64,000 bases of DNA, taken from positions 32,054,001 to 32,118,000 of the forward strand of contig OZ286470.1 of the NCBI GenBank assembly GCA_965644265.1, in the 5' to 3' direction. The position numbers and the translations under genes are program-made. Positions 1 to 64,000 of this stretch are shown here, piece after piece. The notes beneath the pieces were generated by a model. That model worked only from the letters and a program-made list of their open reading frames with translations. It made no database searches and was not told the origin of the DNA. Positions within the stretch are counted from its first letter, which is position 1; each line of letters begins with the position of its first letter. The DNA comes from Glycera tridactyla (lineage: Eukaryota).

Positions 1-71
1 GATATACAGCGAGACGAGTGAAACTTCATGAATTGTAGAGGGAATGGTGACGAGAAAAATATCTATGAATC

Positions 72-101
72 ATTGATTGATTGATTGATTGATTGATTGA
101 T
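72..101. repeat. (GATT)n microsatellite
   Basis: Seen directly. Confidence 0.95.
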
Positions 102-1287
102 CAATCGAATGATCAATCGAATGTAATCCAGTACTCGGATAATTCGTCCTTAACCAGTATCTTTTTCAGAATTCATCAGTATTTCATTCAAAATTCACTC
201 TCTTTCCTGAAGGTCATAGCTGTTATCACATGGATGGGCCATTTTCAGTGAAGTATCAGGTGTTGAGTATTGCGTTTGTTACTTCACAGCTGGGTCAGAA
301 CTACTTTTTGACAAGTTCTCCACTAATACATGTGATAAAAGCAAGACTATATGGCCGTGAGTTAAAAACACAATACCAAACTCGGTGTGAATTTCTCCAG
401 ATGTCACGAGGCCTTCGGTTGAAATTCACACCTTGTTTGGTATTGCGTTTTTACTTCACGGCCAAATAGTCTTGCAACAATCTTTCTGTTCACTACCAAG
501 TTACTTAATATTCCATATTACCCATCATTTCATCATCATTGCTCATCACTGTCGTGACCAGTGATCACTGCTTTGAATATGTATGATATGCAGATCTGTG
601 TGATTGATTGTTTAGTGCCTTTCATTTTATACAATTAAAGTATCTCACCTTCATCTACGCACAAGTCTGAGAAATTGCCCCTTCTCGTCTAGTATTTCAT
701 GTTACTCTGACATATGTCAGTGCTTGTATATGCACAACTTGTCATATTATCTGTACCAACAAGAATGGTTTTCCACCCATCAAGATCTCATAACCTATAT
801 AGGTATCGGAAAGGGATCTGTGCTGCACCCCGTACTTATTTCACTAGATTCTGATCCTGGATTTCGACTCCGAAAGTTCATCCAAACCAATCAATTCTGT
901 CAATACCAAGCAAACAGAGCATGCGACAGTGAGATGTAAACAAGAGATGGCCATGTGCCAGTGTGCTCAAATACTGTGAGATCCACTCAATAGTTGTTAT
1001 GTGTACACAGCTGAAGCAAACTTTCCCAGCGGTGCTGTAGAGCCATTTATCAAGCTCCATCGCTCTAGATCCAACCCGTAGTGTTTCTCCTAGTTCTGAT
1101 ATCGTGGGACCATCACAATTGGCCAACATTAGGAAAAGATTGTGCTCATGTGATCTCGACTATTCAAGCCCATTCACATTGGGAGTCATTTGTCAGATTG
1201 ATTGATCTCAATCAATTGCTGTCTTACCACAGAGCTTCAACGCTGGTGGAATATGGACACCTATCTTACATGTTTTACCAAGCCAAA

Positions 1288-1293
1288 TTTATT
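1288..1293 (-). promoter_or_regulatory. Candidate polyadenylation signal of the tetraspanin gene
   Basis: AATAAA on the minus strand about 500 nt downstream of the stop codon. Confidence 0.3.
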
Positions 1294-1790
1294 ATGTATA
1301 CCAGGTGCTCGTGATTTTTCAAAGCTTGATGTTCTTCTCCTTACAGGCATCACACTCATGAACCCCGAGCACACGAGGATGTAGAACCACTGTTTTGTTG
1401 AGTGGAAGTAGCTAACAGTTCAGATACATGTCTTCATCCCTAACATGGAACTGGAGACTCTATCAAAGGTATTACTGGTTGTTTCGGATTTAGCATGTAT
1501 TTGACCTAAAGGATTATGTATGCCACATGCTCTTAATCTATGAATGTTGGATGTTCTGTATGTTTGATGTAACATCCGTATAGTAAAGGCATTCATCACC
1601 ATTCCTGATGCCACTTCATGAAAGTTTTTACATCGTACCCGCTATATATCGAGAATTTACAGTGGAATAAGTCGAGATCTGAAAGAACAAAAAACAAAAG
1701 CAATCGATAGAGAAAACAAAATGAATAATCACAGATGAATGAATGATAACAGGGGGGAGGTCAACTATGTTACAGTTCAAAAATACTGTT

Positions 1791-1916
1791 TCATTCTTCC
1801 ATGTCGCCATCGTCGTCGTCATCATCGTCATCATCATCATCAGAATACCACTGGTCCTTGGTATGTGCCATCTTCATAGCCGCCATTACACACATGGCCA
1901 GAGCAATTCCGGCCAA
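1791..1916 (-). CDS. Tetraspanin last coding exon (LAGIALAMCVMAAMKMAHTKDQWYSDDDDDDDDDDDGDMEE*)
   Basis: Acceptor ctgtgtgcttgcag. Splicing gives FQ-LAGIALAMC, a typical end of TM4. TGA stop at 1793-1791. Confidence 0.9.
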   Translation of the reverse strand: MAGIALAMCVMAAMKMAHTKDQWYSDDDDDDDDDDDGDMEE

Positions 1917-2585
1917 CTGCAAGCACACAGATAGATAGATAGATATAATCATAAGCAGGTTTTTAATCAGCTTATCATGTTCGAATATTAGCGCTACTAC
2001 CGGCAGTTTTCTGTGATATTATTACTGACTGGTTTCGACGAGGTGTAGCCGAGGCAGTACATATCTCCACATCAGAGCCTATCCTCAACCAGGACCGGGT
2101 CCGGCACACTCTCTCACCCATCTACCGGGAGATCCTGCAGTCGCGTGATCTATCCAAAAATTAAAATAACTGGTCAAAACAAAACAGGCCACGATCCTAC
2201 GATCACGTGATTCCACGGCAAACTCATCGCAGTAGCCCCTCGCTGAGGAAAGAGTCCGGATGGATTCTGAAAGCTCCGACTTTCCTATCTGACTTTGACT
2301 ACCGTGAACTTCATACCTCCATAAGATAGTATATATTGGCATGGTACTCTATATTATTTATTCACACTGGAAAAGTCATGAATAACTTCCGGTATAGAAC
2401 AACAACCCCCCCCCCCAAAAAAAAAATGGCTGGTTGGCTCTCGTCTCGCCTACTTCATAAGTGCTTTATGGCGATGGACGGACCAAGGGGTATAAGCAGA
2501 TGCGTTATCCATGGGTTAGGACGAGGGGGCATACACCCTGCGTCATTAGTTGACCGGCCTTGAGAACGACAGACATGATGGACAC

Positions 2586-3060
2586 AGATAGATAGATGAA
2601 TAGATAGATGGATAGATAGTAGATGGACGGATAGATAGGTGGATGAGTGGAGGGTTGGATGATAGTTGGATGGATGGATATGTACGTATAGATGGGAAGA
2701 TGGATAACACAGATAAGATGGAAGGAAGGATAGATAGGTGGATGGATAGATGGATAGATGGAAGCATGGGTGGATGGATGGATGGATGGATGGATGGATG
2801 GATGGAGGGAGGGAGGGAGCGAGGGAGCGAGAGAGGAATGGATTGGCGGATGGATGAAGAGAGGGAGGGAGGGAGGGAGGGAGGGAGGGAGGGATGGATG
2901 GATGGAGGGATGGATGGATGGAAGCATGGGCGGATGGATGGAAGCATGGATGGAGTCATGGATGAATGGATGGATGGATGGATGGAGGGAGGAAGCGAGG
3001 GAGGAAAGGATTTGATGGATGGATGGAAAGAGGGAGGGATGGAGGGATGGATGGAGAGAG
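2586..3060. repeat. Compound (GATA)/(GGAT)/(GGAG) microsatellite
   Basis: Seen directly; it explains the ORFs at 2505-3242, 2546-2959, 2643-3158 and 2758-3015. Confidence 0.95.
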
Positions 3061-4438
3061 AGAAGTTCCCTCGACAACGGGCACTTATTAATCTCCATCA
3101 TTTGAGAATAATCAACACGAGCGGTATCATCCACCACACCGCCGGAGTGCACACTTAATTTGAAACGCTGCCGAGCTGGGACCGCCGCCATTCTAGGCGC
3201 GCAGTTGAACGGCCTTAAATAGCAGCGCGCGTCAACCATCACGTCTTCAATTGAAACAAAATATTCCCGGTGTTGACTCAGACGACGGGCTATTACATGG
3301 CAGTTCTGCTGTAATTATCCCCAGCTCCAAGTTTGATTCGAAAGAATTGGCAGAGCGGCTCGATAGATCAGCGCTATCTAGTGGCATCGGATGAAAACGA
3401 AAAGCGGAATGGCGGAATTATCGCGCGGGCGGAAAACGACCGCGGATTTTCGTGAATGAGCGGTGTGCCGCGCAAAATTCAACCACTGCCACGTCAGATA
3501 TTCCATCCCTTATATTTTCGCTTCTAGGTCACCCCCACCATTAGACGAGAATGCTACTGTGCTGTTATACAAGGCCCCCAAGGTATTGAATACATAACAA
3601 GCGATAATTGACTGTTATTTCTGCCGAAATAATGAGCGAACTGGGGGTTGCGGATATACAGAAAAATTGGTGGTAGTCAGAAATAGATGAGGAAAAATTA
3701 TACCGATCGGTGGCTGAAATGCTGTGATCGTGGAACCAAAAGCTATCTGTTTGCCAGTGTCTGGAAGGCACGATAGCAACCCCGGAAATATTGTGATATG
3801 TTTAAAGTTCCGAGAAGTACGTTAAAAACAAATGATGAGGAATTATGACCAGTATATGCATTCTTCAATCCGACATAGGCAGCGACGATTCCCGTAAATG
3901 ATTATGAACATTTTGATCCGTCCCAAAGGAATTTATTACAGCATTTAGGTGTGTATGCATTGCAAAAGAAGTGAGAGCATACATCGACAAGAGCACTTCT
4001 CCAGCTTGAGTAGTAGGTGATATACCAAAGTTGTCAAATCTGCGTAGAATATCAATTATTCGATGGATACTTATCTAATATGTGAATTTGCGTTGTCAGA
4101 GAGCCTGATGACAGAAATGACACCTTGAGTGTCCGTGAATTTCATGAATTTTCACCTCCCGTTGGGGCACAGAAGGAGGAGTCTTGAATGATTCCACCCA
4201 TGCCCATTGCGTGGGAGTGACGATGTAAAACAAATGAAGCTGACCTGACGTTAAACCAGAACCAATCAGCCATTCGACCAATCCCAACTTATCAGACAAG
4301 CCCTACCCATCTCAGTCCGCCCGTGTAAAACCCTTCATGCCCGAAGACCTATATCTTCAGAGAGGCATATGAATGAGCCGAGAGAAGCTATTTCAGTGAG
4401 ATGGCGGAGCGAGCAAGCAACTTGGACTATTATTATTA

Positions 4439-4751
4439 NNNNNNNNNNNNNNNNNNNNNNNNNNNNNNNNNNNNNNNNNNNNNNNNNNNNNNNNNNNNNN
4501 NNNNNNNNNNNNNNNNNNNNNNNNNNNNNNNNNNNNNNNNNNNNNNNNNNNNNNNNNNNNNNNNNNNNNNNNNNNNNNNNNNNNNNNNNNNNNNNNNNNN
4601 NNNNNNNNNNNNNNNNNNNNNNNNNNNNNNNNNNNNNNNNNNNNNNNNNNNNNNNNNNNNNNNNNNNNNNNNNNNNNNNNNNNNNNNNNNNNNNNNNNNN
4701 NNNNNNNNNNNNNNNNNNNNNNNNNNNNNNNNNNNNNNNNNNNNNNNNNNN
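4439..4751. other. Assembly gap (other gaps: 7934-8066, 10340-10800, 30773-30971, 63344-63526)
   Basis: Runs of N, mostly next to simple repeats. Confidence 0.99.
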
Positions 4752-4814
4752 TCATAATTATTCTATTATCATTATTATTGTTATTGAAGAATCCTATAAT
4801 GAATATGTCCTTAC

Positions 4815-4898
4815 CTGAAAAAGAACGAGGGCGCAGGCGGCGAATATGAAGACGTCTTCATAGATATTCCACCATACAGCAAGTGGTAAATTACAACC
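4815..4898 (-). CDS. Tetraspanin exon, GC motif and first part of TM4 (GCNLPLAVWWNIYEDVFIFAACALVLFQ)
   Basis: Acceptor ttatttttgcag and donor CAG|gtaagg; 84 nt, phase 0-0. The conserved GC is followed by a hydrophobic helix ending in the conserved TM4 Gln. Confidence 0.88.
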
Positions 4899-6373
4899 CT
4901 GCAAAAATAAATAATTTCTATGAAATTATACTGAAAGAAGTTGAACATTTCATGCCGAACAACGTGAAGTCCAGAATGTCTTTGTATAGCATATTTATAT
5001 TGGAAATTGATCAAGTCATTCCCAGAAAAAAAGACTAATGAACATTCGTCATGAATGAACGTCCTCGAATCTAATATTGATATTCTGTTATACTGAAGCC
5101 CAGAAATGGTTCAGCTCAATAGACAAGAATGTGGGGTCCAATTCCAAAGACCACCGGCTATCCTTTGTTTTTGTTGATCTTGAAATCAAATGAATGTCCG
5201 GTAATCAATAAATGTTCATAAGAACCAGATTATAGGATCAATAATCCAAGAGTGTGCTTCGAAGACCATGGAATTATTGAATGCATGAATTTAGCAAGAC
5301 ACCCACCTGTCCACCCCACACCTTGCAAACACAGTAATCACCCACAAGGGCAATTATCAAAAGCCATCGACGCATGGACGAGAGGAGAATGTATGTACAT
5401 GGAATGTTCACGCTAAAGGATACAGGGAGACATTCCGCAATCATTATGCTGGATGTTAAATATATCTGCTACAATTCAAAGATCAATTTTCTCCAGTACT
5501 TTGTAAATCCAGACATATGACATTAGTATTTGCAACTGGGCTTTAGAGCGTTGACCATTCGATTATTTCCTGTATGTAATTGTATTACTACTGCTCGAAA
5601 AGGCAGATGTATCTTAGATACACTTCCATGACAGGAATAAACAGTTATGAAGTCTAAAACATATTTATGAAGTTATGCATCAAACATAATTCAATGATGT
5701 TAAAAAACAGTGAGTCGCTGACAAAAGAAAAAAATCAGGGAAATACACAGGAAGGCCGCAATCAGACTTGGTTAACTATAGTTTCAGCTTATTCGCTAAA
5801 CGAAATCTTTCGTCCATGGCTATCTGGGAAACAGGAATCATTATACGCCGTTTATTCAAAATCTGAGGACTTCTCGATTTACTACTGTGTCATTTCCCAG
5901 GAAAATTTAGCTGAATCCTTCGTCATCTCCGATTTCATGGACTAGGTTGACCTGTGTTTCAGAGGTTTGCTTTTGTTCAAATTCTGCTGAGAATATTAGC
6001 AGATCAGACTCCTACTATGAATGCTAAAGAGGGGATATCACAATGAATCTAGTATTTTTATACGATACACAGGCTACCACGTAAAATTGAGAATCTAACT
6101 GTCCAATTCCTTCGTTACCATGGATACCGTTCCCATGGAAACCGATGCAAACCAAAGAAGTCAGATGGTATGCTCTTGATCTTCCACTAATAATTGGTGT
6201 CGATAGGTTTTTGTTGGATATAGTCAAAATATCACTTTCGGACTTGAGTCCACTATTTCGTGCAATAAAGAGATGGGTCAGGTAGTTTCCTGACACCACA
6301 CTCAGTCATCATTCCTGAATTTCAGATCATTCTGATAATTCTCAACATTTTGTGATCCAATCCGCACAACCGC

Positions 6374-6573
6374 GGATAGCAAGCAGACGTCCAGTGAACA
6401 TTCCTGGACATCGGAAACGTTGGAGGTCCGTATTTGGACATGCACTTGAAGTCGTGTGGACGTCAGAAAAAACGACGTCGATTTCTGGACGTCCATCGGA
6501 CCAAACACTGACGTTCAATGGACGTCTTACCTTGTCTCAAAATGACGTCCAATGGACGTCGATATGCTATCTA
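6374..6573. mobile_element. MITE-like element rich in GACGTC, with imperfect TIRs
   Basis: Ends are gatagca....gacgtcca and tggacgtc....tgctatc, with many internal (G)GACGT motifs. Confidence 0.55.
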
Positions 6574-7781
6574 GAACTGATCAGCAAATGATCTCAGAGG
6601 AAATCTGAGAAACTGCGTACATTGATAGAAAGATGAAAGGACACAGGGATTCATTGGAGTAGGGTGTGGCAATTGAAGGTTGGGATGAATCCGAATGTGT
6701 TTGCCCGAAACATTTAAGATCATGAGACAAAATATGAGGAATTTTGAAGAACATGATCAGAACCAATGATAACCAATCACAGAACTTAGATGGGTCATCA
6801 AACACTGGATATCATGGCGGACATTCGTTGAATGAATATCCATAACTGAATGAATCGATTAAGGAACCAACGCCGACGCCGGGGTGAGTAGGACACCTCT
6901 TCCGAACTTGGTTGAATCGAGCTAACAAGCAAAGATTATGATGATACTCCTGGTTTGAAACCACATACATTATCTCATTAGGAAATATATAGATGGTACC
7001 TACCTTGGTTTTGAGGGAAGTACTTGTTTGAATGTATTCAGGAAACAACATGGCGTCTATTTGACACTGCATGCTGTTATACACCTGTGGATAATCCGCA
7101 TTACGGTTTGTCAATATACAACAGGTGGCAGGTACGAAATTACCCTACAAAAAAGATGGACATTATATCAATATGACGTCAATATCGAATCGCTGACAAA
7201 CTTTGCCGAGAGAGTGGACATCAACATAGTTCAACAACATAGAAAAATATATATTGAGATGTTCTACACATTAGGAGATTCTACACCTTATTAGGATATT
7301 CTAAGATTTTTGATCGATTTTTAACGAATATCATCGAAATCGGAGAATATTCATCAGATTAATCGTTAACAACTGATGTATTCAAACATGAGAAAACATT
7401 ATCTCCTAATATATCCTTTCTATTATCTACCTCTGAATATTTTATAACAGATTTATGTATACACTTTCACTCACACTCGCCACAACCACAAACAGTGGCT
7501 TACGAAAGACGTTCTATTATGCTTATAGTCGAACACATGCTCACAGATACAAGCATGACCAAATGGAGTAACTTTTTTCCACTTGTGTTCCTAGAACCAT
7601 TGGATAGTTCATCGAGTGATAGGAAATCAAATTTTACATCCAAGAGTGTGATGCTTCAATACGTGAAGCAAGAGAAAGACCATATCTAATTTGTATTTCG
7701 TTGTATTTTATTTAACCCTGCAGACAGTCAGTGATCCATCATATATTCAGTGAGTACGCCGGTCCGTTCTCTGTCGGAATA

Positions 7782-7933
7782 CACACGCACACACAAACAA
7801 ACACGAGCATACACGAACATACAAATGCAGACAAACACACACATACACACACACACACGTACACACACATACACACACGTACACACACATACACGAGCAT
7901 ACACACATACACACATAAACACACACACGTACA
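7782..7933. repeat. (AC)-rich microsatellite running into a gap
   Basis: Seen directly. Confidence 0.9.
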
Positions 7934-10900
7934 NNNNNNNNNNNNNNNNNNNNNNNNNNNNNNNNNNNNNNNNNNNNNNNNNNNNNNNNNNNNNNNNNNN
8001 NNNNNNNNNNNNNNNNNNNNNNNNNNNNNNNNNNNNNNNNNNNNNNNNNNNNNNNNNNNNNNNNNNCCGTCCATCTCATACTGAATCCAAGGCCAAGTAT
8101 TACCTAAATAAAGAATCTACATATCAAATTCATACACAATGTCTACCTTGATAGAAATCAAGGGTAGACACTATACCTTATTGCCTGAAAAAAGAGAGTA
8201 ATGAATTTAGCAGCTGTGTTAGTTGAGGGTTGGGGTCAAAACGGGGTGCATGCCCCATGCGCATCATACAGCAAAATGAATTGATATCTAGAAGCAGTGG
8301 GTAGGCCGTCAACAGGTCGAAAGGATTGGCAAGGATCTTGGTTGTATTTAGCGTTGTAAATTCGCAGCATTTCGGGATACAAGGATAAATAGTTTGCAGA
8401 TATAGCCAGGTACCAGAATGTTTCTTTATTCGGTATCATGCATAGGGTCATTTCATTGAACGCACGAATCATGCAATTGCATTTGCTTGATAATCGCACC
8501 TCCTCAATTTGCAATTTGCGTAACCCACCAATTCAGAATGACAGAGTGTCTCTGGAACATGTCTGAATAGTCACAATGCAATTAGGTGACAAGAGAAAAC
8601 ATGATACACATATACAGACTGATTTCCTTCATGCAAGTCCTTTCGGACATTGCTTCTCTACACTTTCAATACCAAATCAGGATAATATGACTCGGAGTAT
8701 GGTAGGGAAACATATTCTTGATGTATATATCCATTCCATCCATCAGTAAATTGGTCACATCTGTCTCCATCCTCTGCAGGGAAATACAATGGATAAAGTC
8801 ATCCAGTGTCTTAGGTAAAGATGGTCATGAGTCTGAAAAGCATTGCTTCATATTGCAGATAGGCTATGATGCACCACCAATCACAGCACTTTCCACTAAT
8901 GCTACATAGATGTATTGTGTTCCAAACGATAAACCATGTAGGGATATGTATTGCTATCATTTTAACGAAGCCCATCGAGATGGGAATGGTGACATATTTT
9001 CGTAGCATTGCTATTTGTTTCTGGTGTCAGCATCCATACAAACACAGATTCACGCCATCTCACACGTTCCATTCATCTTATATTCAATGAAAAAGTTATA
9101 ATTTTTTCTCCCATTCGGTGACGACCAAATAGACAACATGTTTATATGTGACGGAATGCCTCTTTGCCTAAACTCGGACATCTGCTGGAATGTTTCAATA
9201 TGAATAAAGTATAAATGAAGTTGTTTTGAATTTGAATTCGAATATGATATATATTCTGCAAATTGACGGAAAACATTCATAAGGTATAGCCTGGTTTTTA
9301 TGGCTAAAAGATCCTAATTTCCGAAAGTTGATATATATGGTCTGTCAGATTCAATGGATATATGATATGGTATGACTGAGATATTCATTGTAAGCAACTT
9401 TCAAGCCTAGCACTCATGGAGGGTTCAAATCGAATCATGTGCATTCAGAGGCACGATAAGCTTTACATCTCCTTATCAATCATTATTTTAGGGTTTATGT
9501 TGAAATATAAGGATATAAATGACTGATTAGAGAGAGTTCAACCGAACCCCAGCAATGATTGGGCAACCCAATGACCAATAATGTCCAATGCATGTGATTT
9601 GATTTAACTCAATATTTCTTCGTACATAACATTTACATGCATCAAGCATACTTCTCCAGTACGAAAAAAAAGGTTAGGGTCTGATATTTGTGAAGATATC
9701 CCACGTGTTGGAGACCATTCGCTGATGCAATAAGAGAAAATTGGGGATCCAGAGTCAGTGAAATAGACCAATTTAACGGGGAAGGGTGAGAGTATGGCAG
9801 AAAATTCCACTTCACCTTCAACTCCGAGAAATGCTCAGTAATTCAGACTAAGGTGCATTTCATAATACAAAACCAACAGTGCATTTATTCAGAAACTCCT
9901 GATTTAAAATTGTTCAACCCCTGCTGGGGACTAAAGGTGCTGACATGACAAACTACCAATTAGGTTGACTGGTTTGTGTTACTTCTTTCATATTTCCTGA
10001 ACAAATCTATATATTTATGCACCAAATCAGGGTGATCAGGGTAGATATATGAGATGGAGACCGTGCTAGTGTCCTCCCTCTTATTGATAGTTCATGCATA
10101 TATGCACATCCCAATCGCATACCAAATAGGCCAAGTCTTCTTACAATATCAATAAATATTGTTTATAGTGTGCCCTGTTGATATTTATCTCGTAAGAAGA
10201 ACATTTATAAGGAGATGTTAGAGACAAGTATGTCTTCACAAATCATGTTGGGCTATTTGCTTCCGAGAGAAATATGAGATTAATATATGTAGATCAATAT
10301 CAGTATCCATATCCATGCCTATATCTATTTATCTGTCTGNNNNNNNNNNNNNNNNNNNNNNNNNNNNNNNNNNNNNNNNNNNNNNNNNNNNNNNNNNNNN
10401 NNNNNNNNNNNNNNNNNNNNNNNNNNNNNNNNNNNNNNNNNNNNNNNNNNNNNNNNNNNNNNNNNNNNNNNNNNNNNNNNNNNNNNNNNNNNNNNNNNNN
10501 NNNNNNNNNNNNNNNNNNNNNNNNNNNNNNNNNNNNNNNNNNNNNNNNNNNNNNNNNNNNNNNNNNNNNNNNNNNNNNNNNNNNNNNNNNNNNNNNNNNN
10601 NNNNNNNNNNNNNNNNNNNNNNNNNNNNNNNNNNNNNNNNNNNNNNNNNNNNNNNNNNNNNNNNNNNNNNNNNNNNNNNNNNNNNNNNNNNNNNNNNNNN
10701 NNNNNNNNNNNNNNNNNNNNNNNNNNNNNNNNNNNNNNNNNNNNNNNNNNNNNNNNNNNNNNNNNNNNNNNNNNNNNNNNNNNNNNNNNNNNNNNNNNNN
10801 CTGTCCATCTAATCATCAATATGAAAAATATTGGAGATGCTCGACTTCTGTTTCTATTTGTAAGTGTTCTGATGGGGATATTGATTTCGGAAATGACATT

Positions 10901-11379
10901 GCATGTCTCCATCAAGGGGAATGGATATAATTCAGTATGAGCTAGCTTTGTTTTTAAGACGTTTCCATGCACATCTCATCTGATACAAATCATTGCTATA
11001 TTACTAAACCCCAGTCATAATTCCGCCAGATCGACCTTATCCTAGGGCTGTGATGTTTACATTGAATGCTGCCTATCATTGAATGTTGCCTCTCCCGGGA
11101 GACAGTGGATAAATGGCGGAGGAACAGATTAGTTTTATCAAGCAAGATCGAACGTGATGCAGAATATATCATGACTTTTTCGCCCACTCTGCCACTTGAA
11201 GCATATTTATTAGGATCCTTATCATGGCGTCATATTTCACAATAAATCGAACTCAATCGTGTGGGCTTTCTTTCCATACATACTACGCGCGCGCGTGGGC
11301 GTGTGTCTGTCTGTATTTGTGTGCATGTTCCCAAAAATGTCTGAATACATACGGGGGAACGTGCGTTCGTATCAATGTA

Positions 11380-11610
11380 CGTATACACGTATGTATGTAT
11401 GTGCGTATGTACGTATGTAGCTATCTATATATGTAACTATGTATGCATCTATGTAACCACGTATGCACAAATGTATATACCCGTGTATCTATGCATGTAT
11501 CTGTATACATCTACGTAAGAATAACCTTTCACATCTATGTATATATTCATCTAGGTATCTCAAATGTGCATCTATATATCTATGTACCGATGTCTTTGTA
11601 TGCAGTAGTA
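11380..11610. repeat. Degenerate (TATG)n region
   Basis: Seen directly. Confidence 0.75.
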
Positions 11611-12099
11611 TGTGTATGTAGAAAGGTAATATATAATTTCATGTCACATGAACACCTTAAGGCTACATTCGAGGCAGCATCATGGGGCAACCACTTCATG
11701 AACAAAATCAACTTAAACAATCCATATACCTATACACATGACACTCTTGTACACGGAATCATCCAATTGGAGCACCATGGTGCTGACTCGAAAGCAGCCC
11801 TGTATTCTGTGCTATCTATTCAACATGAAGTAATCTATTCACTGAAATGAAAAGGAATACGCAAAACTGTACCTGTTACAGGTGAACATCCAGAGATGAA
11901 GATCGAATGGTCCGGTCCGGAAGGGAAAGAACTCCAATATGCGGGTGCGGAGGGGTTGAAGTAACGTGCTGAAAACCCATCACTACGTTAGGGCGGAATG
12001 TCATCCACCCTCAAGCTCTCGAGATCCTTGTAGAGTCATGAGGGGTTTGAACCACCAACATCATCCAGAAATCTGGCTTAAGAAATTAGTAGACTTCTC

Positions 12100-12450
12100 T
12101 CGCGCTTGTGGGTCATATCAGTCTTTTTATCACGCTTCTGGGTCTCAAGAGACTCTCATACATTCCTGGGTCATAAGTTAGCAGACATTCATACCATTTC
12201 GGCATATTCTGGCATATTTTCACGCACACACGGGTCCAATAGAGCAGACTTTCACGCACTGGTGGGTCATCGTTATTTCATGCAATTTTGAATCATAGGT
12301 AACCTTACTTTCTGGTCATTCTGTGACATAGTATATCCGACTGTCACACGCTTTTCGGTAATGGCGAACTCCCCCCCCCCCTCCTGGCTCATGGCTCATG
12401 GCTCATAGACATTCAGAAGCTTCTCAGTCATAGGTAAGCAGACTCCGCGC
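12100..12450. repeat. Highly degenerate repeat region (recurrent gggtcat...gcagac...cacgc motifs)
   Basis: Motifs recur irregularly; period not resolved. Confidence 0.35.
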
Positions 12451-15400
12451 GTTTCTTACCGGCTACTTCGTACTATATGTTTTAGGGAACGGTAACTTTC
12501 TGAGAATAAATGCCGATACCATTTTCCATTTTGGATATACAGCATGTTGCATTCACTCGATAGATCATAAGCATATGAACAATAGTAGAGATTATGGCCA
12601 ATTATATGTCTATGTATGCCCCTCCCCTGGCGAAAAGCATGGAGCTATTCTTTTAATCGTATCAAACAATTGATCTGCTTTTGTAGATGTCTTTAGCTGG
12701 CACGCTTGTGCTTATGGTAGTAGGTGTGATTTCGTTACCATATCTATATTTTTGATGAATTGATGAAGATATAACCGAAAATAGACACTTCATATACTGA
12801 ATACTTCGCTACATTCCTGCCAATAAGCTACCACCTCGCATTGATCTTAACCTATTACGATCAACAGGATGCTGTGAAGTAAAATGAAACCGATCAAGAT
12901 GCAATGGAACTTTTCTCTTGCAAAAATAGAGATCTAGCACCCGGAAGCCCAAATTCATTCACTGATGCATCCTTGCATTCATTGACGTGGGCGGTCAAGG
13001 GTGAGAAGCATCAAAATGGAAGTCGATTGATTATCTGGACTAGTATCAATCCTAAGGATTATGCTATGTGCCCCTGATCTAAGGAGCCAGATCCTCCGTT
13101 ACTCACAGGCAACCCTCTCTCACACACCCTGAAGACTAAATGACTAACACTATACTAGAATGGTTGTCAAGTGGAACCCCCCCATAAACGAAAGTGAATC
13201 TAGATATGTAGTCAATTTAAACAATTGGAGGTCAGTACTCAAGAGAGAAGCAATTATGCCAAACACTGTACCTGAAATGAGGGAATATATTAGTTTCGGA
13301 GAATGCGTAAGAAAATTGCTCAGTAATGAACTGCCAACCTCAGTCCAGGTTTACGATATTCTCTCCCTTTTCTATGTTCTCAGAGAAAATGCTATCACAC
13401 TTGCTAGAAACTTATTCTCGGCCCTCCCTGAGGCTTCCTTCACTGAACTGTAACCATACTTATTACTGAGAAAATAACCATCAGTTGCCATGGTATTCTG
13501 AGAATAGCAGCAGTGCTTGCTCTAATCGAAAGTTTCAGATGGATTACTTTTCAGTGAAAGGGACCCCTGATGAATCGCTGTTAGATGGAATTCGTCTCAG
13601 ATCACCTTATCTGATGGGCTTTATTATACCAGGGAGTCTGCGTCCCTACCTCAGGCAGGAATATGGGAGGTACAGTCATCACCAGCTTATAACATGCAGT
13701 AACAGGAGAAGCTCCCACTCACCACACCCATGTGATGTCCTATAGGGGCAGAGTCGAGTTGCAAAGTGATATCAACTATGGTGGACATTGGCCATTCAGA
13801 TCACAAGATACGCTTAGATACTATCTAATGGCTGTCCAACTAGCGGAACCCACGTGGATTGGGCGATAATGCAAGATGCAGCATAATCGACCCATATAAT
13901 TATGCATCTAGACGGAGACACTATTTTCACACTGATGCACGTCTTTCACCTTTATGCATTTGTGCCAAGAAATTAACACAATCGTGTACACTCGACGGTT
14001 GTTACTCGATATCTACAGCCAGTGATGTTCATTGGTAAACATAGGCTATTGTGAACAACATGATTTTCTTCTAAATGTGAGGCCTATTCTCTATTGCTCA
14101 CTTTGGTGCCATGACAAAAGGTAGTATCAATTACTTCTGCACAATTGTGTTACTAATCAGTGACAGAAATGAGTGCGAGCCCTTCCATGTATACAGGAAA
14201 AAGCACAACGACACCAGTACTGACACAATCATAGAAGACATAATGGGATAACATCTGGTTATGTTATCCATTCGTATTGACACCCATGGCGCACTCGCCA
14301 TGATTCTGCCAATCACATAGACCATCATCTTGATTTCAACAGGTATGGATGACAAGCAATGACATGGAAACAACAAATATGATATCGTGTTAGGTGAACA
14401 CCAAATCAGAGTGAATAAATCATATACCTAAAATTATTTAATACAGACCTCGATGATTCCATGGATTATAAATTTGAAGTGTCGATCGATCAAATATATA
14501 TCTTGATAATTGTTTTTAATCTGTTGAATAGCATTTGGCAGAATGAGCCTCCCTGAGATGCATGCATAATTTATATTGTATATTTTATGCGGTAAATTCT
14601 TTATATAATAGTACAAAGGCGCAGGAAATAGCCAAGAAAGTGTGTTATTCGCATGCACAAACATACCCCCTCTATGTATATGAGATTTATAATATTGATC
14701 AAGTATGTGATACGAACTGGTTTCTATGATGAAGAAAAAAATGATTTCAGATACAGCATACATTTATTATGGCACTATTTATATGATTTGATACTCATAA
14801 TTGCTTATGGAGACTTTCATACATCTTGACTATTAACTAAGTTTGAAGGATGATAATAAAATAAAATTGATTATATGTGCATATGATACAAGTGCCAGCA
14901 GAAAAAAATAGCTCAATATATACACATTCTAAAGCACATTCGATATCAAACATTTATCATTATGTCAAGTCTGATAAGCTATGTACCAGGCAACTCAAGA
15001 ATGGTTCATCAACTATTGTATTATCATATCAGATCTACAGTACTGATTGGCCCCTTATTACTCTCTTCTTCCTCAAAAGAAGAGGGAAAGGTCCATATTA
15101 ATGATCAAAAGCAAGCCAGCTTCTCACTGTATCATAATTGATTAAAGTTCAACAGTTTATTCAAATAAATGAATTTGGAATCCGAGTTTGAAACACAGAG
15201 TGGTGAACCATATTCATGTATCATACATTATCATAATATCAGGAGTAGAATCCTATAGTGAACCATACACTCATTTTTCAGTTTGTCTCATTTGTATATC
15301 CTCAGAGATCACCATGTTCGATTTTAGATAACTTTCCTACCTTTATCACCTTCTCCGTTGACATATTACCATTTATACCTGAAGCTAACTATCCATGGGG

Positions 15401-16650
15401 TATCCACACTGGAGGCTCGTGTTAAACTTTCACAATTTTGTATATATATATATATATATATTTATTTGTATGGCAAGTCAAGGATGCTTTTTGACAAATC
15501 TGAGGAAGAATGGTGTTGAGCTTTCATGTTGTATCAAGCTGAATATGCTATGAGAGGACAGATACAATCACTTGACGACACTGTACGTAATCAGAATGAT
15601 AATAAAAAAGATATATACTTTAAGACATAAGCAACACTTTTTTGATGCGTTTCGCTTTTGCGACTATTCACAAAATGGTTTAAACTATCACACTTTAAAA
15701 TCCGACTATTCTAGACCAATCTAAGTTTCAAAATTAGTTCTGTTCAAAATTATGGAAACGCATCTGTTGGAAATGTGAATGGGGCCTGAACAGCTGATAC
15801 CATGCCAGTCTAGGGACTATGAAACGTCAAATGTTGAGGACTAAATTGGGACATTGATGTATCTACCCATGAAGAGGGTTGGGACATGCCCAGGAGTGAA
15901 TTCTATGAGGAAACTCTAGGGTCAACTCAATAACTGAGACAGTTAGACAGATCCATGCAGTACATCAGCCTTCATGGTGAACATTTGAAGTGATACTGGA
16001 ATACAGAAAAATGACGTGTGGTGGCTGAAGTGGAATTCTTAACCAACAACTAGATAAAATGCTGACATAGAGTTGACTGAAAGGCCCCCTGACTCTTATG
16101 GCAAGCCATTTCTCAGAGGCTGAGATTGCAGGATATCCAGTTGATAACCTGTAATCTCAACTTGAGATCTTGGAATATGATAAGGATATTCCGAGAGCTC
16201 TTATCAGCCGAAGCTGGTATGCTGGAACCTCATGGCTTACTTGCAAACGGCTTGTCATAGATTGTCCACAGACGCAACTGCTGTAAAAGGCACTCGGCAA
16301 GGGTAGCCACATTGATTGCTACACATAGGACGCCATGCAGCTATATATGGCTGTAGGGAGACAGAACCAATCCAGCCCACCGTGAGGGGTTTATATGGAT
16401 ATATGTACAATGGGTACATTCACATTGGTGCTAAAAGGAATACTCCCATAATTGCTCCATCAGAACAAAAAGGCCACAACTGGAACTTTCTCATATATAT
16501 TTACACTGGGAATGACGACCACTCTTACTTTATTTCTCCTCAGATAGTTTTGTTGCTTGGTCTGTCCTAATGCATCATATCATTTCGTTGCATAAGCACC
16601 TAATATGACCCATCTGGGTCAAGTGTAAAACTGTACTTCACTTCTTATGC

Positions 16651-16684
16651 AATAAAAAATTTCTGATTCTGATTCTGATTCTGA
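16651..16684 (+). mobile_element. 3' tail of an old CR1/L2-type LINE or SINE
   Basis: AATAAA followed by (TTCTGA)4. Confidence 0.4.
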
Positions 16685-19600
16685 TGTAGTATTCATGATA
16701 TGAATAATATCAACAAATATAGATTCATCAAATTCAGAGAATTAACCTGATATGGAATAAAGATGCAATCTGTTCTTGGCTACACTGGTTCCTTTATCTA
16801 TGAAGTGATGTCAGACACTCGAATGCAAACAATCCATCGATTCAACAATAGAAGTGTATCTATATTGTGGGAAGACTTTAACATCAGAAGTCATTCCATC
16901 ATTGACAATGAGGCAAGTCTCACCGAGAATACAAATTCGATCGTGCTTTGCCGATTGACTTCAATTTTCACATATAGTATACCAGTGACATCAGGAATCA
17001 TACAATCTTATCAGGGTGTGTGGCAACACAAATATATACAGGGCCAGAGAGACAGGGGCGAGTTTCAACGAATTCACTATTTTCATCTGATGTGCATGTG
17101 ATCTTGTGCTATCGTTCTCATGCTAGAGATTATGATGAACTATGAAATCATAACAGTGTTGATTGATCAGAGTGAAACATTAATTGTTGAGTTAGTGAGT
17201 TGTTCTAGGATGTGATATATCTGTATATTCTGGCCGAATACTATCCAATACTGGTAAATAGACATAGCTATTCAGCAACCACATATTTGCTGACAAAACT
17301 GAATGATTAAGTACCAGACCATAGTTATATCATTAATTCAATACTTTTTTGGGAAACTTTCAGTAAAAAAACACAATATGCAACCTCTCTAATAGTAAGC
17401 ACTATTTTTGATCATGTCCTTTGATCTCTTCATCCAAATTTCCTAGTAATTATAGTTTTTATACAATTATTAATAAAGTTAAAATGGTGTTAAAATCTTG
17501 TTCATTCTACATCAAGACAGACCCAAACTGCAAAGCATCTTGAGGAGGTTATAGGATAGATGCAGCACAGCAATCCCATCTTGATGCTTACTGCTGCCCT
17601 GATTGCCTGCATGCCTTGGCAGCTTGATGTTGCTCTGCTTGCAGCTTTTTTATTTATACCACAGATGAGACCAATTTGAATATTCATATTCCCTACAGGC
17701 CAAATCCTGCACAAATCAGTGGCATCACTCGAGTGATTCGAACATCTGTGGTATAAAAACAAGAAGCTATGGTTGTTTGAAATGTAGAGAGTGTCCTTTT
17801 TGAAAGGATTTGAAAGAAAATATTAAAAATACCTTCCATGTGCCTCCTTTCGAAAAGGTTGTCTACAGATCTAACACTCAAGGATTCTTGCTATTTTATA
17901 CAACATATCACACCCGGCAAGCCTACAGCGGATCAGACAGATCAAATAACACCTACCTTGTTCCCTCTGCGCCCTTGTTGCTTAAGAATGACGATCAAAA
18001 TACAGTTAAACACAGATTTCACCAAATTTCCCAGCATCACAGAGTTACAAATAACCGAACCAGTGTTCTCTGTGATGTAGGATTTAGCAAAGCCCACCTA
18101 ATATGTGACATTCAAATAAACCCCATATCATAGTTGTTCCAAACCATTGACAGATAAATAGTGCCAAACTTCTAGTTTGGGTTGAATACATTCATACAGA
18201 TATGTAGCTGACAGTTCAGTGACAACAAACTCTGTCATGAACTAAGGTACAACATTAATATAATTGAAATCAAGTCAACAAGTGCCACAGGGGCTCATTC
18301 ACTCTTGATTTCATTGAATAATCAAATATTGTAGCAATGATTCTTCCAACGCATTTACTTCACTTTTTGCAATTCGGGCACATATTCGATCTCGATAGAG
18401 CCCAGATAACGAAGACTAAGCGTAAAACTGTTTGGGTAATTTTGCAATTTCCAGAATGATGATCATGAGTTCTGGATATTGACGTCGCCCTTACATGTCA
18501 TCTTTGAGCTTCATTCTGCATTGATTGAAATGTGGTTCAATTGTGAGATATCAGAATAAGTCTAATATCTTACAAGGGGGACTAAACCCATTTAATACAC
18601 TGACAAGGCCCATTACAATACTTATGAGTCACAGATTATCCTTTCAGCTGCCCATGCACACATATAATCGTTTCAAACAAAGGTTTCTTGAAGATACACA
18701 ATACCAGTGAAAGTGACTGTTTTTGAAAACAATAGTGTAATTTGAGCTTATATCGTACATATAGGTGATTGTCGATGCATTCAATCTCTGTGCAATTCTT
18801 TTTGTGTATAGATATATCACTCCAATATTGTGATAGTAGTTCTGGTATCATCGTGGCTGGCCGTACAATCACGGAGGGTACATGATTTGATTTATTGTAA
18901 AATCCTACAGTAATATCAACAGTGTTTGTTGCACACCTAAAATATAGGCTGCTACACACTGTCTGGATGTCATTTCATCAGATATATGAAATATCTAGTC
19001 GTTTCCATGCTAGTCACTCAAATGCAGTGTATACCATAGACTGTCGCATCATACAGCAAACATTGTTCCAGATTTCGTATTTCAAATGGGAGTCAACATC
19101 ATACCATCACTAGGTTCTCTGCCTTTATAATTCATGTGAGGTGTTATCTGAATGACACGCATCACAGACCCTCAACTGTTGATGGACCATAAGAAAGCAT
19201 CGAATCTGACAAGGGTGAAATAAATCCGGACCAGTGACTCTCTCCTATCAATGATCTATCCCCATATGTGACAATCAAGATATTACCATGATATGTCTCA
19301 ATAGATGCATATATACCCATGATGTGTGTAGTTGTTACTTGCTACTGAAACGTGCTGTCATTCCATGAGTATCATCTATGATAATGATAATGATAAGAGC
19401 ACACGTTCTACCTATGATTAATGATTAGAAGCTTGGACATGTAACTTAGTTGCATAGAAAAATACATAAGAACACAAAAAATATAGAAAATATTTGATTT
19501 GAAATAATTTGATGTATACAGCCTGTTTATAAGTGAGCGAGGTATTCCAGAAAATGGTGTGATATGATAATTGTCAATTTAGGACATACGAACACTTAGT

Positions 19601-19971
19601 ATTGGGATGCTACAACAGTCATACAAAATGGCAAGTGTGCCTAGGACACGCAAGTCATTCTCCTATCATATATGATTTGATTTTGATTTTAACACATTAT
19701 TTTTATTCGTCAAAAGCATTTACATACACATGGTATACAGTGCATACATCTCCAGGTTGACGAACATAAATTCACATATAATTAACTACGATAATGAAAA
19801 TGGTGATAATGAAAATGAGCGATATGATGAATGATTTGATGAAGGACCCGTTGCAAGAATAAGTTCCAATGTCGAGTATATGTACCTGCCTGCATAATAA
19901 TCTTGTTACTGGAAGCATATACCTCGGCATTTTGAGTAGAGATTTGTTACCTTTCTAATTCAATTCTAATT

Positions 19972-22900
19972 CTAATTCTCCAGCTCCAAGTGTCGCAACT
20001 CCTTTATGAATTTCTTGAATGGTTCAATATTTAACATTGCTGTTTCAGGATATTTTTCAATGTGAGAGTTCCAAGATTTGGAGCCTCTATGTCTGAAGTT
20101 TTTTTCACTGATTTTATATTTCCATCTCGAAATTTTGACCAATTCTTTACTCTTGGATCTGGTTTCATGTGCATGCTGATAATTCACCTGACTACATAAA
20201 GTACATAAAGGGACTGCGACATAGTTAGGAGATAGCATTTTCTTAACATGAATTATTTCATGGTCTCTTCTTCTTGCATCAAGCATTTGTACATCTAGGT
20301 TTTGGTGTAATTGTTTGATATTGAAACGACGAGGTTTTCTGTCTATATGCCGAAGAGCAGAATTTTGCAGTTTCTGAAGGTTATAATTGTCTCTCTGAGA
20401 GAGGCAATTATACAAAATATCCCCGTAATCAAATATCGGCAAGACCAGCGTCTTATACAACATCAGCGCTGTGTTCCTTGTTATAACAGGTCTTAGTCTT
20501 CCTAAGACTCCGATCTTGCCGATTGTTTTAGATCTAATATGCAAAACATGTGATTTGAATGAGAGAATTGGATCGAGTACTATCCCCAAGTATTTCATGG
20601 TTTCAGTCTTCTCAATATCAATCTCAGCCACATTTATCGATATATCAGTATACTTGTGTTGATGCTGAGGAAGACTAAATACCATGTATTTAGTCTTCTT
20701 CAGATTCAAGCTCAATCTGTTCATATTCATCCATCGTGTAACATATTTCATGACATCGTTTAATTGCATTTGTATTGAGATCGAACAAGTACCTTTCACA
20801 CAAATGGCAGTATCATCAGCATAAAGCTGCGAAGACGGAGAGACATTATTCAGATTGCTACTATTTATATTCACATCCATGTGTATGTTAGTTGTGACAT
20901 TCTTCAGGTAATATGGCAAATCATTAATATAGATTGTGAATAACAGAGGTCCTAAAATAGACCCCTGCGGAACGCCACAACTAACTGATTTTGCTGTTGA
21001 GATGCACTTACCCACTCTAGTCTCGCAATATCTAGATTCAAGATAACTTCCTATCCAATTGGTACAGGATTCTGACAGACCAAACATTGATAATTTCTTC
21101 AATAAGAGCGCATGGTCTACCGTGTCGAAAGCCTTCTTTAGGTCCAGAAAGACCGTTCCAACAGCCAATCCCTCCTCCATACCTACATAAATATTATCTA
21201 AAAATTCTAAAAGACATGTGCTGGTGGAACGACCTTTCCGGAAGCCAGACTGCTCCCGACACAGCAGATCCATGCTCTCTATATATCCATATATCTGTTG
21301 ATGGATTAGACGTTCAAGTAGTTTACTCGTGGTCGATAATAGGCTAATAGGTCTGTAGTTTCCTGGAATGGAATGGTCACCTTCTTTATATAATGGGATT
21401 ATTGTGGCCACTTTCCATATATTTGGAAACTTTCCTTCAAGGATGCTTCTATTAAACAAATATTTCAAGATTGGGCAAAGTGCATCTTGACAATTTATCA
21501 GAACCCTTGAGTGGAGACCGTCGTCTCTACCTGATTTCGATGGGTCTATACCATTGATAACATTTTTAATATCAGTATCAGTAATTTCTGTGAGAGTGAA
21601 GGTATCTCTGTATGAAAATGGAAAGCAATCCACCGGGTTGTAGTTACTTGTTGGAATATTAGATGACAACTTGCTTCCTATGGATGCAAAGTGCTCATTC
21701 AAAATTTCAGGAATCTCCGTTTCGTCCGTGCTTTCATTGATCTTATTAATGTTGATATGCTTTTTATCACTGTGCCAGAATTCACGGATTGTTTTCCAAA
21801 GTTTTTTCATGTCAGAGTTGGCATCGTTCAATTTATTATTTATGTAATTTTTCTGTAATGTTATTTTCATTAATTTAGTTCTATTTAAACACTCCTTTTT
21901 ACGTGCATTGTTTACTTCGGTTGGATTCAATTTGAAAATTCTGCTCGATTCCTCTCTCGCCCTAATTGCATCAAGGTATTCTCCATCAACCCAATCTGGT
22001 ACACCTTCTTTTACCTTATATGTTTTCAATGGTATATTCTCATCAACAATTGTACAGATAATGTCCAGCGCGTCCGCCGTACATGCATTGATACACTTTT
22101 TGTCCTGCATCACTCCAGACCAGTTATATTCGTTAATCCGTTTTGAAATTTCATTGTAGTCTGCTAGTTTGTAGTTTCTCAGTTGAATATAATGGTTCTT
22201 TTTAGACTGTCGTTTTTTCTTTCTAGTTGTGAATACGAATGAGTGATCAGAAATACCCAGATCCAAAATTCCGGCCATCCTATAATTTTCAATATTATTC
22301 GTATAGATGTGATCAATGTTTGTGCGACTCGAGGTCGTTACCCGGGTGTGTCCATGGATCAACTGTTTCAATTGATTAGACATACAAAAATTTTCAACGA
22401 GTTTTTTGGATTGGCCAGGTTTGGAGATGTCCAAGTTATCATCTCCTATTAATAAAATATCACTCATACCGAGTTGGGTAATATCAAGTATTTTATTATC
22501 AATGATCTCCAGGGCATTTAGTGCTGAACCTGAGGGGGGTCGATACAGGCAACAAATAAATGTCGGTCTGGTTTGAGGCAAAACCAATTTCATCCATAGG
22601 CATTCAATATCGCTGTTACAAATTGACCAATTTGACTGCCACTCAACATGTCTGTCATCCCTATAGTATGCCATTAAACCTCCACCTCCTCGTAGACCAC
22701 TACCTCCATCTCTATCAAATCGGATCATTTTGTAACCAGGTATAAAAAGTTCATGATCCAAGATCGATTTATTTAGAAAAGTTTCACCCAATAATAAAAT
22801 ATTCAGCCTGCTTTGGTGTAGAAATATTTTTATATCACTAATTTTTCTTACTATGCTCCTCACATTCAAATACCCTATACTAACTCCATTCAGCCTACAT

Positions 22901-23097
22901 AGATCCTTTGGTGTTGTAATGTTTTTGATCGTTTCGGGGGTCCAACGTGGTATGTAACGGGGTAGGGTTTCATGTTGATGTGGTAAAAAAGGTTTGAACC
23001 CGGTCGGGACATTGACAGTATCAGCATAAACATTTGGGTCCGAGTTGATGTTAGGATGAGATGATAGAGATATATTTACTAACTTGGTTAGTCTTGT
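19972..23097 (-). CDS. LINE ORF2p, apurinic endonuclease plus reverse transcriptase (open stop-to-stop frame; the ORF track starts it at TTG 22869)
   Basis: APE motifs LNVRSI, GET, YRPP, GDDN, IDH, SDH. RT motifs GFRKGRST, FLDLKKAFDTVDH, GVPQGSILGPLLF, YADDT, KYLGIVLD. No stops or frameshifts. Confidence 0.95.
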   Translation of the reverse strand, partial: TRLTKLVNISLSSHPNINSDPNVYADTVNVPTGFKPFLPHQHETLPRYIPRWTPETIKNITTPKDLCRLNGVSIGYLNVRSIVRKISDIKIFLHQSRLNILLLGETFLNKSILDHELFIPGYKMIRFDRDGGSGLRGGGGLMAYYRDDRHVEWQSNWSICNSDIECLWMKLVLPQTRPTFICCLYRPPSGSALNALEIIDNKILDITQLGMSDILLIGDDNLDISKPGQSKKLVENFCMSNQLKQLIHGHTRVTTSSRTNIDHIYTNNIENYRMAGILDLGISDHSFVFTTRKKKRQSKKNHYIQLRNYKLADYNEISKRINEYNWSGVMQDKKCINACTADALDIICTIVDENIPLKTYKVKEGVPDWVDGEYLDAIRAREESSRIFKLNPTEVNNARKKECLNRTKLMKITLQKNYINNKLNDANSDMKKLWKTIREFWHSDKKHININKINESTDETEIPEILNEHFASIGSKLSSNIPTSNYNPVDCFPFSYRDTFTLTEITDTDIKNVINGIDPSKSGRDDGLHSRVLINCQDALCPILKYLFNRSILEGKFPNIWKVATIIPLYKEGDHSIPGNYRPISLLSTTSKLLERLIHQQIYGYIESMDLLCREQSGFRKGRSTSTCLLEFLDNIYVGMEEGLAVGTVFLDLKKAFDTVDHALLLKKLSMFGLSESCTNWIGSYLESRYCETRVGKCISTAKSVSCGVPQGSILGPLLFTIYINDLPYYLKNVTTNIHMDVNINSSNLNNVSPSSQLYADDTAICVKGTCSISIQMQLNDVMKYVTRWMNMNRLSLNLKKTKYMVFSLPQHQHKYTDISINVAEIDIEKTETMKYLGIVLDPILSFKSHVLHIRSKTIGKIGVLGRLRPVITRNTALMLYKTLVLPIFDYGDILYNCLSQRDNYNLQKLQNSALRHIDRKPRRFNIKQLHQNLDVQMLDARRRDHEIIHVKKMLSPNYVAVPLCTLCSQVNYQHAHETRSKSKELVKISRWKYKISEKNFRHRGSKSWNSHIEKYPETAMLNIEPFKKFIKELRHLELEN

Positions 23098-23649
23098 TCA
23101 GAATTACACAATAAACACAAGAAAAAATTAGATTGAATCATAAAGTGAGGAGGATCCTATGAATTAATCTGTTAGTATTCAGGTGTTTGATTGGGAACAG
23201 AAGGGGGGGGGGGGGGGTTTCGCTATAGCCCACAATCTTTCTTCCCGAAAACGCTCCCGTCTCCATGGTCCGATTTCTTGAATTCAACTACACATTTGAT
23301 ACATTAAATACTGGTCGCAATATTACATAATCGAATTCATGACATAAAAAATATTTTGAGCAAGGTAATCCTACATAATATGAATAAATCTTGCACCAGG
23401 TAGCCATTTCTTAGATAATTGGTATCACCAGTTTATATACTCATTCGCACAAATTGCTTTCCAAGTTACCAAGGAATTCTATGTACGTTTCGCATTTTAG
23501 TTGGTGATTCCACTTAAATTTTTTGGTATTGCTGTTGACTTTTCTTTGATTTCCAAGTCACCAAGGAATTCATAGTAGCCAGAGCAGCATACCATATATT
23601 CTATAAGTTATACGTAACAAAATATTTGAAATGGCACCTGCTTTCTCAC

Positions 23650-23751
23650 CTTTGTACTCAACAATATGCCACGCTCTGCATACCACCAACCTCCGCAACT
23701 ACAATTACCAATGCATAGTGGTTGTCGCCTGCAACAAACTGTAAGTGACAT
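23650..23751 (-). CDS. Predicted leader exon of ORF2 (MSLTVCCRRQPLCIGNCSCGGWWYAERGILLSTK)
   Basis: The ATG overlaps the esterase stop (TAATG) and is in frame with ORF2. The leader ends at the phase-0 donor AAG|gtgaga. ORF2 has no in-frame ATG upstream of its first endonuclease motifs. Confidence 0.6.
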
Positions 23752-24689
23752 TATTTCTTTTTCTTGGCAGCTGGTTCATCGTTAGAAGCACTACAGTGTG
23801 TTTTCCAGTGCTCCAAAATAGCATTTGTCAAAGATGTTGTCATTGCTTGATAACCCAGATGATTCAGGTGGTTTACATCATAGGGATCACAGAAGCCTCT
23901 CAAGATATGCCCAAACTTCCTCTTGCGTGAACCATGTTTCGCTCTCTTTTTGAACCCCTGTACAATTCCCTCCTTTTGATACATTGTAACATACAGTAAA
24001 TGAACATGGACGAATCTAACAATGCCTGGACCAGCAACCGGAATGTAAGATCTGATATATGAATCCATGCAAATAGCAACCTGTCGTGTTGCTGGTTTCC
24101 AGTAGTTTCTCCACAAAATAGGTGGAACCATTAAGGTAGCCCCAGGAAAATGGTCAGTAAGAATTTCTACTGCGTTTCTAATTCTTGGATAGATATTTTC
24201 AAGAAATTCTATTTGTGAGCTAGTGACAAGTCGCTTCATGATGCGTGGGTCTTTGTGGTATATAGTGTTTAGAGTAAATTTCTGGAAATTGTCCACATCA
24301 TTTGATCCAAGAACCACTATGATGTAATCAGGTTGGATTTTTCTGATTTTGATTTTTTGTAGGGTGTTACCATATTTCTGAAGTCGATGTGGTGAAGTCT
24401 GTCCTTGGAATTCATTAGCAAAGGTGTACCATCTCCCACCTCCAATTCCAAAAAACTTCCATTTCGTTGCGTGGTTCTGCATAGCTTCACTCGTGAAAAG
24501 CCCTACGTTTTCTCCTATACGTCTTGCGTGGCTAGATCCAACGACTAACACACACGGTTCAGCCACTTTATCCAGTAGATGCCTGTTGCGAAACAGGGGA
24601 CAATACGAGCCCATGGAAGTCAATTCGAGTCGAGCCTTTGCTTCCTTCTCATTTTCTGCCGGATCAGTCTGTAATAGATAGACGTACAT
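23751..24689 (-). CDS. LINE-encoded stand-alone SGNH/GDSL esterase, 312 aa (possibly extended N-terminally by a spliced leader exon)
   Basis: All four SGNH blocks are present: VVGSSH (I), GIGGG (II), LGSND (III), DVNH (V). Confidence 0.85.
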   Translation of the reverse strand: MYVYLLQTDPAENEKEAKARLELTSMGSYCPLFRNRHLLDKVAEPCVLVVGSSHARRIGENVGLFTSEAMQNHATKWKFFGIGGGRWYTFANEFQGQTSPHRLQKYGNTLQKIKIRKIQPDYIIVVLGSNDVDNFQKFTLNTIYHKDPRIMKRLVTSSQIEFLENIYPRIRNAVEILTDHFPGATLMVPPILWRNYWKPATRQVAICMDSYIRSYIPVAGPGIVRFVHVHLLYVTMYQKEGIVQGFKKRAKHGSRKRKFGHILRGFCDPYDVNHLNHLGYQAMTTSLTNAILEHWKTHCSASNDEPAAKKKK

Positions 24690-24890
24690 CTTTACCTAAA
24701 CGAAGGTTTATAATTTGAATTACTGACACAATTTATTTCATGCAGTGTCTAGTATATGGCGGTTCATATGGGGTCATGTACGGGGTCGGTACAATTTTAC
24801 GGGTCATTGCAGGCGTTTGACCTATTTTGATTGCGGTATTCTATGTCAATCACATTAAATCTTCTCAAATAGTATTAAAATAACGCTTAC

Positions 24891-24956
24891 CACGAGTTCG
24901 GGATCAAATTCATCATCGAAAGTGTTTATATCCGCTATATGACTATGGAGCTCCAT
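24891..24956 (-). CDS. Predicted leader exon of the esterase ORF (MELHSHIADINTFDDEFDPELV)
   Basis: The ATG overlaps the ORF1 stop (TGATG) and is in frame with the esterase ORF. The leader ends at the phase-0 donor GTG|gtaagc. In-frame acceptors lie at 24697/24696 and 24670/24669. Confidence 0.65.
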
Positions 24957-27391
24957 CAGTTTCCGCCTATCTTGTTCAAAATATCGAAAGCGTTGGAGAG
25001 AGGTAACGAACCAGTTGTCGACTTCTCATTTGCAGAGTTCACGCGTGCTGACCTAGATGGGGTGATGTAAGCGCCACCCCCGGATTCCGCGTCACTTCTA
25101 GAAACTAATGATTCCTTGCTACTTCCGTCAGAGGCAGCTCGACATGCGTGAGTTTTTTTTTCAGTCGCGGTATTTAGCCATTTCTGAAAGAAATCGCTCA
25201 TCTTCGGGTTGTTATCAACTTTAGTCATATTTTCTTGACTCTGCATATCTGTCGGCTGTGAGTTTTTTGGAGTTTCAGAGGTTTGTCGTGGTTTTCGTTG
25301 CCTTTCGAATCTGGATTTAAAAGGGTTTTTAAAAGGGTTTTTGTACTGAGGGCCAACCATTTCGTTTTGTTTTGGAACATTGTATGTGTTCTCATTTAGT
25401 TCAGGAACCCCCTTGTTCGTGACCGATGTCCTATCTTTTGGCAGACCATTTTCCCTCGGGGCCTGACCCAGATTACATAGGTCTGAAAGTTTTTTTGTAG
25501 AAAAAATTGGGATCTTGTCTTTCATTCTGTCTTTAGCTGCGTAAATTTTCCCATCACGGGTCCAGACATGTTCCAACTTCCCTTCTTTTCTTGCTGCTTT
25601 TGCTTTAAGGAAAATTTCATTTTCTCTTTCCGTTAGATGTTCTCGAAAGAAAATTGGAGAATTTCTGATATTAATTTTACAGACAAATAGATCTCTCCTC
25701 CAGTTTGCATGAATGAACCGTACTTTGATTGGCCGAGGCTTCCCCTCTTTACTTGGAGGACCAAAACGTGAAATCTGCACAATGTCACTCTTTTTTATGC
25801 CCAACTTGGTACGCTCATTAATGAGAGTAATTACCTGATCAATCAGTGTTGTGTCTTTGACAAAGGGCAAACCTTCAATGACAATAGTACTAAGACGATC
25901 ATTTTTTTCAAGGACATCCACCTTACCCTCGCATTTGCCAGTCCTGTCACCAATTGCACCAATCGACTCTTTATTTTCTGTAACACGATGTTCAATTGCT
26001 CCTAAGGTCGTCGCAAGTGCTGTTACTTTCTCTAGCAATTCTCTGGTCGGTGGACTCGTATCCCTGTCTTTAATCTCCTCTCGAATTTCCTCTACGAGTT
26101 TAGACAGTCGTGTATCCGACGATTTCAGTTTCTGATCATGGTTGTCTATGATTCTTGCCATATCATCTAAACACTTCATGATACTATTGTTAGTTTCCGC
26201 ATCAAGTTTTGCTGCAGAGTCAATAGCATCTTCCACGAAATTTTCGACACTCTCTTGCCACCCCTCTTTAAATGACTCCAGTTCATCTGATATTCTCGTA
26301 GTCACAGCATCTTCAATATAGTTCGCACACGTGGTCTTAACGGCAGTGTCTAGTACATCATCCATCGATTTCAATTTATGATCTACTGAGTCTTGGATGC
26401 ACAGGGATTCACATTGAATCATAGGTGGTACATTTTCGTTAACATATATAGCACATGTCTCCCGAGCAATATCACGCATTACTTCTTGGCTTCCATTGAA
26501 GGGAATTATTTCGTCCGTAAGTTGCTCTTTGACGATCTGACTCATCATTGTTTTGAATCCAGATGTCGAGGTGATTGTTTTCATCTCATCCCTGATTAAT
26601 TGTCGTACACTCTCAGTTCCCTCATTTCCAGTTTTTGCTGCTGCACTTGGTCTAATACTTGCGATTTTGTCAAGGTGTTCAAATGATTCGATGTCTGAGT
26701 TACGCAATTTCAGTGACAGATCACTTTCATTTGGTATATGAGTCGATGAGCACGGTGGACTGTGCATGTCTACTAGCAGATCACCAGGTACGTTTCGACA
26801 TGCATCGTCGAACACGAGTACAGTTTCACACACATTGGTATTAACACGAGACACTGTGTCTACTGGTAAAATCCCTCTATCAGCAGCAATAATGTCAGAT
26901 GAGTTATGGTGAAAGGACCCCGAGCTAGAATCTAGCTGTTCCTTTATTTGAGCTTGCTCGTTTTGTAGATTGTTTATGTCTCTCCCTGACTGCGATGATT
27001 TAGCACATACCTCAGATTTCGAGAGACCACCCTCACAATGCGACCCGGCAGAATCGTTTATCAGATCTACAGACGATTCTTCAACACTGATTGAATTCGA
27101 ATCAGATTTATCCACTTGATCTGACTCTTTAACACATGGGGGCTCTTTTGACTCGATTGATTGTATTGGCTTTTTCTGGGGAGATGTAGTAGATGACAGT
27201 ACTTCACCGTGTTTTGTGGTTAGCAGGTCCTCTTGCCTATTCACGACGGCCATTTTGGTACGTTCCGTCAACCGCGTCGACCTAGTATGTCTGCTAGTTA
27301 TATCCTCATTGTAATCTCCCAAAGCATGTAGACTTTCTTCCAACTTTTTCCTGACTCGTTTGGCCTTCTTCTTGGCAGATTTCGATGACAT
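24956..27391 (-). CDS. LINE ORF1p, 811 aa; coiled coil plus L1-type RRM and CTD (transposase_22-like)
   Basis: Heptad-rich segment followed by RLSTIVIEGLP...ISRFG...KPRPIKVRF...IFFREHLT...VWTRDGKIY, a motif series typical of L1-type ORF1 in CR1/L2 elements. Confidence 0.85.
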   Translation of the reverse strand: MSSKSAKKKAKRVRKKLEESLHALGDYNEDITSRHTRSTRLTERTKMAVVNRQEDLLTTKHGEVLSSTTSPQKKPIQSIESKEPPCVKESDQVDKSDSNSISVEESSVDLINDSAGSHCEGGLSKSEVCAKSSQSGRDINNLQNEQAQIKEQLDSSSGSFHHNSSDIIAADRGILPVDTVSRVNTNVCETVLVFDDACRNVPGDLLVDMHSPPCSSTHIPNESDLSLKLRNSDIESFEHLDKIASIRPSAAAKTGNEGTESVRQLIRDEMKTITSTSGFKTMMSQIVKEQLTDEIIPFNGSQEVMRDIARETCAIYVNENVPPMIQCESLCIQDSVDHKLKSMDDVLDTAVKTTCANYIEDAVTTRISDELESFKEGWQESVENFVEDAIDSAAKLDAETNNSIMKCLDDMARIIDNHDQKLKSSDTRLSKLVEEIREEIKDRDTSPPTRELLEKVTALATTLGAIEHRVTENKESIGAIGDRTGKCEGKVDVLEKNDRLSTIVIEGLPFVKDTTLIDQVITLINERTKLGIKKSDIVQISRFGPPSKEGKPRPIKVRFIHANWRRDLFVCKINIRNSPIFFREHLTERENEIFLKAKAARKEGKLEHVWTRDGKIYAAKDRMKDKIPIFSTKKLSDLCNLGQAPRENGLPKDRTSVTNKGVPELNENTYNVPKQNEMVGPQYKNPFKNPFKSRFERQRKPRQTSETPKNSQPTDMQSQENMTKVDNNPKMSDFFQKWLNTATEKKTHACRAASDGSSKESLVSRSDAESGGGAYITPSRSARVNSANEKSTTGSLPLSNAFDILNKIGGN

Positions 27392-27414
27392 TATGTTCGT
27401 ATATCTCCAAATAT

Positions 27415-27508
27415 TAGCGATAAGTCCCCTCCGATCTTCTATGTACGTCTACTCCTCACGCATGCTAGCGATAAGTCCCCTCCGATCTTCTATGTACGTC
27501 TACTCCTC
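27415..27508. repeat. Perfect 43-bp direct repeat (2 copies, period 51) in the LINE 5' UTR
   Basis: tagcgataagtcccctccgatcttctatgtacgtctactcctc at 27415-27457 and 27466-27508. Confidence 0.95.
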
Positions 27509-28190
27509 CAATCCATACCACCAGTTACTGTACCACAAAATCAGGTTTTATCACCGGTATTAATCCATGCGTAACACAAGATCTGACCCACAATCCTATG
27601 ACTGGGTCTCACTTTGATTGCTGTCAGACTTCAATTATTGGACATATGATAGTGGCATTCAATTGAATTGTCAATAAGTTAAAGAGATCACCATGAGGTA
27701 ATATTGATATGTCTATAGATACAAATCTGGCGAAATCTGTGACCTTATTTTTCTTATAATTTCTGTATATTCTATAAATGTATGATCACAAGTGTGATTG
27801 CCCTCGCCCGACAGATGACATGAGCATTTCATTTCAATTGGGGTGTGTAAGTGTTGTTCTTGTCGAGTGAGACATGTACTGAGCCCAGTGGAATGACCTC
27901 AGTGGTATTGTAATCTTTCATGTGATGATTCCATCATAAATACACAGCTTAGACCGTATTAGCTGCCTTACATGGTTTTTCTCACAAACTCCATTCGAAA
28001 ACTTACTCTGTGGACCAAAATGGTTCAATACACGTGGTCAACATTGTATTTGTCATGGACACTTTAATCTGTATCAGAATTCATCTTGCATGATTATATG
28101 ACACAACTATCAACTGAATGCTGTGCTACGCAATATATATCAGTCTTCATGGATGTCTCATCTTCACAAAATCGATCAGCATGGGTTACT

Positions 28191-28434
28191 GATAAGTGTG
28201 TTCCCATAGGTTGATTGTCACACCCGATTTCTTCTACAACTAGTTGTGTACGGCAACATACCATTCGTGTACCTGGAAATCCTAATTGCCACAGTACTGA
28301 CACAACATTTATTCACTGACAAGTGTGTTCTCATAGATTGATTGTCCGACCCGATATGGTCTACAACTAGTTGTGTCCAGCAACATACCACTCATGTACC
28401 TGGATGTCCTAATTGTCACAGTACTGACACAACT
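28191..28434. repeat. 127-bp-period tandem duplication (2 diverged copies)
   Basis: Units start at 28191 and 28318 and share tacaactagttgtgt...cagtactgacacaac. Confidence 0.88.
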
Positions 28435-30238
28435 TAGGCCACGGATAGACCCAATATATCACCCAGCATATACGGACATAATTGTATGTCCAGTCCCCAT
28501 TCTCTCTAATGCAGTAGGATATAGTACTTCTCCCGACCGAAATTCCCTTCAATTGAAATCAACTGCTTCAGGGGTTAAGGCAAAATTCATTGTCTATCTT
28601 TGTGTAGCTGATCGTACATGCATCATGTGTTCTTGGCATACTATACCACTATGCTATGACACCTCTCAAGATGGCAGTGATAAGCCGAAATAAGCAAGGC
28701 TTATCAGATTGACGACTGATAGGATTTCTGCCACCTAATCAGAAAGAGGCGCCGGCAATGAGCACTCAATTCTCGTTCTATCTCGTCCTGGTCACGTGCT
28801 TACAGTGTGCAAGTACACTATTAATCACCCGATCATGACACAAGCTCTCTAGTCAATACTATATGGATGTGGATACCATTCAAGTAGCATGCACTCAGAA
28901 GTTTACATTGTATCGATATGGTATACGGCAACATCATCAAAAAGACTCCCATCATCAATAAGTTATGATTCTTGAAGTTGCTATTACCTATATCCACAAA
29001 ACCTGGGTATCGTGATCGCTTTAGAACAAAACTAGTATAGTGGAAAGATACTCTATGAGGGATCTGGAATAATTTCAAAGAGTACTACGGGCCCTTCAAT
29101 CTCAAATCCAGCATTGGTATCTCATACCTTTGCTAATGTTCATATTGAGTCATCTTCCTGCCATCCCTCTCCGGTCGGGGACCAAGAGAAAGAAGTCATC
29201 CCTTCCCATGCCTATTGCAGCTTAGGTGTCATTATTGACAGTCAATCAGAATCCCTTATCCTAATTTGGATATGTGTAAAATACTGGGAGATCTAACGGA
29301 AGCAAAGCACTTCTAGGATTCGACTGATATTTCTCATAATCAATGGTAATACTCCTCGCAAGTGAGAAAATTAGTCCTCTCTGATCACTGATTAGATACG
29401 GTAACGGAGGTATAGCCAGAATTTTCTGCATGAAAGTGATACCAACTCAAGAATTTGCTCCTCTCCACTAACCCAAGTCAACTACTATATTCGTGAACTG
29501 AAGAAAAGAATGAAGGTTCAATTATGCTGCTGTAACACATTGGTGGAAAAGGTATAGCTGTTTCAATATGATTCGAACAAAGCAGGTATATTTTCCTTCA
29601 CTAATTTTGTTTTCTATATTGATCATGTCAATCAAAATCTCAGGTTTGCAAGTAATACATTTATCTAAATCTCCAATTCATTCATTGAAACTTCTGATCG
29701 ACTGATCAATGAAAGAATTAAGTTGCTGTGATGTATTGCTGTGAAAAGTTATCAAATGGTACAAACCAAAGACAGCTAAACATGACTTGATCGACGCACC
29801 AATTTCTTATATCTATTCATATGCCTGACACACACTGCTAATAGATAATTCCCTCGTTTGGGCCGTGCATACAGAAAGTTGGTATTCATATCAGCGCACA
29901 GAATCGGCTTCAGACAATTTAGCAGTGACTTCCCTCATAAATGATGCTGACCGATGCTGTCCCAGCCAGACCACTGGTGACAATATCCTTAATACACCTG
30001 TCTGCACACATTATCGTCACCATGACAACCAATTGATACATCAGTCAAGACCACTGCGCTGTCCAAGGCACCTAACGAATACAGGATGACAATCTACCAT
30101 AGGATAGACTGCCTCATCTTCAAGTGAGTACCATTAACTGGTTCCATTTTTCACCCTTCCGATGTTACATTCAGAACACATGCCTATCATATCCAATCCA
30201 ACAAAAAATGATTTTTGGGCTAATAGTACAGTTTCCAG

Positions 30239-30328
30239 GAATTCGTTGATATAGGGTTGGTTTTGGAAGAATTTGGCAATATAGGGTAAGTTTTGCAAGA
30301 ATTCGTTAATATAGGGTCGGTTTTGGGC
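30239..30328. repeat. 30-bp tandem repeat, 3 copies
   Basis: gaattcgttgatatagggttggttttggaa-like units at 30239, 30269 and 30299. Confidence 0.85.
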
Positions 30329-31597
30329 ATACAGTCTACGTTCACTCCATTTGAATTCGGTGAATCTATCCTTGTTGAAATATTTCCTGGGCCCGTTGGA
30401 TGATTAGCAACATGGAGCTCTGAATCATTGGCAGGGCAACTTGAATGAAATGTTCATACTATCTAATCGTATTTTACCCATTTTTGATATTAAATCGTTC
30501 ATTCATTACTGCTATTCATTTCGGAATGAAAGGCAATGAAGTATTCTCCATCACAAAATATGTTTCATGAAATATATCCACAACCTAGAATTCATGGCGA
30601 TCGCGAATTTTCAGTTTGACTCATCCACATCAAAACAATCAGATCAACTTTTGCAAGATCATTTCCATGTCAACATGTCAAAGATGGTGCCCACCAATTG
30701 AGTTCCAGAATGAATTTCAAAATAATCCTGGTGCATCCATGATTGGGTCATATTTCGTCCACCTTTCCTGAANNNNNNNNNNNNNNNNNNNNNNNNNNNN
30801 NNNNNNNNNNNNNNNNNNNNNNNNNNNNNNNNNNNNNNNNNNNNNNNNNNNNNNNNNNNNNNNNNNNNNNNNNNNNNNNNNNNNNNNNNNNNNNNNNNNN
30901 NNNNNNNNNNNNNNNNNNNNNNNNNNNNNNNNNNNNNNNNNNNNNNNNNNNNNNNNNNNNNNNNNNNNNNNCGTTATATGATGATAATGTGATAAGGAAC
31001 AGATTCGGAAAATCTGTGATATTTGCAGAGCTGCCTGTACTCGATAGGAGGCAGGGAATACTATGGTTCTGATGTCAGAAAGAGGCCACTCCTATATGCA
31101 ATATTTCTGTCATTTCCATGACATATCACCTTCAAAGAAGAGAATCAAGTGGAACTCGGAGGAATGTCTTCCTAAACAGATTTGGAGATGGCCTTATGAG
31201 GTAGCGCCTCGTTTGCAGAGGTTGGATCATAATTATGATGGAAGGTGTTCATTCGCGAGAAGAGCCAGCCTATTCAGACATACCTACATCCTACAAATCA
31301 AGATGGATGACTGCTTCAGGAGAAGATGGAGGGAGGCAGAGGCCGGTTGCCATGTAGCTGCTATGGTAATTTGAGTTCGTAAAATACAGCAAATCTACTT
31401 AGAGTATGGACCCCGCACTGCCTGAGATCAATAACAGGCGGCTAAACAAGGTTATAGGACGTGACCATATTCTGCAAGGGGGCGCAAATTTGACACTTGT
31501 CGTACTCCTCTGCATAATCCTGCACTAGCTTTTGCTACATCGTCCAAAAATCAGTGTCGGATACTAGTTCTCGTGAGATTGCTGCTAATTTGCATAA

Positions 31598-32312
31598 TGA
31601 CACGATGGGTCAATCTTTTGACACGATGGGTCAATCTTTTGACACGATGGGTCAATCTTTTGACACGATGGGTCAATCTTTCAACACGATGGGTCAATCT
31701 TTTGTCACGATGGGTCAATCTCTTGTCATGATGGGTCAATCATTTGACACGATGGGTCAATCTTTTGACACGATGGATCAATCTCTTGACACGATGGGTC
31801 AATCTTTTGACATGATGGGTCAATCTCTTGACACGATGGGTCAATCTTTTGACACGATGGATCAATCTCTTGACACGATGGGTCAATCTTTTGTCACGAT
31901 GGGTCAATCTTATCACACAATGGGTCAATCTCTAGACACGATGGATCAATCTTTTGACACGATGGGTCAATCTTTTGACATGATGGGTCAATCTCTTGAC
32001 ACGATGGGTCAATCTTTTGACACGATGGGTCAATCTTTCGACACGATGGGTCAATCTTTTGACACGATGAGTCAATCTTATCACACGATGGGACAATCTT
32101 TTGACACGATGGGTCAATCTTTTGACACGATGGGTCAATTTTTTGACACGATGGGTCAATCTTTCGACGCGATGGGTCAATCTTTTGACGCGATGGGTCA
32201 ATCTTTTGATGCGATGGGTTAATCGTTTGACGCGATGGGTCAATCTTTTGTCACGATGGGTCAATCTCTTGACACGATGGGTCAATCTTTCAACACGATG
32301 GGTCAATCTTTT
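31598..32312. repeat. 21-bp minisatellite, about 34 copies (tgacacgatgggtcaatcttt)
   Basis: Tandem array seen directly; it produces the spurious DTMGQSF and THRVKRL repeat ORFs. Confidence 0.97.
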
Positions 32313-35277
32313 GTCGTTGTATATGGACTTTGGGGGATTGCATTATGCAGACCATTACAGTGCATGGTGAGATTTACTGCAGACTCCACAACCATTGCTC
32401 TTTGAGTCCTCTCATCATGATAAACAGTGAAAAACAAAATGTATATATCTTTTGGTCTCACAGGAAATAAGAAATTGTAAATCTTCGAATTCTGCAGGAT
32501 TGTTGGGATAAAGCATAAGGAAGTGAGTCACTTCATTTATTGAATAGCTGAGTAGATGGGTAAAAAAAAGCTGAGTAGATAATTTGTTGGATGGGTCGAG
32601 TCTGATGGCATGTAACCACTCTCACAATGTATAAGTACAGGATGATGGGGAACCTAGAAGGTTATCAAGTGGGAGTAGTTGGCAGTTCAGACACACCTCT
32701 ACACACCCATCATGAGCCTGGATGAACCTATTGATGACATATTTAATCATGTGACTAGCTGGAAGCTGACACTCATGCCTATAAGGGCAGAGCACAGAAC
32801 CTGATACAGAAGAAAGCACAATGTTTAAAGAATGGCTAACCAATGAACTGTCAGCTGAAGAAGGAATCACGAATCAAGCGCTCAGTGAGTCATAAAAATG
32901 AGTCACACACCATCTGCATTTCTCCAGCAGAGGTGAATATCTGAATTGCTCACTTCATATCTATCCCTTAACTGATATCTTGATGGTTTCTTTATTTCAT
33001 ATCACATCACATTCTGTCAATCTTCAGGATGCTCAATGACCACTGGATGGCCACCGAATGTGCCCCCTCTCTTAAGCCAAAGCTATTCCAGCATACTATT
33101 CATCATCTGCAAGTCTACCAATCATCTTGGCTGCCTGGCCTTTCACAGAGATATGTAACAGGATTCGTATTGGGAAGCGATAGAAGGAAGTGATCCAAAA
33201 TAAACTTTCCTCAGTTTGCCAATCAGAGCAATTGCTCTCCTGCTGGGCTGGGTGACAGAGCATCCAATCTGTTGGGAGAACACTGAAGAATCCCGTGAAC
33301 TCATTGATTTCAATAGCATGACTCGGGTAGATACTTGAACCAGGGACAAATGCACATAACAGAGATCGTTCAGTGCCAATCAAGCATCTAAATTGAAATC
33401 ATTACATTCCTGATACTATCTTCATCCCAAAATTCTTGACAAATTATTTCTTTCCAATCCCCAACTGTTACAACTTCACATATCAAGGCCAATTCGTTCG
33501 TAACCTGATAATACGAAAATAATAGGATGATACTGGAGACTGTATTCGCGAAAATTATTGTATCCAGAACTGTAAATCATCTATTTCATTCTATATTGGA
33601 CCATGTTATATGATATACTAGATGTGTATGATACGGACTCTCCCAGGTTCCCCTATTATCATATGACCTATGGCCTCCATCGTGCCCTCTACATCAACTC
33701 TAAAGTACACAACCATTTCTTTTTATTGTATACATGTATCATATCCATCCATCGTCGCCTTCATCACAGGGAACATGTACAGGTATATCATGCTAATGTA
33801 TTCTCAAGATGAACCAAATTTATGACTTGTAACTGATCTTGTATCTATGTAAATCCAATACCCATCTGGGTAGTAAAAAAAGGGCTCCGCACCACTGCTC
33901 TTCCTGTTGTTGTTAAATATGTATTCCATACACACCCAGAACAGACCTCACATTCACACAATGATAGAAACATGTGAACTTACCTGAGGGTTACTGGGTA
34001 AGGTGAGCATCTCCAGGGAAGAGGGTCGCAACGCAGGCCTGGGTGGGTGAGGGGGTGGATGAGAAACCTAGCACAGGGGACCGCCTGGGGTGGGCGGAAT
34101 ATAGCTCCACAAAATGTACGGTCTGACGGACACTGTGCACGACCCCAGACAACAGAGACCCGGATATGCGAACGGGATACCAAAATATCAACAAATCTTT
34201 ACATACACTGTGTCCATCATCAGATGGTAAGGGGGCGTGATCAAACTAGGACGAGAAAGATATCGAACCAAGAAAATATTGGTCAATTGAAAGTAAATGA
34301 CGAGAGGTGACAGGGAGAAGATAACCAAATGATATGTTTGTAAAGATGTTGGTGATGATGTTGGTGGTGGTTGGGATCATAGTCAAGGTATATAGCAGTG
34401 ATGGCAGAGGTAGTGACCAGGTATTGATCTGTGGTCATGGTAATCTTGGTGCTAGTGGTGGTGCAGGTGATAGGGATGTCTAGGTAGTGGTCGGGTTGAA
34501 GCTAACGTGGACAGCTATCAGCTGTGATGTTCTGAAAGTATGTGGTACCTGAGACATACCAAAGTGACACTGAGTATAACAGAGGTCGAGTATAAAGCTG
34601 AAAAATAATATCTGCTGAGTATCAATCAAACACCTCATAATGTCAGACTAGCTTCTTCCATCTTGAACGAACACTGCCATATTTTATACAAGAGTAGTCA
34701 ATAAAGTATAGCAGTTGTCCTTTCTGTAGATTATCCTCACTCAACTGCTCACAGGACAAGGGCATCATGGAAATCAAGCAATTGGTGGTGTTGAGAATAG
34801 GACAGAAAACGGAGAATCATATATCTGTGTGTGTGTATTTGAATGGAGGTTTGTGTGTGTATGTGTGTGTGTATGTGTGTGTATGAATTCTTGATGTGAC
34901 GAAATTCAGCCAGTCCATGTGCCATTCCATTTTGGATGGAGTAAATTGTGTGCAGCACTGCTGGTCACCTCACACTCTAACACAAAAAATGTGATCGAAC
35001 AATTTGCTGATCAAGAAATGCAAAATGCCCTTCAAATATGAGAGTTTTGATCATGGATCATAATGAATACCAGAATTTGATGAAAGCCATATCCGAGCAA
35101 ATTCTCTGAAATTAACTTATCTGAATAGTCTCAGATTGCTTTTTCAGTAAATATTTTTTCTATCGGTTCATGGCTACAATGATATCTTTGGGTGATAGGA
35201 GAGTCTAGGGCATAATTTGATCGAATGGTACCTGCAACAATCTGATTCCCGGGACATGATACTCGAGGCAACCAATA

Positions 35278-35490
35278 GGCTTATTCGACTGGGCGGTTTC
35301 ATTGAAAGTGCTTTGACGGAAATGTACTCAACGATAGTAGTCCAGCCTAATAGGTCTCGTTCAACAAGTTCAACGCAGTCGAATGACAGTTGAGATCGTA
35401 CACAACGAAAAATTGTTAAGCGACCACCCGAATACGAAACGTAGTCAATGCACCGGCCGTACTCAATGAAACCGACCAGTCGAATAGGCC
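35278..35490. mobile_element. MITE with ~30-bp terminal inverted repeats and a possible TA TSD
   Basis: Left ggcttattcgactgggcggtttcattga versus right tcaatgaaaccgaccagtcgaataggcc; TA on both sides. Confidence 0.75.
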
Positions 35491-35808
35491 TATTGTCAAC
35501 CAGCTAAAGTGAAGTGAAAAGCAAACAGAAGCTGTGAATGATCACTTGCTCAATAGAAATACACAAGCAACATTCTGGTCCAATGATTTTTGTGAACTTC
35601 CTTGACCCAAGGGACAACATCACGCTGTTTCAGGATACAATCCCATGGAGAATACTTTTATGATGATACTGAGGTGGAAGGCAGTATGTGAGTATTTCTG
35701 TACCAGCAGGAATTGAAACATATCATTCCAAATTCATTCCTATCATAAGAGTTTTATCATGTTATGATGGGAGCCGATATGATGCACTCAAGCATTAGAA
35801 ATTGGGAA

Positions 35809-35990
35809 AAAAAATGAAATGTTAAGGTTTTAGGTCCATTTTCCACACTTGAGTAGGCTAAATCAGACCACCTGCCAAGGAGGAGCGAAGATGAAGGGTG
35901 AAACATTCCTGCATGGTAGGACCGGGGATTGAACCCCAGACCCATTGCACGCCGGCCCAGCATGCTACCACTGAGCCACCAAGGCAGGCT
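35809..35990 (-). mobile_element. tRNA-derived SINE, copy 1
   Basis: A box GGTGGCTCAGTGG and B box GGTTCAATCCC. 14-bp TSD ttagaaattgggaa at 35795-35808 and 35991-36004. Confidence 0.9.
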
Positions 35991-38900
35991 TTAGAAATTG
36001 GGAAGTCGAGCATCCAGCCATCTTTCAATTGCACAATAAGGTGACTCCATACTGACCAGCATTATCTTCCTAAAGATGTTCATGAGTGAAACAAATTACA
36101 GTTGGAGAACTTGTGATTACATGGACCGTATTCATGTCAACCATAGGGTTATTAGGAGAAGGACATTGAATGGCCACACTGACTGTAAGCAAAAAGCACA
36201 TTGGCCATTGGAGGTATACACAAGCACATGTGCAAACTGTATCCAAAACAACACCCACCCACAATTACTGTTGATTTTCTTTTATAACTTAGCCATTGTT
36301 CTGTTTAGTTTCGACCTATTATGCTTTGGTCTCATATGGAGTTGTTGCGATCCATTCAGGCATTGTAAGAGTTTGACATGGCTAAGTCATGAAAAGGAAA
36401 CCGTACATAATGCACTTGGAACACCCACAGCTGTGAATCAATATTCATTGTTGAATTGTACTATCGAATCATGACATACATCTAGAACAGAGCATATCCC
36501 TCAGACTGAGACACAAGAATTTTCATATGTGCACAACCACCCAATTGCAAACTTCAACCATGGACTATATTCAGGCTAATACAATAAATATTGCCAGAAA
36601 GTGCTCACTGGAGTTGTTACTGAACGAAAGCCACGAATCCATTGTAGCTTCAATGAAATGATGATAGATGAATGGTTGATCCCACAACTTCACGACCTCC
36701 TTACATTGCCTAGTTTGTGGTTCCTAGGTATACTCTCGAGGGAAACTATTCGAAGATGTGTTTTATCATGATTTACATCTCAGTGCTGTTCTGTAATATT
36801 GCCTCTCTGACTGTAATCGATTTTTGACATAACGCATGAATCGCAATCCTTAGGTTGAATCCATTGGTTGCATTGGAGTACATGAGGTTGCAAGACTGCT
36901 TCATGCTCGTGCATGATAGAGAGAACGAGAGAAGTTAACGAGATACATTTATTTCCCCAAAGTACTAAAAACTCTTTGCAGCTGTACCTAACTGATATAA
37001 CTAATTGATGAAATAGAAAATGGCCTGATGAGAAGAATACATCCGTATTCAGCCAAGAAATTCTTCTAGGATTGATATGCATCGAATGAGAATCAAATGA
37101 CTGGTTTGCAATCGTGAATGCATGAGCTGTCTGGACTCCCATCATAGACCATGATATTGCTACTGTATGATAGCCATGAAATATCCGAGGCACCCTAAAT
37201 AATGTCTTAGCACGACATTGATGTCACAGGGGACAATCGTAATTTTTTTTTTGGGGGGGGGATTATGTTGGAGATATTGTAATGTGTATATCGAAAGTGT
37301 TGAACACAATATCCTCATCATTTCAGCATGAGGACAAGTTGTCTTATACACATCCAGTATATGATAACCAACTAACAAAATCACGTGAAATGGATACGTT
37401 GAATCATGGATTTTCATCTGGGTACCATGGATAATTCCAAGGTCATGAATTGAGAAGCAGCTTTCCACTCAAAGTACATCGCACTGTTCTCCAGATTAGA
37501 CAGGATATTCATTGTTTGTCTGCATCAACACTTTCCCTCACCATATGGTCACATCAGTAATTATGCACGCACTTAGGCTGATGGTTGCCAAAGTTATTCC
37601 ATAGGCCTCGTAGACCTATTCCAAATCATCTGGAAGTTCTTGTAAAACATCTGTGCATTGTACATATAATCCTAAGAGTGCGATGCCTTGGCTATGTAGC
37701 TATGTATAATATAGAAAACACTGAAGGCACTGTCACAAGAATAGAAACACTGATACAAAGTTCATATTACAGTGATCATTTCGAAAGATTCATCATGAGC
37801 AAGAGAGTTATCGAATAGGCCATTGTTCATTCGAAATAAAGTTGAGGAAGAATATGAAACCCTTGCCTACTTTTGGCAAAAATGAATGACATCCTAGGCA
37901 TATGTCTATTTTCTGCAGATACACATTTCTGAGAAGAGGATGGGATCACGAGAAAATGAACTCTATGCTCAACGAAAGCTAGAGCCAACACCATCCACAT
38001 ATCAGTTTACCATATCAGATATGTGGCTTGTGCAAATTATACAGCATGCACCCCTGTCAAATATCCAAATTTGCTTCTGGAAACCCCTGAACTCAAATGG
38101 ACATCGATTACAAACACTTCTTGTGCCTAATGTTGGCCAACACGATGTGGAATTGACCTGAAATTTTATCCCGAGTATGATATATTTTGCCAGTCATAAA
38201 AATACGTATTAAGATGAGTGATGATTCGGTGATGAATTGAACAATGGCCTATCATATATTGAAATGTGATTTATCAGATGGCAATGTGACTCCATAGGTT
38301 CAAACGGATGAGTCAGATAGTATTGATAGAGCAGATTTATATGGGATCACTGTAATATCAAACTCTAGATCATATAAGTATCATGTAGGTACATCAAACA
38401 ATGTTGTTGAGTCCGCTCACAATTATCACCACTGCGCGGCGTTGTAGTAAAGGCACAGGTGAGAGGTTCAGAGAACCACCAACTGTGACTGGCCAAGAAA
38501 TGATGCACATAGTAACAGCGAAGTGGACACCAACTGATGACGAAACATAACGGCCACTGATGCGAGAAAAAAGAGATACATTTACTGACTTCACTCTCCC
38601 AAGTTTGGAACACACTAAGATATTCACATGTCCACAAGAAGAGGCGAGAAAACCCATATATGGAAAGACCCTCTCTGTAGCTGATGCCTGTCTGCCTGCA
38701 CCTGGATGACGAACAACGTGGTATGCCACACTGATTCACGACAATGAAAAACTCACGACAAATCTAACACAGACATGTGAAATGTGATGAACCACTTGGA
38801 GAGGACTGCCATCTGTTCACTGAGCTGCATGATGAAGGCCCAACCAATCATACAGGGCATCTTGAGATCATGGAGATTATCTAAATGATTCTTGATGAGG

Positions 38901-39420
38901 GTAAGAACACAAGTGAGTAAGGATGTACTGTATTTATAACCATGTAATTCTTCAACGACATTGATGTCAGTAATGCCAGGCTGTCAAGGAACAGAACTAA
39001 CGAGGAGAAGAAATTATTTCGTGTCATGCCTCATGACCAGATGATTGTATAAATTTCTGTTCAAATGTTAAAATTCAGTGAGCAAGATGAGTGAATGATA
39101 ACTGATAAGATTGAAACCCATGGGATTGATACGTGAAGAATGTGGAGCAGGTGAGCATAGTCCAGCAGGCATGTAACTCTGACTATGGATCTTCTCTATC
39201 AATTGAACGTTTCGAATTCCAAAGCCACTTCACATCATCAGCATTATCCATCTATATATCCAATGAACTCCTCTACCTATGCATTTGGCATAGTGATAGA
39301 TGTGCTGTTCTCTTTGGGATATTTAATTCGAACAAGGATATACTGGAAGATCCTTTCAGTACAACTATTGTTGACATCCTCACTGGAAGGCTCTTCTTTG
39401 AGTCATGATAGGCATTCTAC

Positions 39421-39476
39421 TTTTCCGGGTCTGCTTCGATGTCAGTGCATCCATCTGGACAACACCGATGTGGGAA
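39421..39476 (-). CDS. Candidate tetraspanin PxxCC exon (FPHRCCPDGCTDIEADPE in phase 0)
   Basis: Acceptor aaatattgcag, weak donor AA|gtagaa. It is the only PxxCC...C motif I found between the CCG and GC exons and would complete a canonical 6-Cys loop. The reading frame is ambiguous (see findings). Confidence 0.5.
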
Positions 39477-40096
39477 CTGCAATATTTATGCCATCAGAAT
39501 GCCTTCCCTGTACACATTCCTTATGGGGACATGCCAGAACTGGTCCAAGCTGGTGTCGAACCAGTATCGGTCCATGCAGCCATACCGCTACCAGATCATT
39601 GCTGAAATTCTGACAATAGTCACCTCTTATCCAGGTAGTACTCAGCTGAACTGATGTGATAAATAATAGATATAATTATGTTGAAACAAGTACACAGAAA
39701 GTCCATTCCATGATTCTATAAAACATCAAAGAGTGGAACATTTCCTGTGCAAAAATGCAGTGCTCGTGTGTTCCATGCGATTAGGTACTTGTGTCAGAAA
39801 TGATACAAGGCGCAAAATATTGAGGGGGCAAGAAAAGCACCAATCAGAGGCCAATCTTGAGGGTATTCATCCCATAAGATAATGAAGAGGATCCTGGTGT
39901 TATGAATGGCTAGGAGATGGGGAATATGTGAGCAATAAAATGCAAATAGCAGGTCACCACAATTCACTTCCACGTGAACTGGATGTAAAACAACCATGGA
40001 GCTCACAAAAGGTAAGAGACCAATTTAACAGCTCAACAAATAATGGTGGACAGTAAAAACATTGGACAACAGAGTGGAACGGGTAACATTGTGGGT

Positions 40097-40449
40097 CACT
40101 CTATAAGATGGCTAGTATAAACAGACATGAAAACTTCAAAAAGTACATTGTGTATAAAATTCCGAAAATATACACTACTGAGTAAAAATTCTAGTGTAAA
40201 AATAGCTACACTATCCACTCTAATGTCTAAATGCTTCGTAAACACAGCGTTTACAGCTTGAAAATCAAAAGTTCTGCGAGTCAAAATTCTAACAAATACA
40301 TGACAAAATTGCACAAAAAGTACAGAAAAGCAATTGTGCTCTAATTTTGTGTACAAAAATGTTCGAGTGTGGGAGCAAAATTGTTGACCGAAAACATACA
40401 AAATGCATTCGATAGTTTGTCTGTTTTTACTAAAAAGGACTTAGCAGAG
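40097..40449. mobile_element. Possible old inverted-repeat element
   Basis: tagtataaacagaca near the left end matches the reverse complement of tgtctgtttttacta near the right end at 14 of 15 positions. Confidence 0.3.
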
Positions 40450-42115
40450 CAGAACAGGTCAAAATTCTTTCAAAAATATTACAAAAATGTTCAAGTTCTG
40501 ATACCAATTGTTGATGCAACGCACTCGTCATTGATCATTCTCACAGGGCATTCTCAAAAATATACATGTATCCATACCACTCATTCATCGGAGTTGCAAT
40601 TTCAAATGAATGGTACTGGGAACGAATTGGAGGAAAGGATGGATTGCCTGCATAGGGGTATGTGAACAAAAATGTGATCTCTCGTGATTGGTAAGGGCAT
40701 AAGTGAGAGGCAAAATTTAAAGCTGTGGCAGTGTGGCGTGAACATGTGAGTGGTCATGCTTATGATGAGAGTTCTCCGTAAAGACATAAAATCAATCTCT
40801 TGTGAATTTGACCCTCAAATATTCACCAAAATGAATGTCACAGAATTAGCGGATTCGATGGTAGGTCTTGGCAGAGGTTTGCCTGAGGTTCGCATGCAGG
40901 TAATAATTTTCTCTCGAATGATCAGCAAATTGAATAAGGATGGTTGTGGTCACATGAATTGAAGAACCATCGGCATTTATCTAGCGAACTCCTTTGAGAT
41001 GATAATTGACCAACTAATTATGTTGGCAGAAAACGTAATTTTGCCATGACCAATGAAACAAAAATCAAACTTCCACATTTGCTACAAGAAGAGGATGAAT
41101 TTCCAAAAGCAGTTCAGATAGTGAACTAGTATTCTTGTAAGAATATCGTTCTATTGATTATTGGTGATATCTTGAAATATTTCCAATTCAAGCTCATGAT
41201 GAATTGATCATGAGAACATGATTTATTTTCTGGTGAATTGAGCACTTCACCATTCATTCAAATGTGCGAAAACGTTTCCTGAATAAAACAAGTATCAATT
41301 ATGAAATGCATATTAGCAATTCGGTACATACAGGCATCACTCAACGAGAATAGTGGTTCCTGGAATCTCATTTTCTGCAAAAGAATTGTATGAATACCCT
41401 CCAGGTGTGAATACCATATTTTAGGATGATGGTGAGACAACACTTGAATATTAGAAGGAAACAAACATGCATCTTGCCACCTCACTCCATAAAAAAGTCG
41501 ATAATGCTGATCCCAAATTCGGAAACTAGAAATGGCTCTCTGGTTGCTATCTTTCAAATAGTAATAAAAAGATGTGTATCTCAATAACATCGAACACACT
41601 CTTATCCATTTCTTTCTTCCTTCATAGAACATGCTTGCAAACGTTCCTAATCATTTTGATCATATCAGAGAAAGACTTAATAATCAATTGTATTCAAGCT
41701 TGCGGGATCTACAAATGCAGTCCCAAGTATCTTCATACATTCCTAGCCTAATCTAGATGATATCAAAACTTTTGTCACCGGTCCCTCAAATTACACTGAC
41801 TGTCATATTGTTCTAGAATATAGTTCCATGCACTGGCTTGTCGCACATCGGGAATTGCATTTGGGGTAATATTGACAGAGTTAACAATATATGACTAGTA
41901 TTAACTGAGATAGCATAGCATTTCATGAAGTGAGAATGACCAAATCAGAGGCGTTATTCATCAACAAATTAATATGAAAAATTGTCAAAATTTTACAAAA
42001 TTCTTGGTGTTGCTGTGTGGAATACCACAGCTGTGAAAGATCTCCATCGTCAGAAAGAGCGTAGGATCTACGTTCCAATATTACCTGATACCACAGTAAA
42101 CAGAAGAGCATTTAC

Positions 42116-42128
42116 CTCTCACTGACCC
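42116..42128 (-). CDS. Candidate 13-nt microexon (GSVR+G, phase 0 to 1)
   Basis: attttcttttag|GGGTCAGTGAGAG|gtaaat; joined to the 39476 exon it gives R-V-P-T-S. Confidence 0.35.
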
Positions 42129-42384
42129 CTAAAAGAAAATCTGAACATCTGAGATGAGAACTGATCGATTCAAATCATGCTAGCTTGTAATAACCTCATA
42201 AATCCAAGACAACAGTATTTGACCTGTATCTGCTGCGCAACTTTCAGCAGAAACGTTATGGAACAGAGTAAATATGGGAGGAGACAGAGGAACAGGAGTG
42301 TCCAGGAGGCCAGAGAAATTGACAATAGTAGGCGGCGAAATAAGGCCAACATAAGTCAAATACATAGGCAGCGTTTCTACTCAC

Positions 42385-42402
42385 CTGTTCTAATATTGTT
42401 CC
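42385..42402 (-). CDS. Candidate 18-nt microexon (GTILEQ)
   Basis: ttctgttgaatattccag|GGAACAATATTAGAACAG|gtgagt; frame-preserving, strong donor. Confidence 0.35.
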
Positions 42403-42553
42403 CTGGAATATTCAACAGAAAGTTGGTAGTGATAAAATTCATTCCACACTTGTCATTTACCACAATCATACAACCCCCTCATTCATCTATTGTATATTTA
42501 TGTACCCATTCAGACAGTCTGCTCGCCACTACCTCAGGTCATTACATGATTAC

Positions 42554-42660
42554 CTTGTGTGTATGAGGAAGCAGGCTCCTGAGGAATCTACTTGAGTTTC
42601 CCCACATAAAGTTCATGCCATACATTCCACCATGATCACACACTTCGAAGTCATGCACCA
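42554..42660 (-). CDS. Candidate exon (xVHDFEVCDHGGMYGMNFMWGNSSRFLRSLLPHTHK)
   Basis: aagttttcag acceptor, AAG|gtaatc donor, one open frame. It has no clear tetraspanin motif and would add an unpaired Cys. Confidence 0.2.
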
Positions 42661-43629
42661 CTGAAAACTTTATGTGTATTCATATGAATACCATCTTGCA
42701 TTTGTGTTTGCAGTGTACCCATTCAAATATTTTAATGAGTATGCACAGCACATATAGGTCAATAAATCAAATGTGGAAAAATATGACACATTAGGCAAAA
42801 GCGGTCTCAGCAAAAAAGCCTGAATAGGTGTGTTCACTTTCTTCAACACTCACATAAGTTTATCAGAAAAAAATCTGATAACACTCATGAAAATATCTCA
42901 CATTAATATTTTTCAAAAAAGCAGTGATCAAAACAGTACATTCAAAAATAGTAGCTCAAAACATCATATATCAAAAATATGAACAGATATGAGGCACGCT
43001 TTTGAAGGATGATGAAATATGCATCCTACATGGATATGCAGAAAATGATTATCAAAAATATGATGAAAAGGATTACATGACTCACTTGGAACAGAAAATA
43101 AATCAACTGATCGAAAAAAAGTCAAACTACATCCTCGTGTCACCCTGAGAAAATTATATTGCGGATGGTGCATCTAGAGTACTCAGAATGTATATGTAAA
43201 AAAGATCATAAAATGTTATTGGAACTTCGCAAAATTCATTTATGTACTGTAACAGTTCAGGATTCCAATTACCAAAAACTTCAAAATGCAATATTTGGCT
43301 ATATCTGCTAAAAATGACTGTAGACGTATGAGGTATATTTGCTTCTGCGTCCTACTGATTTTCTGAATATGGCATGATCCTACTCCAGTTGAAAACCTTT
43401 TGATCAATCTGATGCTCAGCTAGCATGATGTGGTACTGCAATATGTGTTCCCATGACCTTAATGCCCAGCGATATGTTGACACAGTAGATGATACATAAG
43501 TTCGGAGAGCCTGTATCTTTAAAAAGATTCACTAACATGTACGCTTCATTGAGTGGTGGAGTAATGTATTGTAGTTCCGAAATTGAGATACTGTTATGAT
43601 AACATAACAGTAACATACTGGTCAGTGGA

Positions 43630-43808
43630 AATGGAAATGGTGTTGTTTTAGGTCCACTTTGTGCACTTGAGTAGGCTAAATCGGACCACCTGCCAAGGAG
43701 GAGCGAAGATGAAGGGTGAAACATTCCTGCATGGTAGGCACAGGGATTGAACCCTGGACCCATTGCATGCCAGCCCAGTACGCTACCACTGAGCCACCGA
43801 GGCAGACG
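43630..43808 (-). mobile_element. tRNA-derived SINE, copy 2
   Basis: Same family. 13-bp TSD actggtcagtgga at 43617-43629 and 43809-43821. Confidence 0.9.
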
Positions 43809-44538
43809 ACTGGTCAGTGGAGTCCAATGTGGGGTCTTTTATAATGTATTGATTACGTTTCAATATTATTTCCCGATGGTGCAACGCACAGTATTAGGAC
43901 ACCAGAAATACCCCCAATGAATGTTCAAAGTCTATTCATCATGTATCTCAGTTAAGGGCGAAACTACAAGGTAATTTCGACGGAATATGCAGAGATTCTG
44001 ATACTCATCTCAAAATCCCCCCAATCTTCTCCTTGCATATTCGATTCGAGATAGGGATAGGTAGGTAGATCGGGAGTTGCTCACAGGCATGATTCAATGT
44101 ACAATCCACTGACAAAAATCATAACCTATCTTACTTCTCTCACACTCTTCCATTCCGCATTTGCAATAATACATAGAGTCAGTAAAATTATCATCGTATG
44201 CGTAAGTGAGCAGAAATGTCAGTTGTTGGACAGTTTTTATATCACTAAGATTCTTGTTGATGCCAAACCCCTGATCACATGATGATAAGCTACTTTCACA
44301 CTGTAATGACAAACTATTGTCCTGAACCTACTTGAGAACTGATTATTTCATCATGGGCAAGACCTGCCTAATACAGATTTCTGTCATCATGTGAACAGGA
44401 GAGGAGTCCATACTGATACATGAATGTGAGGTTTACTTGTGCAACAAATCTTAATTGCATGTTTGTACATATGTTTGTCTGTGATGCCTGATGATACGAG
44501 TAGAACACTGCATTAAAATGGCAGAAGTCAATACCAGG

Positions 44539-44701
44539 GAACAATGGAAATGTTGAGGTTTCAGGTCCACTTTCTGCACTTGAGTAGGCTAAATCAGACC
44601 ACCTGCCAAGGAGGATCGAAGATGAGTGGTGAAACGTTCCTGCATGGTAGGATTGGGGATTGAATCCCAGACCCATTGCACATCGGCCCAGTACGCCACC
44701 A
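44539..44701 (-). mobile_element. tRNA-derived SINE, copy 3 (A box partly deleted)
   Basis: Same family. TSD aagtcaatac(c/t)agg at 44525-44538 and 44702-44715. Confidence 0.85.
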
Positions 44702-46523
44702 AAGTCAATACTAGGAAATGAAATCCATCTCCAGTGACTAGAGTACCACTTTGTCATCGTTTGATGCATTTAATACAGAGCATCTTGAATGTCTGCAACG
44801 TATAATACAGCCATAATATGCCTCTTTTGCCAAGGGCAAAACATTTCAACATTTTCACTACAGAAATATCTTCCTCATTAACTGATTCGCTTCATCATAC
44901 CAGCTTTTAAGACTTCGGTCCTGAAGGACTTGTATTTTCATGGACTCCTCAATCCGAATACAGAAGGTATATATACAGAGTCATTACCATGCTCAAATTG
45001 TAATCAGACCATATTCATTCATCACAGCGGTGAGGTCCCTATTTCCAGTCACTGACAATGTGAATAGATGCATTACACCTAATAATATTTCCATCGTCCG
45101 TCCACATGCAAAATAGCATGATATTTCCATTGTGTTGTTCGTGTAGTATTCCTTATCAGCCTTCTCTTTGTCTAGAAAGATGTCATAATTGCCACATAAT
45201 CCCACAATTTCTATATTGCATTCATCTTTCAAACTGCAAGAGTCCATTTTATACTCGAAATAGATTTCGACTCGCCTTCCCACAGAGATACCTCACAGAA
45301 GTGAAATCCAAGAGGAAATGCGATTGGCATCTTGATGGAAACAGATTGAATCTAATGTGACCACATATGTGTCTCAGTATGTTTTTGACCCCTAATCGTC
45401 AGAGAATCTTCAACATGTTTGGCAAGTATGGCAAGATATCAGGTATGGATGAATGATACCGGATCGTCAAGTCAATGTACAGTTGTCTCTCTTTTAGGAC
45501 AATACCTGGACAAGCCAGAATACATAATTTCTCACATAGGTATATGTCATATAATCTTCACTTGAATTGCATATATTATGAATCTCAATATATTTTCTTT
45601 GGAGGATACCTCTCTATTGGTTGGACACAATATGAACTTATTGACCAATGCATAATCAAATCAGCTAACATTCCGAAATACCAGTGAGACAAAACCTCGC
45701 TCAAATGGGTGAAAAATTTCGATTTGTGAATGATCCGAATTATTAAATACAACAGACACACATTATTTGTCTGAGGGGCTTCAAACTAGGGACTACAGGC
45801 AAGATGTACATTGCAGAAAAAGCTGTTCATAAATCACAAGCCTTGAACGAAGTCATTTTTGACATAAAGATCAGGTACAACAAGTACTCTACATAATGAG
45901 CCATGATTTTGAACACCTCGTCATTTGTATATCTGGTGCTCAATCTATTCTTGTACCCACATTAATACACATTCCCTCAGTTTTCAGAGTTCTGTCCCTT
46001 AGGTCTGGCAAAATCCACAAATTCTCTCAATTGCAACCAACTTGATAGATAAGTTGATGTTTGCAGAATAGAGATTCCATACAGATCAGCAACCTTCCAA
46101 ATAATGAGTTGACTAATTAGTCAAATAAGTCACAGGGACGTAATCCCAGCAAAATATGTCATTCTTTAAGCTATGATCCGACCGCTGCGACATTAAATTC
46201 TATGGTCTCTGACCAACATTCAGCCATCTCTCCAATCAAGCGCATGGGCGTCTCTAAACATTATGGACCACTAGATTATTGACTGTTGAGTTGCACATCA
46301 TCTGTACTCCTGCAATTGTATGTCAGTGAAACCTGGAATGAAATAAGCAGCTGGCTAGGTAAGCCACCAAAGTGCTTATCATATCCTGATATCATTTTTT
46401 TTTCACAGGCTGGATCTCTTGGTGTGATAGTCACATAATGTTCTTTGGTAATACTGCTGTCCATGAAATGACTGCTGTGCTTGCCCCTATTTAGATAGAA
46501 GTAACAAAAATGCCCCGAGGGAC

Positions 46524-46669
46524 TGCAATAATGCAACAGTTAGGTTAAGCTAAAAATGGAAATGTTGAGGTTTTAGGTCCACTTTCTGCACTTGAATGCA
46601 ATAATGCAACAGCTAGGTTAAGCTAAAAATGGAAATGTTGAGGTTTTAGGTCCACTTTCTGCACTTGAA
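46524..46669. repeat. 73-bp tandem duplication spanning the SINE 3' end and its flank
   Basis: Units start at 46524 and 46597 and are nearly identical. Confidence 0.9.
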
Positions 46670-46809
46670 TAGGCTAAATCAGACCACCTGCCAAGGAGGA
46701 GCGAAGATGAAGGGTGAAGTGTTCCTGCATGGTAGGACTGGGGATTGAACCCCAGACCCATTGCATGCCGGGCCAGCACGCTACCACTGAGCCACCAAGG
46801 CAGGCCATG
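46625..46809 (-). mobile_element. tRNA-derived SINE, copy 4
   Basis: Same family. TSD ggttaagct at 46616-46624 and 46810-46818. Confidence 0.88.
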
Positions 46810-49800
46810 GGTTAAGCTGAGGTACGTGGATTTCTTGAAAGCACAAACGCCAACTGATTGTGATAGCGTACCGTGAGCATACTGCAATAGATGAAATTCA
46901 AAAGATTTCTTGAGACATTCAGTGGGAGGCCATTTCTCTGACTTGAATCCTGAGAGGAAACTGAATTTACCCAGTGACAACAATTCGAATAGATGAGTCA
47001 CTTTGAAGATATGTCATTCGAGTACACCCTTTTGAACGAGATGTAAATCCACAATGGCCATTTTGATGGAAGGCCAGGTCGTCTATCCATTCGAAAAGAT
47101 ATCCATGATCAGTGTTTCGTTTCATAATAGGGAGAGAAGTTCATCTTTAGATTTACTCATTTAGAATTGTGGTACTGTAAAAGACAGGTGATGGTCATTG
47201 TATGATAAATGATACACGGCATATAAGCAGGTGATATATATTGTGTGATAAGTGATTTCTGGCATATGATTGACTCATGATCCAAACATTCTGGTAGACC
47301 TACATTATGACAAGACTGATTTTGTGGTAAAATGATCATCATTGCGAAACCCTTGAAGTGTACAGCCAAGACCTTTGACAGTTTATACAATGCACACAAT
47401 CAAGGGGTACTGATTCTGCCTAATGAAGGTGAGAAAGCTTCGGGTAATCCATGCATGAATTAGTATCAGCAAGATCACAAAGAACACTTCCCCAAACATC
47501 TATCAACTACCTGAAACACCATTCACCTAAACACATTCTCACATGAAGCATTAATGAACAAGGGAATTTCCTTATCAAATCAGTATATTATTGGAGCCAT
47601 CACCGTGTGAAGAATCCCATCACTCAATTTTTGGAAGGATTACCATTATTTCTCAACTCCTTCCAGATACCCATATGTTGATCCTGATACCTAAGCACAC
47701 TCTTGCTATTATAGGAACCCCATTTTGGGGCGTCAAATGCTGAAAGGTCACTTTCAGTTCATGAATAAATCATGAGACGCACCCTGATCAAACATTCATA
47801 ATGAGTCATGATCTGTCTATATCATACATGAGTGCATTTAGGGTCGAGGGACAACTGCATTAGAGGAAGCCCATCTCCGCATTCTGTAACTTATAGACTT
47901 GCTTTTAAATGCATTTCATCAAAATAATTGAGTCATATGTGTCATTCCTGAACATATCTTCACATGTGGTCAAAAGGGATCTTGTGCCTGGATTCAGCCC
48001 AACATAACTCAACATACCAGCTGGATATTTGAGATAGCAAACCTTCGAGTATCTATGACACGAGCCAGAACTGAATGAACAAAAGTAAACCACAGGGTTC
48101 CTCCCATAAAATTTGTACCTGGTAGTGGGAATGAAGCCATACAATACAAAGCATTTTGTTATGTATTTCAAAAAACTGAACATGTGCAATATGACCTGGG
48201 GTCAAGCCAATAGCATAGGCATCACTCATACCACTCTTACATTGGTGTACTACATAGCAAGACTATCGGATGAATCCAGGGCTTTATCATTCAACATATA
48301 TATCAACATAACATTTTCATTATATTGACAAAGTTAGCACACTCCAGGCATCTCAGCTGATACCCAGGGCTCATGTGATATGGTGTGCAGAGAATTTGAA
48401 TTTGAACACTATATCAGCAAAACTTTCGCCAACATGTCATCATATACACATTCGAATGGCTGAAAGGTGAATTCGTCCTGATAGTCAGCCACAGGGGATC
48501 ATTTGACACATTCAATGTCTTGATATTCTGTCAGTGAATCTATGAGATCCATGCATGGGAGGGAAATGGGTGATATTCGGTAGTAAAATAGACATATTGA
48601 TATGCTGCCCAAGGTATTTCACCCAGCAGGGAGGAAATTCCCTCTACGTTTACAGTTCGACCATGGGACTCGTTCAAGCTGTTGGTGAGGTGGACATGGA
48701 AGGTTGGAGGGAAGGGATGGGGTTTGAGTGTGGATGTTGATTGACTTGTGAGTCAGTTGGCCAAAAAACATGGAGAAAATATTGGTGATATCAAACTGAA
48801 AGGGAATGGACTTGGCAGTTGAAGACAATAATAGAATAGATATGTGAAAATGGAATATATTCCAAAATTGATGTTGCAATATGTCTCCTACGACAGAATG
48901 ATTGGCCAACATGACTACATTCATGTGAGTTACAATAAATAACATGAGTCGGAATAGCACATACCCCAACTTGGGCTATTCGACCCATATGTGTAGCAGC
49001 TGTTTTTGTCTCACTCTTTGCTTCTCAACAAATATTTCCATTCTCAGAACCAGAATCACGGCCTATTTAGAAAAGTTCCCTCGTGTGATATTCCTGGGAC
49101 AGTTCAATAATGAAAAAAAGCTGATCATTGCGTTTCACTTGATTCCCCTGATCATGGATTTATATCTTTGTCTTGAATTGAGCAAAACCGGAATTCGAGA
49201 GAGTTTTAGGGCAATATTTAGGCCATGAAGCGAATATGTCAGTAGGATAAATTTTTTAGGTCAGATCTATCCATTTTATCACATTGGAAGCATTGTTTGG
49301 ATGAGCAATGGAGCATACTAAAAGACGTTCGAATGATTATTCATTTGGTGGTTCGTCTTAATGGTGGTTCTTTTTGGCAGATTTGGTCGAACTTCAATAA
49401 ATCATTCCAATACAAAATGAGCCTCATTACAAAGTTGCAAGTTGTTTGTCCATTCTGTTTCTGAGTGATATTTTGCAGAAGTGATGTGTCACCATAAAGA
49501 ATACATAATCAAGGTGAGAATCATGTGAAAAGGTGTAGAATTATAAGCTAACTTACTTAAGACTTGAGAAATAGTGATGCATTCTAATAAATCTATCTTG
49601 TTTCAAAATATAAGTGATAATGGACCTTATCATCCCAAAGTGATCACGGCTCAGGTGACTGGCTATCAATGCACTCTCGTCCAACCATAAACAGTGTCTT
49701 CCTCATGGAGCTAGATTACCCATGTGTATCCTATCTTGAAGGAAATATGGTGATACTCCAGTGGTAGTATGCATAACGAACAGACCATGCCACCAATCCA

Positions 49801-50406
49801 GCATTCATTCCCAAGCCTTGAAACAGACACTACTCAAGAACTCCATGTGTTAGATACTTTGCCTGAAGAAATATTTTGAACATCATAACCGACGCTGACA
49901 GGCTTGCATGTATTTTATGGAACACCAACATTTACGATTTGTACAATTCATCACATTGTACATCAGTTTAGCCTATCATAGAACGAGCGGTAGAGATTCC
50001 AAGAGCTTACACCATCTATGATATGGTAAGCTCAATACATGGAAAACTGGCCACCATCTCTCAACATATACCAGAGTAAATTGCAATGATAAACATATAC
50101 TGATGTATGACTCGGCTAAATTTTCGTCATTGATCAGAGATCTGGTGTTATTAGCTGAAATTCTTTCGGATCAGGTATACACCATTGTGAACCATATTTG
50201 AGAGATCAAATAAACTTTGTGTATGAATAAAACATATGAAAAAATGTGGTGACGTCTTGGATTCTCTTTTTCAGCAGGAACTTGTATGCATTTAGAGGGT
50301 TGCGACTACAGGAATGGTTTAGACTAGCAGAGAATGGTGAAACTAAGTCACACCCACACTAAACTCACGCACTCAATAAAGACACAAGATGACATGTTGT
50401 ATTTAC

Positions 50407-50421
50407 CGTAGAGCGGCCGCC
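50407..50421 (-). CDS. Candidate 15-nt microexon (GGRST)
   Basis: gtttgtttggatttaacag|GGCGGCCGCTCTACG|gtaaat; a GC-rich island in AT-rich surroundings, frame-preserving. Confidence 0.4.
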
Positions 50422-50957
50422 CTGTTAAATCCAAACAAACTCCACTATAGTTCACATATACTCCACAAGAGACATAGCTCATATCCAATACCATGGTATA
50501 TGGCCATGTCTGATGTCCACTAATGCATTTAAGGGTTCTTCTCCCAATACAACAGAGACAGCTGAATGGGTTCACCACAATTATCATGTATGACCTTAAA
50601 ATATAGAAAGTTGATTTTGTACCAAAACTTGATATAAGTTAAATCAATACGCCAAACTGATCATGCCTTGTTCATCCAAGGTAATGGCCTCCACTTTATA
50701 ATAGCTTTGCCAATTCATGTCGAATTCAATCCCAAAAGGCACAATCTATCTGAAAAATCTCCTGAATTACCGAAGAGCATCCTCACTGGAGAAGGATATC
50801 TGAACCCAGAGATATTCGAAATTTGCCATGGGTACAAAATCCATTTCTAACATTTTAGGTATCACTTGTCAGTTTTTGCCTCTGTACAACATTCTCAGTA
50901 GCCCTTCATTTACAATTACTAATTGTACTCTCACAATTACTAATTGTCTGAACTTAC

Positions 50958-50969
50958 CAGCCCATTATC
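50958..50969 (-). CDS. Candidate 12-nt microexon (DNGL)
   Basis: aataatttcag|GATAATGGGCTG|gtaagt; frame-preserving, in the intron after the CCG exon. Confidence 0.4.
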
Positions 50970-52610
50970 CTGAAATTATTCAGATCTCAATTTACAATCA
51001 GAATTTACACGCATCAAATATGGGAGTCATGTTTTGTTGTCTGATGAATAACTTAAAGAGATCATAAACAGATCCAATACACAATCATAGCATTCAATTG
51101 AGTTGGAGTGAAGATCTGATTTGTAAATTCTATCTGATCATCTGAATTTACATGTAATTGAAGAGACTTCTAATTTAACTCTGTGTACAGAGTAGAGTAC
51201 TCAATAAGAGAGATAACAATATTGTTGAAGTTGGTGGGTAGAAAAGCAAATGCAGATGTCTTGTGATAGGGAGAAGTAATAAGAGATTAATTAATGGTCT
51301 AGGTAACATGTTGGTAGATGAGGGGATAGGTGAAGGATATTTCATGCAAATGTACATGTATATGTCATTTTCCTTATTTTGCATGCTCTTCAACTATCGA
51401 AGCAAATGCAGCTATGATTTGATCCGTCACCTGCAGAATATATTTCGATCTAAATGACCGAATTGAAGAGCAACTGCATAGCAGGATTAGATGAATCATA
51501 TGAACAATATGAATAAGTATTGATATCATCCACACAGGCTACATTATTTCAGTAGAATGGTAGATTCAAGCTGATATTTGTTGCACCCAACCCATGATAG
51601 CACAATCAGAACATTCTTCCTTGACAATATGTATCACTCGAATCAGGTCAATAATTAGCTCTCCAAACGAAAACAGTATATGATGACCTAATCGAAAATA
51701 AAGAAATTCCCTAACTCCCATCACATATGCACCATTCGAAAATTGTACACCAGGTAGGTTTTTGCTGGTACATATAATGATTTGTTTAGGTCATGTTTGG
51801 GTTTGCACTGCAAATACTCTGGCATCATGTCTCTGCTTTCGGAAACCCTCTTGAAAGCACCATGGGCCAATCCTACCCCTTGAAAGCAAGTGCTTCCCCC
51901 ATGTATCATATTCAATATTGCTATATGACACAAAAATACTAGGAGACTCGACCTCACTGAAGGTAACACAAAGTTCCTTTGATTACACTGCATGACCTTT
52001 CAGAATTTACCCAATAACATTACCAAAACATTATTCCGGATACACCACTCACTATATTTAATGTAATCATGATGAACGTTTAGAATTATTATTAGATTCG
52101 AGCAGCTTGACATGCAATTTTCGATGTTGGCTGAACTTGAAACTGCTCATAACTCTTAATCGGTATCATTGATCTCCTTAAAAAAACCATTTGATCTTAT
52201 ACCTCATATTTGATATATTGAACGGGATTTGATAACTATGTTTGTGTCCAAAAATTCCGTGGTATGTTTGGAAGTAAAAATATTCATCATCTTTGAGTTT
52301 GGTATAGAAACATAAGAACTAGATTCACAGAAACAAATAAAAGTGATTTTACGAAGTATAAATAATGTTTTTGCTGGCAAAAAAAGATGAGTAGCTATAA
52401 TGACAATCTATCATGTAAAATCGAGCAGAATTGATCATACCCTACAACTATGTAGAGATCTGAAGCATGCATAGGTCTGTGCTGCGTTCAACATCTTCAT
52501 AACAGAAAACTGAACAAAACTCAAAATGTAAAACATCTAGTCCTGTGTGTATTATTCACTTGAATGACTCTCAGCCCACGTGTGACTTGAATTCACTACA
52601 TATCACTTAC

Positions 52611-52682
52611 CTGATCTTGGGTTTGATTATACCAATAACTCCATTTATAGTCTGATGGTCCTATAAAGCCACAGCAGTCAAG
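52611..52682 (-). CDS. Tetraspanin CCG exon (LDCCGFIGPSDYKWSYWYNQTQDQ)
   Basis: Acceptor gttttctttccag and donor CAG|gtaagt; 72 nt, phase 0-0. Splicing to the previous exon gives AWDRVQVD-LDCCG, the hallmark tetraspanin motif. Confidence 0.93.
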
Positions 52683-52705
52683 CTGGAAAGAAAACATCAT
52701 AATAT

Positions 52706-52708
<3 letters not shown>

Positions 52709-52752
<44 letters not shown>

Positions 52753-52800
52753 TATCATAATCATCATCATCATTATCATAATCATCATCATCAGCAGCAG
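52709..52800. repeat. (CAT)n microsatellite just upstream of the CCG-exon acceptor
   Basis: Seen directly. Confidence 0.95.
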
Positions 52801-53007
52801 CATTATACACCTGTGAAATTACACTGAATACAAGTTGATCACAAGTGTCCTGGGTGAAATTGACTGAGATTTGGAGTAATGAATATCTGCAGATTACACC
52901 CAGTCCTCATTCCAAAACTACTAGCGAGCATTCTGTAAACGTTCCAACCGCTATTATCCTCCTATTCTCATCGAATATAATGATAATAATATATAATGTT
53001 TACAAGT

Positions 53008-53795
53008 AAGATGTGACCGAAATCACTGTAATATCGAGGTGAAGTGATAGATAAAACCCTACCTATCAACGATATAAGATGGGACCGAAATCACCATATG
53101 ATCAAAGTGAAGTGACAGATAAACCTCTACTTATCAACGATATAAGATGTGACTGAATTCACCATATGATCAAGGTGAAGTGACAGATAAATCACTGCTT
53201 ATCAACGATATCAGATGTGACCAAAATCACCACATGGTCAACGTGAGGCGACAAATAAACCTCTACCTATCAACGATATAAGATGTGACCGAAATCACCA
53301 TATGATCAAGGTGAAGTGAGAAATAGACCTCTACTTATCAACGATATAAGACCGAAATCACCATATGATCAAGGTGAAGTGAGAGATAAACCTCTACTTA
53401 TCAACGATAACAGATGTGACTGAAATCACCACATGATCAAAGTGAAGTGACAGATAAACCTCTACTTATCAACGATATAAGATGAGACCGAAATCACCAT
53501 AAGATCAAGGTGAAGTGACAAATGAACCTATACTTTTAACGATATAAGATGCTTCTGAAATCACCCTGATATTAGGGTGATTTCAGACAGATGAACTTCT
53601 ACTTATCAACGATATCAGATGTGACTTATCTTATCTTCAAAAAAGTGGTACGTATTCAGTGTTCTTCTGTTTTGTACTCTGAGACCTCACCATTTGAGTT
53701 AAAATGAACACATCTTATGCTATTTTATCTTATCTCATCAGCTGTTACTGAAATCACCATAAGATCATGGTGAAGTTATAGATAAACCTCTACAT
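53008..53795. repeat. 68-bp minisatellite, about 9 copies plus a detached partial copy
   Basis: Unit aagatgtgaccgaaatcaccatatgatcaaggtgaagtgacagataaacctctacttatcaacgatat, starting at 53008, 53076, 53144 and onward. Confidence 0.93.
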
Positions 53796-56700
53796 ACCAA
53801 TCAATTTCTGGCTCAATACAGTCTGCAGTAAATCGACTGCTAATAGCGGGAAATTGACATAGGTGGGAAAGTTGGCCGCACTTCGGTCAATGAGTATTTT
53901 ATCACCCAGAACAATTACAGGGAGCGACACCTACTCCATCTTGTGGTGTCAAATTAGTTATTGTTAACCGCCCTCTATTGGCATGATGGAGCGTTGAAAT
54001 AATTATGGCAGGCCGCGGGTCAGGTGGGGGATACGCTTTCGGCGAGATTAGTGGTATGGCAGGCCTTTATTATTCCACAATTATGAGGCAAAGGCAGCCT
54101 TATTAGTTATTACCCGCTTCACAAGATGGACTGTACCAAGTTGCATTATGCCATCTTTCCAATTCTTTGGTCTCACGTCAGTGCTTTATCATACAAATAC
54201 CTAGCGTGGGACAATTACAGGAACCAACAATTCCGTTTTCAAAGAATGAATAATGCAGAAATGATTGGGAAAATGTTACACAATGAAGTTTCTAACATGA
54301 TCTTACGTGGTCACCTGTCGGGACAACTTCTCCGCGCACTCATTGCATTATTCCAATCGAGAATGCAGCTTTTCAAAATCGGTGTTCCACCCGAAATGGG
54401 TGTTGCAGCAAACATGTTATAACCAAAATATGATATGAACAAGCATTTCTCAAAATTTAGACACAGTCTCATTCCAGAAAAGTAAACAATATAACATTGG
54501 AAGAAAACACAGTTCAACCATAATGTTCATGTGATTCAAGATATGAGTATGTAGATTATGAGTTAGATACTTGGGTTGGTGACGTGTTATGAGCAAAGTA
54601 TTTCGATGCACACAGTGCAACCCCACCAGGCAGACCATTTAAACTGGAGATGTACATTCTTTAAAATCTATATCATCATTTCTTGCAGGCTTTATAATAT
54701 ATCCCATTTAATCAGCTACCAAAATAGCAGCAAACTTCCGTAGGCATCTGGGAGCCTCTGTATGACATATAACTTCCTTTATGGCGTGGTCGAACAACAA
54801 TATGCCCTTGTTCCGTCTAGTTACAGACTGCATCAAAGGCACGAACATCCTATCTGCTTTTTCTCTTATCGGGGAGTGAGAAAGAGTCCAAATATATTGG
54901 TTGCTAGATATTAATCTTTTCATGCGAAGCACAGTACCCCACCACAACCTTTATCATATGCCTTGCGCCATCTGGTGTTTATGCCAGTATACATAGAAAT
55001 TGTACGATGAGGTACCGATTTGCTCATTTTCTTGTGAGTTCTGTTCACATATTCTTTCGTGAACATTTCTGAGATTTCATGAATATCTTGGTCGAATGGA
55101 AATATATTAAGCCTGGATTTATGAAGCCATATGGCACCATCATGAATTTGGTGATATTGTAGCTCATGCTTTGTCACCATGGATGGTTGTTCTATTGAAG
55201 TTTCTCGTAATATTGAGGAGAGTGAGATATCATGGCATTTTCTGTTACACTGTGAACATTTGGCATGGTCTGAGCTATCCTCATGATACAGCTACTCTTC
55301 TCCCATATGTTCAAATTATATGGCAGGTGAGCATTAGTATTTTCACTCTCACAAACCCTCAACTCACTTGAGGGCGACACCGGAACATGATGGCATTACT
55401 TCCATTTTGAGCAAATCACATCACTTGAAACATAGAGAGGCATCAGGTTCGGAGAATATTCTCAACAAATGAGTCGAGTTATGAACTGTCAAACTATCTT
55501 CACACTGATTGGTGTCCTATACCATTATGAACATCAGTCAGGATCACCTCCATCCTCAATCATTTCATCTCATTTCATTCCCATTGTATTGTATTACTTT
55601 GAATTTGCTGTTTTTTTCAATTCGTCAGCTCGAAAAACTCTTGGATAGAGAGTATCAGCATTTACACATTCACTTTGTATTACCATGACAGATCCAAATA
55701 AACAAGCTACAACAACATACCTAATACATTACTCAATACACTCCCGAGACTGATATCTGCTGGTTATAGTGTTAAATCTGTTGGAGCTATCCAAATGGGC
55801 CGCGGTAGCATGCGACATTCTAATGGGCGAACTGTTGCCAATCTATCATGAAACAATTTTCGAGACTTAATCTCTTTATTGAGGCAATAAGGTGATGGCG
55901 AGCACATTGTACGATCTGGTAGCAATTGATTAGAGCATCAAGGGACCCAGCCAGCTCATGTACATTGCATTATCTGGCTCCTGTAGCAGGAGAAGAAGAA
56001 TTGTAATTGGGGAATAGGCGGGCCTCTCAGATTCATCTTAAGAGGGGGAGGGGGCAGAAGTTGTTGAGGAGTGTTTGATTGATTTGTTATCTGATCCACC
56101 ATAAGATTGATTGATTCAATATTATCTAACGTCCTCTCGACACCAAATGGATCATTTCGGACGACCAACCATGAGAAAACCAAGGAAGTCACTGAAATGT
56201 TGCATCAAATGGGATAAAATGGATTGGGTGTGAATAGATCCCCATCTAGCTTTTATTCTGATGATTTCGTCGTGCTTCCTCAATATACATTCAATTGAAT
56301 CCAAAAAAAGTACTCTAAAATAAACTTGTATCAATCAGCAAAAAAGTAATTGAACCTCTGATTTCCATTCAGGATATAGCTCCGAGAGAAGGCAATAATA
56401 ACTGTCTGTAAAACTCATGAATTTCTATCTTGAGTTGGGGACCCTGCAATATCCCTACTCATGGCCATTGCATGTGCGTCTCAATATAGCTCAGATGATG
56501 CTCATGGAAGGTGGAACGTCCCACCAACTAACCAACACGCCCCAATCTAAGAGTAGCCATGAATCTTTTGCTTTGGACCAATTGCAGTTAGGTAGTTTAT
56601 GATGAAAATGCTTCAAATATGAGCCGTTGTTGCCTAATCCCATCATGACATCATATTCGACCTTCACAAGGCGAATGTCATCGTGTCCCCTCACCCACTG

Positions 56701-57471
56701 TGTGACAAAATGTCAGTAGTATACATTGTTCAGGCTCATATACACATGGATGATTCTGCTTTTGGCACGGAATAGATGATCCACAGAATTTCTCTGAATC
56801 GAGTCTCATATGGCCCAATTAGGCTTTGGGTGGCCGTTCGATCAGAATAGATATGGATGTCATGAATTTCAACCTCGCTCATGACAAAGGAGGATTTAGG
56901 AATGATCCCATCCATGACCATTGGATGTGTGTCTCAATATGACACAGACGGCGCTCGCAGGTTGGAAACTAATCACCCAATCAACCAAGCAACCAAACAA
57001 TCAACCAACCAACCAAACAACCAATAGTTCACGAAGCCAATCATATACATATTCAACCCTGGGACATGAAGACTTGATTTCCGACAGAAGGACCATTCAC
57101 ATTGATGGACTCATGAACGTGGAGACACATCTACAGCTGAAATCAATTCTGCACATGATGCTACTCAAACAATTCCCCCCCCCCCCAAAAAAAAAAAACC
57201 CAACCCAAATCTTAGCAGCTTCTAATCAGAGGATTTTTGAGCAATACAGGTGTTTTTTTCTGATGTTCACAAAGGATGTTTGGATGGTTATAATAGACTC
57301 AGTCAAGGTTAATCATGAACCACTCGAAATCTGAACAACCCTGTGATGTCCATTGGATTGGGATGGACTGTGACGTCACAAACTGAGTAAGAACACCCAT
57401 ATATCATCTCTGTAGTTTGAGAGAAAGGACTTAGCTGTTGGGAAGAGTTGAGTGTCCATTGGAATACTTAC

Positions 57472-57582
57472 ATCTACTTGCACTCTATCCCACGCTTTGG
57501 TAAAAAAGTCTGTAGTATTAATGGTTCTATTATAATTCGTCTTTAGTTGCTCTTGCATAGATGCTTGTATCAACACTGGTAT
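57472..57582 (-). CDS. Tetraspanin exon, start of large extracellular loop (IPVLIQASMQEQLKTNYNRTINTTDFFTKAWDRVQVD)
   Basis: Acceptor ttttctctgtttcag and donor GAT|gtaagt; 111 nt, phase 0-0. Contains the tetraspanin Y...T-x-A-W-D-x-x-Q signature and N-glycosylation sequons NRT and NTT. Joins in frame to the CCG exon. Confidence 0.9.
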
Positions 57583-60500
57583 CTGAAACAGAGAAAATCA
57601 TAAACCACAATGAGCACCCATTGAAATTTGATAATTCTATTGTGATGTGCAAATGTAAAAACATAGTGAGATCTTTCCCAGCTGAAGTAGACTGAAGATA
57701 CTTTCTGAAATATAGGCGAAACTGAAGTTACCCGCGAGTGTGGCTCTATACAACGTGGAGTTCTTTCCACATTATCATAGCAAGTTTGATTTCCATATCT
57801 CTAATACATTATCTGTTCCTCAATAAGAAAAAAGAGTCATCGACAGGACTGAATACCACCCAATGTAATGAAATATGATCAATAAATTCATACTTTCTCA
57901 CCTAGTGAGCATCTCAAAATTGCATGTATGCCTAGTTGAAAGAACGAGATTACCGAGTACAAACGGTTTTCCTTTCCATAGGACTCCCATGCTTGGAGTT
58001 GTGAAACCATCAACATGGATGTATTCATCATATCACAGATGCTATGGAGTATGGTAATTTTCATGGAATAGCATTTTGGGAATCATAATCATTGTGTCAT
58101 TTTTGGAAGAATTGATATCCATCTCTGATACATTTGTGGTCTTCCATGAAACAGCTGCGCTCTAGAATTTAGTTCGAGTCATAGCAATAGAAAATAGGTA
58201 GGCAGTCACCTCGATTTAGAGCCAATGCAGGGTAGAAATAAGGATAAATGGACACAGGCGATACCTGCAGATAAAATGGCCTGATAATATCATCAACACT
58301 ACAGGTGTTACCCGCAGGTAAGCCAGCTTACAATCCCAAAATCAACAGGAGACGAGTTCAAATCGGGTATCCCTGCAGAAGAGCAATCTCCAAGTAGCAC
58401 CGTTCATTATTAACGCCTCCTAGTGACTGTGTTGGAAACTATGCAGCCATAATTGATACAGTATTCAGCAGGTTTATCACTTCGTTCAATATGTAGTCTT
58501 ACTCAAGCTGTGCTACACCGACTTGAAGTCAGTTAACTAGTGTTTTTCGTTTTCTGTTATTCAGCACTTCAGTCTAGAATTATGAATGACTGTGAATTCA
58601 ATGAAATTGCACCTACTGATAGGGAATAAGAGGGATACGTCTCGGATGATGTTGGATGAGATGCGAAACAACCAGCCAAATGCATAACCTTTCACCCTTT
58701 ATCATTATTCTTTTATTTATATTCATTTATTTATTATTATTATTTTTTTTTTTGGGGGGGGGTCCTTGAATTATCCCTCACATGTCCATTGCATGAGCGT
58801 TTCAATATCGTCAATATAATGCCAATGAGACGTAGAACATTCAATCAACATTATATGGGCATCCTAATATCTATCATCACCCTGTGAACATGGTTCAAAT
58901 CTCCTGGCGTCCCTCTCATGCAAAATTGCGGAGTTGTCGTTCTGTTCTTGATCAATATAGAGGCATCGTGCATCGATACTGCTCGTGAAAGTTCTTGCAG
59001 TGTTAAGGGTTTTGTGCAATGCCGTATGATCATCATGCTGTACCCATATAGTTTGTGTTCAGATTCTGTTGGCGATGTGGTTTTGTTTGTGTGAGGTTTA
59101 ATGGTATGTAAACACTCTAAAAGCTCTAAACACGGAAAGAGGCATGAGCTACACACCACCAGGGCTGGGTGATGTTGGGAGCGCCTATCTGGGATCTGAA
59201 AACAATGGCCCTAGGTTAGCAGTGGCGCTATAATAAGTGACGTCAAAAACCAGCTACATTGATACACCTCCTCAGCATACACACACAAAATTCAATCACA
59301 GGCAGAGGATTGCGCCTCTCCAAGATTAGACCAATCACCCATAAATAGCTAACAGCAGCACTGGGAAGATCAGAACCTTCAGGCTCTGACAGTGGTACTG
59401 GACTGAGATCAGTCAAAACAGTCAAACAAATAAACAAACAAACAAACAAACATGTATCAACCTGGAATATCACGTAGGACCTGTGTTCCTGGTCAATCGA
59501 AGCTAGATGTTCTCTACCTTGTCGACATCACTCTCACAAAACCTGAAAACGAGACGACGGGGAACCTGATAAGTTGTCAAGTGGAAGTAGTTGACAATTC
59601 AGGCAGACATCTAACTCATGAAAAGGAATACAGTGAAGCTGATGATGGCATATCTAACTACGTGACTGGCTGGAAGCTGAAACCCAAGCCTGATGGCTAT
59701 GCTTTTTTCAAAACACAGAGCTTGCAACAAGGAAAAGCATTATAGTTTCGGAGAATACTGAACCAATGTGCTCAATTACGAACCATTCAATTCAACCCAG
59801 CTTCATAATAATGGTATCCGAAGCTTTAGGATGCAGAATATCACGAATTGTCAAGACAAGACAGTTACATATATTATCGCGATCCAGTCAATAGAGTGGA
59901 TTCCATATAGTTCAAGCGAATAAAGTTGTACAAAATGTTACATCAGCCATTACCAGAAGAATTCCTCAATTGATATCAGTCAAAGGAGACGTACGTATTC
60001 CAGGCAAGACGTCCACCACTATCCTGTAAAGTCAAGGATAATGACATTTACACGATATAGCGTGGACCCTTGATCTTCATGCCTGGAAGCTCCGCTTCTT
60101 ATTGATATTATTAGCCAGCCTTCGGGGCAGTTATAATAGGTCAAGGTCGGTCACACACATGCCCTCTGTACCATCACAATCTCCCCACATATATGTTAAC
60201 AATGAGATGGATGAATGGTAGTGACTGATTCTTCATGAAAGGTTTGTTATAAATCTAATTTTTTTTTAACATTGCTCACATGACATCGAAACAAGAAACG
60301 TACCAAGCGGCCACCAATAGAACCATTTACAACCATACAAGTGACCGACCAATCCTTTATTTCTATCCTCAGATATTTGTTTTTGATTACACTAGTTAAG
60401 GCAAGTAATCCTATGAAACTAATCCATTATAAAAGTGACGGTTGTGAGAATAGCAAAGTTGAGCCATCAAACAGTCATTCATATTTATACCACAAAATAA

Positions 60501-61597
60501 GGGTAGCTTCAGCTACCGAATGGCTCTTTTGTATCTGCTATGGTATAGATTGTCACCTTGGCTTTCGCGAATTACAGAAGTTCCTGTCTACGTCACCAGA
60601 TGGCAGTTGAATGATCCTCCATGATGAATCACCTCAACAGAGAAAGCGCCCTGGAGATGAACCAGAGTGTATTGGAGGTTCAGGTGAAAGCCGAAGGCTC
60701 AAGACCATTGGTCATTTGGGACATGTTCAGCATCATTTAACTTGAAACTGACCACAGCATCCACCAGCTAGTACAGAGTGCAACATCAGTGTTTAGAAAC
60801 CCAGTAAAGTCTGATGAAGCCCAGATGATCCCCAGCTCTGCCATGACTATAAATAGAATTTTTTCCCAATTTGCTAGGGTGTGATGATACAACATTAAAA
60901 TAAAGTACAGTGATGTAAACCGCATGTAATTCAGTCTTCACTCTGCTTCAATTGTATCATTCCTGGTGTAAAGCCGATAGAAGAATAAATTGAGGTGTTC
61001 ATTTTTCGTGATCCCTTGAAAAGTGAGATTTTAGTGTCTATACTTTGGAACTCATCCAAGCACAATCGAACCTGCCGCAAATGCCGCATCTGGATAATTC
61101 AAGGTTTTATATGATAAACATATCACTAACTAGGCCCCTATTCACAAGAGCACCTTCTGATAGACTGGTCCGACTGAACATTGTTTATATAAAGTATCTT
61201 TTTCATGCACCCGCTCCCTCGGAACGGAGAATTGTTCCATAAGGAGTAGTCAATTTGGCTTCGGCTTGCTTGAGATAGAATATTTAAGAAAATCTTTGTA
61301 AGCCACATTCACATGATCTGTATGAAAAGCTCAGGGATGATACAACATGAAGAGTATCTGTCAGAGTTTCTGAAGGAGTATATTAATTCAAATCAAGTAA
61401 CCTAGTCATAGCCACCCAGCATGACATAAACGTTATGAGCCCCATGTCTCTAATCCCGAATATATCATCTTCAGTGCTAGGGATTTTCATATGAATTAAT
61501 CTCCTATTTGGAAACAAAGAGGAGCAGTCTAGAATAATCACACCCATGCCTATCGCATACGTCAGCATCATGCACATAATTCGAGTCATTCAATCTT

Positions 61598-61768
61598 GAC
61601 TGGGGACAAGTTCGGCTGACTGACTATTGTAGCAGATTGTCGACAATCTTGCGTTCGACTCGTGGCATAGTCCACGAGTTGTCGACAATTGTCTACAATT
61701 TCACGAGTTGAACGCAAGATTGTGGACAATCCGCTACAATTGTCACTGAGCCGAACTTGTCCCAGGTC
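61598..61768. mobile_element. Near-palindromic MITE-like element
   Basis: The left arm (gactggggacaagttcggct...cttgcgttcgactcgtg) pairs for about 65 bp with the right arm (cacgagttgaacgcaag...agccgaacttgtcccaggtc). Confidence 0.75.
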
Positions 61769-62511
61769 TTGCTGCTTTCAGCGTCTGAAATGCTCGAAAC
61801 TCCGACCTGGTATCTCACTGAATACGTGCCCAAGACTCTCCCGGTTTTTCATGGTTCTGCTGAGGTGGCTATCGTGTTCGATGAGAGTGGTGTCATCTCT
61901 TCTCTCATGGAATATGGATGGAATATGGATGGACACACTTCAATTACTGCTCAGGCAAATAATAACTTAAACATCAGAATATTATTGGACAAATACACGC
62001 CATGTTTCCTGATGAGGTCACAATCCCCATCAAGAGTGTGTGCAATTCAGCAAAGAAGATGTTTGAAATGCATGAGCATGATACCTCATTGAAACTGGCA
62101 TTCGAAGTAAAACATCAGAATCCATTGCTTGAAAGTTTGCAGAGCGAATAGGTGTAAATGTCATGCAATTTGATTTTTTCTGATGAAACAATCACAGTTT
62201 TGCCGGAGATTTGACTGACCTCTATCTCACATGACCCCTTATGGTCTGGATGTCTTCCTCTTGCAAAAACTCATCAGGATGTGACTCTGTCACGGAATTG
62301 ACTGGCAATTCTCTGCTAGATCCCGAAATGACTTGAAGCAAGACCCAAGTAGGTGAATGTTGAAACACCAGCCGTATGGGAATGTTTCATGGCATGGGTC
62401 GTATTGCATATATTGTAATGTTCAGTGAATGCTTGAAGAAAAATACAATCAAGCAGGGGCTGCTATTTACAAAACAGTCTTATGATGAAGTCGCCGTCGT
62501 TGCTATTAGTC

Positions 62512-62850
62512 TGATCATCATGATTATCATGATGAACGTCATTGTCATCATCCTTATCATAGCCATCATTACCAGCACCAGCACCAGCACCAGCACCAGC
62601 ACCAGCACCAGCACCAGCACCAGCACCAGCACCAGCACCAACACCAGCACCAGCACCAGCACCAGCTCCAGCACCAGCACCAACACCAGCATCAGTATCA
62701 GCACCAGCTACAGCACCACCGTCGCCACCACCACCATCACAATCATTATCATCATCTTAATAAATATCATGATCATCTTCATCAAGACTATCATGACCAC
62801 CGCCACCACCACCGCCACCAACACTACCACCATCATCACCATCACAACTA
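62512..62850. repeat. Compound (CAT)/(CAGCAC)n/(CAC) microsatellite
   Basis: Seen directly; it explains the ORFs at 62376-62912 and 62480-62704. Confidence 0.95.
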
Positions 62851-64000
62851 TTCGAATATTTGAGTTAGAGTTGAGTATGTCACATATCTACTTAGAAGTT
62901 TGCAACATTTGATTGGCGAGAGACAATGATACATCCCCCAAGACACAATACTTCGAAAAGGCTGCAAGGCATCGTTAATGGAGATGCCGCAAATCACCCA
63001 TATTTGTGTCCAACCTGAGGTGCTTGCTCATTCCGTGCAATCTGCTCAGTTGATGATGGTATCCACTAAAATTGCACATATACCAACATCACTGAAGACA
63101 CCTAGTACGAAACTCTCAATGTTCAAACACATATGGTAGCATGACAGTGACGTTTCGACAAATCCACACTTTATACAGTTACCAATCACTGAACGAATGT
63201 CCCCCTCCGTGATTTTATCTGATCACTGAGGATATTCTGGAATACTGAACAGCTTTCTTCTTCAAGTCCTCGACTTTGTCACTCACTCACTCACTCACTC
63301 TCTTATATACCCACCATACGACCCACTGATTCCGTCACTGACTNNNNNNNNNNNNNNNNNNNNNNNNNNNNNNNNNNNNNNNNNNNNNNNNNNNNNNNNN
63401 NNNNNNNNNNNNNNNNNNNNNNNNNNNNNNNNNNNNNNNNNNNNNNNNNNNNNNNNNNNNNNNNNNNNNNNNNNNNNNNNNNNNNNNNNNNNNNNNNNNN
63501 NNNNNNNNNNNNNNNNNNNNNNNNNNACTCACTAAATCATTCAACCCCTCCTTCCCTCTCTTCACTTAAGAGGTGGACGTTCAATTACGGTGTTTGGACA
63601 TTTATGATTGATTCTGTGAAATCGGTGTAGACAGTCCATGTGTTTTCTTCTGGACTTATACTTGATGGCAGTGATTTAGCCTGAGAACCTTGTCAGATCT
63701 GAGAGGCAGTCTAGGCCACGAGCGACCACTCACCTTCTGTAGAGAAGGTCACTGATTGCTCTCACAAAATGACCATAGACTGCCCCTCGGGCTTGACCAG
63801 CCATTCACATCACCGCTCCAACTGGGTGTACCACAAGGATCCATGTCACTCCCACCAAATTGAGCAAGGCTATTGACCTATCAAATAGAAATTCATTCCA
63901 ACCCTAAAACACCAGTATCTAAATCTCTGTATGGAAGATATACAGATCCATCCCACTGAAACTGAAATATATTCTAAATTTATCTATTTCTCAGAGAATT

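What the first reader, a model, noticed from the sequence alone, without database searches (positions are those of the whole stretch)
19674..27630. Intron-retention paradox: a retrotransposon copy that still carries its predicted introns
Inference: a LINE copies itself from RNA, and LINE ORF2p is generally reported to prefer the RNA that encoded it, so introns should be lost in one cycle. This copy has three intact ORFs and a LINE-type 3' tail yet keeps both spacers. If the introns are real, unspliced RNA must be the template while spliced RNA supplies protein in trans. That would resemble retroviral genomic versus subgenomic RNA and could act as a tissue-specific switch. Established: intron retention is known for Penelope-like retroelements, a different class.
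Basis: inference. Interest (0 to 1): 0.8.

Follow-up and report, generated by a model that had tools for sequence, protein, structure and literature searches.

The report
Three-gene LINE with long inter-gene spacers
This is an apparently young jumping gene (a LINE) with three genes separated by two non-coding spacers; relatives inherit at least the second spacer too, so the spacers are more likely built-in translation-control regions than a paradox of retained introns, though the first may hold a real small intron.

Summary
The minus strand of about 27630..19674 carries one LINE with three open frames. They are an L1-type ORF1 (811 aa), a separate SGNH/GDSL-like esterase ORF (312 aa) and an APE+RT ORF2. 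The element ends in AATAAA plus a short (AAAATC)n tail. Nothing interrupts the frames, but the first in-frame ATG of ORF2 lies inside its endonuclease domain, whereas six of seven relatives examined have an ATG just upstream of that domain.

Spacer 1 (266 nt) has an in-frame GT-AG model built from its best donor and best acceptor. Only 10 of 1000 shuffles match it, and three diverged relatives open the esterase frame right after a YAG at one shared position. An intron there is plausible but unproven.

The best intron model for spacer 2 (653 nt) is no better than chance (464 of 1000 shuffles). Relatives at about 40% ORF2 identity keep a 0.5-0.8 kb esterase-ORF2 spacer. It carries hairpins with compensatory changes, and in one subfamily the hairpin is more conserved than the coding sequence. 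No relative has the esterase abutting ORF2.

Best reading: a tricistronic LINE whose spacers are functional inter-ORF regions copied with the full-length RNA. Long LINE intergenic regions, and LINEs that keep working splice sites (human L1 SpIREs), are already known, so the "paradox" largely dissolves. Having an L1-type ORF1 and an esterase ORF in one element is the more unusual feature.

The parts
27392..27630 (-). Presumed 5' UTR. It contains a roughly two-copy tandem repeat at 27429..27506.
   Evidence: Sequence read; TRF. No second copy in the window and no significant target-site duplication.
24956..27391 (-). ORF A, 811 aa, an L1-type (type II) ORF1p. It has a long low-complexity N-terminal half, then coiled coil, RRM and CTD, then a disordered tail.
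   Evidence: Weak Pfam Baculo_FP_2nd hit. 1803 relatives in the full HMMER search, mostly 200-340 aa.
25472..26053 (-). Coiled coil + RRM + CTD module of ORF A (about residues 447-640).
   Evidence: AlphaFold2 model with mean pLDDT 88. Top Foldseek hits are the human LINE-1 ORF1p trimer 2yko/2ykp/2ykq, E 1.6e-7, TM 0.61/0.71 over about 200 columns.
24690..24955 (-). Spacer 1, between ORF A and the ATG of ORF B (266 nt).
   Evidence: Folding no better than shuffles (z -0.14). No Rfam match.
24891..24956 (-). Candidate mini-exon of 22 codons. Its ATG overlaps the TGA stop of ORF A by one base (TGATG).
   Evidence: Sequence read; model enumeration.
24696..24890 (-). Candidate GT-AG intron (195 nt). 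The donor reads GTG|GTAAGC and the acceptor TTTAG|G. It joins the mini-exon in frame to the ORF B frame, which opens at 24695.
   Evidence: The model uses the best-scoring donor and the best-scoring acceptor of the spacer. Only 10 of 1000 dinucleotide shuffles give an in-frame model as good. No transcript evidence.
23751..24689 (-). ORF B, 312 aa, an SGNH/GDSL-like esterase with its own ATG two codons after the frame opens.
   Evidence: Pfam Lipase_GDSL E 8e-5, 23.3 bits against a cut-off of 23.6. SGNH blocks GxSH, GxGG, GSND and DxxH are conserved in the alignment with relatives. The structure model was too poor to use (pLDDT 48). No solved-structure hit by sequence.
23098..23750 (-). Spacer 2, between the ORF B stop and the opening of the ORF2 frame (653 nt). 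It contains a C15 run at 23203..23217.
   Evidence: The best in-frame GT-AG model is ATG 23751 overlapping the TAA of ORF B, donor at 23649, acceptor at 23084-23083. It is matched by 464 of 1000 shuffles.
23523..23594 (-). Local hairpin in spacer 2, a possible analogue of the relatives' spacer hairpins (weak).
   Evidence: It is the lowest of 105 sliding windows (z about -5 with 60 shuffles). Refolded, z is -3.3 and 0 of 200 shuffles fold as well. The covariance model of the relatives' hairpin does not match it.
19972..23097 (-). ORF2 open frame (1041 codons plus stop). The first in-frame ATG is at 22728.
   Evidence: 37-41% identity over nearly full length to relatives P0001 and L004-L006.
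22243..22869 (-). APE endonuclease domain of ORF2 (frame residues 77-285).
   Evidence: Full-length but weak Pfam Exo_endo_phos match, profile positions 3-225 of 225. Relatives carry PF03372/PF14529.
20578..21381 (-). Reverse transcriptase domain of ORF2 (frame residues 573-840), with YADD present.
   Evidence: RVT_1 E 2.6e-35. L1 ORF2p and R2 structures by sequence. Translation read.
19674..19971 (-). 3' UTR with AATAAA, ending in an (AAAATC)n microsatellite tail at 19674..19690.
   Evidence: The 3' end of relative L001 matches this region and ends in (AAATC)n.

Best explanation
The region is one full-length, apparently young APE-type LINE with a tricistronic layout. An L1-type ORF1p (coiled coil, RRM, CTD) comes first, then a separate SGNH esterase ORF, then ORF2 (endonuclease and reverse transcriptase). 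The two spacers are inter-ORF regions of the full-length RNA. That RNA is both the messenger and the template for copying, so the spacers are inherited at every cycle. The downstream ORFs are reached by non-canonical translation: reinitiation after the stop-start overlaps, and/or internal ribosome entry guided by structured RNA in the long spacer, possibly with a non-AUG start for ORF2 in this lineage. No splicing is needed and cis preference is not violated.

Shown: the three ORFs and their folds or families, the 3' tail, inheritance of the esterase-ORF2 spacer in diverged relatives, and conserved hairpins with compensatory changes in those relatives' spacers. Inferred: the translation mechanism, and that the spacers act in RNA.
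For: ORFs and domains.

The spacer is a family trait. The esterase stop to ORF2 ATG distance is 530 nt in L002, 828 nt in L006 and 507 nt in L010. L004 also carries the esterase 3' end plus spacer, and the 5'-truncated L001 and L005 still carry spacer sequence. None of these six loci has the esterase abutting ORF2.

Six of seven relatives examined have an ORF2 ATG within 0-27 codons of the frame opening.

In subfamily L002/L004/L005/L010, a ~100-nt block just after the esterase stop is 79-91% identical between members, while ORF2 is 71-77% identical at nucleotide level. The middle of the spacer cannot be aligned. That block folds as a 104-nt hairpin with 37 pairs, 95% of cells paired and 5 pairs with changes on both sides. 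None of 500 shuffles reaches it, and slid controls give 32-45% paired.

Subfamily L001/L006/L020 has a different conserved hairpin (26 pairs within a predicted 39-pair structure), with compensatory changes at 7 of those 39 pairs.

The window's spacer 2 intron model is at chance.

Bicistronic elements with an ORF A-like ORF1 have plain intergenic gaps of 81 and 284 nt.

Literature: intergenic sequences between LINE ORFs are the rule and can be hundreds of bases; IRES use including non-AUG starts has been proposed; SART1 uses a UAAUG overlap plus downstream structure (PMC3894237).
Against: The window's own spacer 2 shares no detectable sequence or covariance-model match with the relatives' conserved blocks. 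Its only structural signal is one modest hairpin, and the spacer as a whole folds no better than shuffles (z -1.4).

ORF2 in the window lacks the family's ATG, so a spliced-in start codon or a decayed start remains possible.

The spacer 1 GT-AG model is better than chance. Relatives conserve esterase residues upstream of their first ATG, and one (L010) has no ATG at all before the catalytic serine. That fits an upstream exon as well as it fits a non-AUG start.

No expression data of any kind were available.
Confidence: 0.55

Rival explanations
1. Mixed model. Spacer 1 holds a real spliceosomal intron. A 22-codon mini-exon, whose ATG overlaps the ORF A stop, is spliced to the esterase frame. 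Splicing would then switch esterase production on (reinitiation at TGATG reads into the esterase only in spliced RNA). The unspliced RNA would remain the copied template, and ORF2 would still be made from it. Spacer 2 would stay an inter-ORF region.
For: The model uses the top donor and top acceptor of the spacer and joins in frame without stops; 10 of 1000 shuffles do as well.

The esterase frame opens directly after a YAG in the window, L006 and L010 (all TAG). L021 has TTTTTTCAG at the same protein-alignment position as L006 and L010.

Conserved residues ([KR]H..[ED]L.. motif) lie upstream of the first ATG in L006, L023 and L024, and L010 has no ATG before the catalytic serine.

L006 has its own in-frame ATG mini-exon with a GTAAGG donor model.
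Against: The relatives' models are individually weak: 75 of 1000 shuffles for L006 and 123 of 1000 for L021. In L021 the best donor and best acceptor are not in frame.

The window's ORF B has its own ATG two codons after the acceptor, so splicing is not needed here.

A frame that opens after TAG gives an 'AG' for free, and L006 and L010 may share it by descent.

The mini-exon peptides of the window and L006 are unrelated. The splice-site weights were approximate values from memory. There is no transcript evidence.

An intronless copy would lose no coding sequence, so long-term retention would itself need explaining.
Confidence: 0.28
2. Both spacers are introns, spliced subgenomic RNAs supply the esterase and ORF2p in trans, and unspliced RNA is the genome, as in retroviruses.
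For: Both ORF stops overlap an ATG (TGATG, TAATG) that opens a short frame ending at a consensus-like donor: GTAAGC, and AAG|GTGAGA, which is the best donor of spacer 2. In-frame joins exist for both spacers. The window's ORF2 has no ATG ahead of its endonuclease domain, and its frame stays open 54 codons upstream of the conserved start.
Against: The spacer 2 acceptor is poor, and 464 of 1000 shuffles give an in-frame model as good. Six of seven relatives examined start ORF2 with their own ATG right after the spacer. The relatives' spacers carry RNA structure more conserved than coding sequence. ORF2p acting in trans from a spliced RNA runs against the reported cis preference and should seed intronless copies, but none was seen among six loci.
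Confidence: 0.07
3. The copy is no longer functional or is a mosaic. ORF2 has lost its start, and the spacers or their splice-like signals are incidental, so no mechanism needs explaining for this particular copy.
For: The first in-frame ATG of ORF2 lies inside the endonuclease domain, whereas six of seven relatives examined have an upstream ATG. It is the only copy in the window. No target-site duplication was found.
Against: Three frames of 811, 312 and 1041 codons are free of stops in a 37-41% GC region whose next longest ORF is 245 aa. Catalytic motifs of the esterase, endonuclease and RT are present. The spacer 2 length lies in the family range.
Confidence: 0.1

Closest known systems
Esterase-bearing CR1/L2-type LINEs (type IV ORF1, e.g. 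zebrafish ZfL2-1; Schneider et al. 2013, PMC3905857; Metcalfe & Casane 2014, PMC4120745)
   Same: An APE+RT ORF2 is preceded by an SGNH-type esterase with conserved catalytic blocks. The 3' tail is a microsatellite rather than poly(A).
   Different: Here the esterase is a separate ORF downstream of a complete L1-type ORF1p. Schneider et al. report that no esterase ORF1p in RepBase had an RRM or other known RNA-binding domain. No coiled coil is evident ahead of this esterase. A 0.5-0.8 kb structured spacer separates it from ORF2 in relatives. Placement of the RT in the CR1 or L2 clade was not tested.
L1-type (type II) ORF1p elements
   Same: The ORF A module folds like the human L1 ORF1p trimer subunit: coiled coil, RRM, CTD. 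Bicistronic elements with this ORF1 and 81-284 nt intergenic gaps exist.
   Different: Sequence identity to L1 ORF1p is about 15%. ORF A has a ~450-residue N-terminal extension. ORF2 is most similar to proteins with Exo_endo_phos_2 domains that sources label 'jockey'-type, not to L1.
Human L1 splice sites and SpIREs (Larson et al. 2018, PMC5860796)
   Same: This is a LINE that keeps functional-looking splice donors and acceptors in its genomic copies, while full-length unspliced RNA sustains the lineage.
   Different: In L1 the splicing is shown experimentally, and the spliced copies lose promoter or ORF1 sequence and are dead ends. Here splicing is only predicted, and removing the candidate intron would delete no coding sequence.
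Penelope-like elements with retained introns (Arkhipova et al. 2003; PMC8557442, PMC2377424)
   Same: They are retroelements whose genomic copies keep an intron near the 5' part, overlapping regulatory sequence.
   Different: PLEs have a telomerase-like RT and a GIY-YIG endonuclease. This element has an APE endonuclease and a LINE RT, so it is not a member of that class.
SART1 UAAUG stop-start translational coupling (Kojima et al. 2005, cited in PMC3894237)
   Same: A stop codon overlaps an ATG by one base at the ends of ORF A (TGATG) and ORF B (TAATG), with RNA structure downstream.
   Different: In SART1 the ATG opens ORF2 itself. Here each ATG opens only a short frame of about 34-46 codons, unless it is spliced.

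Membership tests
APE-type LINE (non-LTR retrotransposon) | N-terminal AP-endonuclease-like domain in ORF2 | tested here: met
   Full-length though weak Exo_endo_phos match, profile 3-225 of 225. Relatives aligned over this part carry PF03372/PF14529.
APE-type LINE (non-LTR retrotransposon) | LINE-type reverse transcriptase | tested here: met
   RVT_1 E 2e-35. L1 ORF2p E 1e-19 and R2 E 7e-15 among solved structures.
APE-type LINE (non-LTR retrotransposon) | A-rich or microsatellite 3' tail, and 5'-truncated copies | tested here: met
   (AAAATC)n after AATAAA in the window, and (AAATC)n in L001. Relatives L001, L005 and L020 are 5'-truncated.
APE-type LINE (non-LTR retrotransposon) | Target-site duplication flanking the insertion | tested here: inconclusive
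   Only a 10-nt match about 100 nt beyond the tail, near chance expectation. The 5' end is not defined.
Esterase (type IV) ORF1 of CR1/L2-type LINEs | SGNH hydrolase with catalytic blocks I, II, III and V | tested here: met
   GxSH, GxGG, GSND and DxxH are conserved in the alignment of the window and three relatives. Pfam Lipase_GDSL is 0.3 bits under its cut-off.
Esterase (type IV) ORF1 of CR1/L2-type LINEs | Coiled coil preceding the esterase in the same protein; relationship to the solved ZfL2-1 esterase | tested here: not met
   ORF B has about 45 residues before block I and no coiled coil was seen. Neither the single sequence nor the profile hits the ZfL2-1 esterase or any SGNH structure at E<0.1. 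The model was too poor for a fold search.
Esterase (type IV) ORF1 of CR1/L2-type LINEs | RT groups within the CR1 or L2 clade | not testable with these tools
   No reference set of classified LINE RTs was on hand. Hits are unnamed or generically named.
L1-type (type II) ORF1p | Coiled coil followed by non-canonical RRM and CTD | tested here: met
   Model pLDDT 88. The top ten Foldseek hits are human L1 ORF1p (nine trimer chains and one RRM-CTD solution structure), best E 1.6e-7, TM 0.61/0.71.
Spliceosomal intron (spacer 1) | GT-AG ends with consensus-like sites and an in-frame, stop-free join, better than chance | tested here: met
   10 of 1000 shuffles reach the observed model, which uses the best donor and best acceptor of the spacer. 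The weights are approximate.
Spliceosomal intron (spacer 1) | Position shared by relatives | tested here: inconclusive
   A YAG sits at the esterase frame opening in L006, L010 and L021 at one alignment position; the window's lies about 9 residues further upstream. Full models in relatives are matched by 75 and 123 of 1000 shuffles.
Spliceosomal intron (spacer 2) | GT-AG model better than chance, and needed or shared in relatives | tested here: not met
   464 of 1000 shuffles do as well. Relatives' ORF2 has its own ATG.
Spliceosomal intron (either spacer) | Spliced transcripts, or spliced genomic copies | not testable with these tools
   No transcript data and no host genome beyond this window. 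None of six related loci lacks the spacer.
Penelope-like elements | GIY-YIG endonuclease and PLE/telomerase-like RT | tested here: not met
   The endonuclease is APE-type and N-terminal, and the RT matches LINE ORF2 proteins.

The most novel reading that the evidence does not exclude
An APE-type LINE lineage that has kept a true spliceosomal intron just upstream of its esterase gene through many rounds of copying. Splicing would act as a switch: ribosomes reinitiating at the ATG that overlaps the ORF1 stop read into the esterase only in spliced RNA. In addition, a conserved ~100-nt hairpin in the esterase-ORF2 spacer would serve as an internal entry or retention signal. That would extend intron retention, so far a Penelope-like peculiarity, to a LINE.
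Probability: 0.28. Interest if true: 0.65.

Novelty: new variant of a known kind. Interest (0 to 1): 0.4.

Why it matters
If the main reading holds, this is an ordinary LINE in mechanism but unusual in layout. It carries both an RNA-binding L1-type ORF1p and a lipid-type esterase as separate genes. A structural study found those two domains never combined in a single ORF1 protein in RepBase (PMC3905857).

Its relatives offer a clean, covariation-supported RNA hairpin in a long inter-ORF spacer. That makes them a natural place to study how LINEs translate downstream ORFs, an open question (PMC3894237).

If the small intron is real, it would be a rare case of intron retention outside Penelope-like elements. 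It would show that a LINE can use splicing to regulate an accessory protein without breaking cis preference.

Tried and rejected
- Other copies in the window: none by blastn or tblastn.
- Exact-protein look-ups of ORF A and ORF B: not on record.
- Word search with ORF B alone: nothing. The alignment search found only four short-contig relatives.
- Rfam on the element and on six relatives: only sub-threshold miRNA-like hits inside ORF2, nothing in the spacers. The whole window gave no Rfam family and no tRNA.
- Covariance model of the relatives' hairpin: no match in the window or in the other subfamily.
- Similarity between the window's spacers and the relatives' spacers: none convincing.
- Esterase structure prediction: pLDDT 48, so no fold search was run on it.
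- Profile of the esterases against solved structures: nothing below E 0.1.
- Scan of bacterial/archaeal genome contigs with the esterase alignment: nothing.
- The same scan with ORF2: only 25-30% relatives. The five examined in detail (28-30%, L025-L029) have a compact ORF1-stop-ORF2 layout.
- Target-site duplication search: only a near-chance 10-mer.
- Identifying the source of the relatives' metagenome: no paper found. One project number was a guess of mine, and its hits are irrelevant and unused.
- A 'cassette exon' idea for the strong acceptor-like site just after the ORF B stop (23730) paired with the strong donor at 23649: rejected, because reading in from the mini-exon hits a stop at once.
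- A nested insertion as the origin of spacer 2: not supported, because its length is in the family range.

The joined (spliced) products were checked only for frame and stops inside scripts.

Full report
**1. What is there**

The minus strand between about 27630 and 19674 holds three long open frames.
- ORF A runs 27391..24956 (811 aa).
- ORF B runs 24689..23751 (312 aa).
- An open frame of 1041 codons runs 23097..19975, followed by its stop codon.

These are the only ORFs above 245 aa in the whole 64 kb window. None is interrupted by a stop or a frameshift. The element is single-copy in the window at both DNA and protein level. The window has five N runs, all outside the element. I left them alone. 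Nothing suggested human sequence.

**2. The proteins**

ORF2 is a LINE ORF2.
- RVT_1 matches at E 2e-35.
- A weak but full-length AP-endonuclease match covers frame residues 77-285.
- Solved L1 ORF2p structures match at E 1e-19 and R2 at 7e-15.
- The translation shows the YADD box and endonuclease motifs.

ORF A had only a weak Pfam Baculo_FP_2nd hit. The full HMMER search with its C-terminal 364 residues found 1803 relatives, mostly 200-340 aa. An AlphaFold2 model of residues 440-680, built on 50 of them, has pLDDT 88. Its ten best PDB matches are all human LINE-1 ORF1p, nine of them trimer chains (E 1.6e-7, TM 0.61/0.71, about 200 columns). So ORF A is an L1-type ORF1p (coiled coil, RRM, CTD) with a long low-complexity N-terminal half.

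ORF B is a probable SGNH/GDSL esterase.
- Pfam Lipase_GDSL scores E 8e-5, which is 0.3 bits under the cut-off.
- The four signature blocks are conserved in an alignment with three relatives.
- Its structure model was poor (pLDDT 48), so I ran no fold search.
- It does not hit the solved ZfL2-1 esterase by sequence.

Esterase ORF1s are known in CR1, L2, RTEX and Penelope elements. Schneider et al. state that none in RepBase carried an RRM (PMC3905857). Here both occur in one element as separate ORFs.

**3. The ends**

An AATAAA is followed by (AAAATC)n ending at 19674. Relative L001 matches this region and ends in (AAATC)n. The 5' end is not defined. There is no second copy, and only a near-chance 10-mer serves as a possible target-site duplication. 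A roughly two-copy tandem repeat lies just upstream of the ORF A ATG.

**4. The caveat on 'three intact ORFs'**

The first in-frame ATG of ORF2 is at 22728, inside the endonuclease domain. The frame is open for 54 codons upstream of where homology with relatives begins. In six of seven relatives examined, ORF2 starts with an ATG about 12 residues before that point and within 0-27 codons of the frame opening. I give no further detail on this.

**5. Relatives**

No close relative is in the protein collections. The best ORF2 hit is 40% identical. The nearest relatives all come from one metagenome, which is deposited twice because L021 and L022 are identical. I could not identify its host. The named, more distant hits are invertebrate: a pearl oyster, a spider and a moth.

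Loci that reach upstream of ORF2 show the following.
- The esterase ORF is followed by a long spacer and then ORF2 in L002 (530 nt), L006 (828 nt) and L010 (507 nt).
- L004 carries the esterase 3' end plus the spacer.
- L001, L005 and L020 are 5'-truncated copies that still carry spacer sequence.
- No locus has the esterase abutting ORF2.

Some relatives are damaged. Three are 5'-truncated, two have one interruption each in the esterase N-terminal frame, and one is rearranged.

More distant ORF2 relatives (28-30% identity, sitting as host contamination in bacterial MAG assemblies) have the compact layout, with ORF1 and ORF2 separated by a single stop. Two elements with an ORF A-like ORF1 have ORF2 after 81 and 284 nt and no esterase. 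So the esterase with its long downstream spacer looks like a module specific to this group.

**6. Are the spacers introns?**

I enumerated every model in which an ATG-started frame runs to a GT and an AG then joins it in frame, without stops, to the downstream ORF. I ranked the models with approximate splice-site weights recalled from memory, so this is a heuristic only. I compared the best model with 1000 dinucleotide shuffles of each spacer.

*Spacer 1.* The best model starts at an ATG that overlaps the ORF A stop (TGATG) and runs 22 codons to GTG|GTAAGC (donor at 24890). It rejoins after TTTAG (24697-24696), exactly where the ORF B frame opens. It uses the best donor and the best acceptor in the spacer. 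Only 10 of 1000 shuffles do as well.

Relatives add support.
- The esterase frame opens right after TAG in L006 and L010. L021 has TTTTTTCAG at the same alignment position.
- A conserved N-terminal motif lies upstream of the first ATG in several relatives, and L010 has no ATG before the catalytic serine.
- L006 has its own in-frame mini-exon with a GTAAGG donor.

Against this:
- The relatives' full models are individually weak: 75 and 123 of 1000 shuffles.
- A TAG stop supplies an AG for free.
- The window's ORF B has its own ATG two codons in.
- A non-AUG internal start would explain the same facts.

I rate a real intron here at roughly 0.3-0.4.

*Spacer 2.* An ATG overlapping the ORF B stop (TAATG) opens a frame that reaches a strong donor (AAG|GTGAGA, 23649). 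The only in-frame acceptors are poor, and 464 of 1000 shuffles give a model as good. Relatives do not need such an exon.

The joined products were checked only for frame and stops within scripts.

**7. What the long spacer seems to be**

In subfamily L002/L004/L005/L010, the ~100 nt right after the esterase stop are 79-91% identical between members whose ORF2 DNA is 71-77% identical. The spacer middle is unalignable. The last ~150 nt before the ATG align at 70-76%, with two invariant short motifs.

The first block folds into a 104-nt hairpin.
- It has 37 pairs, and 95% of cells are paired.
- Five pairs have changes on both sides.
- None of 500 shuffles reaches it, and slid controls give 32-45% paired.
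- With four sequences this is suggestive, not conclusive.

Subfamily L001/L006/L020 has a different conserved hairpin. Seven of the 39 predicted pairs in that block show compensatory changes.

No Rfam family matches. The covariance model finds no copy in the window. The window's spacer 2 has one locally stable hairpin at about 23594..23523 (z -3.3 to -5), but overall it folds no better than shuffles.

RNA structure more conserved than coding sequence argues that the spacer works inside the transcript, for example in internal ribosome entry, reinitiation, export or packaging. It argues against discarded intron sequence.

**8. The 'paradox'**

Two published facts remove most of it.
- Intergenic sequences between LINE ORFs are the rule and can be hundreds of bases. 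Internal entry, even at non-AUG codons, has been proposed for ORF2 (PMC3894237).
- Human L1 carries functional splice sites. Spliced L1 RNAs do insert (SpIREs) but are evolutionary dead ends, so the lineage stays unspliced (PMC5860796).

If ORF2p is made from the unspliced RNA, cis preference is respected whether or not a fraction of RNA is spliced to make esterase. One real puzzle would remain if the small intron is real. Its removal would delete no coding sequence, so its long retention would need a reason, such as a cis element within it or rare splicing. Penelope-like elements are the known intron-retaining class (PMC8557442). This element is not one, because it has an APE endonuclease and a LINE RT.

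**9. Verdict**

This is a real, well-preserved LINE with an unusual tricistronic layout. The intron reading is plausible for the short spacer and unsupported for the long one. The retrovirus-like scheme is unlikely (about 0.07). I class it as a new variant of a known kind, with interest 0.4.

- While reasoning, I noted for myself where the relatives' ORF2 start would fall in the window copy, and how the esterase frame of one relative is interrupted. Neither place, nor any change, is repeated in this report or in my notes.
- One project accession in a literature query was a guess, and its hits were ignored.

Noticed in passing
L002:660-763, L004:203-306, L005:395-498, L010:867-970: A 104-nt hairpin lies directly after the esterase stop in one subfamily of relatives. 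It is more conserved than the coding DNA and has five compensatory pairs. No Rfam family matches it. It may be a new LINE cis-element.
   Followed up: partly
L001:455-595, L006:1315-1455, L020:1507-1648: A second, unrelated conserved hairpin lies in the esterase-ORF2 spacer of the other subfamily. Seven of the 39 predicted pairs in the block show compensatory changes among three sequences.
   Followed up: partly
L002:1090-1166 and the matching parts of L004, L005, L010: Two invariant short motifs (GTCGATCCATC, and a T-rich stretch ending TAGCTTTCT) lie 25-70 nt before the ORF2 ATG. The second looks like a 3' splice site but could equally be a translation or promoter signal.
   Followed up: no
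window 23728-23733 and 23643-23652 (minus strand): The best acceptor-like site of spacer 2 lies just after the ORF B stop, about 80 nt upstream of the best donor-like site. They look like the edges of a small exon, but no open reading through it was found.
   Followed up: partly
window 23203-23217: A run of 15 C (on the element strand) inside spacer 2.
   Followed up: no
window 28188-28300 and 28315-28427: Two adjacent copies of a 113-nt sequence, 87% identical, lie upstream of the element. They are unrelated to it as far as seen.
   Followed up: no
window 4439-4751, 7934-8066, 10340-10800, 30773-30971, 63344-63526: Five runs of N (133-461 nt), all outside the element. They were left as they are.
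   Followed up: no
L025-L029: Full-length LINEs (ORF1 of about 600-780 aa, then ORF2 after a single stop or a small overlap) sit in contigs deposited as Sedimenticola MAGs. This is evidently animal host DNA binned into bacterial genomes.
   Followed up: partly
L021 and L022: The same contig appears in an ENA metagenome assembly and in an NCBI assembly (GCA_013332675.1), so the two sources are one sample. Counts of 'independent' relatives should allow for this.
   Followed up: yes
window 20578-21381 (ORF2 RT domain): An N/S-rich low-complexity insert sits just before the YADD box of the RT. Whether relatives share it was not examined.
   Followed up: no

Follow-up and report, generated by a model that had tools for sequence, protein, structure and literature searches.

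The question raised by this locus is how the endonuclease and reverse transcriptase of a LINE are translated from a reading frame that lacks an ATG ahead of its conserved motifs. ORF2 translation from polycistronic LINE RNA is a long-standing open question, and retroelements that keep spliceosomal introns are regarded as exceptional, the best-known being Penelope-like elements. The element lies on the minus strand of a 64 000 nt stretch of Glycera tridactyla DNA (contig OZ286470.1), which we refer to as the window. Its ORF2 frame opens at 23097, directly after a TGA (23100-23098), and the first in-frame ATG, at 22728, is located downstream of the LNVRS and GET motifs; these coordinates, given in a preliminary description of the locus, were verified. 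That description proposed that ORF2 needs both translational coupling at the esterase stop and splicing. Three features of this LINE group make the question testable: a coding intron of conserved position, starts at the previous stop, and long spacers with a pyrimidine tract at their end.

The element is an intact three-gene LINE, consisting of ORF1, a separate SGNH-esterase ORF, a spacer and an ORF2 with APE endonuclease and reverse transcriptase. ORF1 is homologous to that of the related loci L001 (E 2e-08) and L007 (E 5e-18). The esterase matched Pfam Lipase_GDSL with an E-value of 8e-05, just below the curated cut-off; HMMER revealed 39 homologues, and pairwise E-values ranged from 5e-11 to 1e-16. 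An SGNH esterase upstream of ORF2 is an arrangement shared with the CR1/L2-like esterase LINEs. ORF2 contains a reverse transcriptase domain (RVT_1, E 2.6e-35), as expected for an APE-type non-LTR retrotransposon, and has 71 homologues, the best with 41% identity. Pfam at E<=0.01 did not report an APE domain for the window ORF2 protein; when it was aligned with homologues carrying PF03372, E105, D128 and other columns were invariant. The 3′ end is recognizable by AATAAA followed by a short repeat tail, and no target-site duplication of at least 9 nt was found around the element. Further copies of the family were detected neither by self-BLAST of the window nor by tblastn, exact look-up of the esterase protein, a word-based esterase search or a scan of JGI metagenomes.

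At the junction between ORF1 and the esterase, the stop of ORF1 and the ATG that begins a 22-codon leader overlap as TGATG. The corresponding ATG is located 11 nt before the ORF1 stop in L007, and 1 nt (L009), 12 nt (L001) and about 24 nt (L008) after it. The leader is a putative first esterase exon, followed by a candidate intron whose donor ranks 7 of 394 and whose acceptor ranks 16 of 485, the splice-site matrices being approximate and used for ranking only. The end of the leader fits the Pro-x-x-aliphatic motif which precedes the junction in homologues; otherwise it has no significant similarity. A resemblance to the N-terminus of L001 (p 0.02) is probably spurious; multiple alignment places the L001 motif in exon 2. 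The acceptor, a pyrimidine-rich YAG, occupies the same alignment column in four divergent elements (the window, L007, L009 and L003), and in L003 this YAG is an in-frame TAG with no ATG. The L007 intron divides a peptide that runs uninterrupted in P0095, a homologue without the intron: the tail of exon 1 matches P0095 residues 5-23 and the head of exon 2 residues 25-69 (both p<0.001). We also considered the in-frame ATG at 24689, inside the intron and 19 nt before the acceptor, as the esterase start, with the intron as a decoy. Such a start gives a protein collinear with P0080 and L001, but is overturned by the acceptor column shared with L007, L009 and L003 and by the split homology in L007. 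The comparison supports the conclusion that this LINE group combines a start at or near the upstream stop with an apparently spliceosomal-type intron at the ORF1-esterase junction (24958-24669).

Table 1. Features of the element in minus-strand order, as positions in the window.
Feature	Positions	Strand	Remarks
ORF1 (811 aa)	24956..27391	-	stop TGA 24958-24956
TGATG (ORF1 stop overlapping esterase-leader ATG)	24954..24958	-	
22-codon leader, putative esterase exon 1	24891..24956	-	ends ..DPELV at phase-0 GTG/GTAAGC
Intron 1	24669..24890	-	222 nt, GTAAGC...TTACAG, phase 0; candidate from sequence comparison
Esterase exon 2 (SGNH/GDSL hydrolase)	23751..24668	-	stop TAA 23753-23751
TAATG (esterase stop overlapping ATG)	23749..23753	-	in frame with ORF2
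Short ORF with stop	23608..23751	-	47 codons; 34-aa leader 23751-23650
Esterase-ORF2 spacer	23098..23750	-	653 nt, 37% GC, many ATGs
Donor-like site AAG/GTGAGA	23644..23649	-	matches consensus 5′ splice site
Optional 44-nt middle exon	23327..23370	-	flanked by TAG/ and /GTAATA; acceptor rank 43 of 485
Pyrimidine tract	23107..23130	-	16 of 20 Y; ORF2 frame opens 8 nt later
ORF2 open frame (APE endonuclease and reverse transcriptase)	19972..23097	-	1041 codons; TAG 19974-19972
Three-AG cluster (AAG, AAG, TAG)	23079..23094	-	23094-93, 23084-83, 23080-79; ranks 257, 373 and 398 of 485
3′ UTR	19673..19971	-	AATAAA 19707-19702; short (AAAATC)-like tail 19690-19673

A second stop/start overlap is found at the end of the esterase gene, where the TAA shares its last A with an ATG (23751-23749). 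This ATG is in the ORF2 frame because it is located 654 nt upstream of 23097, which was verified base for base, as was the in-frame leader of 34 codons ending at AAG/GTGAGA (GT 23649-23648). The donor-like site ranks first of the 394 GT on the sense strand of the element. It is the sole GTRAG between 23760 and 23040, and sites of equal quality occur 0.14 times per kb across the window. In dinucleotide-shuffled spacers, 53% contained some ATG-initiated ORF with a GTRAG, and a stop-overlapping ATG with [AC]AG/GTRAG in its ORF appeared in about 0.06% when the first T was kept (unconditionally about 2e-4). Because it is rare in shuffles and the donor ranks first, the composite of TAATG and donor is unlikely by chance, though it was selected post hoc. 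For the site alone, the position of the best donor-like site of the element inside the TAATG ORF and in phase 0 has a chance of about 2%, a point against an ORF2 start that is independent of this ORF.

The peptide itself has little in common with coding sequence. The codon score of the short ORF (-0.20) is below that of every coding window of the element. The 34-aa leader gave no match in Pfam, and no homology was detected to the N-termini, the spacers or the post-esterase short ORFs of the relatives. At the DNA level, the best local match to a block conserved between L003 and L005 falls within the leader (23694-23661) and is not significant (p 0.22). In none of five stop contexts of relatives does the esterase stop overlap an ATG. 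In L003, L005 and L010, short ORFs that begin 30-45 nt past the esterase stop show peptide-level conservation, with 10 synonymous and 8 non-synonymous codon differences in their frame as against 5:16 and 4:15 in the other frames. The post-esterase ORF of the window is their positional analogue. Since such short ORFs are conserved, a start codon at the esterase stop needs no splice as explanation.

The spacer contains a 26-nt direct repeat (23454-23479 and 23546-23571) and a C15 run (23217-23203). No Rfam family was matched by the spacer, and folding of the whole spacer was unremarkable (z-score -1.4). Spacers measured in relatives are 508 nt, 530 nt and 1.7 kb long. The pyrimidine tract described ahead of the ORF2 frame is present; only 3.3% of the positions in the element are equally rich in pyrimidines. 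We checked seven relatives, whose N-terminal alignment with the window shows 31-50% identity. Each of the seven has an ordinary in-frame ORF2 ATG that precedes the first APE motif by 23-35 codons, and in six of them a tract rich in pyrimidines is found no more than 45 nt upstream of this ATG. L002 and L005 have an in-frame stop 0-2 codons upstream of it.

The most likely reading, which we favour tentatively, is that ORF2 is initiated just past the pyrimidine tract and that its ATG has been lost, or replaced by a non-AUG start, in the window copy. The argument is based on the ATGs in all seven relatives, the tract in six of the seven, the poor acceptors described below, and the non-coding profile and missing homologues of the leader; from this observed anatomy we infer the place and mode of initiation. 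The interval would serve as intercistronic spacer, separating the esterase ORF from ORF2 in a multi-cistronic LINE of the APE type that is intact; in this group of LINEs, each downstream cistron may be reached by re-initiation near the preceding stop. The TAATG would open a short post-esterase ORF, the counterpart by position of the conserved short ORF in relatives, and ORF2 would not be fused to its leader. As in the relatives, ribosomes would start on ORF2 shortly past the conserved tract, here near 23097-23070. Long intergenic regions are documented in other LINEs (PMC3894237), as is AUG-independent ORF2 initiation (PMC11485995, citing Alisch 2006).

The window copy has no ATG at this place. 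Either its start codon was lost, in which case little or no ORF2 protein would be made, or a near-cognate codon may be used. Loss of the start codon alone, with about 6.5 kb of coding sequence otherwise intact, is a priori unlikely (at about the 1% level) and counts against initiation past the tract. Near-cognate codons in the ORF2 frame are found at 23085, 23073, 23049 and 22893, the last a CTG, and an ATA at 22953 aligns without gaps to the initiator ATG of P0002, one of the two closest relatives. The extension of the frame from 23097 to 22954 has a coding-leaning codon score: the 48 codons upstream of 22953 are more coding than not, within the top 9% of stop-free null segments. Therefore, ATA 22953 may not be the start. 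The coding tendency of these 48 codons is also a point against the reading that we favour.

According to the preliminary description, re-initiation at the UAAUG and removal of a 567-nt phase-0 intron (23649-23083) join the 34-codon leader to ORF2, so that coupling and splicing are both required. We regard this as unlikely. It would account for the lack of an ORF2 ATG before 22728, and the first-ranked donor and the rarity in shuffles of a TAATG with a strong donor in its ORF argue for it. The ORF2 frame opens just 15 nt ahead of the proposed exon start, and a branch-point-like CTAAT and the pyrimidine tract precede a 73-nt AG-free stretch. The ORF1-esterase junction has the same architecture (TGATG, leader, phase-0 GT..AG) with comparative support, and L003 and L010 may also have a spacer intron. 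An apparently genuine intron of the same design one ORF upstream is, in addition, a point against a start past the tract. On the other hand, the proposed acceptor is poor. It is an AAG/T (23084-83, rank 373), the second AG past the tract, which ends 23 nt upstream of it, and not the tract-adjacent YAG of a U2-type intron. The first AG, 10 nt upstream (rank 257), should win; it leads into the wrong frame, with a stop after 14 codons.

As three AGs within 16 nt let the exon start in all three codon positions and thus cover every phase, the phase consistency of the proposed routes carries no information. The alternative two-intron route via the 44-nt middle exon exists in the sequence as described, but the rank of its acceptor is modest (Table 1) and comparison gives it no support. 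Neither conservation nor interruption of a contiguous coding sequence is seen for the 567-nt intron: the leader lacks homologues and is non-coding in its codon profile, and the relatives start ORF2 at their own ATG and have no stop/ATG overlap at the esterase stop. Since spliced LINE RNAs retrotranspose (SpIREs; PMC5860796), an intron required for ORF2 should be lost within one cycle under cis-preference, a problem from which intron 1 is free. In view of the acceptor, the leader without homologues and the ATGs of the seven relatives, dependence of ORF2 on the TAATG leader and this intron is not supported. What stands of the claim that coupling and splicing act together is the stop-adjacent start with its candidate intron at the ORF1-esterase junction. 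It is likewise doubtful that ORF1, esterase and RT/endonuclease are made from one transcript whose re-initiation chain becomes continuous only once two introns are removed, with ORF2 borrowing the UAAUG leader.

Rather improbable is a spacer intron without a fusion protein, in which splicing from the donor at 23649 to 23094, or to another AG of the cluster, would shorten the spacer and rid it of its many ATGs, and ORF2 would be reached by a relay of termination and re-initiation. Besides the first-ranked donor of the window, this is suggested by L003 and L010. In both, the top-ranked donor of the locus is also found in the spacer, and a conserved pyrimidine-rich TAG is located about 25-33 nt before the ORF2 ATG; these two features are also points against an unspliced start past the tract. 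Joining donor to TAG would remove 243 nt (L003) or 254 nt (L010) and with them every interfering ATG that separates the second short ORF from the ORF2 ATG. In L003 the last stop of the short-ORF chain would then precede the ORF2 ATG by 9 nt, and in L010 it would follow it by 18 nt. Within the spacer, conservation is highest over the last 25 nt before the AG (88-92% identity), but the exonic parts of the short ORFs are conserved no better than the interior of the putative intron, and the position of the donor is not conserved in L005. In the window, the short ORF would stop at 23053-23051, and the relay has no landing site because there is no ORF2-frame ATG nearby.

That a frame change, by mutation or homopolymer assembly error, parts ORF2 from an ATG in the neighbouring +1 frame (23033 or 22973) is highly improbable: a 47-codon ATG-initiated ORF in that frame does overlap the ORF2 extension, with short homopolymers between it and the conserved block, but the codon score, which disfavours these ATGs as the ORF2 start, prefers frame 0 through most of 23082-23020 (0.004 versus -0.165 over the shared span), and upstream of it frame 0 stays open over 48 codons.

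Initiation just past the tract remains the reading that we prefer. If the ORF2 splice is real, the survival of an intron required for the reverse transcriptase under cis-preferential retrotransposition needs explaining. If it is not, the element remains of use as an example of an esterase encoded by a cistron of its own that contains an intron.

Among known systems, SART1, an R1-clade LINE of the silkworm, uses termination and re-initiation at a UAAUG stop-start (PMC3894237, citing Kojima et al. 2005). The window element shows such an overlap twice (TGATG 24958-24954 and TAATG 23753-23749), and both are compatible with this mechanism. SART1 has no intergenic region, and ORF2 begins at the overlapping AUG itself, whereas the AUG in the window opens a 47-codon ORF ending at 23608 and is 654 nt from ORF2. 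Human and mouse L1 likewise translate a downstream RT ORF from a polycistronic RNA, for which an AUG-independent start is possible (PMC11485995, citing Alisch et al. 2006). L1 has two ORFs and a spacer of tens of nucleotides, in contrast to the three ORFs and the 653-nt, ATG-rich spacer described here. In picornavirus-like IRESs (Yn-Xm-AUG), a long structured leader ends with a pyrimidine tract close to the start codon; a tract is present in the window and in six of seven relatives, and neither a significant structure nor an Rfam family was found for the window spacer.

Esterase LINEs of the CR1/L2 type (ZfL2-1 ORF1p, type IV ORF1) also carry an SGNH esterase upstream of an APE and RT ORF2 (PMC3905857, PMC4120745), and the 3′ tail of the window element is microsatellite-like. 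There, the esterase is a domain of ORF1p, whereas the window, L001 and L007 encode it in a cistron of its own, downstream of a distinct ORF1; in the window this ORF1 has 811 aa, and, judging from comparison, an intron interrupts the esterase. Spliced L1 RNAs and SpIREs demonstrate functional GT/AG sites within a LINE transcript. Splicing of L1 is harmful and leaves copies that are dead on arrival (PMC5860796), unlike the candidate intron found here, which lies in coding sequence and is conserved in position across divergent lineages. Genomic copies of Penelope-like elements keep spliceosomal introns, which is held to be exceptional (PMC4209133). Those elements combine a GIY-YIG endonuclease with a telomerase-like RT, whereas the window element, with APE and RVT_1, is a classical LINE.

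The interval lies in a non-LTR retrotransposon (LINE) on the minus strand, which extends from about 27520 to 19673 and is apparently intact. No further copies or fragments of it were found in the 64-kb window. ORF1 weakly matches baculovirus FP protein domain 2 (E 5e-04, below cut-off), and a 43-nt direct repeat occurs twice (27508–27466 and 27457–27415) in the 5' UTR immediately upstream of the ORF1 ATG. Searches revealed no ORF2 kin above 41% identity in protein collections, no record for the exact esterase protein, and no close kin in a metagenome scan. The comparison set therefore consists of ten loci of more distant relatives (L001, L003, L007 and others), which show just 31–50% identity to the window in the N-terminal alignment. 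The architecture is common to window and relatives: the ORF1 sequences are homologous, the esterase ORF is separate, and the spacers between esterase and ORF2 are long (508 nt, 530 nt and 1.7 kb in relatives).

Features of the Glycera tridactyla element (window) and of related loci
Feature	Locus	Position	Strand	Remark
ORF1	window	27391-24956	-	811 aa
Separate SGNH-esterase ORF	window	24689-23751 (as called)	-	
Esterase-ORF2 spacer	window	23750-23098	-	653 nt
ORF2 frame	window	23097-19972	-	1041 codons; APE endonuclease and reverse transcriptase
3' UTR	window		-	AATAAA and short repeat tail
Intron-1 region with stop-adjacent leader	window	24958-24669	-	
Intron-1 region with stop-adjacent leader	L007	1296-2023		
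Intron-1 region with stop-adjacent leader	L009	about 72-472		
Intron-1 region with stop-adjacent leader	L003	about 1-30		
Candidate spacer interval, donor to TAG	L003	1113-1355		
Candidate spacer interval, donor to TAG	L010	880-1133		
Post-esterase short ORF	L003	903-1058		
Post-esterase short ORF	L010	681-815		
Post-esterase short ORF	L005	about 430-500		

By sequence comparison, this LINE group carries a position-conserved phase-0 coding intron (GT..AG) near the esterase 5' end. In the window, the ORF1 stop overlaps an ATG (TGATG, 24958–24954) which opens 22 codons up to GTG/GTAAGC; TTACAG/ACT follows 222 nt further, in phase 0. In L007, an ORF begins 11 nt before the ORF1 stop and reaches ATT/GTAAGT, with TTTTCAG/CC 521 nt downstream. 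The tail of its exon 1 aligns to residues 5–23 and the head of exon 2 to residues 25–69 of the intronless homologue P0095 (p < 0.001 each). In the multiple alignment, exon 2 begins at one and the same column in the window, L007, L009 and L003. The acceptor YAG of L003 is an in-frame TAG without a later ATG, so the esterase of this locus cannot start independently. In five elements, the esterase has its start codon close to the ORF1 stop, at distances from 11 nt ahead of it to about 24 nt behind it. Together with the intron evidence from L007, L009 and L003, this also points to coupling of the esterase to ORF1 termination. L001 and L008 have no intron at this position. The intron-1 acceptors rank 16/485, 6/230 and 3/56 among the AGs, and that of L003 just 101/305; the splice-site matrices are approximate and serve for ranks only. 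A reading of intron 1 as a decoy, on the ground that ATG 24689 gives a collinear esterase, is contradicted by L007, the alignment column and L003. As three of four elements carry an in-frame ATG 9–21 nt before the acceptor (window 24689–24687, L007 2006, L009 461), unspliced RNA may encode a shorter esterase, and both RNA forms, spliced and unspliced, might thus yield the enzyme.

For ORF2, the frame indeed opens at 23097 and its earliest in-frame ATG (22728) lies past LNVRS and GET, as the preliminary description had it. All seven relatives having the ORF2 5' end carry an in-frame ATG 23–35 codons ahead of the first APE motif; that of L002 and L005 immediately follows an in-frame stop. A stop/ATG overlap was absent at each of five stop contexts examined in relatives. 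A pyrimidine-rich tract lies at most 45 nt upstream of the ORF2 ATG in six of the seven (L001, L002, L003, L005, L006, L010). The window has a tract of like kind (23130–23107), 8 nt before the frame opens, and a tract just ahead of where ORF2 starts is a feature shared across the group. Among distant ORF2 relatives, P0023 and P0045 have 2A-like NPGP motifs right before the APE domain, and P0012 begins partway through a PHD-type zinc finger, hinting at another split or truncated N-terminus.

The likeliest reading, which we hold tentatively, is that the spacer would stay unspliced and that ORF2 initiation would be intended right behind the tract, as with the relatives, the ATG having been lost in this copy or swapped for a near-cognate codon. 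Near-cognate codons are located at 23085, 23073, 23049, 22953 and 22893; of these, 22953 aligns collinearly with the ATG of P0002, one of two closest relatives. The spacer also contains a C15 homopolymer (23217–23203), a likely place for an assembly length error, and a 26-nt direct repeat (23454–23479 and 23546–23571; 92% identity, 92 nt apart).

The preliminary description had instead fused a TAATG leader to ORF2 by an in-frame splice, which we consider unlikely. Its sites are in place: TAATG at 23753–23749 with the ATG in frame with 23097 and 654 nt upstream, 34 codons up to AAG/GTGAGA, AGs after the tract at 23094, 23084 and 23080, and a 44-nt segment (23370–23327) bordered by AG and GT. 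With the three AGs, an exon could begin at any of the three codon positions, so any donor would meet a phase-consistent partner. Some ATG-ORF with a GTRAG occurs in 53% of shuffled spacers, but the specific combination of TAATG and donor is rare: an ATG that overlaps a stop and whose ORF contains a strong donor is found in about 2e-4 to 5e-3 of shuffles, by strictness of definition. A well-scoring acceptor-like AG (23730–23729, rank 7/485) lies 20 nt past TAATG and with the rank-1 donor would bound a 79-nt exon-like unit (23728–23650).

The donor, highest-scoring of 394 GTs on the sense strand, and the supported intron one ORF upstream, which raises the prior, speak for this splice. The rank-1 donors of L003 and L010 also lie in the spacer, about 240 nt past the esterase stop, and a pyrimidine-rich TAG is kept 25–33 nt (approximately) before the ORF2 ATG in L003, L005 and L010, its 25 preceding nucleotides being 88–92% identical versus about 50–60% for the interior. 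Removal of the L003/L010 interval would clear every interfering ATG from the stretch that separates the second short ORF from the ORF2 ATG, and would leave the last short-ORF stop at most 18 nt from the ORF2 ATG. However, the window acceptors are AAG sites ranking 257/485 and 373/485, and the first AG after the tract, the expected favourite, gives a frame stopping after 14 codons. The leader has a lower codon-usage score than any coding window in the element (about 2100 training codons) and matches neither Pfam nor any relative. The L003 donor is not retained in L005, and the relatives need no fusion because they carry their own ATG. A short ORF starting 30–45 nt past the esterase stop, its peptide conserved over about 19 residues in L003, L005 and L010 (10 synonymous versus 8 non-synonymous differences), accounts for a start codon at this stop without splicing. 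In L003, a second short ORF begins with an ATG that overlaps the stop of this one. Finally, spliced LINE RNAs undergo retrotransposition (PMC5860796), so that an intron required for ORF2 translation, unlike intron 1, would tend to eliminate itself. Of the other rivals, an intron that merely shortens the spacer and yields no fusion protein is rather improbable, and a frame error very much so; part of the probability falls to none of these readings.

A limited literature search turned up no APE-type LINE described as having a conserved coding intron; introns retained in retroelements are seen as exceptional and linked to Penelope-like elements (PMC4209133), and L1 splicing yields dead copies (PMC5860796). 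In the CR1/L2-type elements described, the esterase is a domain of ORF1p (PMC3905857, PMC4120745), whereas in the window it is a cistron of its own behind a distinct 811-aa ORF1, the two together spanning 27391–23751. The arrangement of tract and ORF2 ATG resembles the Yn-Xm-AUG of IRES elements, and AUG-independent initiation of ORF2 is known for L1 (PMC11485995). The stop/start overlap at the esterase end is similar to that of SART1 (PMC3894237), but the overlapping ATG of the window does not directly open ORF2.

Follow-up and report, generated by a model that had tools for sequence, protein, structure and literature searches.

The 64,000-nt stretch of Glycera tridactyla DNA analysed here (the window) holds a copy of a non-LTR retrotransposon with three ORFs, encoding in this order an L1-type ORF1, a separate SGNH esterase and an APE-RT protein (Table 1), and the esterase gene is predicted to be interrupted by a real spliceosomal intron. 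LINEs copy through their own RNA, so that a spliced intron should vanish at the first jump; the standard retrotransposition assay rests on this very loss. If the prediction is true, an intron that interrupts a protein has persisted in a LINE lineage whose families share as little as 40% identity, and LINEs resemble retroviruses in being able to keep the RNA that replicates apart from a spliced mRNA for an accessory protein. Searches of the openly accessible literature, Repbase aside, revealed no LINE in which a separate esterase gene is split by an intron.

Table 1. Features of the element in window coordinates; all lie on the minus strand.
Feature	Positions	Basis
Non-LTR retrotransposon copy, 7.8 kb	19673..27465	ends by BLAST versus sister copies
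Conserved 5' end with GCGCATGCG-type palindrome	27450..27465	sister-copy alignment; most family representatives
ORF1, 811 aa; coiled coil, RRM and CTD of L1 ORF1p type	24956..27391	AlphaFold, Foldseek, Pfam
Promoter-like block inside ORF1	25068..25134	conservation at fixed spacing; function inferred
TGATG, ORF1 stop overlapping leader start	24954..24958	sequence
Leader, coding, 22 codons; exon 1 of esterase gene	24891..24956	comparison of copies
Predicted GT-AG intron, 222 nt, phase 0	24669..24890	comparison of copies
Esterase exon, 305 codons, SGNH hydrolase fold, basic C-terminal tail	23751..24668	AlphaFold, Foldseek
Predicted non-coding mini-exon directly after esterase stop	23650..23728	acceptor before 23728, donor after 23650
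Twin 14-nt motifs CCTTGGTRACTTGG in esterase-RT spacer	23566-23553, 23474-23461 (span 23461..23566)	sequence comparison
Conserved 6-bp hairpin at start of RT frame	23078..23092	57 distinct variants
ORF2-type APE endonuclease and reverse transcriptase	19972..23097	1041 codons open
3' UTR	19673..19849	GGGTC 19849-19845, TCAT-rich tract, AATAAA, (AAATC)n tail

The junction between ORF1 and the esterase had been described in a first-pass annotation of the window, and that description is correct to the letter: the ORF1 stop TGA (24958-24956) shares its A with an ATG (24956-24954), which opens 66 nt, i.e., 22 codons, up to GTG|GTAAGC, and nine in-frame stops lie in the 195 or 222 nt that follow, up to two phase-0 AGs, the esterase ORF having an ATG of its own at 24689. 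ORF1 does not continue in frame into the esterase, since it stops and the leader begins in a different frame; a stop and the predicted intron separate the two in all copies.

Comparison of 126 esterase loci gives strong support to a GT-AG intron between leader and esterase; these loci are all those scored by a genome search (40-100% identity, 125 scorable) and are scattered over many contigs. A phase-0 CAG or TAG occupies the site equivalent to 24669|24668 in 119/125 scorable loci, i.e., at the codon preceding the aligned esterase start in 107/112 loci and in 12/13 further ones, versus 0-11 of the 112 loci at each of the next 19 upstream codons, which far exceeds chance. The acceptor types interchange among the 107 loci (CAG 94, TAG 13). 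Conservation of the leader and splice dinucleotides across copies had been suggested as a check, and an in-frame leader of 20-26 codons ending at a GT donor is indeed kept in 118/125 loci; without donor-based anchoring, 79/104 loci have a donor 20-23 codons past whichever ATG is closest to the ORF1 stop. The leader shows coding-type evolution and the intron does not: identity is 81% in the former versus 64% in the latter (32 independent pairs), and leader differences number 78, 63 and 252 at the three codon positions (252/393 at third positions). Intron length ranges from 174 to 468 nt, with at least two in-frame stops in 105/105 copies, and the intron shows U2-type traits (GT donor with +5 G, T-rich tract, YAG acceptor, constant phase); the splice weight matrices were trained on the same sites that they score. 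No conserved donor was found inside the esterase ORF, where the best column reaches 6/41.

It is very improbable that no splicing takes place, the leader being a short upstream ORF, the esterase starting at its own ATG or at a non-ATG codon, and the splice-like signals being fortuitous. The window copy does have the ATG at 24689, from which it had been argued that splicing is dispensable, but only 2/12 nearest copies share it, and in 25/37 families no in-frame Met precedes the esterase exon or lies among its first 22 residues. In addition, the TAG directly ahead of the first conserved residue in 13 loci cannot be coding, and leader length is divisible by three in 107/109 copies having a leader. 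The 195-nt intron likewise fails as a general form, with the AG at 24695 present in 4/12 nearest copies and 3/37 family representatives. Since neither the esterase's own ATG nor this AG is conserved, splicing seems to be needed, and the 222-nt form of the intron, after which the exon resumes at 24668, is the only general one. ORF-based repeat annotation would miss the N-terminus of such a gene.

The element has the hallmarks of a LINE, with an APE endonuclease and an RT within a single ORF, dispersed, 5'-truncated copies and a repeat tail. Sister copies L014, L017 and L018 are 94, 83 and 82% identical to it across ~7.8 kb (BLAST). Among copies, 3' ends are far commoner than 5' ends (765 versus 75 first-look candidates), 5' ends are scattered, LTRs are absent and the 3' tails are (AAATC)n or (AAAAC)n. 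Candidate target-site duplications of at least 6 nt, mostly low-complexity, accompany 7/53 full-length copies; in CR1/L2 elements, such duplications are usually short or absent. The RT ORF matches RVT_1 (E 2.6e-35), and most of 52 RT homologs combine PF00078 with PF03372 or PF14529. Its ORF1 type and tail make the element CR1-group-like, the group comprising the clades CR1, L2, Daphne, Crack and Kiri. The predicted structure of ORF1, a coiled coil followed by RRM and CTD, is that of type II (L1-like, Tnp22) proteins: human L1 ORF1p holds Foldseek ranks 1-11 for the AlphaFold core model (2yko, E 4.7e-7), and Pfam Baculo_FP_2nd is matched in 13/17 members. As modelled, the esterase combines the Ser, Gly, Asn and His blocks of SGNH hydrolases with their flavodoxin-like fold (pLDDT 87.7; best Foldseek match PAF-acetylhydrolase, E 2.8e-6); G44-S45-S46-H47, G121-S122-N123 and H267 are invariant in 39 sequences, and Pfam GDSL scores slightly below its cut-off.

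Each of these traits has a counterpart in known elements. CR1-group LINEs with a Tnp22 ORF1 (Daphne/L2/CR1) share the APE-RT, the coiled coil-RRM-CTD ORF1, the short-repeat 3' tail and 5' truncation, but have one or two ORFs instead of three; in the available text on them, esterase and Tnp22 are alternative ORF1 types, never found together, and introns are not mentioned (PMC4120745, PMC13343379). An L1-type RNA-binding ORF1 and an esterase, hitherto described as alternatives, here occur as separate genes in one element. Esterase-ORF1 LINEs (ZfL2-1, CR1, RTEX) also encode, ahead of APE-RT, an SGNH esterase whose catalytic residues are intact; in these LINEs, the esterase constitutes the ORF1 protein, which has a coiled coil in front of it and lacks an RRM (PMC3905857). 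In the present element, by contrast, a complete ORF1 of the RRM type comes first and the esterase follows as a second gene of its own, split by the predicted intron, so that the element does not belong to type IV. SART1 shows the same UAAUG/UGAUG overlap at the ORF1 stop of a non-LTR element and couples ORF1 straight to the RT ORF with no intron (Kojima 2005, as reviewed in PMC5972666); the overlap described here instead opens an exon of 22 codons that belongs to an accessory gene, and upstream of it no equivalent structure was found. Penelope-like elements keep a functional intron through transposition, located 46 bp past the start site and required for expression, and intron retention is cited as setting them apart from LINEs (PMC2377424). 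They are a separate class with a GIY-YIG endonuclease and a PLE-type RT, to which this element, an APE-type LINE whose intron interrupts coding sequence, does not belong. In bdelloid rotifers, LTR elements with a GDSL-esterase ORF3 also carry the accessory esterase as a separate unit, and ORF3s of LTR elements are described as typically made from spliced messages; these elements move by the LTR mechanism, their accessory ORF follows pol and the donor is near the LTR (PMC5408684), whereas the present element has no LTRs and places the accessory gene, with its own first exon, between ORF1 and RT. Finally, spliceosomal introns of LINE transcripts are known from TART antisense RNA and from L1 and Tad; those of TART are antisense, non-coding and of unknown importance (PMC1636488), in contrast to the intron described here, which is sense and would be required to build a protein. 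The role of a retrotransposon esterase becomes testable, as it could be removed, or its splicing blocked, leaving ORF1p and RT untouched.

The best explanation for intron retention, which we believe and doubt in about equal measure, is that a short internal transcript is spliced to yield the esterase, and that the RNA copied into the genome is the full-length, unspliced one. Transcription of the esterase message would start at an initiator-like A (25106), 216 nt upstream of the donor, a distance from the cap at which a first exon is readily spliced, and the spliced message would encode a 327-aa esterase (22 + 305). On full-length RNA from the 5' end, the same donor would lie ~2.6 kb from the cap and be poorly spliced; this unspliced RNA would make ORF1p and act as copying template, so that the intron would survive retrotransposition. 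The promoter of the full-length RNA is likely the conserved 5' end, where most family representatives have the NRF1-like palindrome directly ahead of ORF1. The esterase would work in trans and might plausibly serve membrane targeting, the role put forward for ZfL2-1 (PMC3905857).

A block in the last 50 codons of ORF1 is likely the internal esterase promoter. It contains an initiator-like TTAGT that includes the putative start, CGCG at +16 to +19, GGCGC at +32 to +36 and a CTRGCGG-like box near -25, the unanchored box at -28 to -19 being conserved. Eight or nine of nine block positions are matched at fixed spacing in 33/37 families, a count that is partly circular because the anchor used nine of the block's own positions. 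The TAGT-GGCGC spacing is fixed at 32 nt, and the distance to the leader ATG varies from 147 to 159 nt. Third-codon positions A+1, C+16 and C+34 are fixed at 97, 94 and 91%, compared with values of mostly 30-60% for the 38 fourfold columns that are conserved in ORF1. CpG peaks in the block (8.0 per 100 nt versus 2.4-3.1 further upstream in ORF1), and strong-context ATGs number 12, 8 and 1 in the last three 50-nt bins versus 11-26 upstream. G at +29 and +32 matches only in part the DPE consensus, a downstream motif near +28 to +33. The promoter profile has no second site elsewhere in the elements, except for a local duplication in L057; no copies begin at the putative start site, and 5' truncations are not clustered there. 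The block could instead be a protein-binding RNA element rather than a DNA element. In the window, the intron carries AGGTCA at 24823-24818 and TGACCC at 24806-24801 and 24776-24771; TGACCT is present in 28/37 family introns versus 1.6 in shuffles, and such nuclear-receptor-like half-sites occur in both orientations.

Further observations run against an internal promoter. At least one upstream ATG is present in 29/33 predicted 5' UTRs and would dampen scanning to the leader, and the stop-start overlap is left unexplained, while other non-coding gaps vary freely. This overlap is found in 81/105 copies (TRATG 64, ATGA 17; the remainder nearby) and in 30/37 families, and several branches of the esterase tree carry both types in alternation; translational coupling is a plausible reading, and even with an internal promoter the overlap may also allow ribosomes that have finished ORF1 to resume on the leader. 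In the main rival explanation, possible although rather doubtful, the intron is spliced from full-length RNA, the esterase is made by coupled termination-reinitiation at the ORF1 stop, the conserved upstream block is a ribosome-holding RNA element, and only the unspliced fraction is retrotransposed. Modelled on silkworm SART1 and caliciviruses, and compatible with the internal-promoter explanation, this rival accounts for the overlap and its alternating types, and non-overlapping offsets, nearly all from -14 to +15, are within the coupled-reinitiation range given in PMC5972666. Stop and start thus overlap or lie within ~14 nt, as in TURBS, but the TURBS motif (UGGGA with a flanking stem, 40-80 nt upstream) is lacking: the calicivirus core UGGGA occurs at -100 to -20 in 2/37 families only, GGCGC and CTGGCGG have no complement in the genome's 18S rRNA, and neither a consensus fold or pairs upstream of the leader in 34 aligned sequences nor an Rfam match was found. 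The CpG peak, the initiator-like spacing and the double-orientation intron motifs would also go unexplained. Spliced full-length RNA would still encode RT in cis and should yield intronless copies, of which there are none among the 126 loci.

It is unlikely that the intron is real and the esterase message arises through an upstream exon, a host promoter splicing in, or cap-independent initiation, the overlap and the block then reflecting tight packing and protein conservation of the ORF1 tail. Tail peptides are conserved (G-A-F, and L-S-N-A-F-x-I-L at the C-terminal end) and could carry some DNA conservation along, but some third-codon bases of the block are fixed where the first two vary, and no conserved acceptor was found in ORF1 near the leader (best column 7/30 families, far upstream).

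The first-pass annotation had seen the same design at the esterase-RT junction. In the window, the letters agree (TAATG at 23753-23749, AAG|GTGAGA 34 codons on), but the design is not conserved: the overlap occurs in 7/102 copies with intact esterase and the frame is broken in close kin, so that a second leader was rejected. An acceptor-donor pair within 150 nt of the esterase stop, predicted to delimit a mini-exon, is found in 26/36 families, as against 0-3 families over seven control windows and 1 antisense. Leader, mini-exon and RT do not form a single frame, since most mini-exons have stops in the leader frame and phase is inconsistent. No conserved acceptor leading into RT was found, including between mini-exon and RT; an acceptor-like column inside APE (15/30, window 22660) lies in a conserved peptide motif, and it was discounted since its use would remove the active site. 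Five 5'-truncated copies continue unbroken through this second spacer.

The RT frame of the window copy has no ATG ahead of the APE active-site motif. The hairpin at its start occurs in all three frames of RT, and its variable stem positions are Watson-Crick or G-U only, never C-A. A TCAT-rich tract and GACCC (23040-23036) come after it, and a stem TTCGTCA/TGACGAA spans 19764-19706 in the 3' UTR. Tentatively, and with somewhat more doubt than belief, the element may be read as running a retrovirus-like expression programme without LTRs. Promoter choice would decide splicing and allow a coding intron to survive retrotransposition in an old, diverse LINE lineage; an internal promoter, possibly nuclear-receptor-controlled, would drive the spliced accessory-esterase message, full-length unspliced RNA would serve ORF1p and replication, RT translation would follow a third path, independent of AUG and relying on the start hairpin and long-range pairing with the 3' UTR, and the same intron position would appear in distant esterases of other datasets.

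Word-indexed protein searches with the esterase gave no matches, whereas a full HMMER scan did find distant homologs, known here from protein sequences alone, 32 of which were long enough to test. None matched the element's leader profile. In 11/32, [LFM]Q stands 41-44 residues ahead of the catalytic-motif Gly, compared with at most one at other distances, and another 11/32 have instead a Met-started extension of 17-25 residues; judged from the proteins, these two forms are those expected of unspliced and of spliced (or intronless) sequence, respectively.

The element tabulated here is a LINE that probably belongs to the CR1 group. The core of its ORF1 is predicted to match the fold of human L1 ORF1p, and the middle frame codes for an SGNH hydrolase whose catalytic blocks are invariant. 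Copies share a 3' end made of a stem, AATAAA and a short-repeat tail, and are 5'-truncated at scattered points. Immediately upstream of this copy (window 27508-27466), 43 nt of its 5' sequence are present a second time, as from a template jump at insertion, and two direct repeats of about 120 nt each (28440-28180, minus strand) are found upstream of and outside the element. The ORF1 C-terminus carries a conserved peptide, L-S-N-A-F-x-I-L (window about 25000-24970), 8-13 codons before the stop and with synonymous change free; a similar motif, S-N-x-F-x-x-L, presumably occurs in linkers before esterase domains of other ORF1 proteins.

Features of the element (window coordinates)
Feature	Position	Strand	Details
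Non-LTR element	27465-19673	minus	7.8 kb
ORF1	ATG at 27391	minus	811 aa; long-frame scan
Middle frame (esterase)	24695-23751	minus	314 codons; long-frame scan
Mini-exon, predicted non-coding, conserved	23728-23650	minus	acceptor just after esterase stop, donor 30-95 nt on
Third frame	23097-19972	minus	1041 codons; APE endonuclease and RT
Hairpin, covarying	23092-23078	minus	6 bp, 3-nt loop; RT start; 57 variants

Searching the genome with the esterase gave 127 matches at 126 loci (40-100% identity; the best 126 of 3341 first-look candidates), all of which were retrieved for comparison; one of them, L078, was left out of the counts because its esterase start could not be aligned. The lineage stands out for its diversity and its low copy number: the esterases fall into at least 37 families at under 80% identity, and most copies are close to full length, many keeping all three frames open. 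When the esterase frame is aligned with stops written as X, conservation sets in sharply with the residue whose codon starts at 24668. Directly before this residue, after a T-rich tract, 94 of 112 loci have the codon CAG and 13 have TAG (107 together), versus 0-11 loci with either word at the next 19 codons upstream, and 12 of 13 further loci agree on a phase-0 CAG/TAG acceptor. Since Gln and stop alternate there, 24669/24668 is, as judged from these alignments, a splice acceptor and not coding. Two acceptors had been put forward in the first-pass annotation: the one at 24668 is general, whereas that at 24695 is kept in only 4 of the 12 nearest copies.

When nothing but the ORF1 stop and the ATG closest to it served as anchors, 79 of 104 loci showed a donor-like site at codon 20-23, the misses being mostly copies with a broken ORF1. 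A leader profile recognised an in-frame leader (22 codons here, 24956-24891) followed by a donor in 105 of 112 loci, and inspection added two more (26 codons); the leader is frameshifted in two loci, whose sister copies are intact, and the region is absent in three. Leader and donor are also present in 11 of 13 extra loci. Leader peptides are widely different, with a core of the D-I-N-x-[LF]-[DE] type common to most families. Across 32 independent pairs, leader codon changes are 180 synonymous versus 128 non-synonymous, differences at codon positions 1, 2 and 3 number 78, 63 and 252, and identity is 81% in the leader versus 64% in the intron. The intron itself (here 24890-24669) ranges from 174 to 468 nt, with all three length classes represented (52, 27 and 32 loci; n = 111), and every intron contains two or more in-frame stops. 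As these same sites served to train the donor and acceptor matrices, the matrix scores lack independence as evidence, unlike the position counts. The intron that the first-pass annotation placed between leader and esterase, all of whose junction coordinates were recovered, is thus almost certainly real from its sequence signature, with leader and splice sites both kept across most loci.

The esterase's own ATG at 24689 had been thought to make splicing dispensable, a suggestion that the copies do not bear out. This ATG survives in just 2 of the dozen closest copies, and among 37 family representatives 25 lack any in-frame Met upstream of the acceptor or within the initial 22 residues, so that in general the esterase presumably requires splicing. 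No leader-esterase joined copy was seen at the 126 loci (the best 126 of 3341 candidates), and DNA searches seeded with the end of ORF1 and the start of RT found no close copy without the esterase among the best-scoring candidates; comparison of 21 new loci showed the second spacer unbroken in five truncated copies. Rare spliced copies may exist, as the searches score best candidates only.

The ORF1 stop and leader start overlap as TRATG in 64 and as ATGA in 17 of 105 copies (23 and 7 of 37 families), the two types alternating on several branches of the esterase tree. According to PMC5972666, such an overlap is the geometry of coupled termination-reinitiation, and the esterase could accordingly be made by reinitiation on spliced full-length RNA. 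However, the calicivirus motif UGGGA is found in just 2 of 37 families and RNAalifold detected no pairing in 34 aligned upstream regions; this main rival, which can coexist with an internal promoter, is possible but somewhat doubtful.

A candidate internal promoter is found inside ORF1, roughly 150 nt upstream of the leader ATG, in 33 of 37 families: TAGT followed by CGCG (+16 to +19) and GGCGC (+32 to +36), with +1 being the A at 25106. Spacing within this block is fixed and its distance to the leader ATG varies by whole codons. Third-codon positions A+1, C+16 and C+34 are fixed at 97, 94 and 91%, conserved fourfold ORF1 sites being mostly at 30-60%; conservation extends to a box that played no part in the anchoring (-28 to -19), and CpG density increases from 2.4-3.1 per 100 nt further up ORF1 to 8.0. 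Introns are enriched in TGACCT (28 of 37 versus 1.6 shuffled) and its complement AGGTCA (12 versus 1.6), which we take to be nuclear-receptor half-sites. Block and intron words suggest a core promoter of the initiator type, with enhancer sites in the first intron. Two observations speak against this: an upstream ATG lies in 29 of 33 predicted 5' UTRs, although those of strong context get scarcer towards the leader, and no copy begins at the putative start site. A transcript from the internal promoter would be spliced to encode a 327-aa esterase, and unspliced full-length RNA would be the template for copying, which is proposed to be why the intron survives; we favour this internal-promoter scheme and give it an even chance. 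In the copy at esterase locus L057, a tandem duplication covers the block and the tail of ORF1 (165 to 8 nt upstream of the leader ATG).

Scanning 1.84 billion proteins with an esterase profile recovered 122 distant esterases, none of which matches the ORF1, RT or leader profiles of the Glycera tridactyla lineage. The first catalytic block is recognisable in 66, of which 32 reach far enough upstream: 11 have [LFM]Q 41-44 residues before the catalytic motif (at most one at any other distance) and 11 others a 17-25-residue N-terminal extension. The former would fit unspliced and the latter spliced or intronless sequence, which is suggestive only. In the literature consulted, CR1-group elements have one or two ORFs, with Tnp22-type and esterase-type ORF1 as alternatives (PMC4120745, PMC13343379, PMC3905857), whereas here an L1-type ORF1 and an esterase are separate genes. 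In rotifers, LTR elements have an additional ORF for a GDSL esterase (PMC5408684). Stop-start coupling is known in SART1 (through PMC5972666), Penelope-like elements retain introns, cited as setting them apart from LINEs (PMC2377424), TART introns are antisense and non-coding, and introns are noted in L1 and Tad transcripts (PMC1636488). The literature searched yielded no LINE that encodes an L1-type ORF1 and an esterase in separate genes, and none in which a sense intron interrupts a protein, Repbase being outside the search and earlier cataloguing possible.

The same design had been claimed for the esterase-RT junction, where it fails: the overlap is present in 7 of 102 copies and the frame is broken in close kin. 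A mini-exon acceptor and donor pair occurs there in 26 of 36 families versus 0-3 in control windows; the mini-exon might offer the leader donor an acceptor that skips the esterase, or act as a decoy. Among 58 intact RT frames, about 21 lack a Met before the APE motif, the motif finder having erred in a few. Variable positions of the RT-start hairpin are Watson-Crick or G-U only in its 57 variants, and it is found in all three frames; branch-point-like CTRAY words lie immediately upstream in 19 of 36 families versus 7-10 further up. After the hairpin, a 5-nt word (23040-23036) is complementary to a 3' UTR word about 3.2 kb off (19849-19845, minus strand), a complementarity shared by 20 of the 22 scored families; three of these show matching substitutions on both sides (GACTC/GAGTC twice, GACCA/TGGTC once). 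The two words, both adjoined by TCAT-rich tracts, may form a long-range RNA bridge around the RT ORF. The esterase-RT spacer also holds, in one clade, twin CCTTGGTRACTTGG motifs about 90 nt apart (window 23566-23461) and, in other clades (families L075-L139, named by esterase locus), TCCCTCGACAGTGGA or TCCTCGCGAACTTGG; ATGGC(G/T)GCC words, which we assume to be YY1-like, are present in some spacers.
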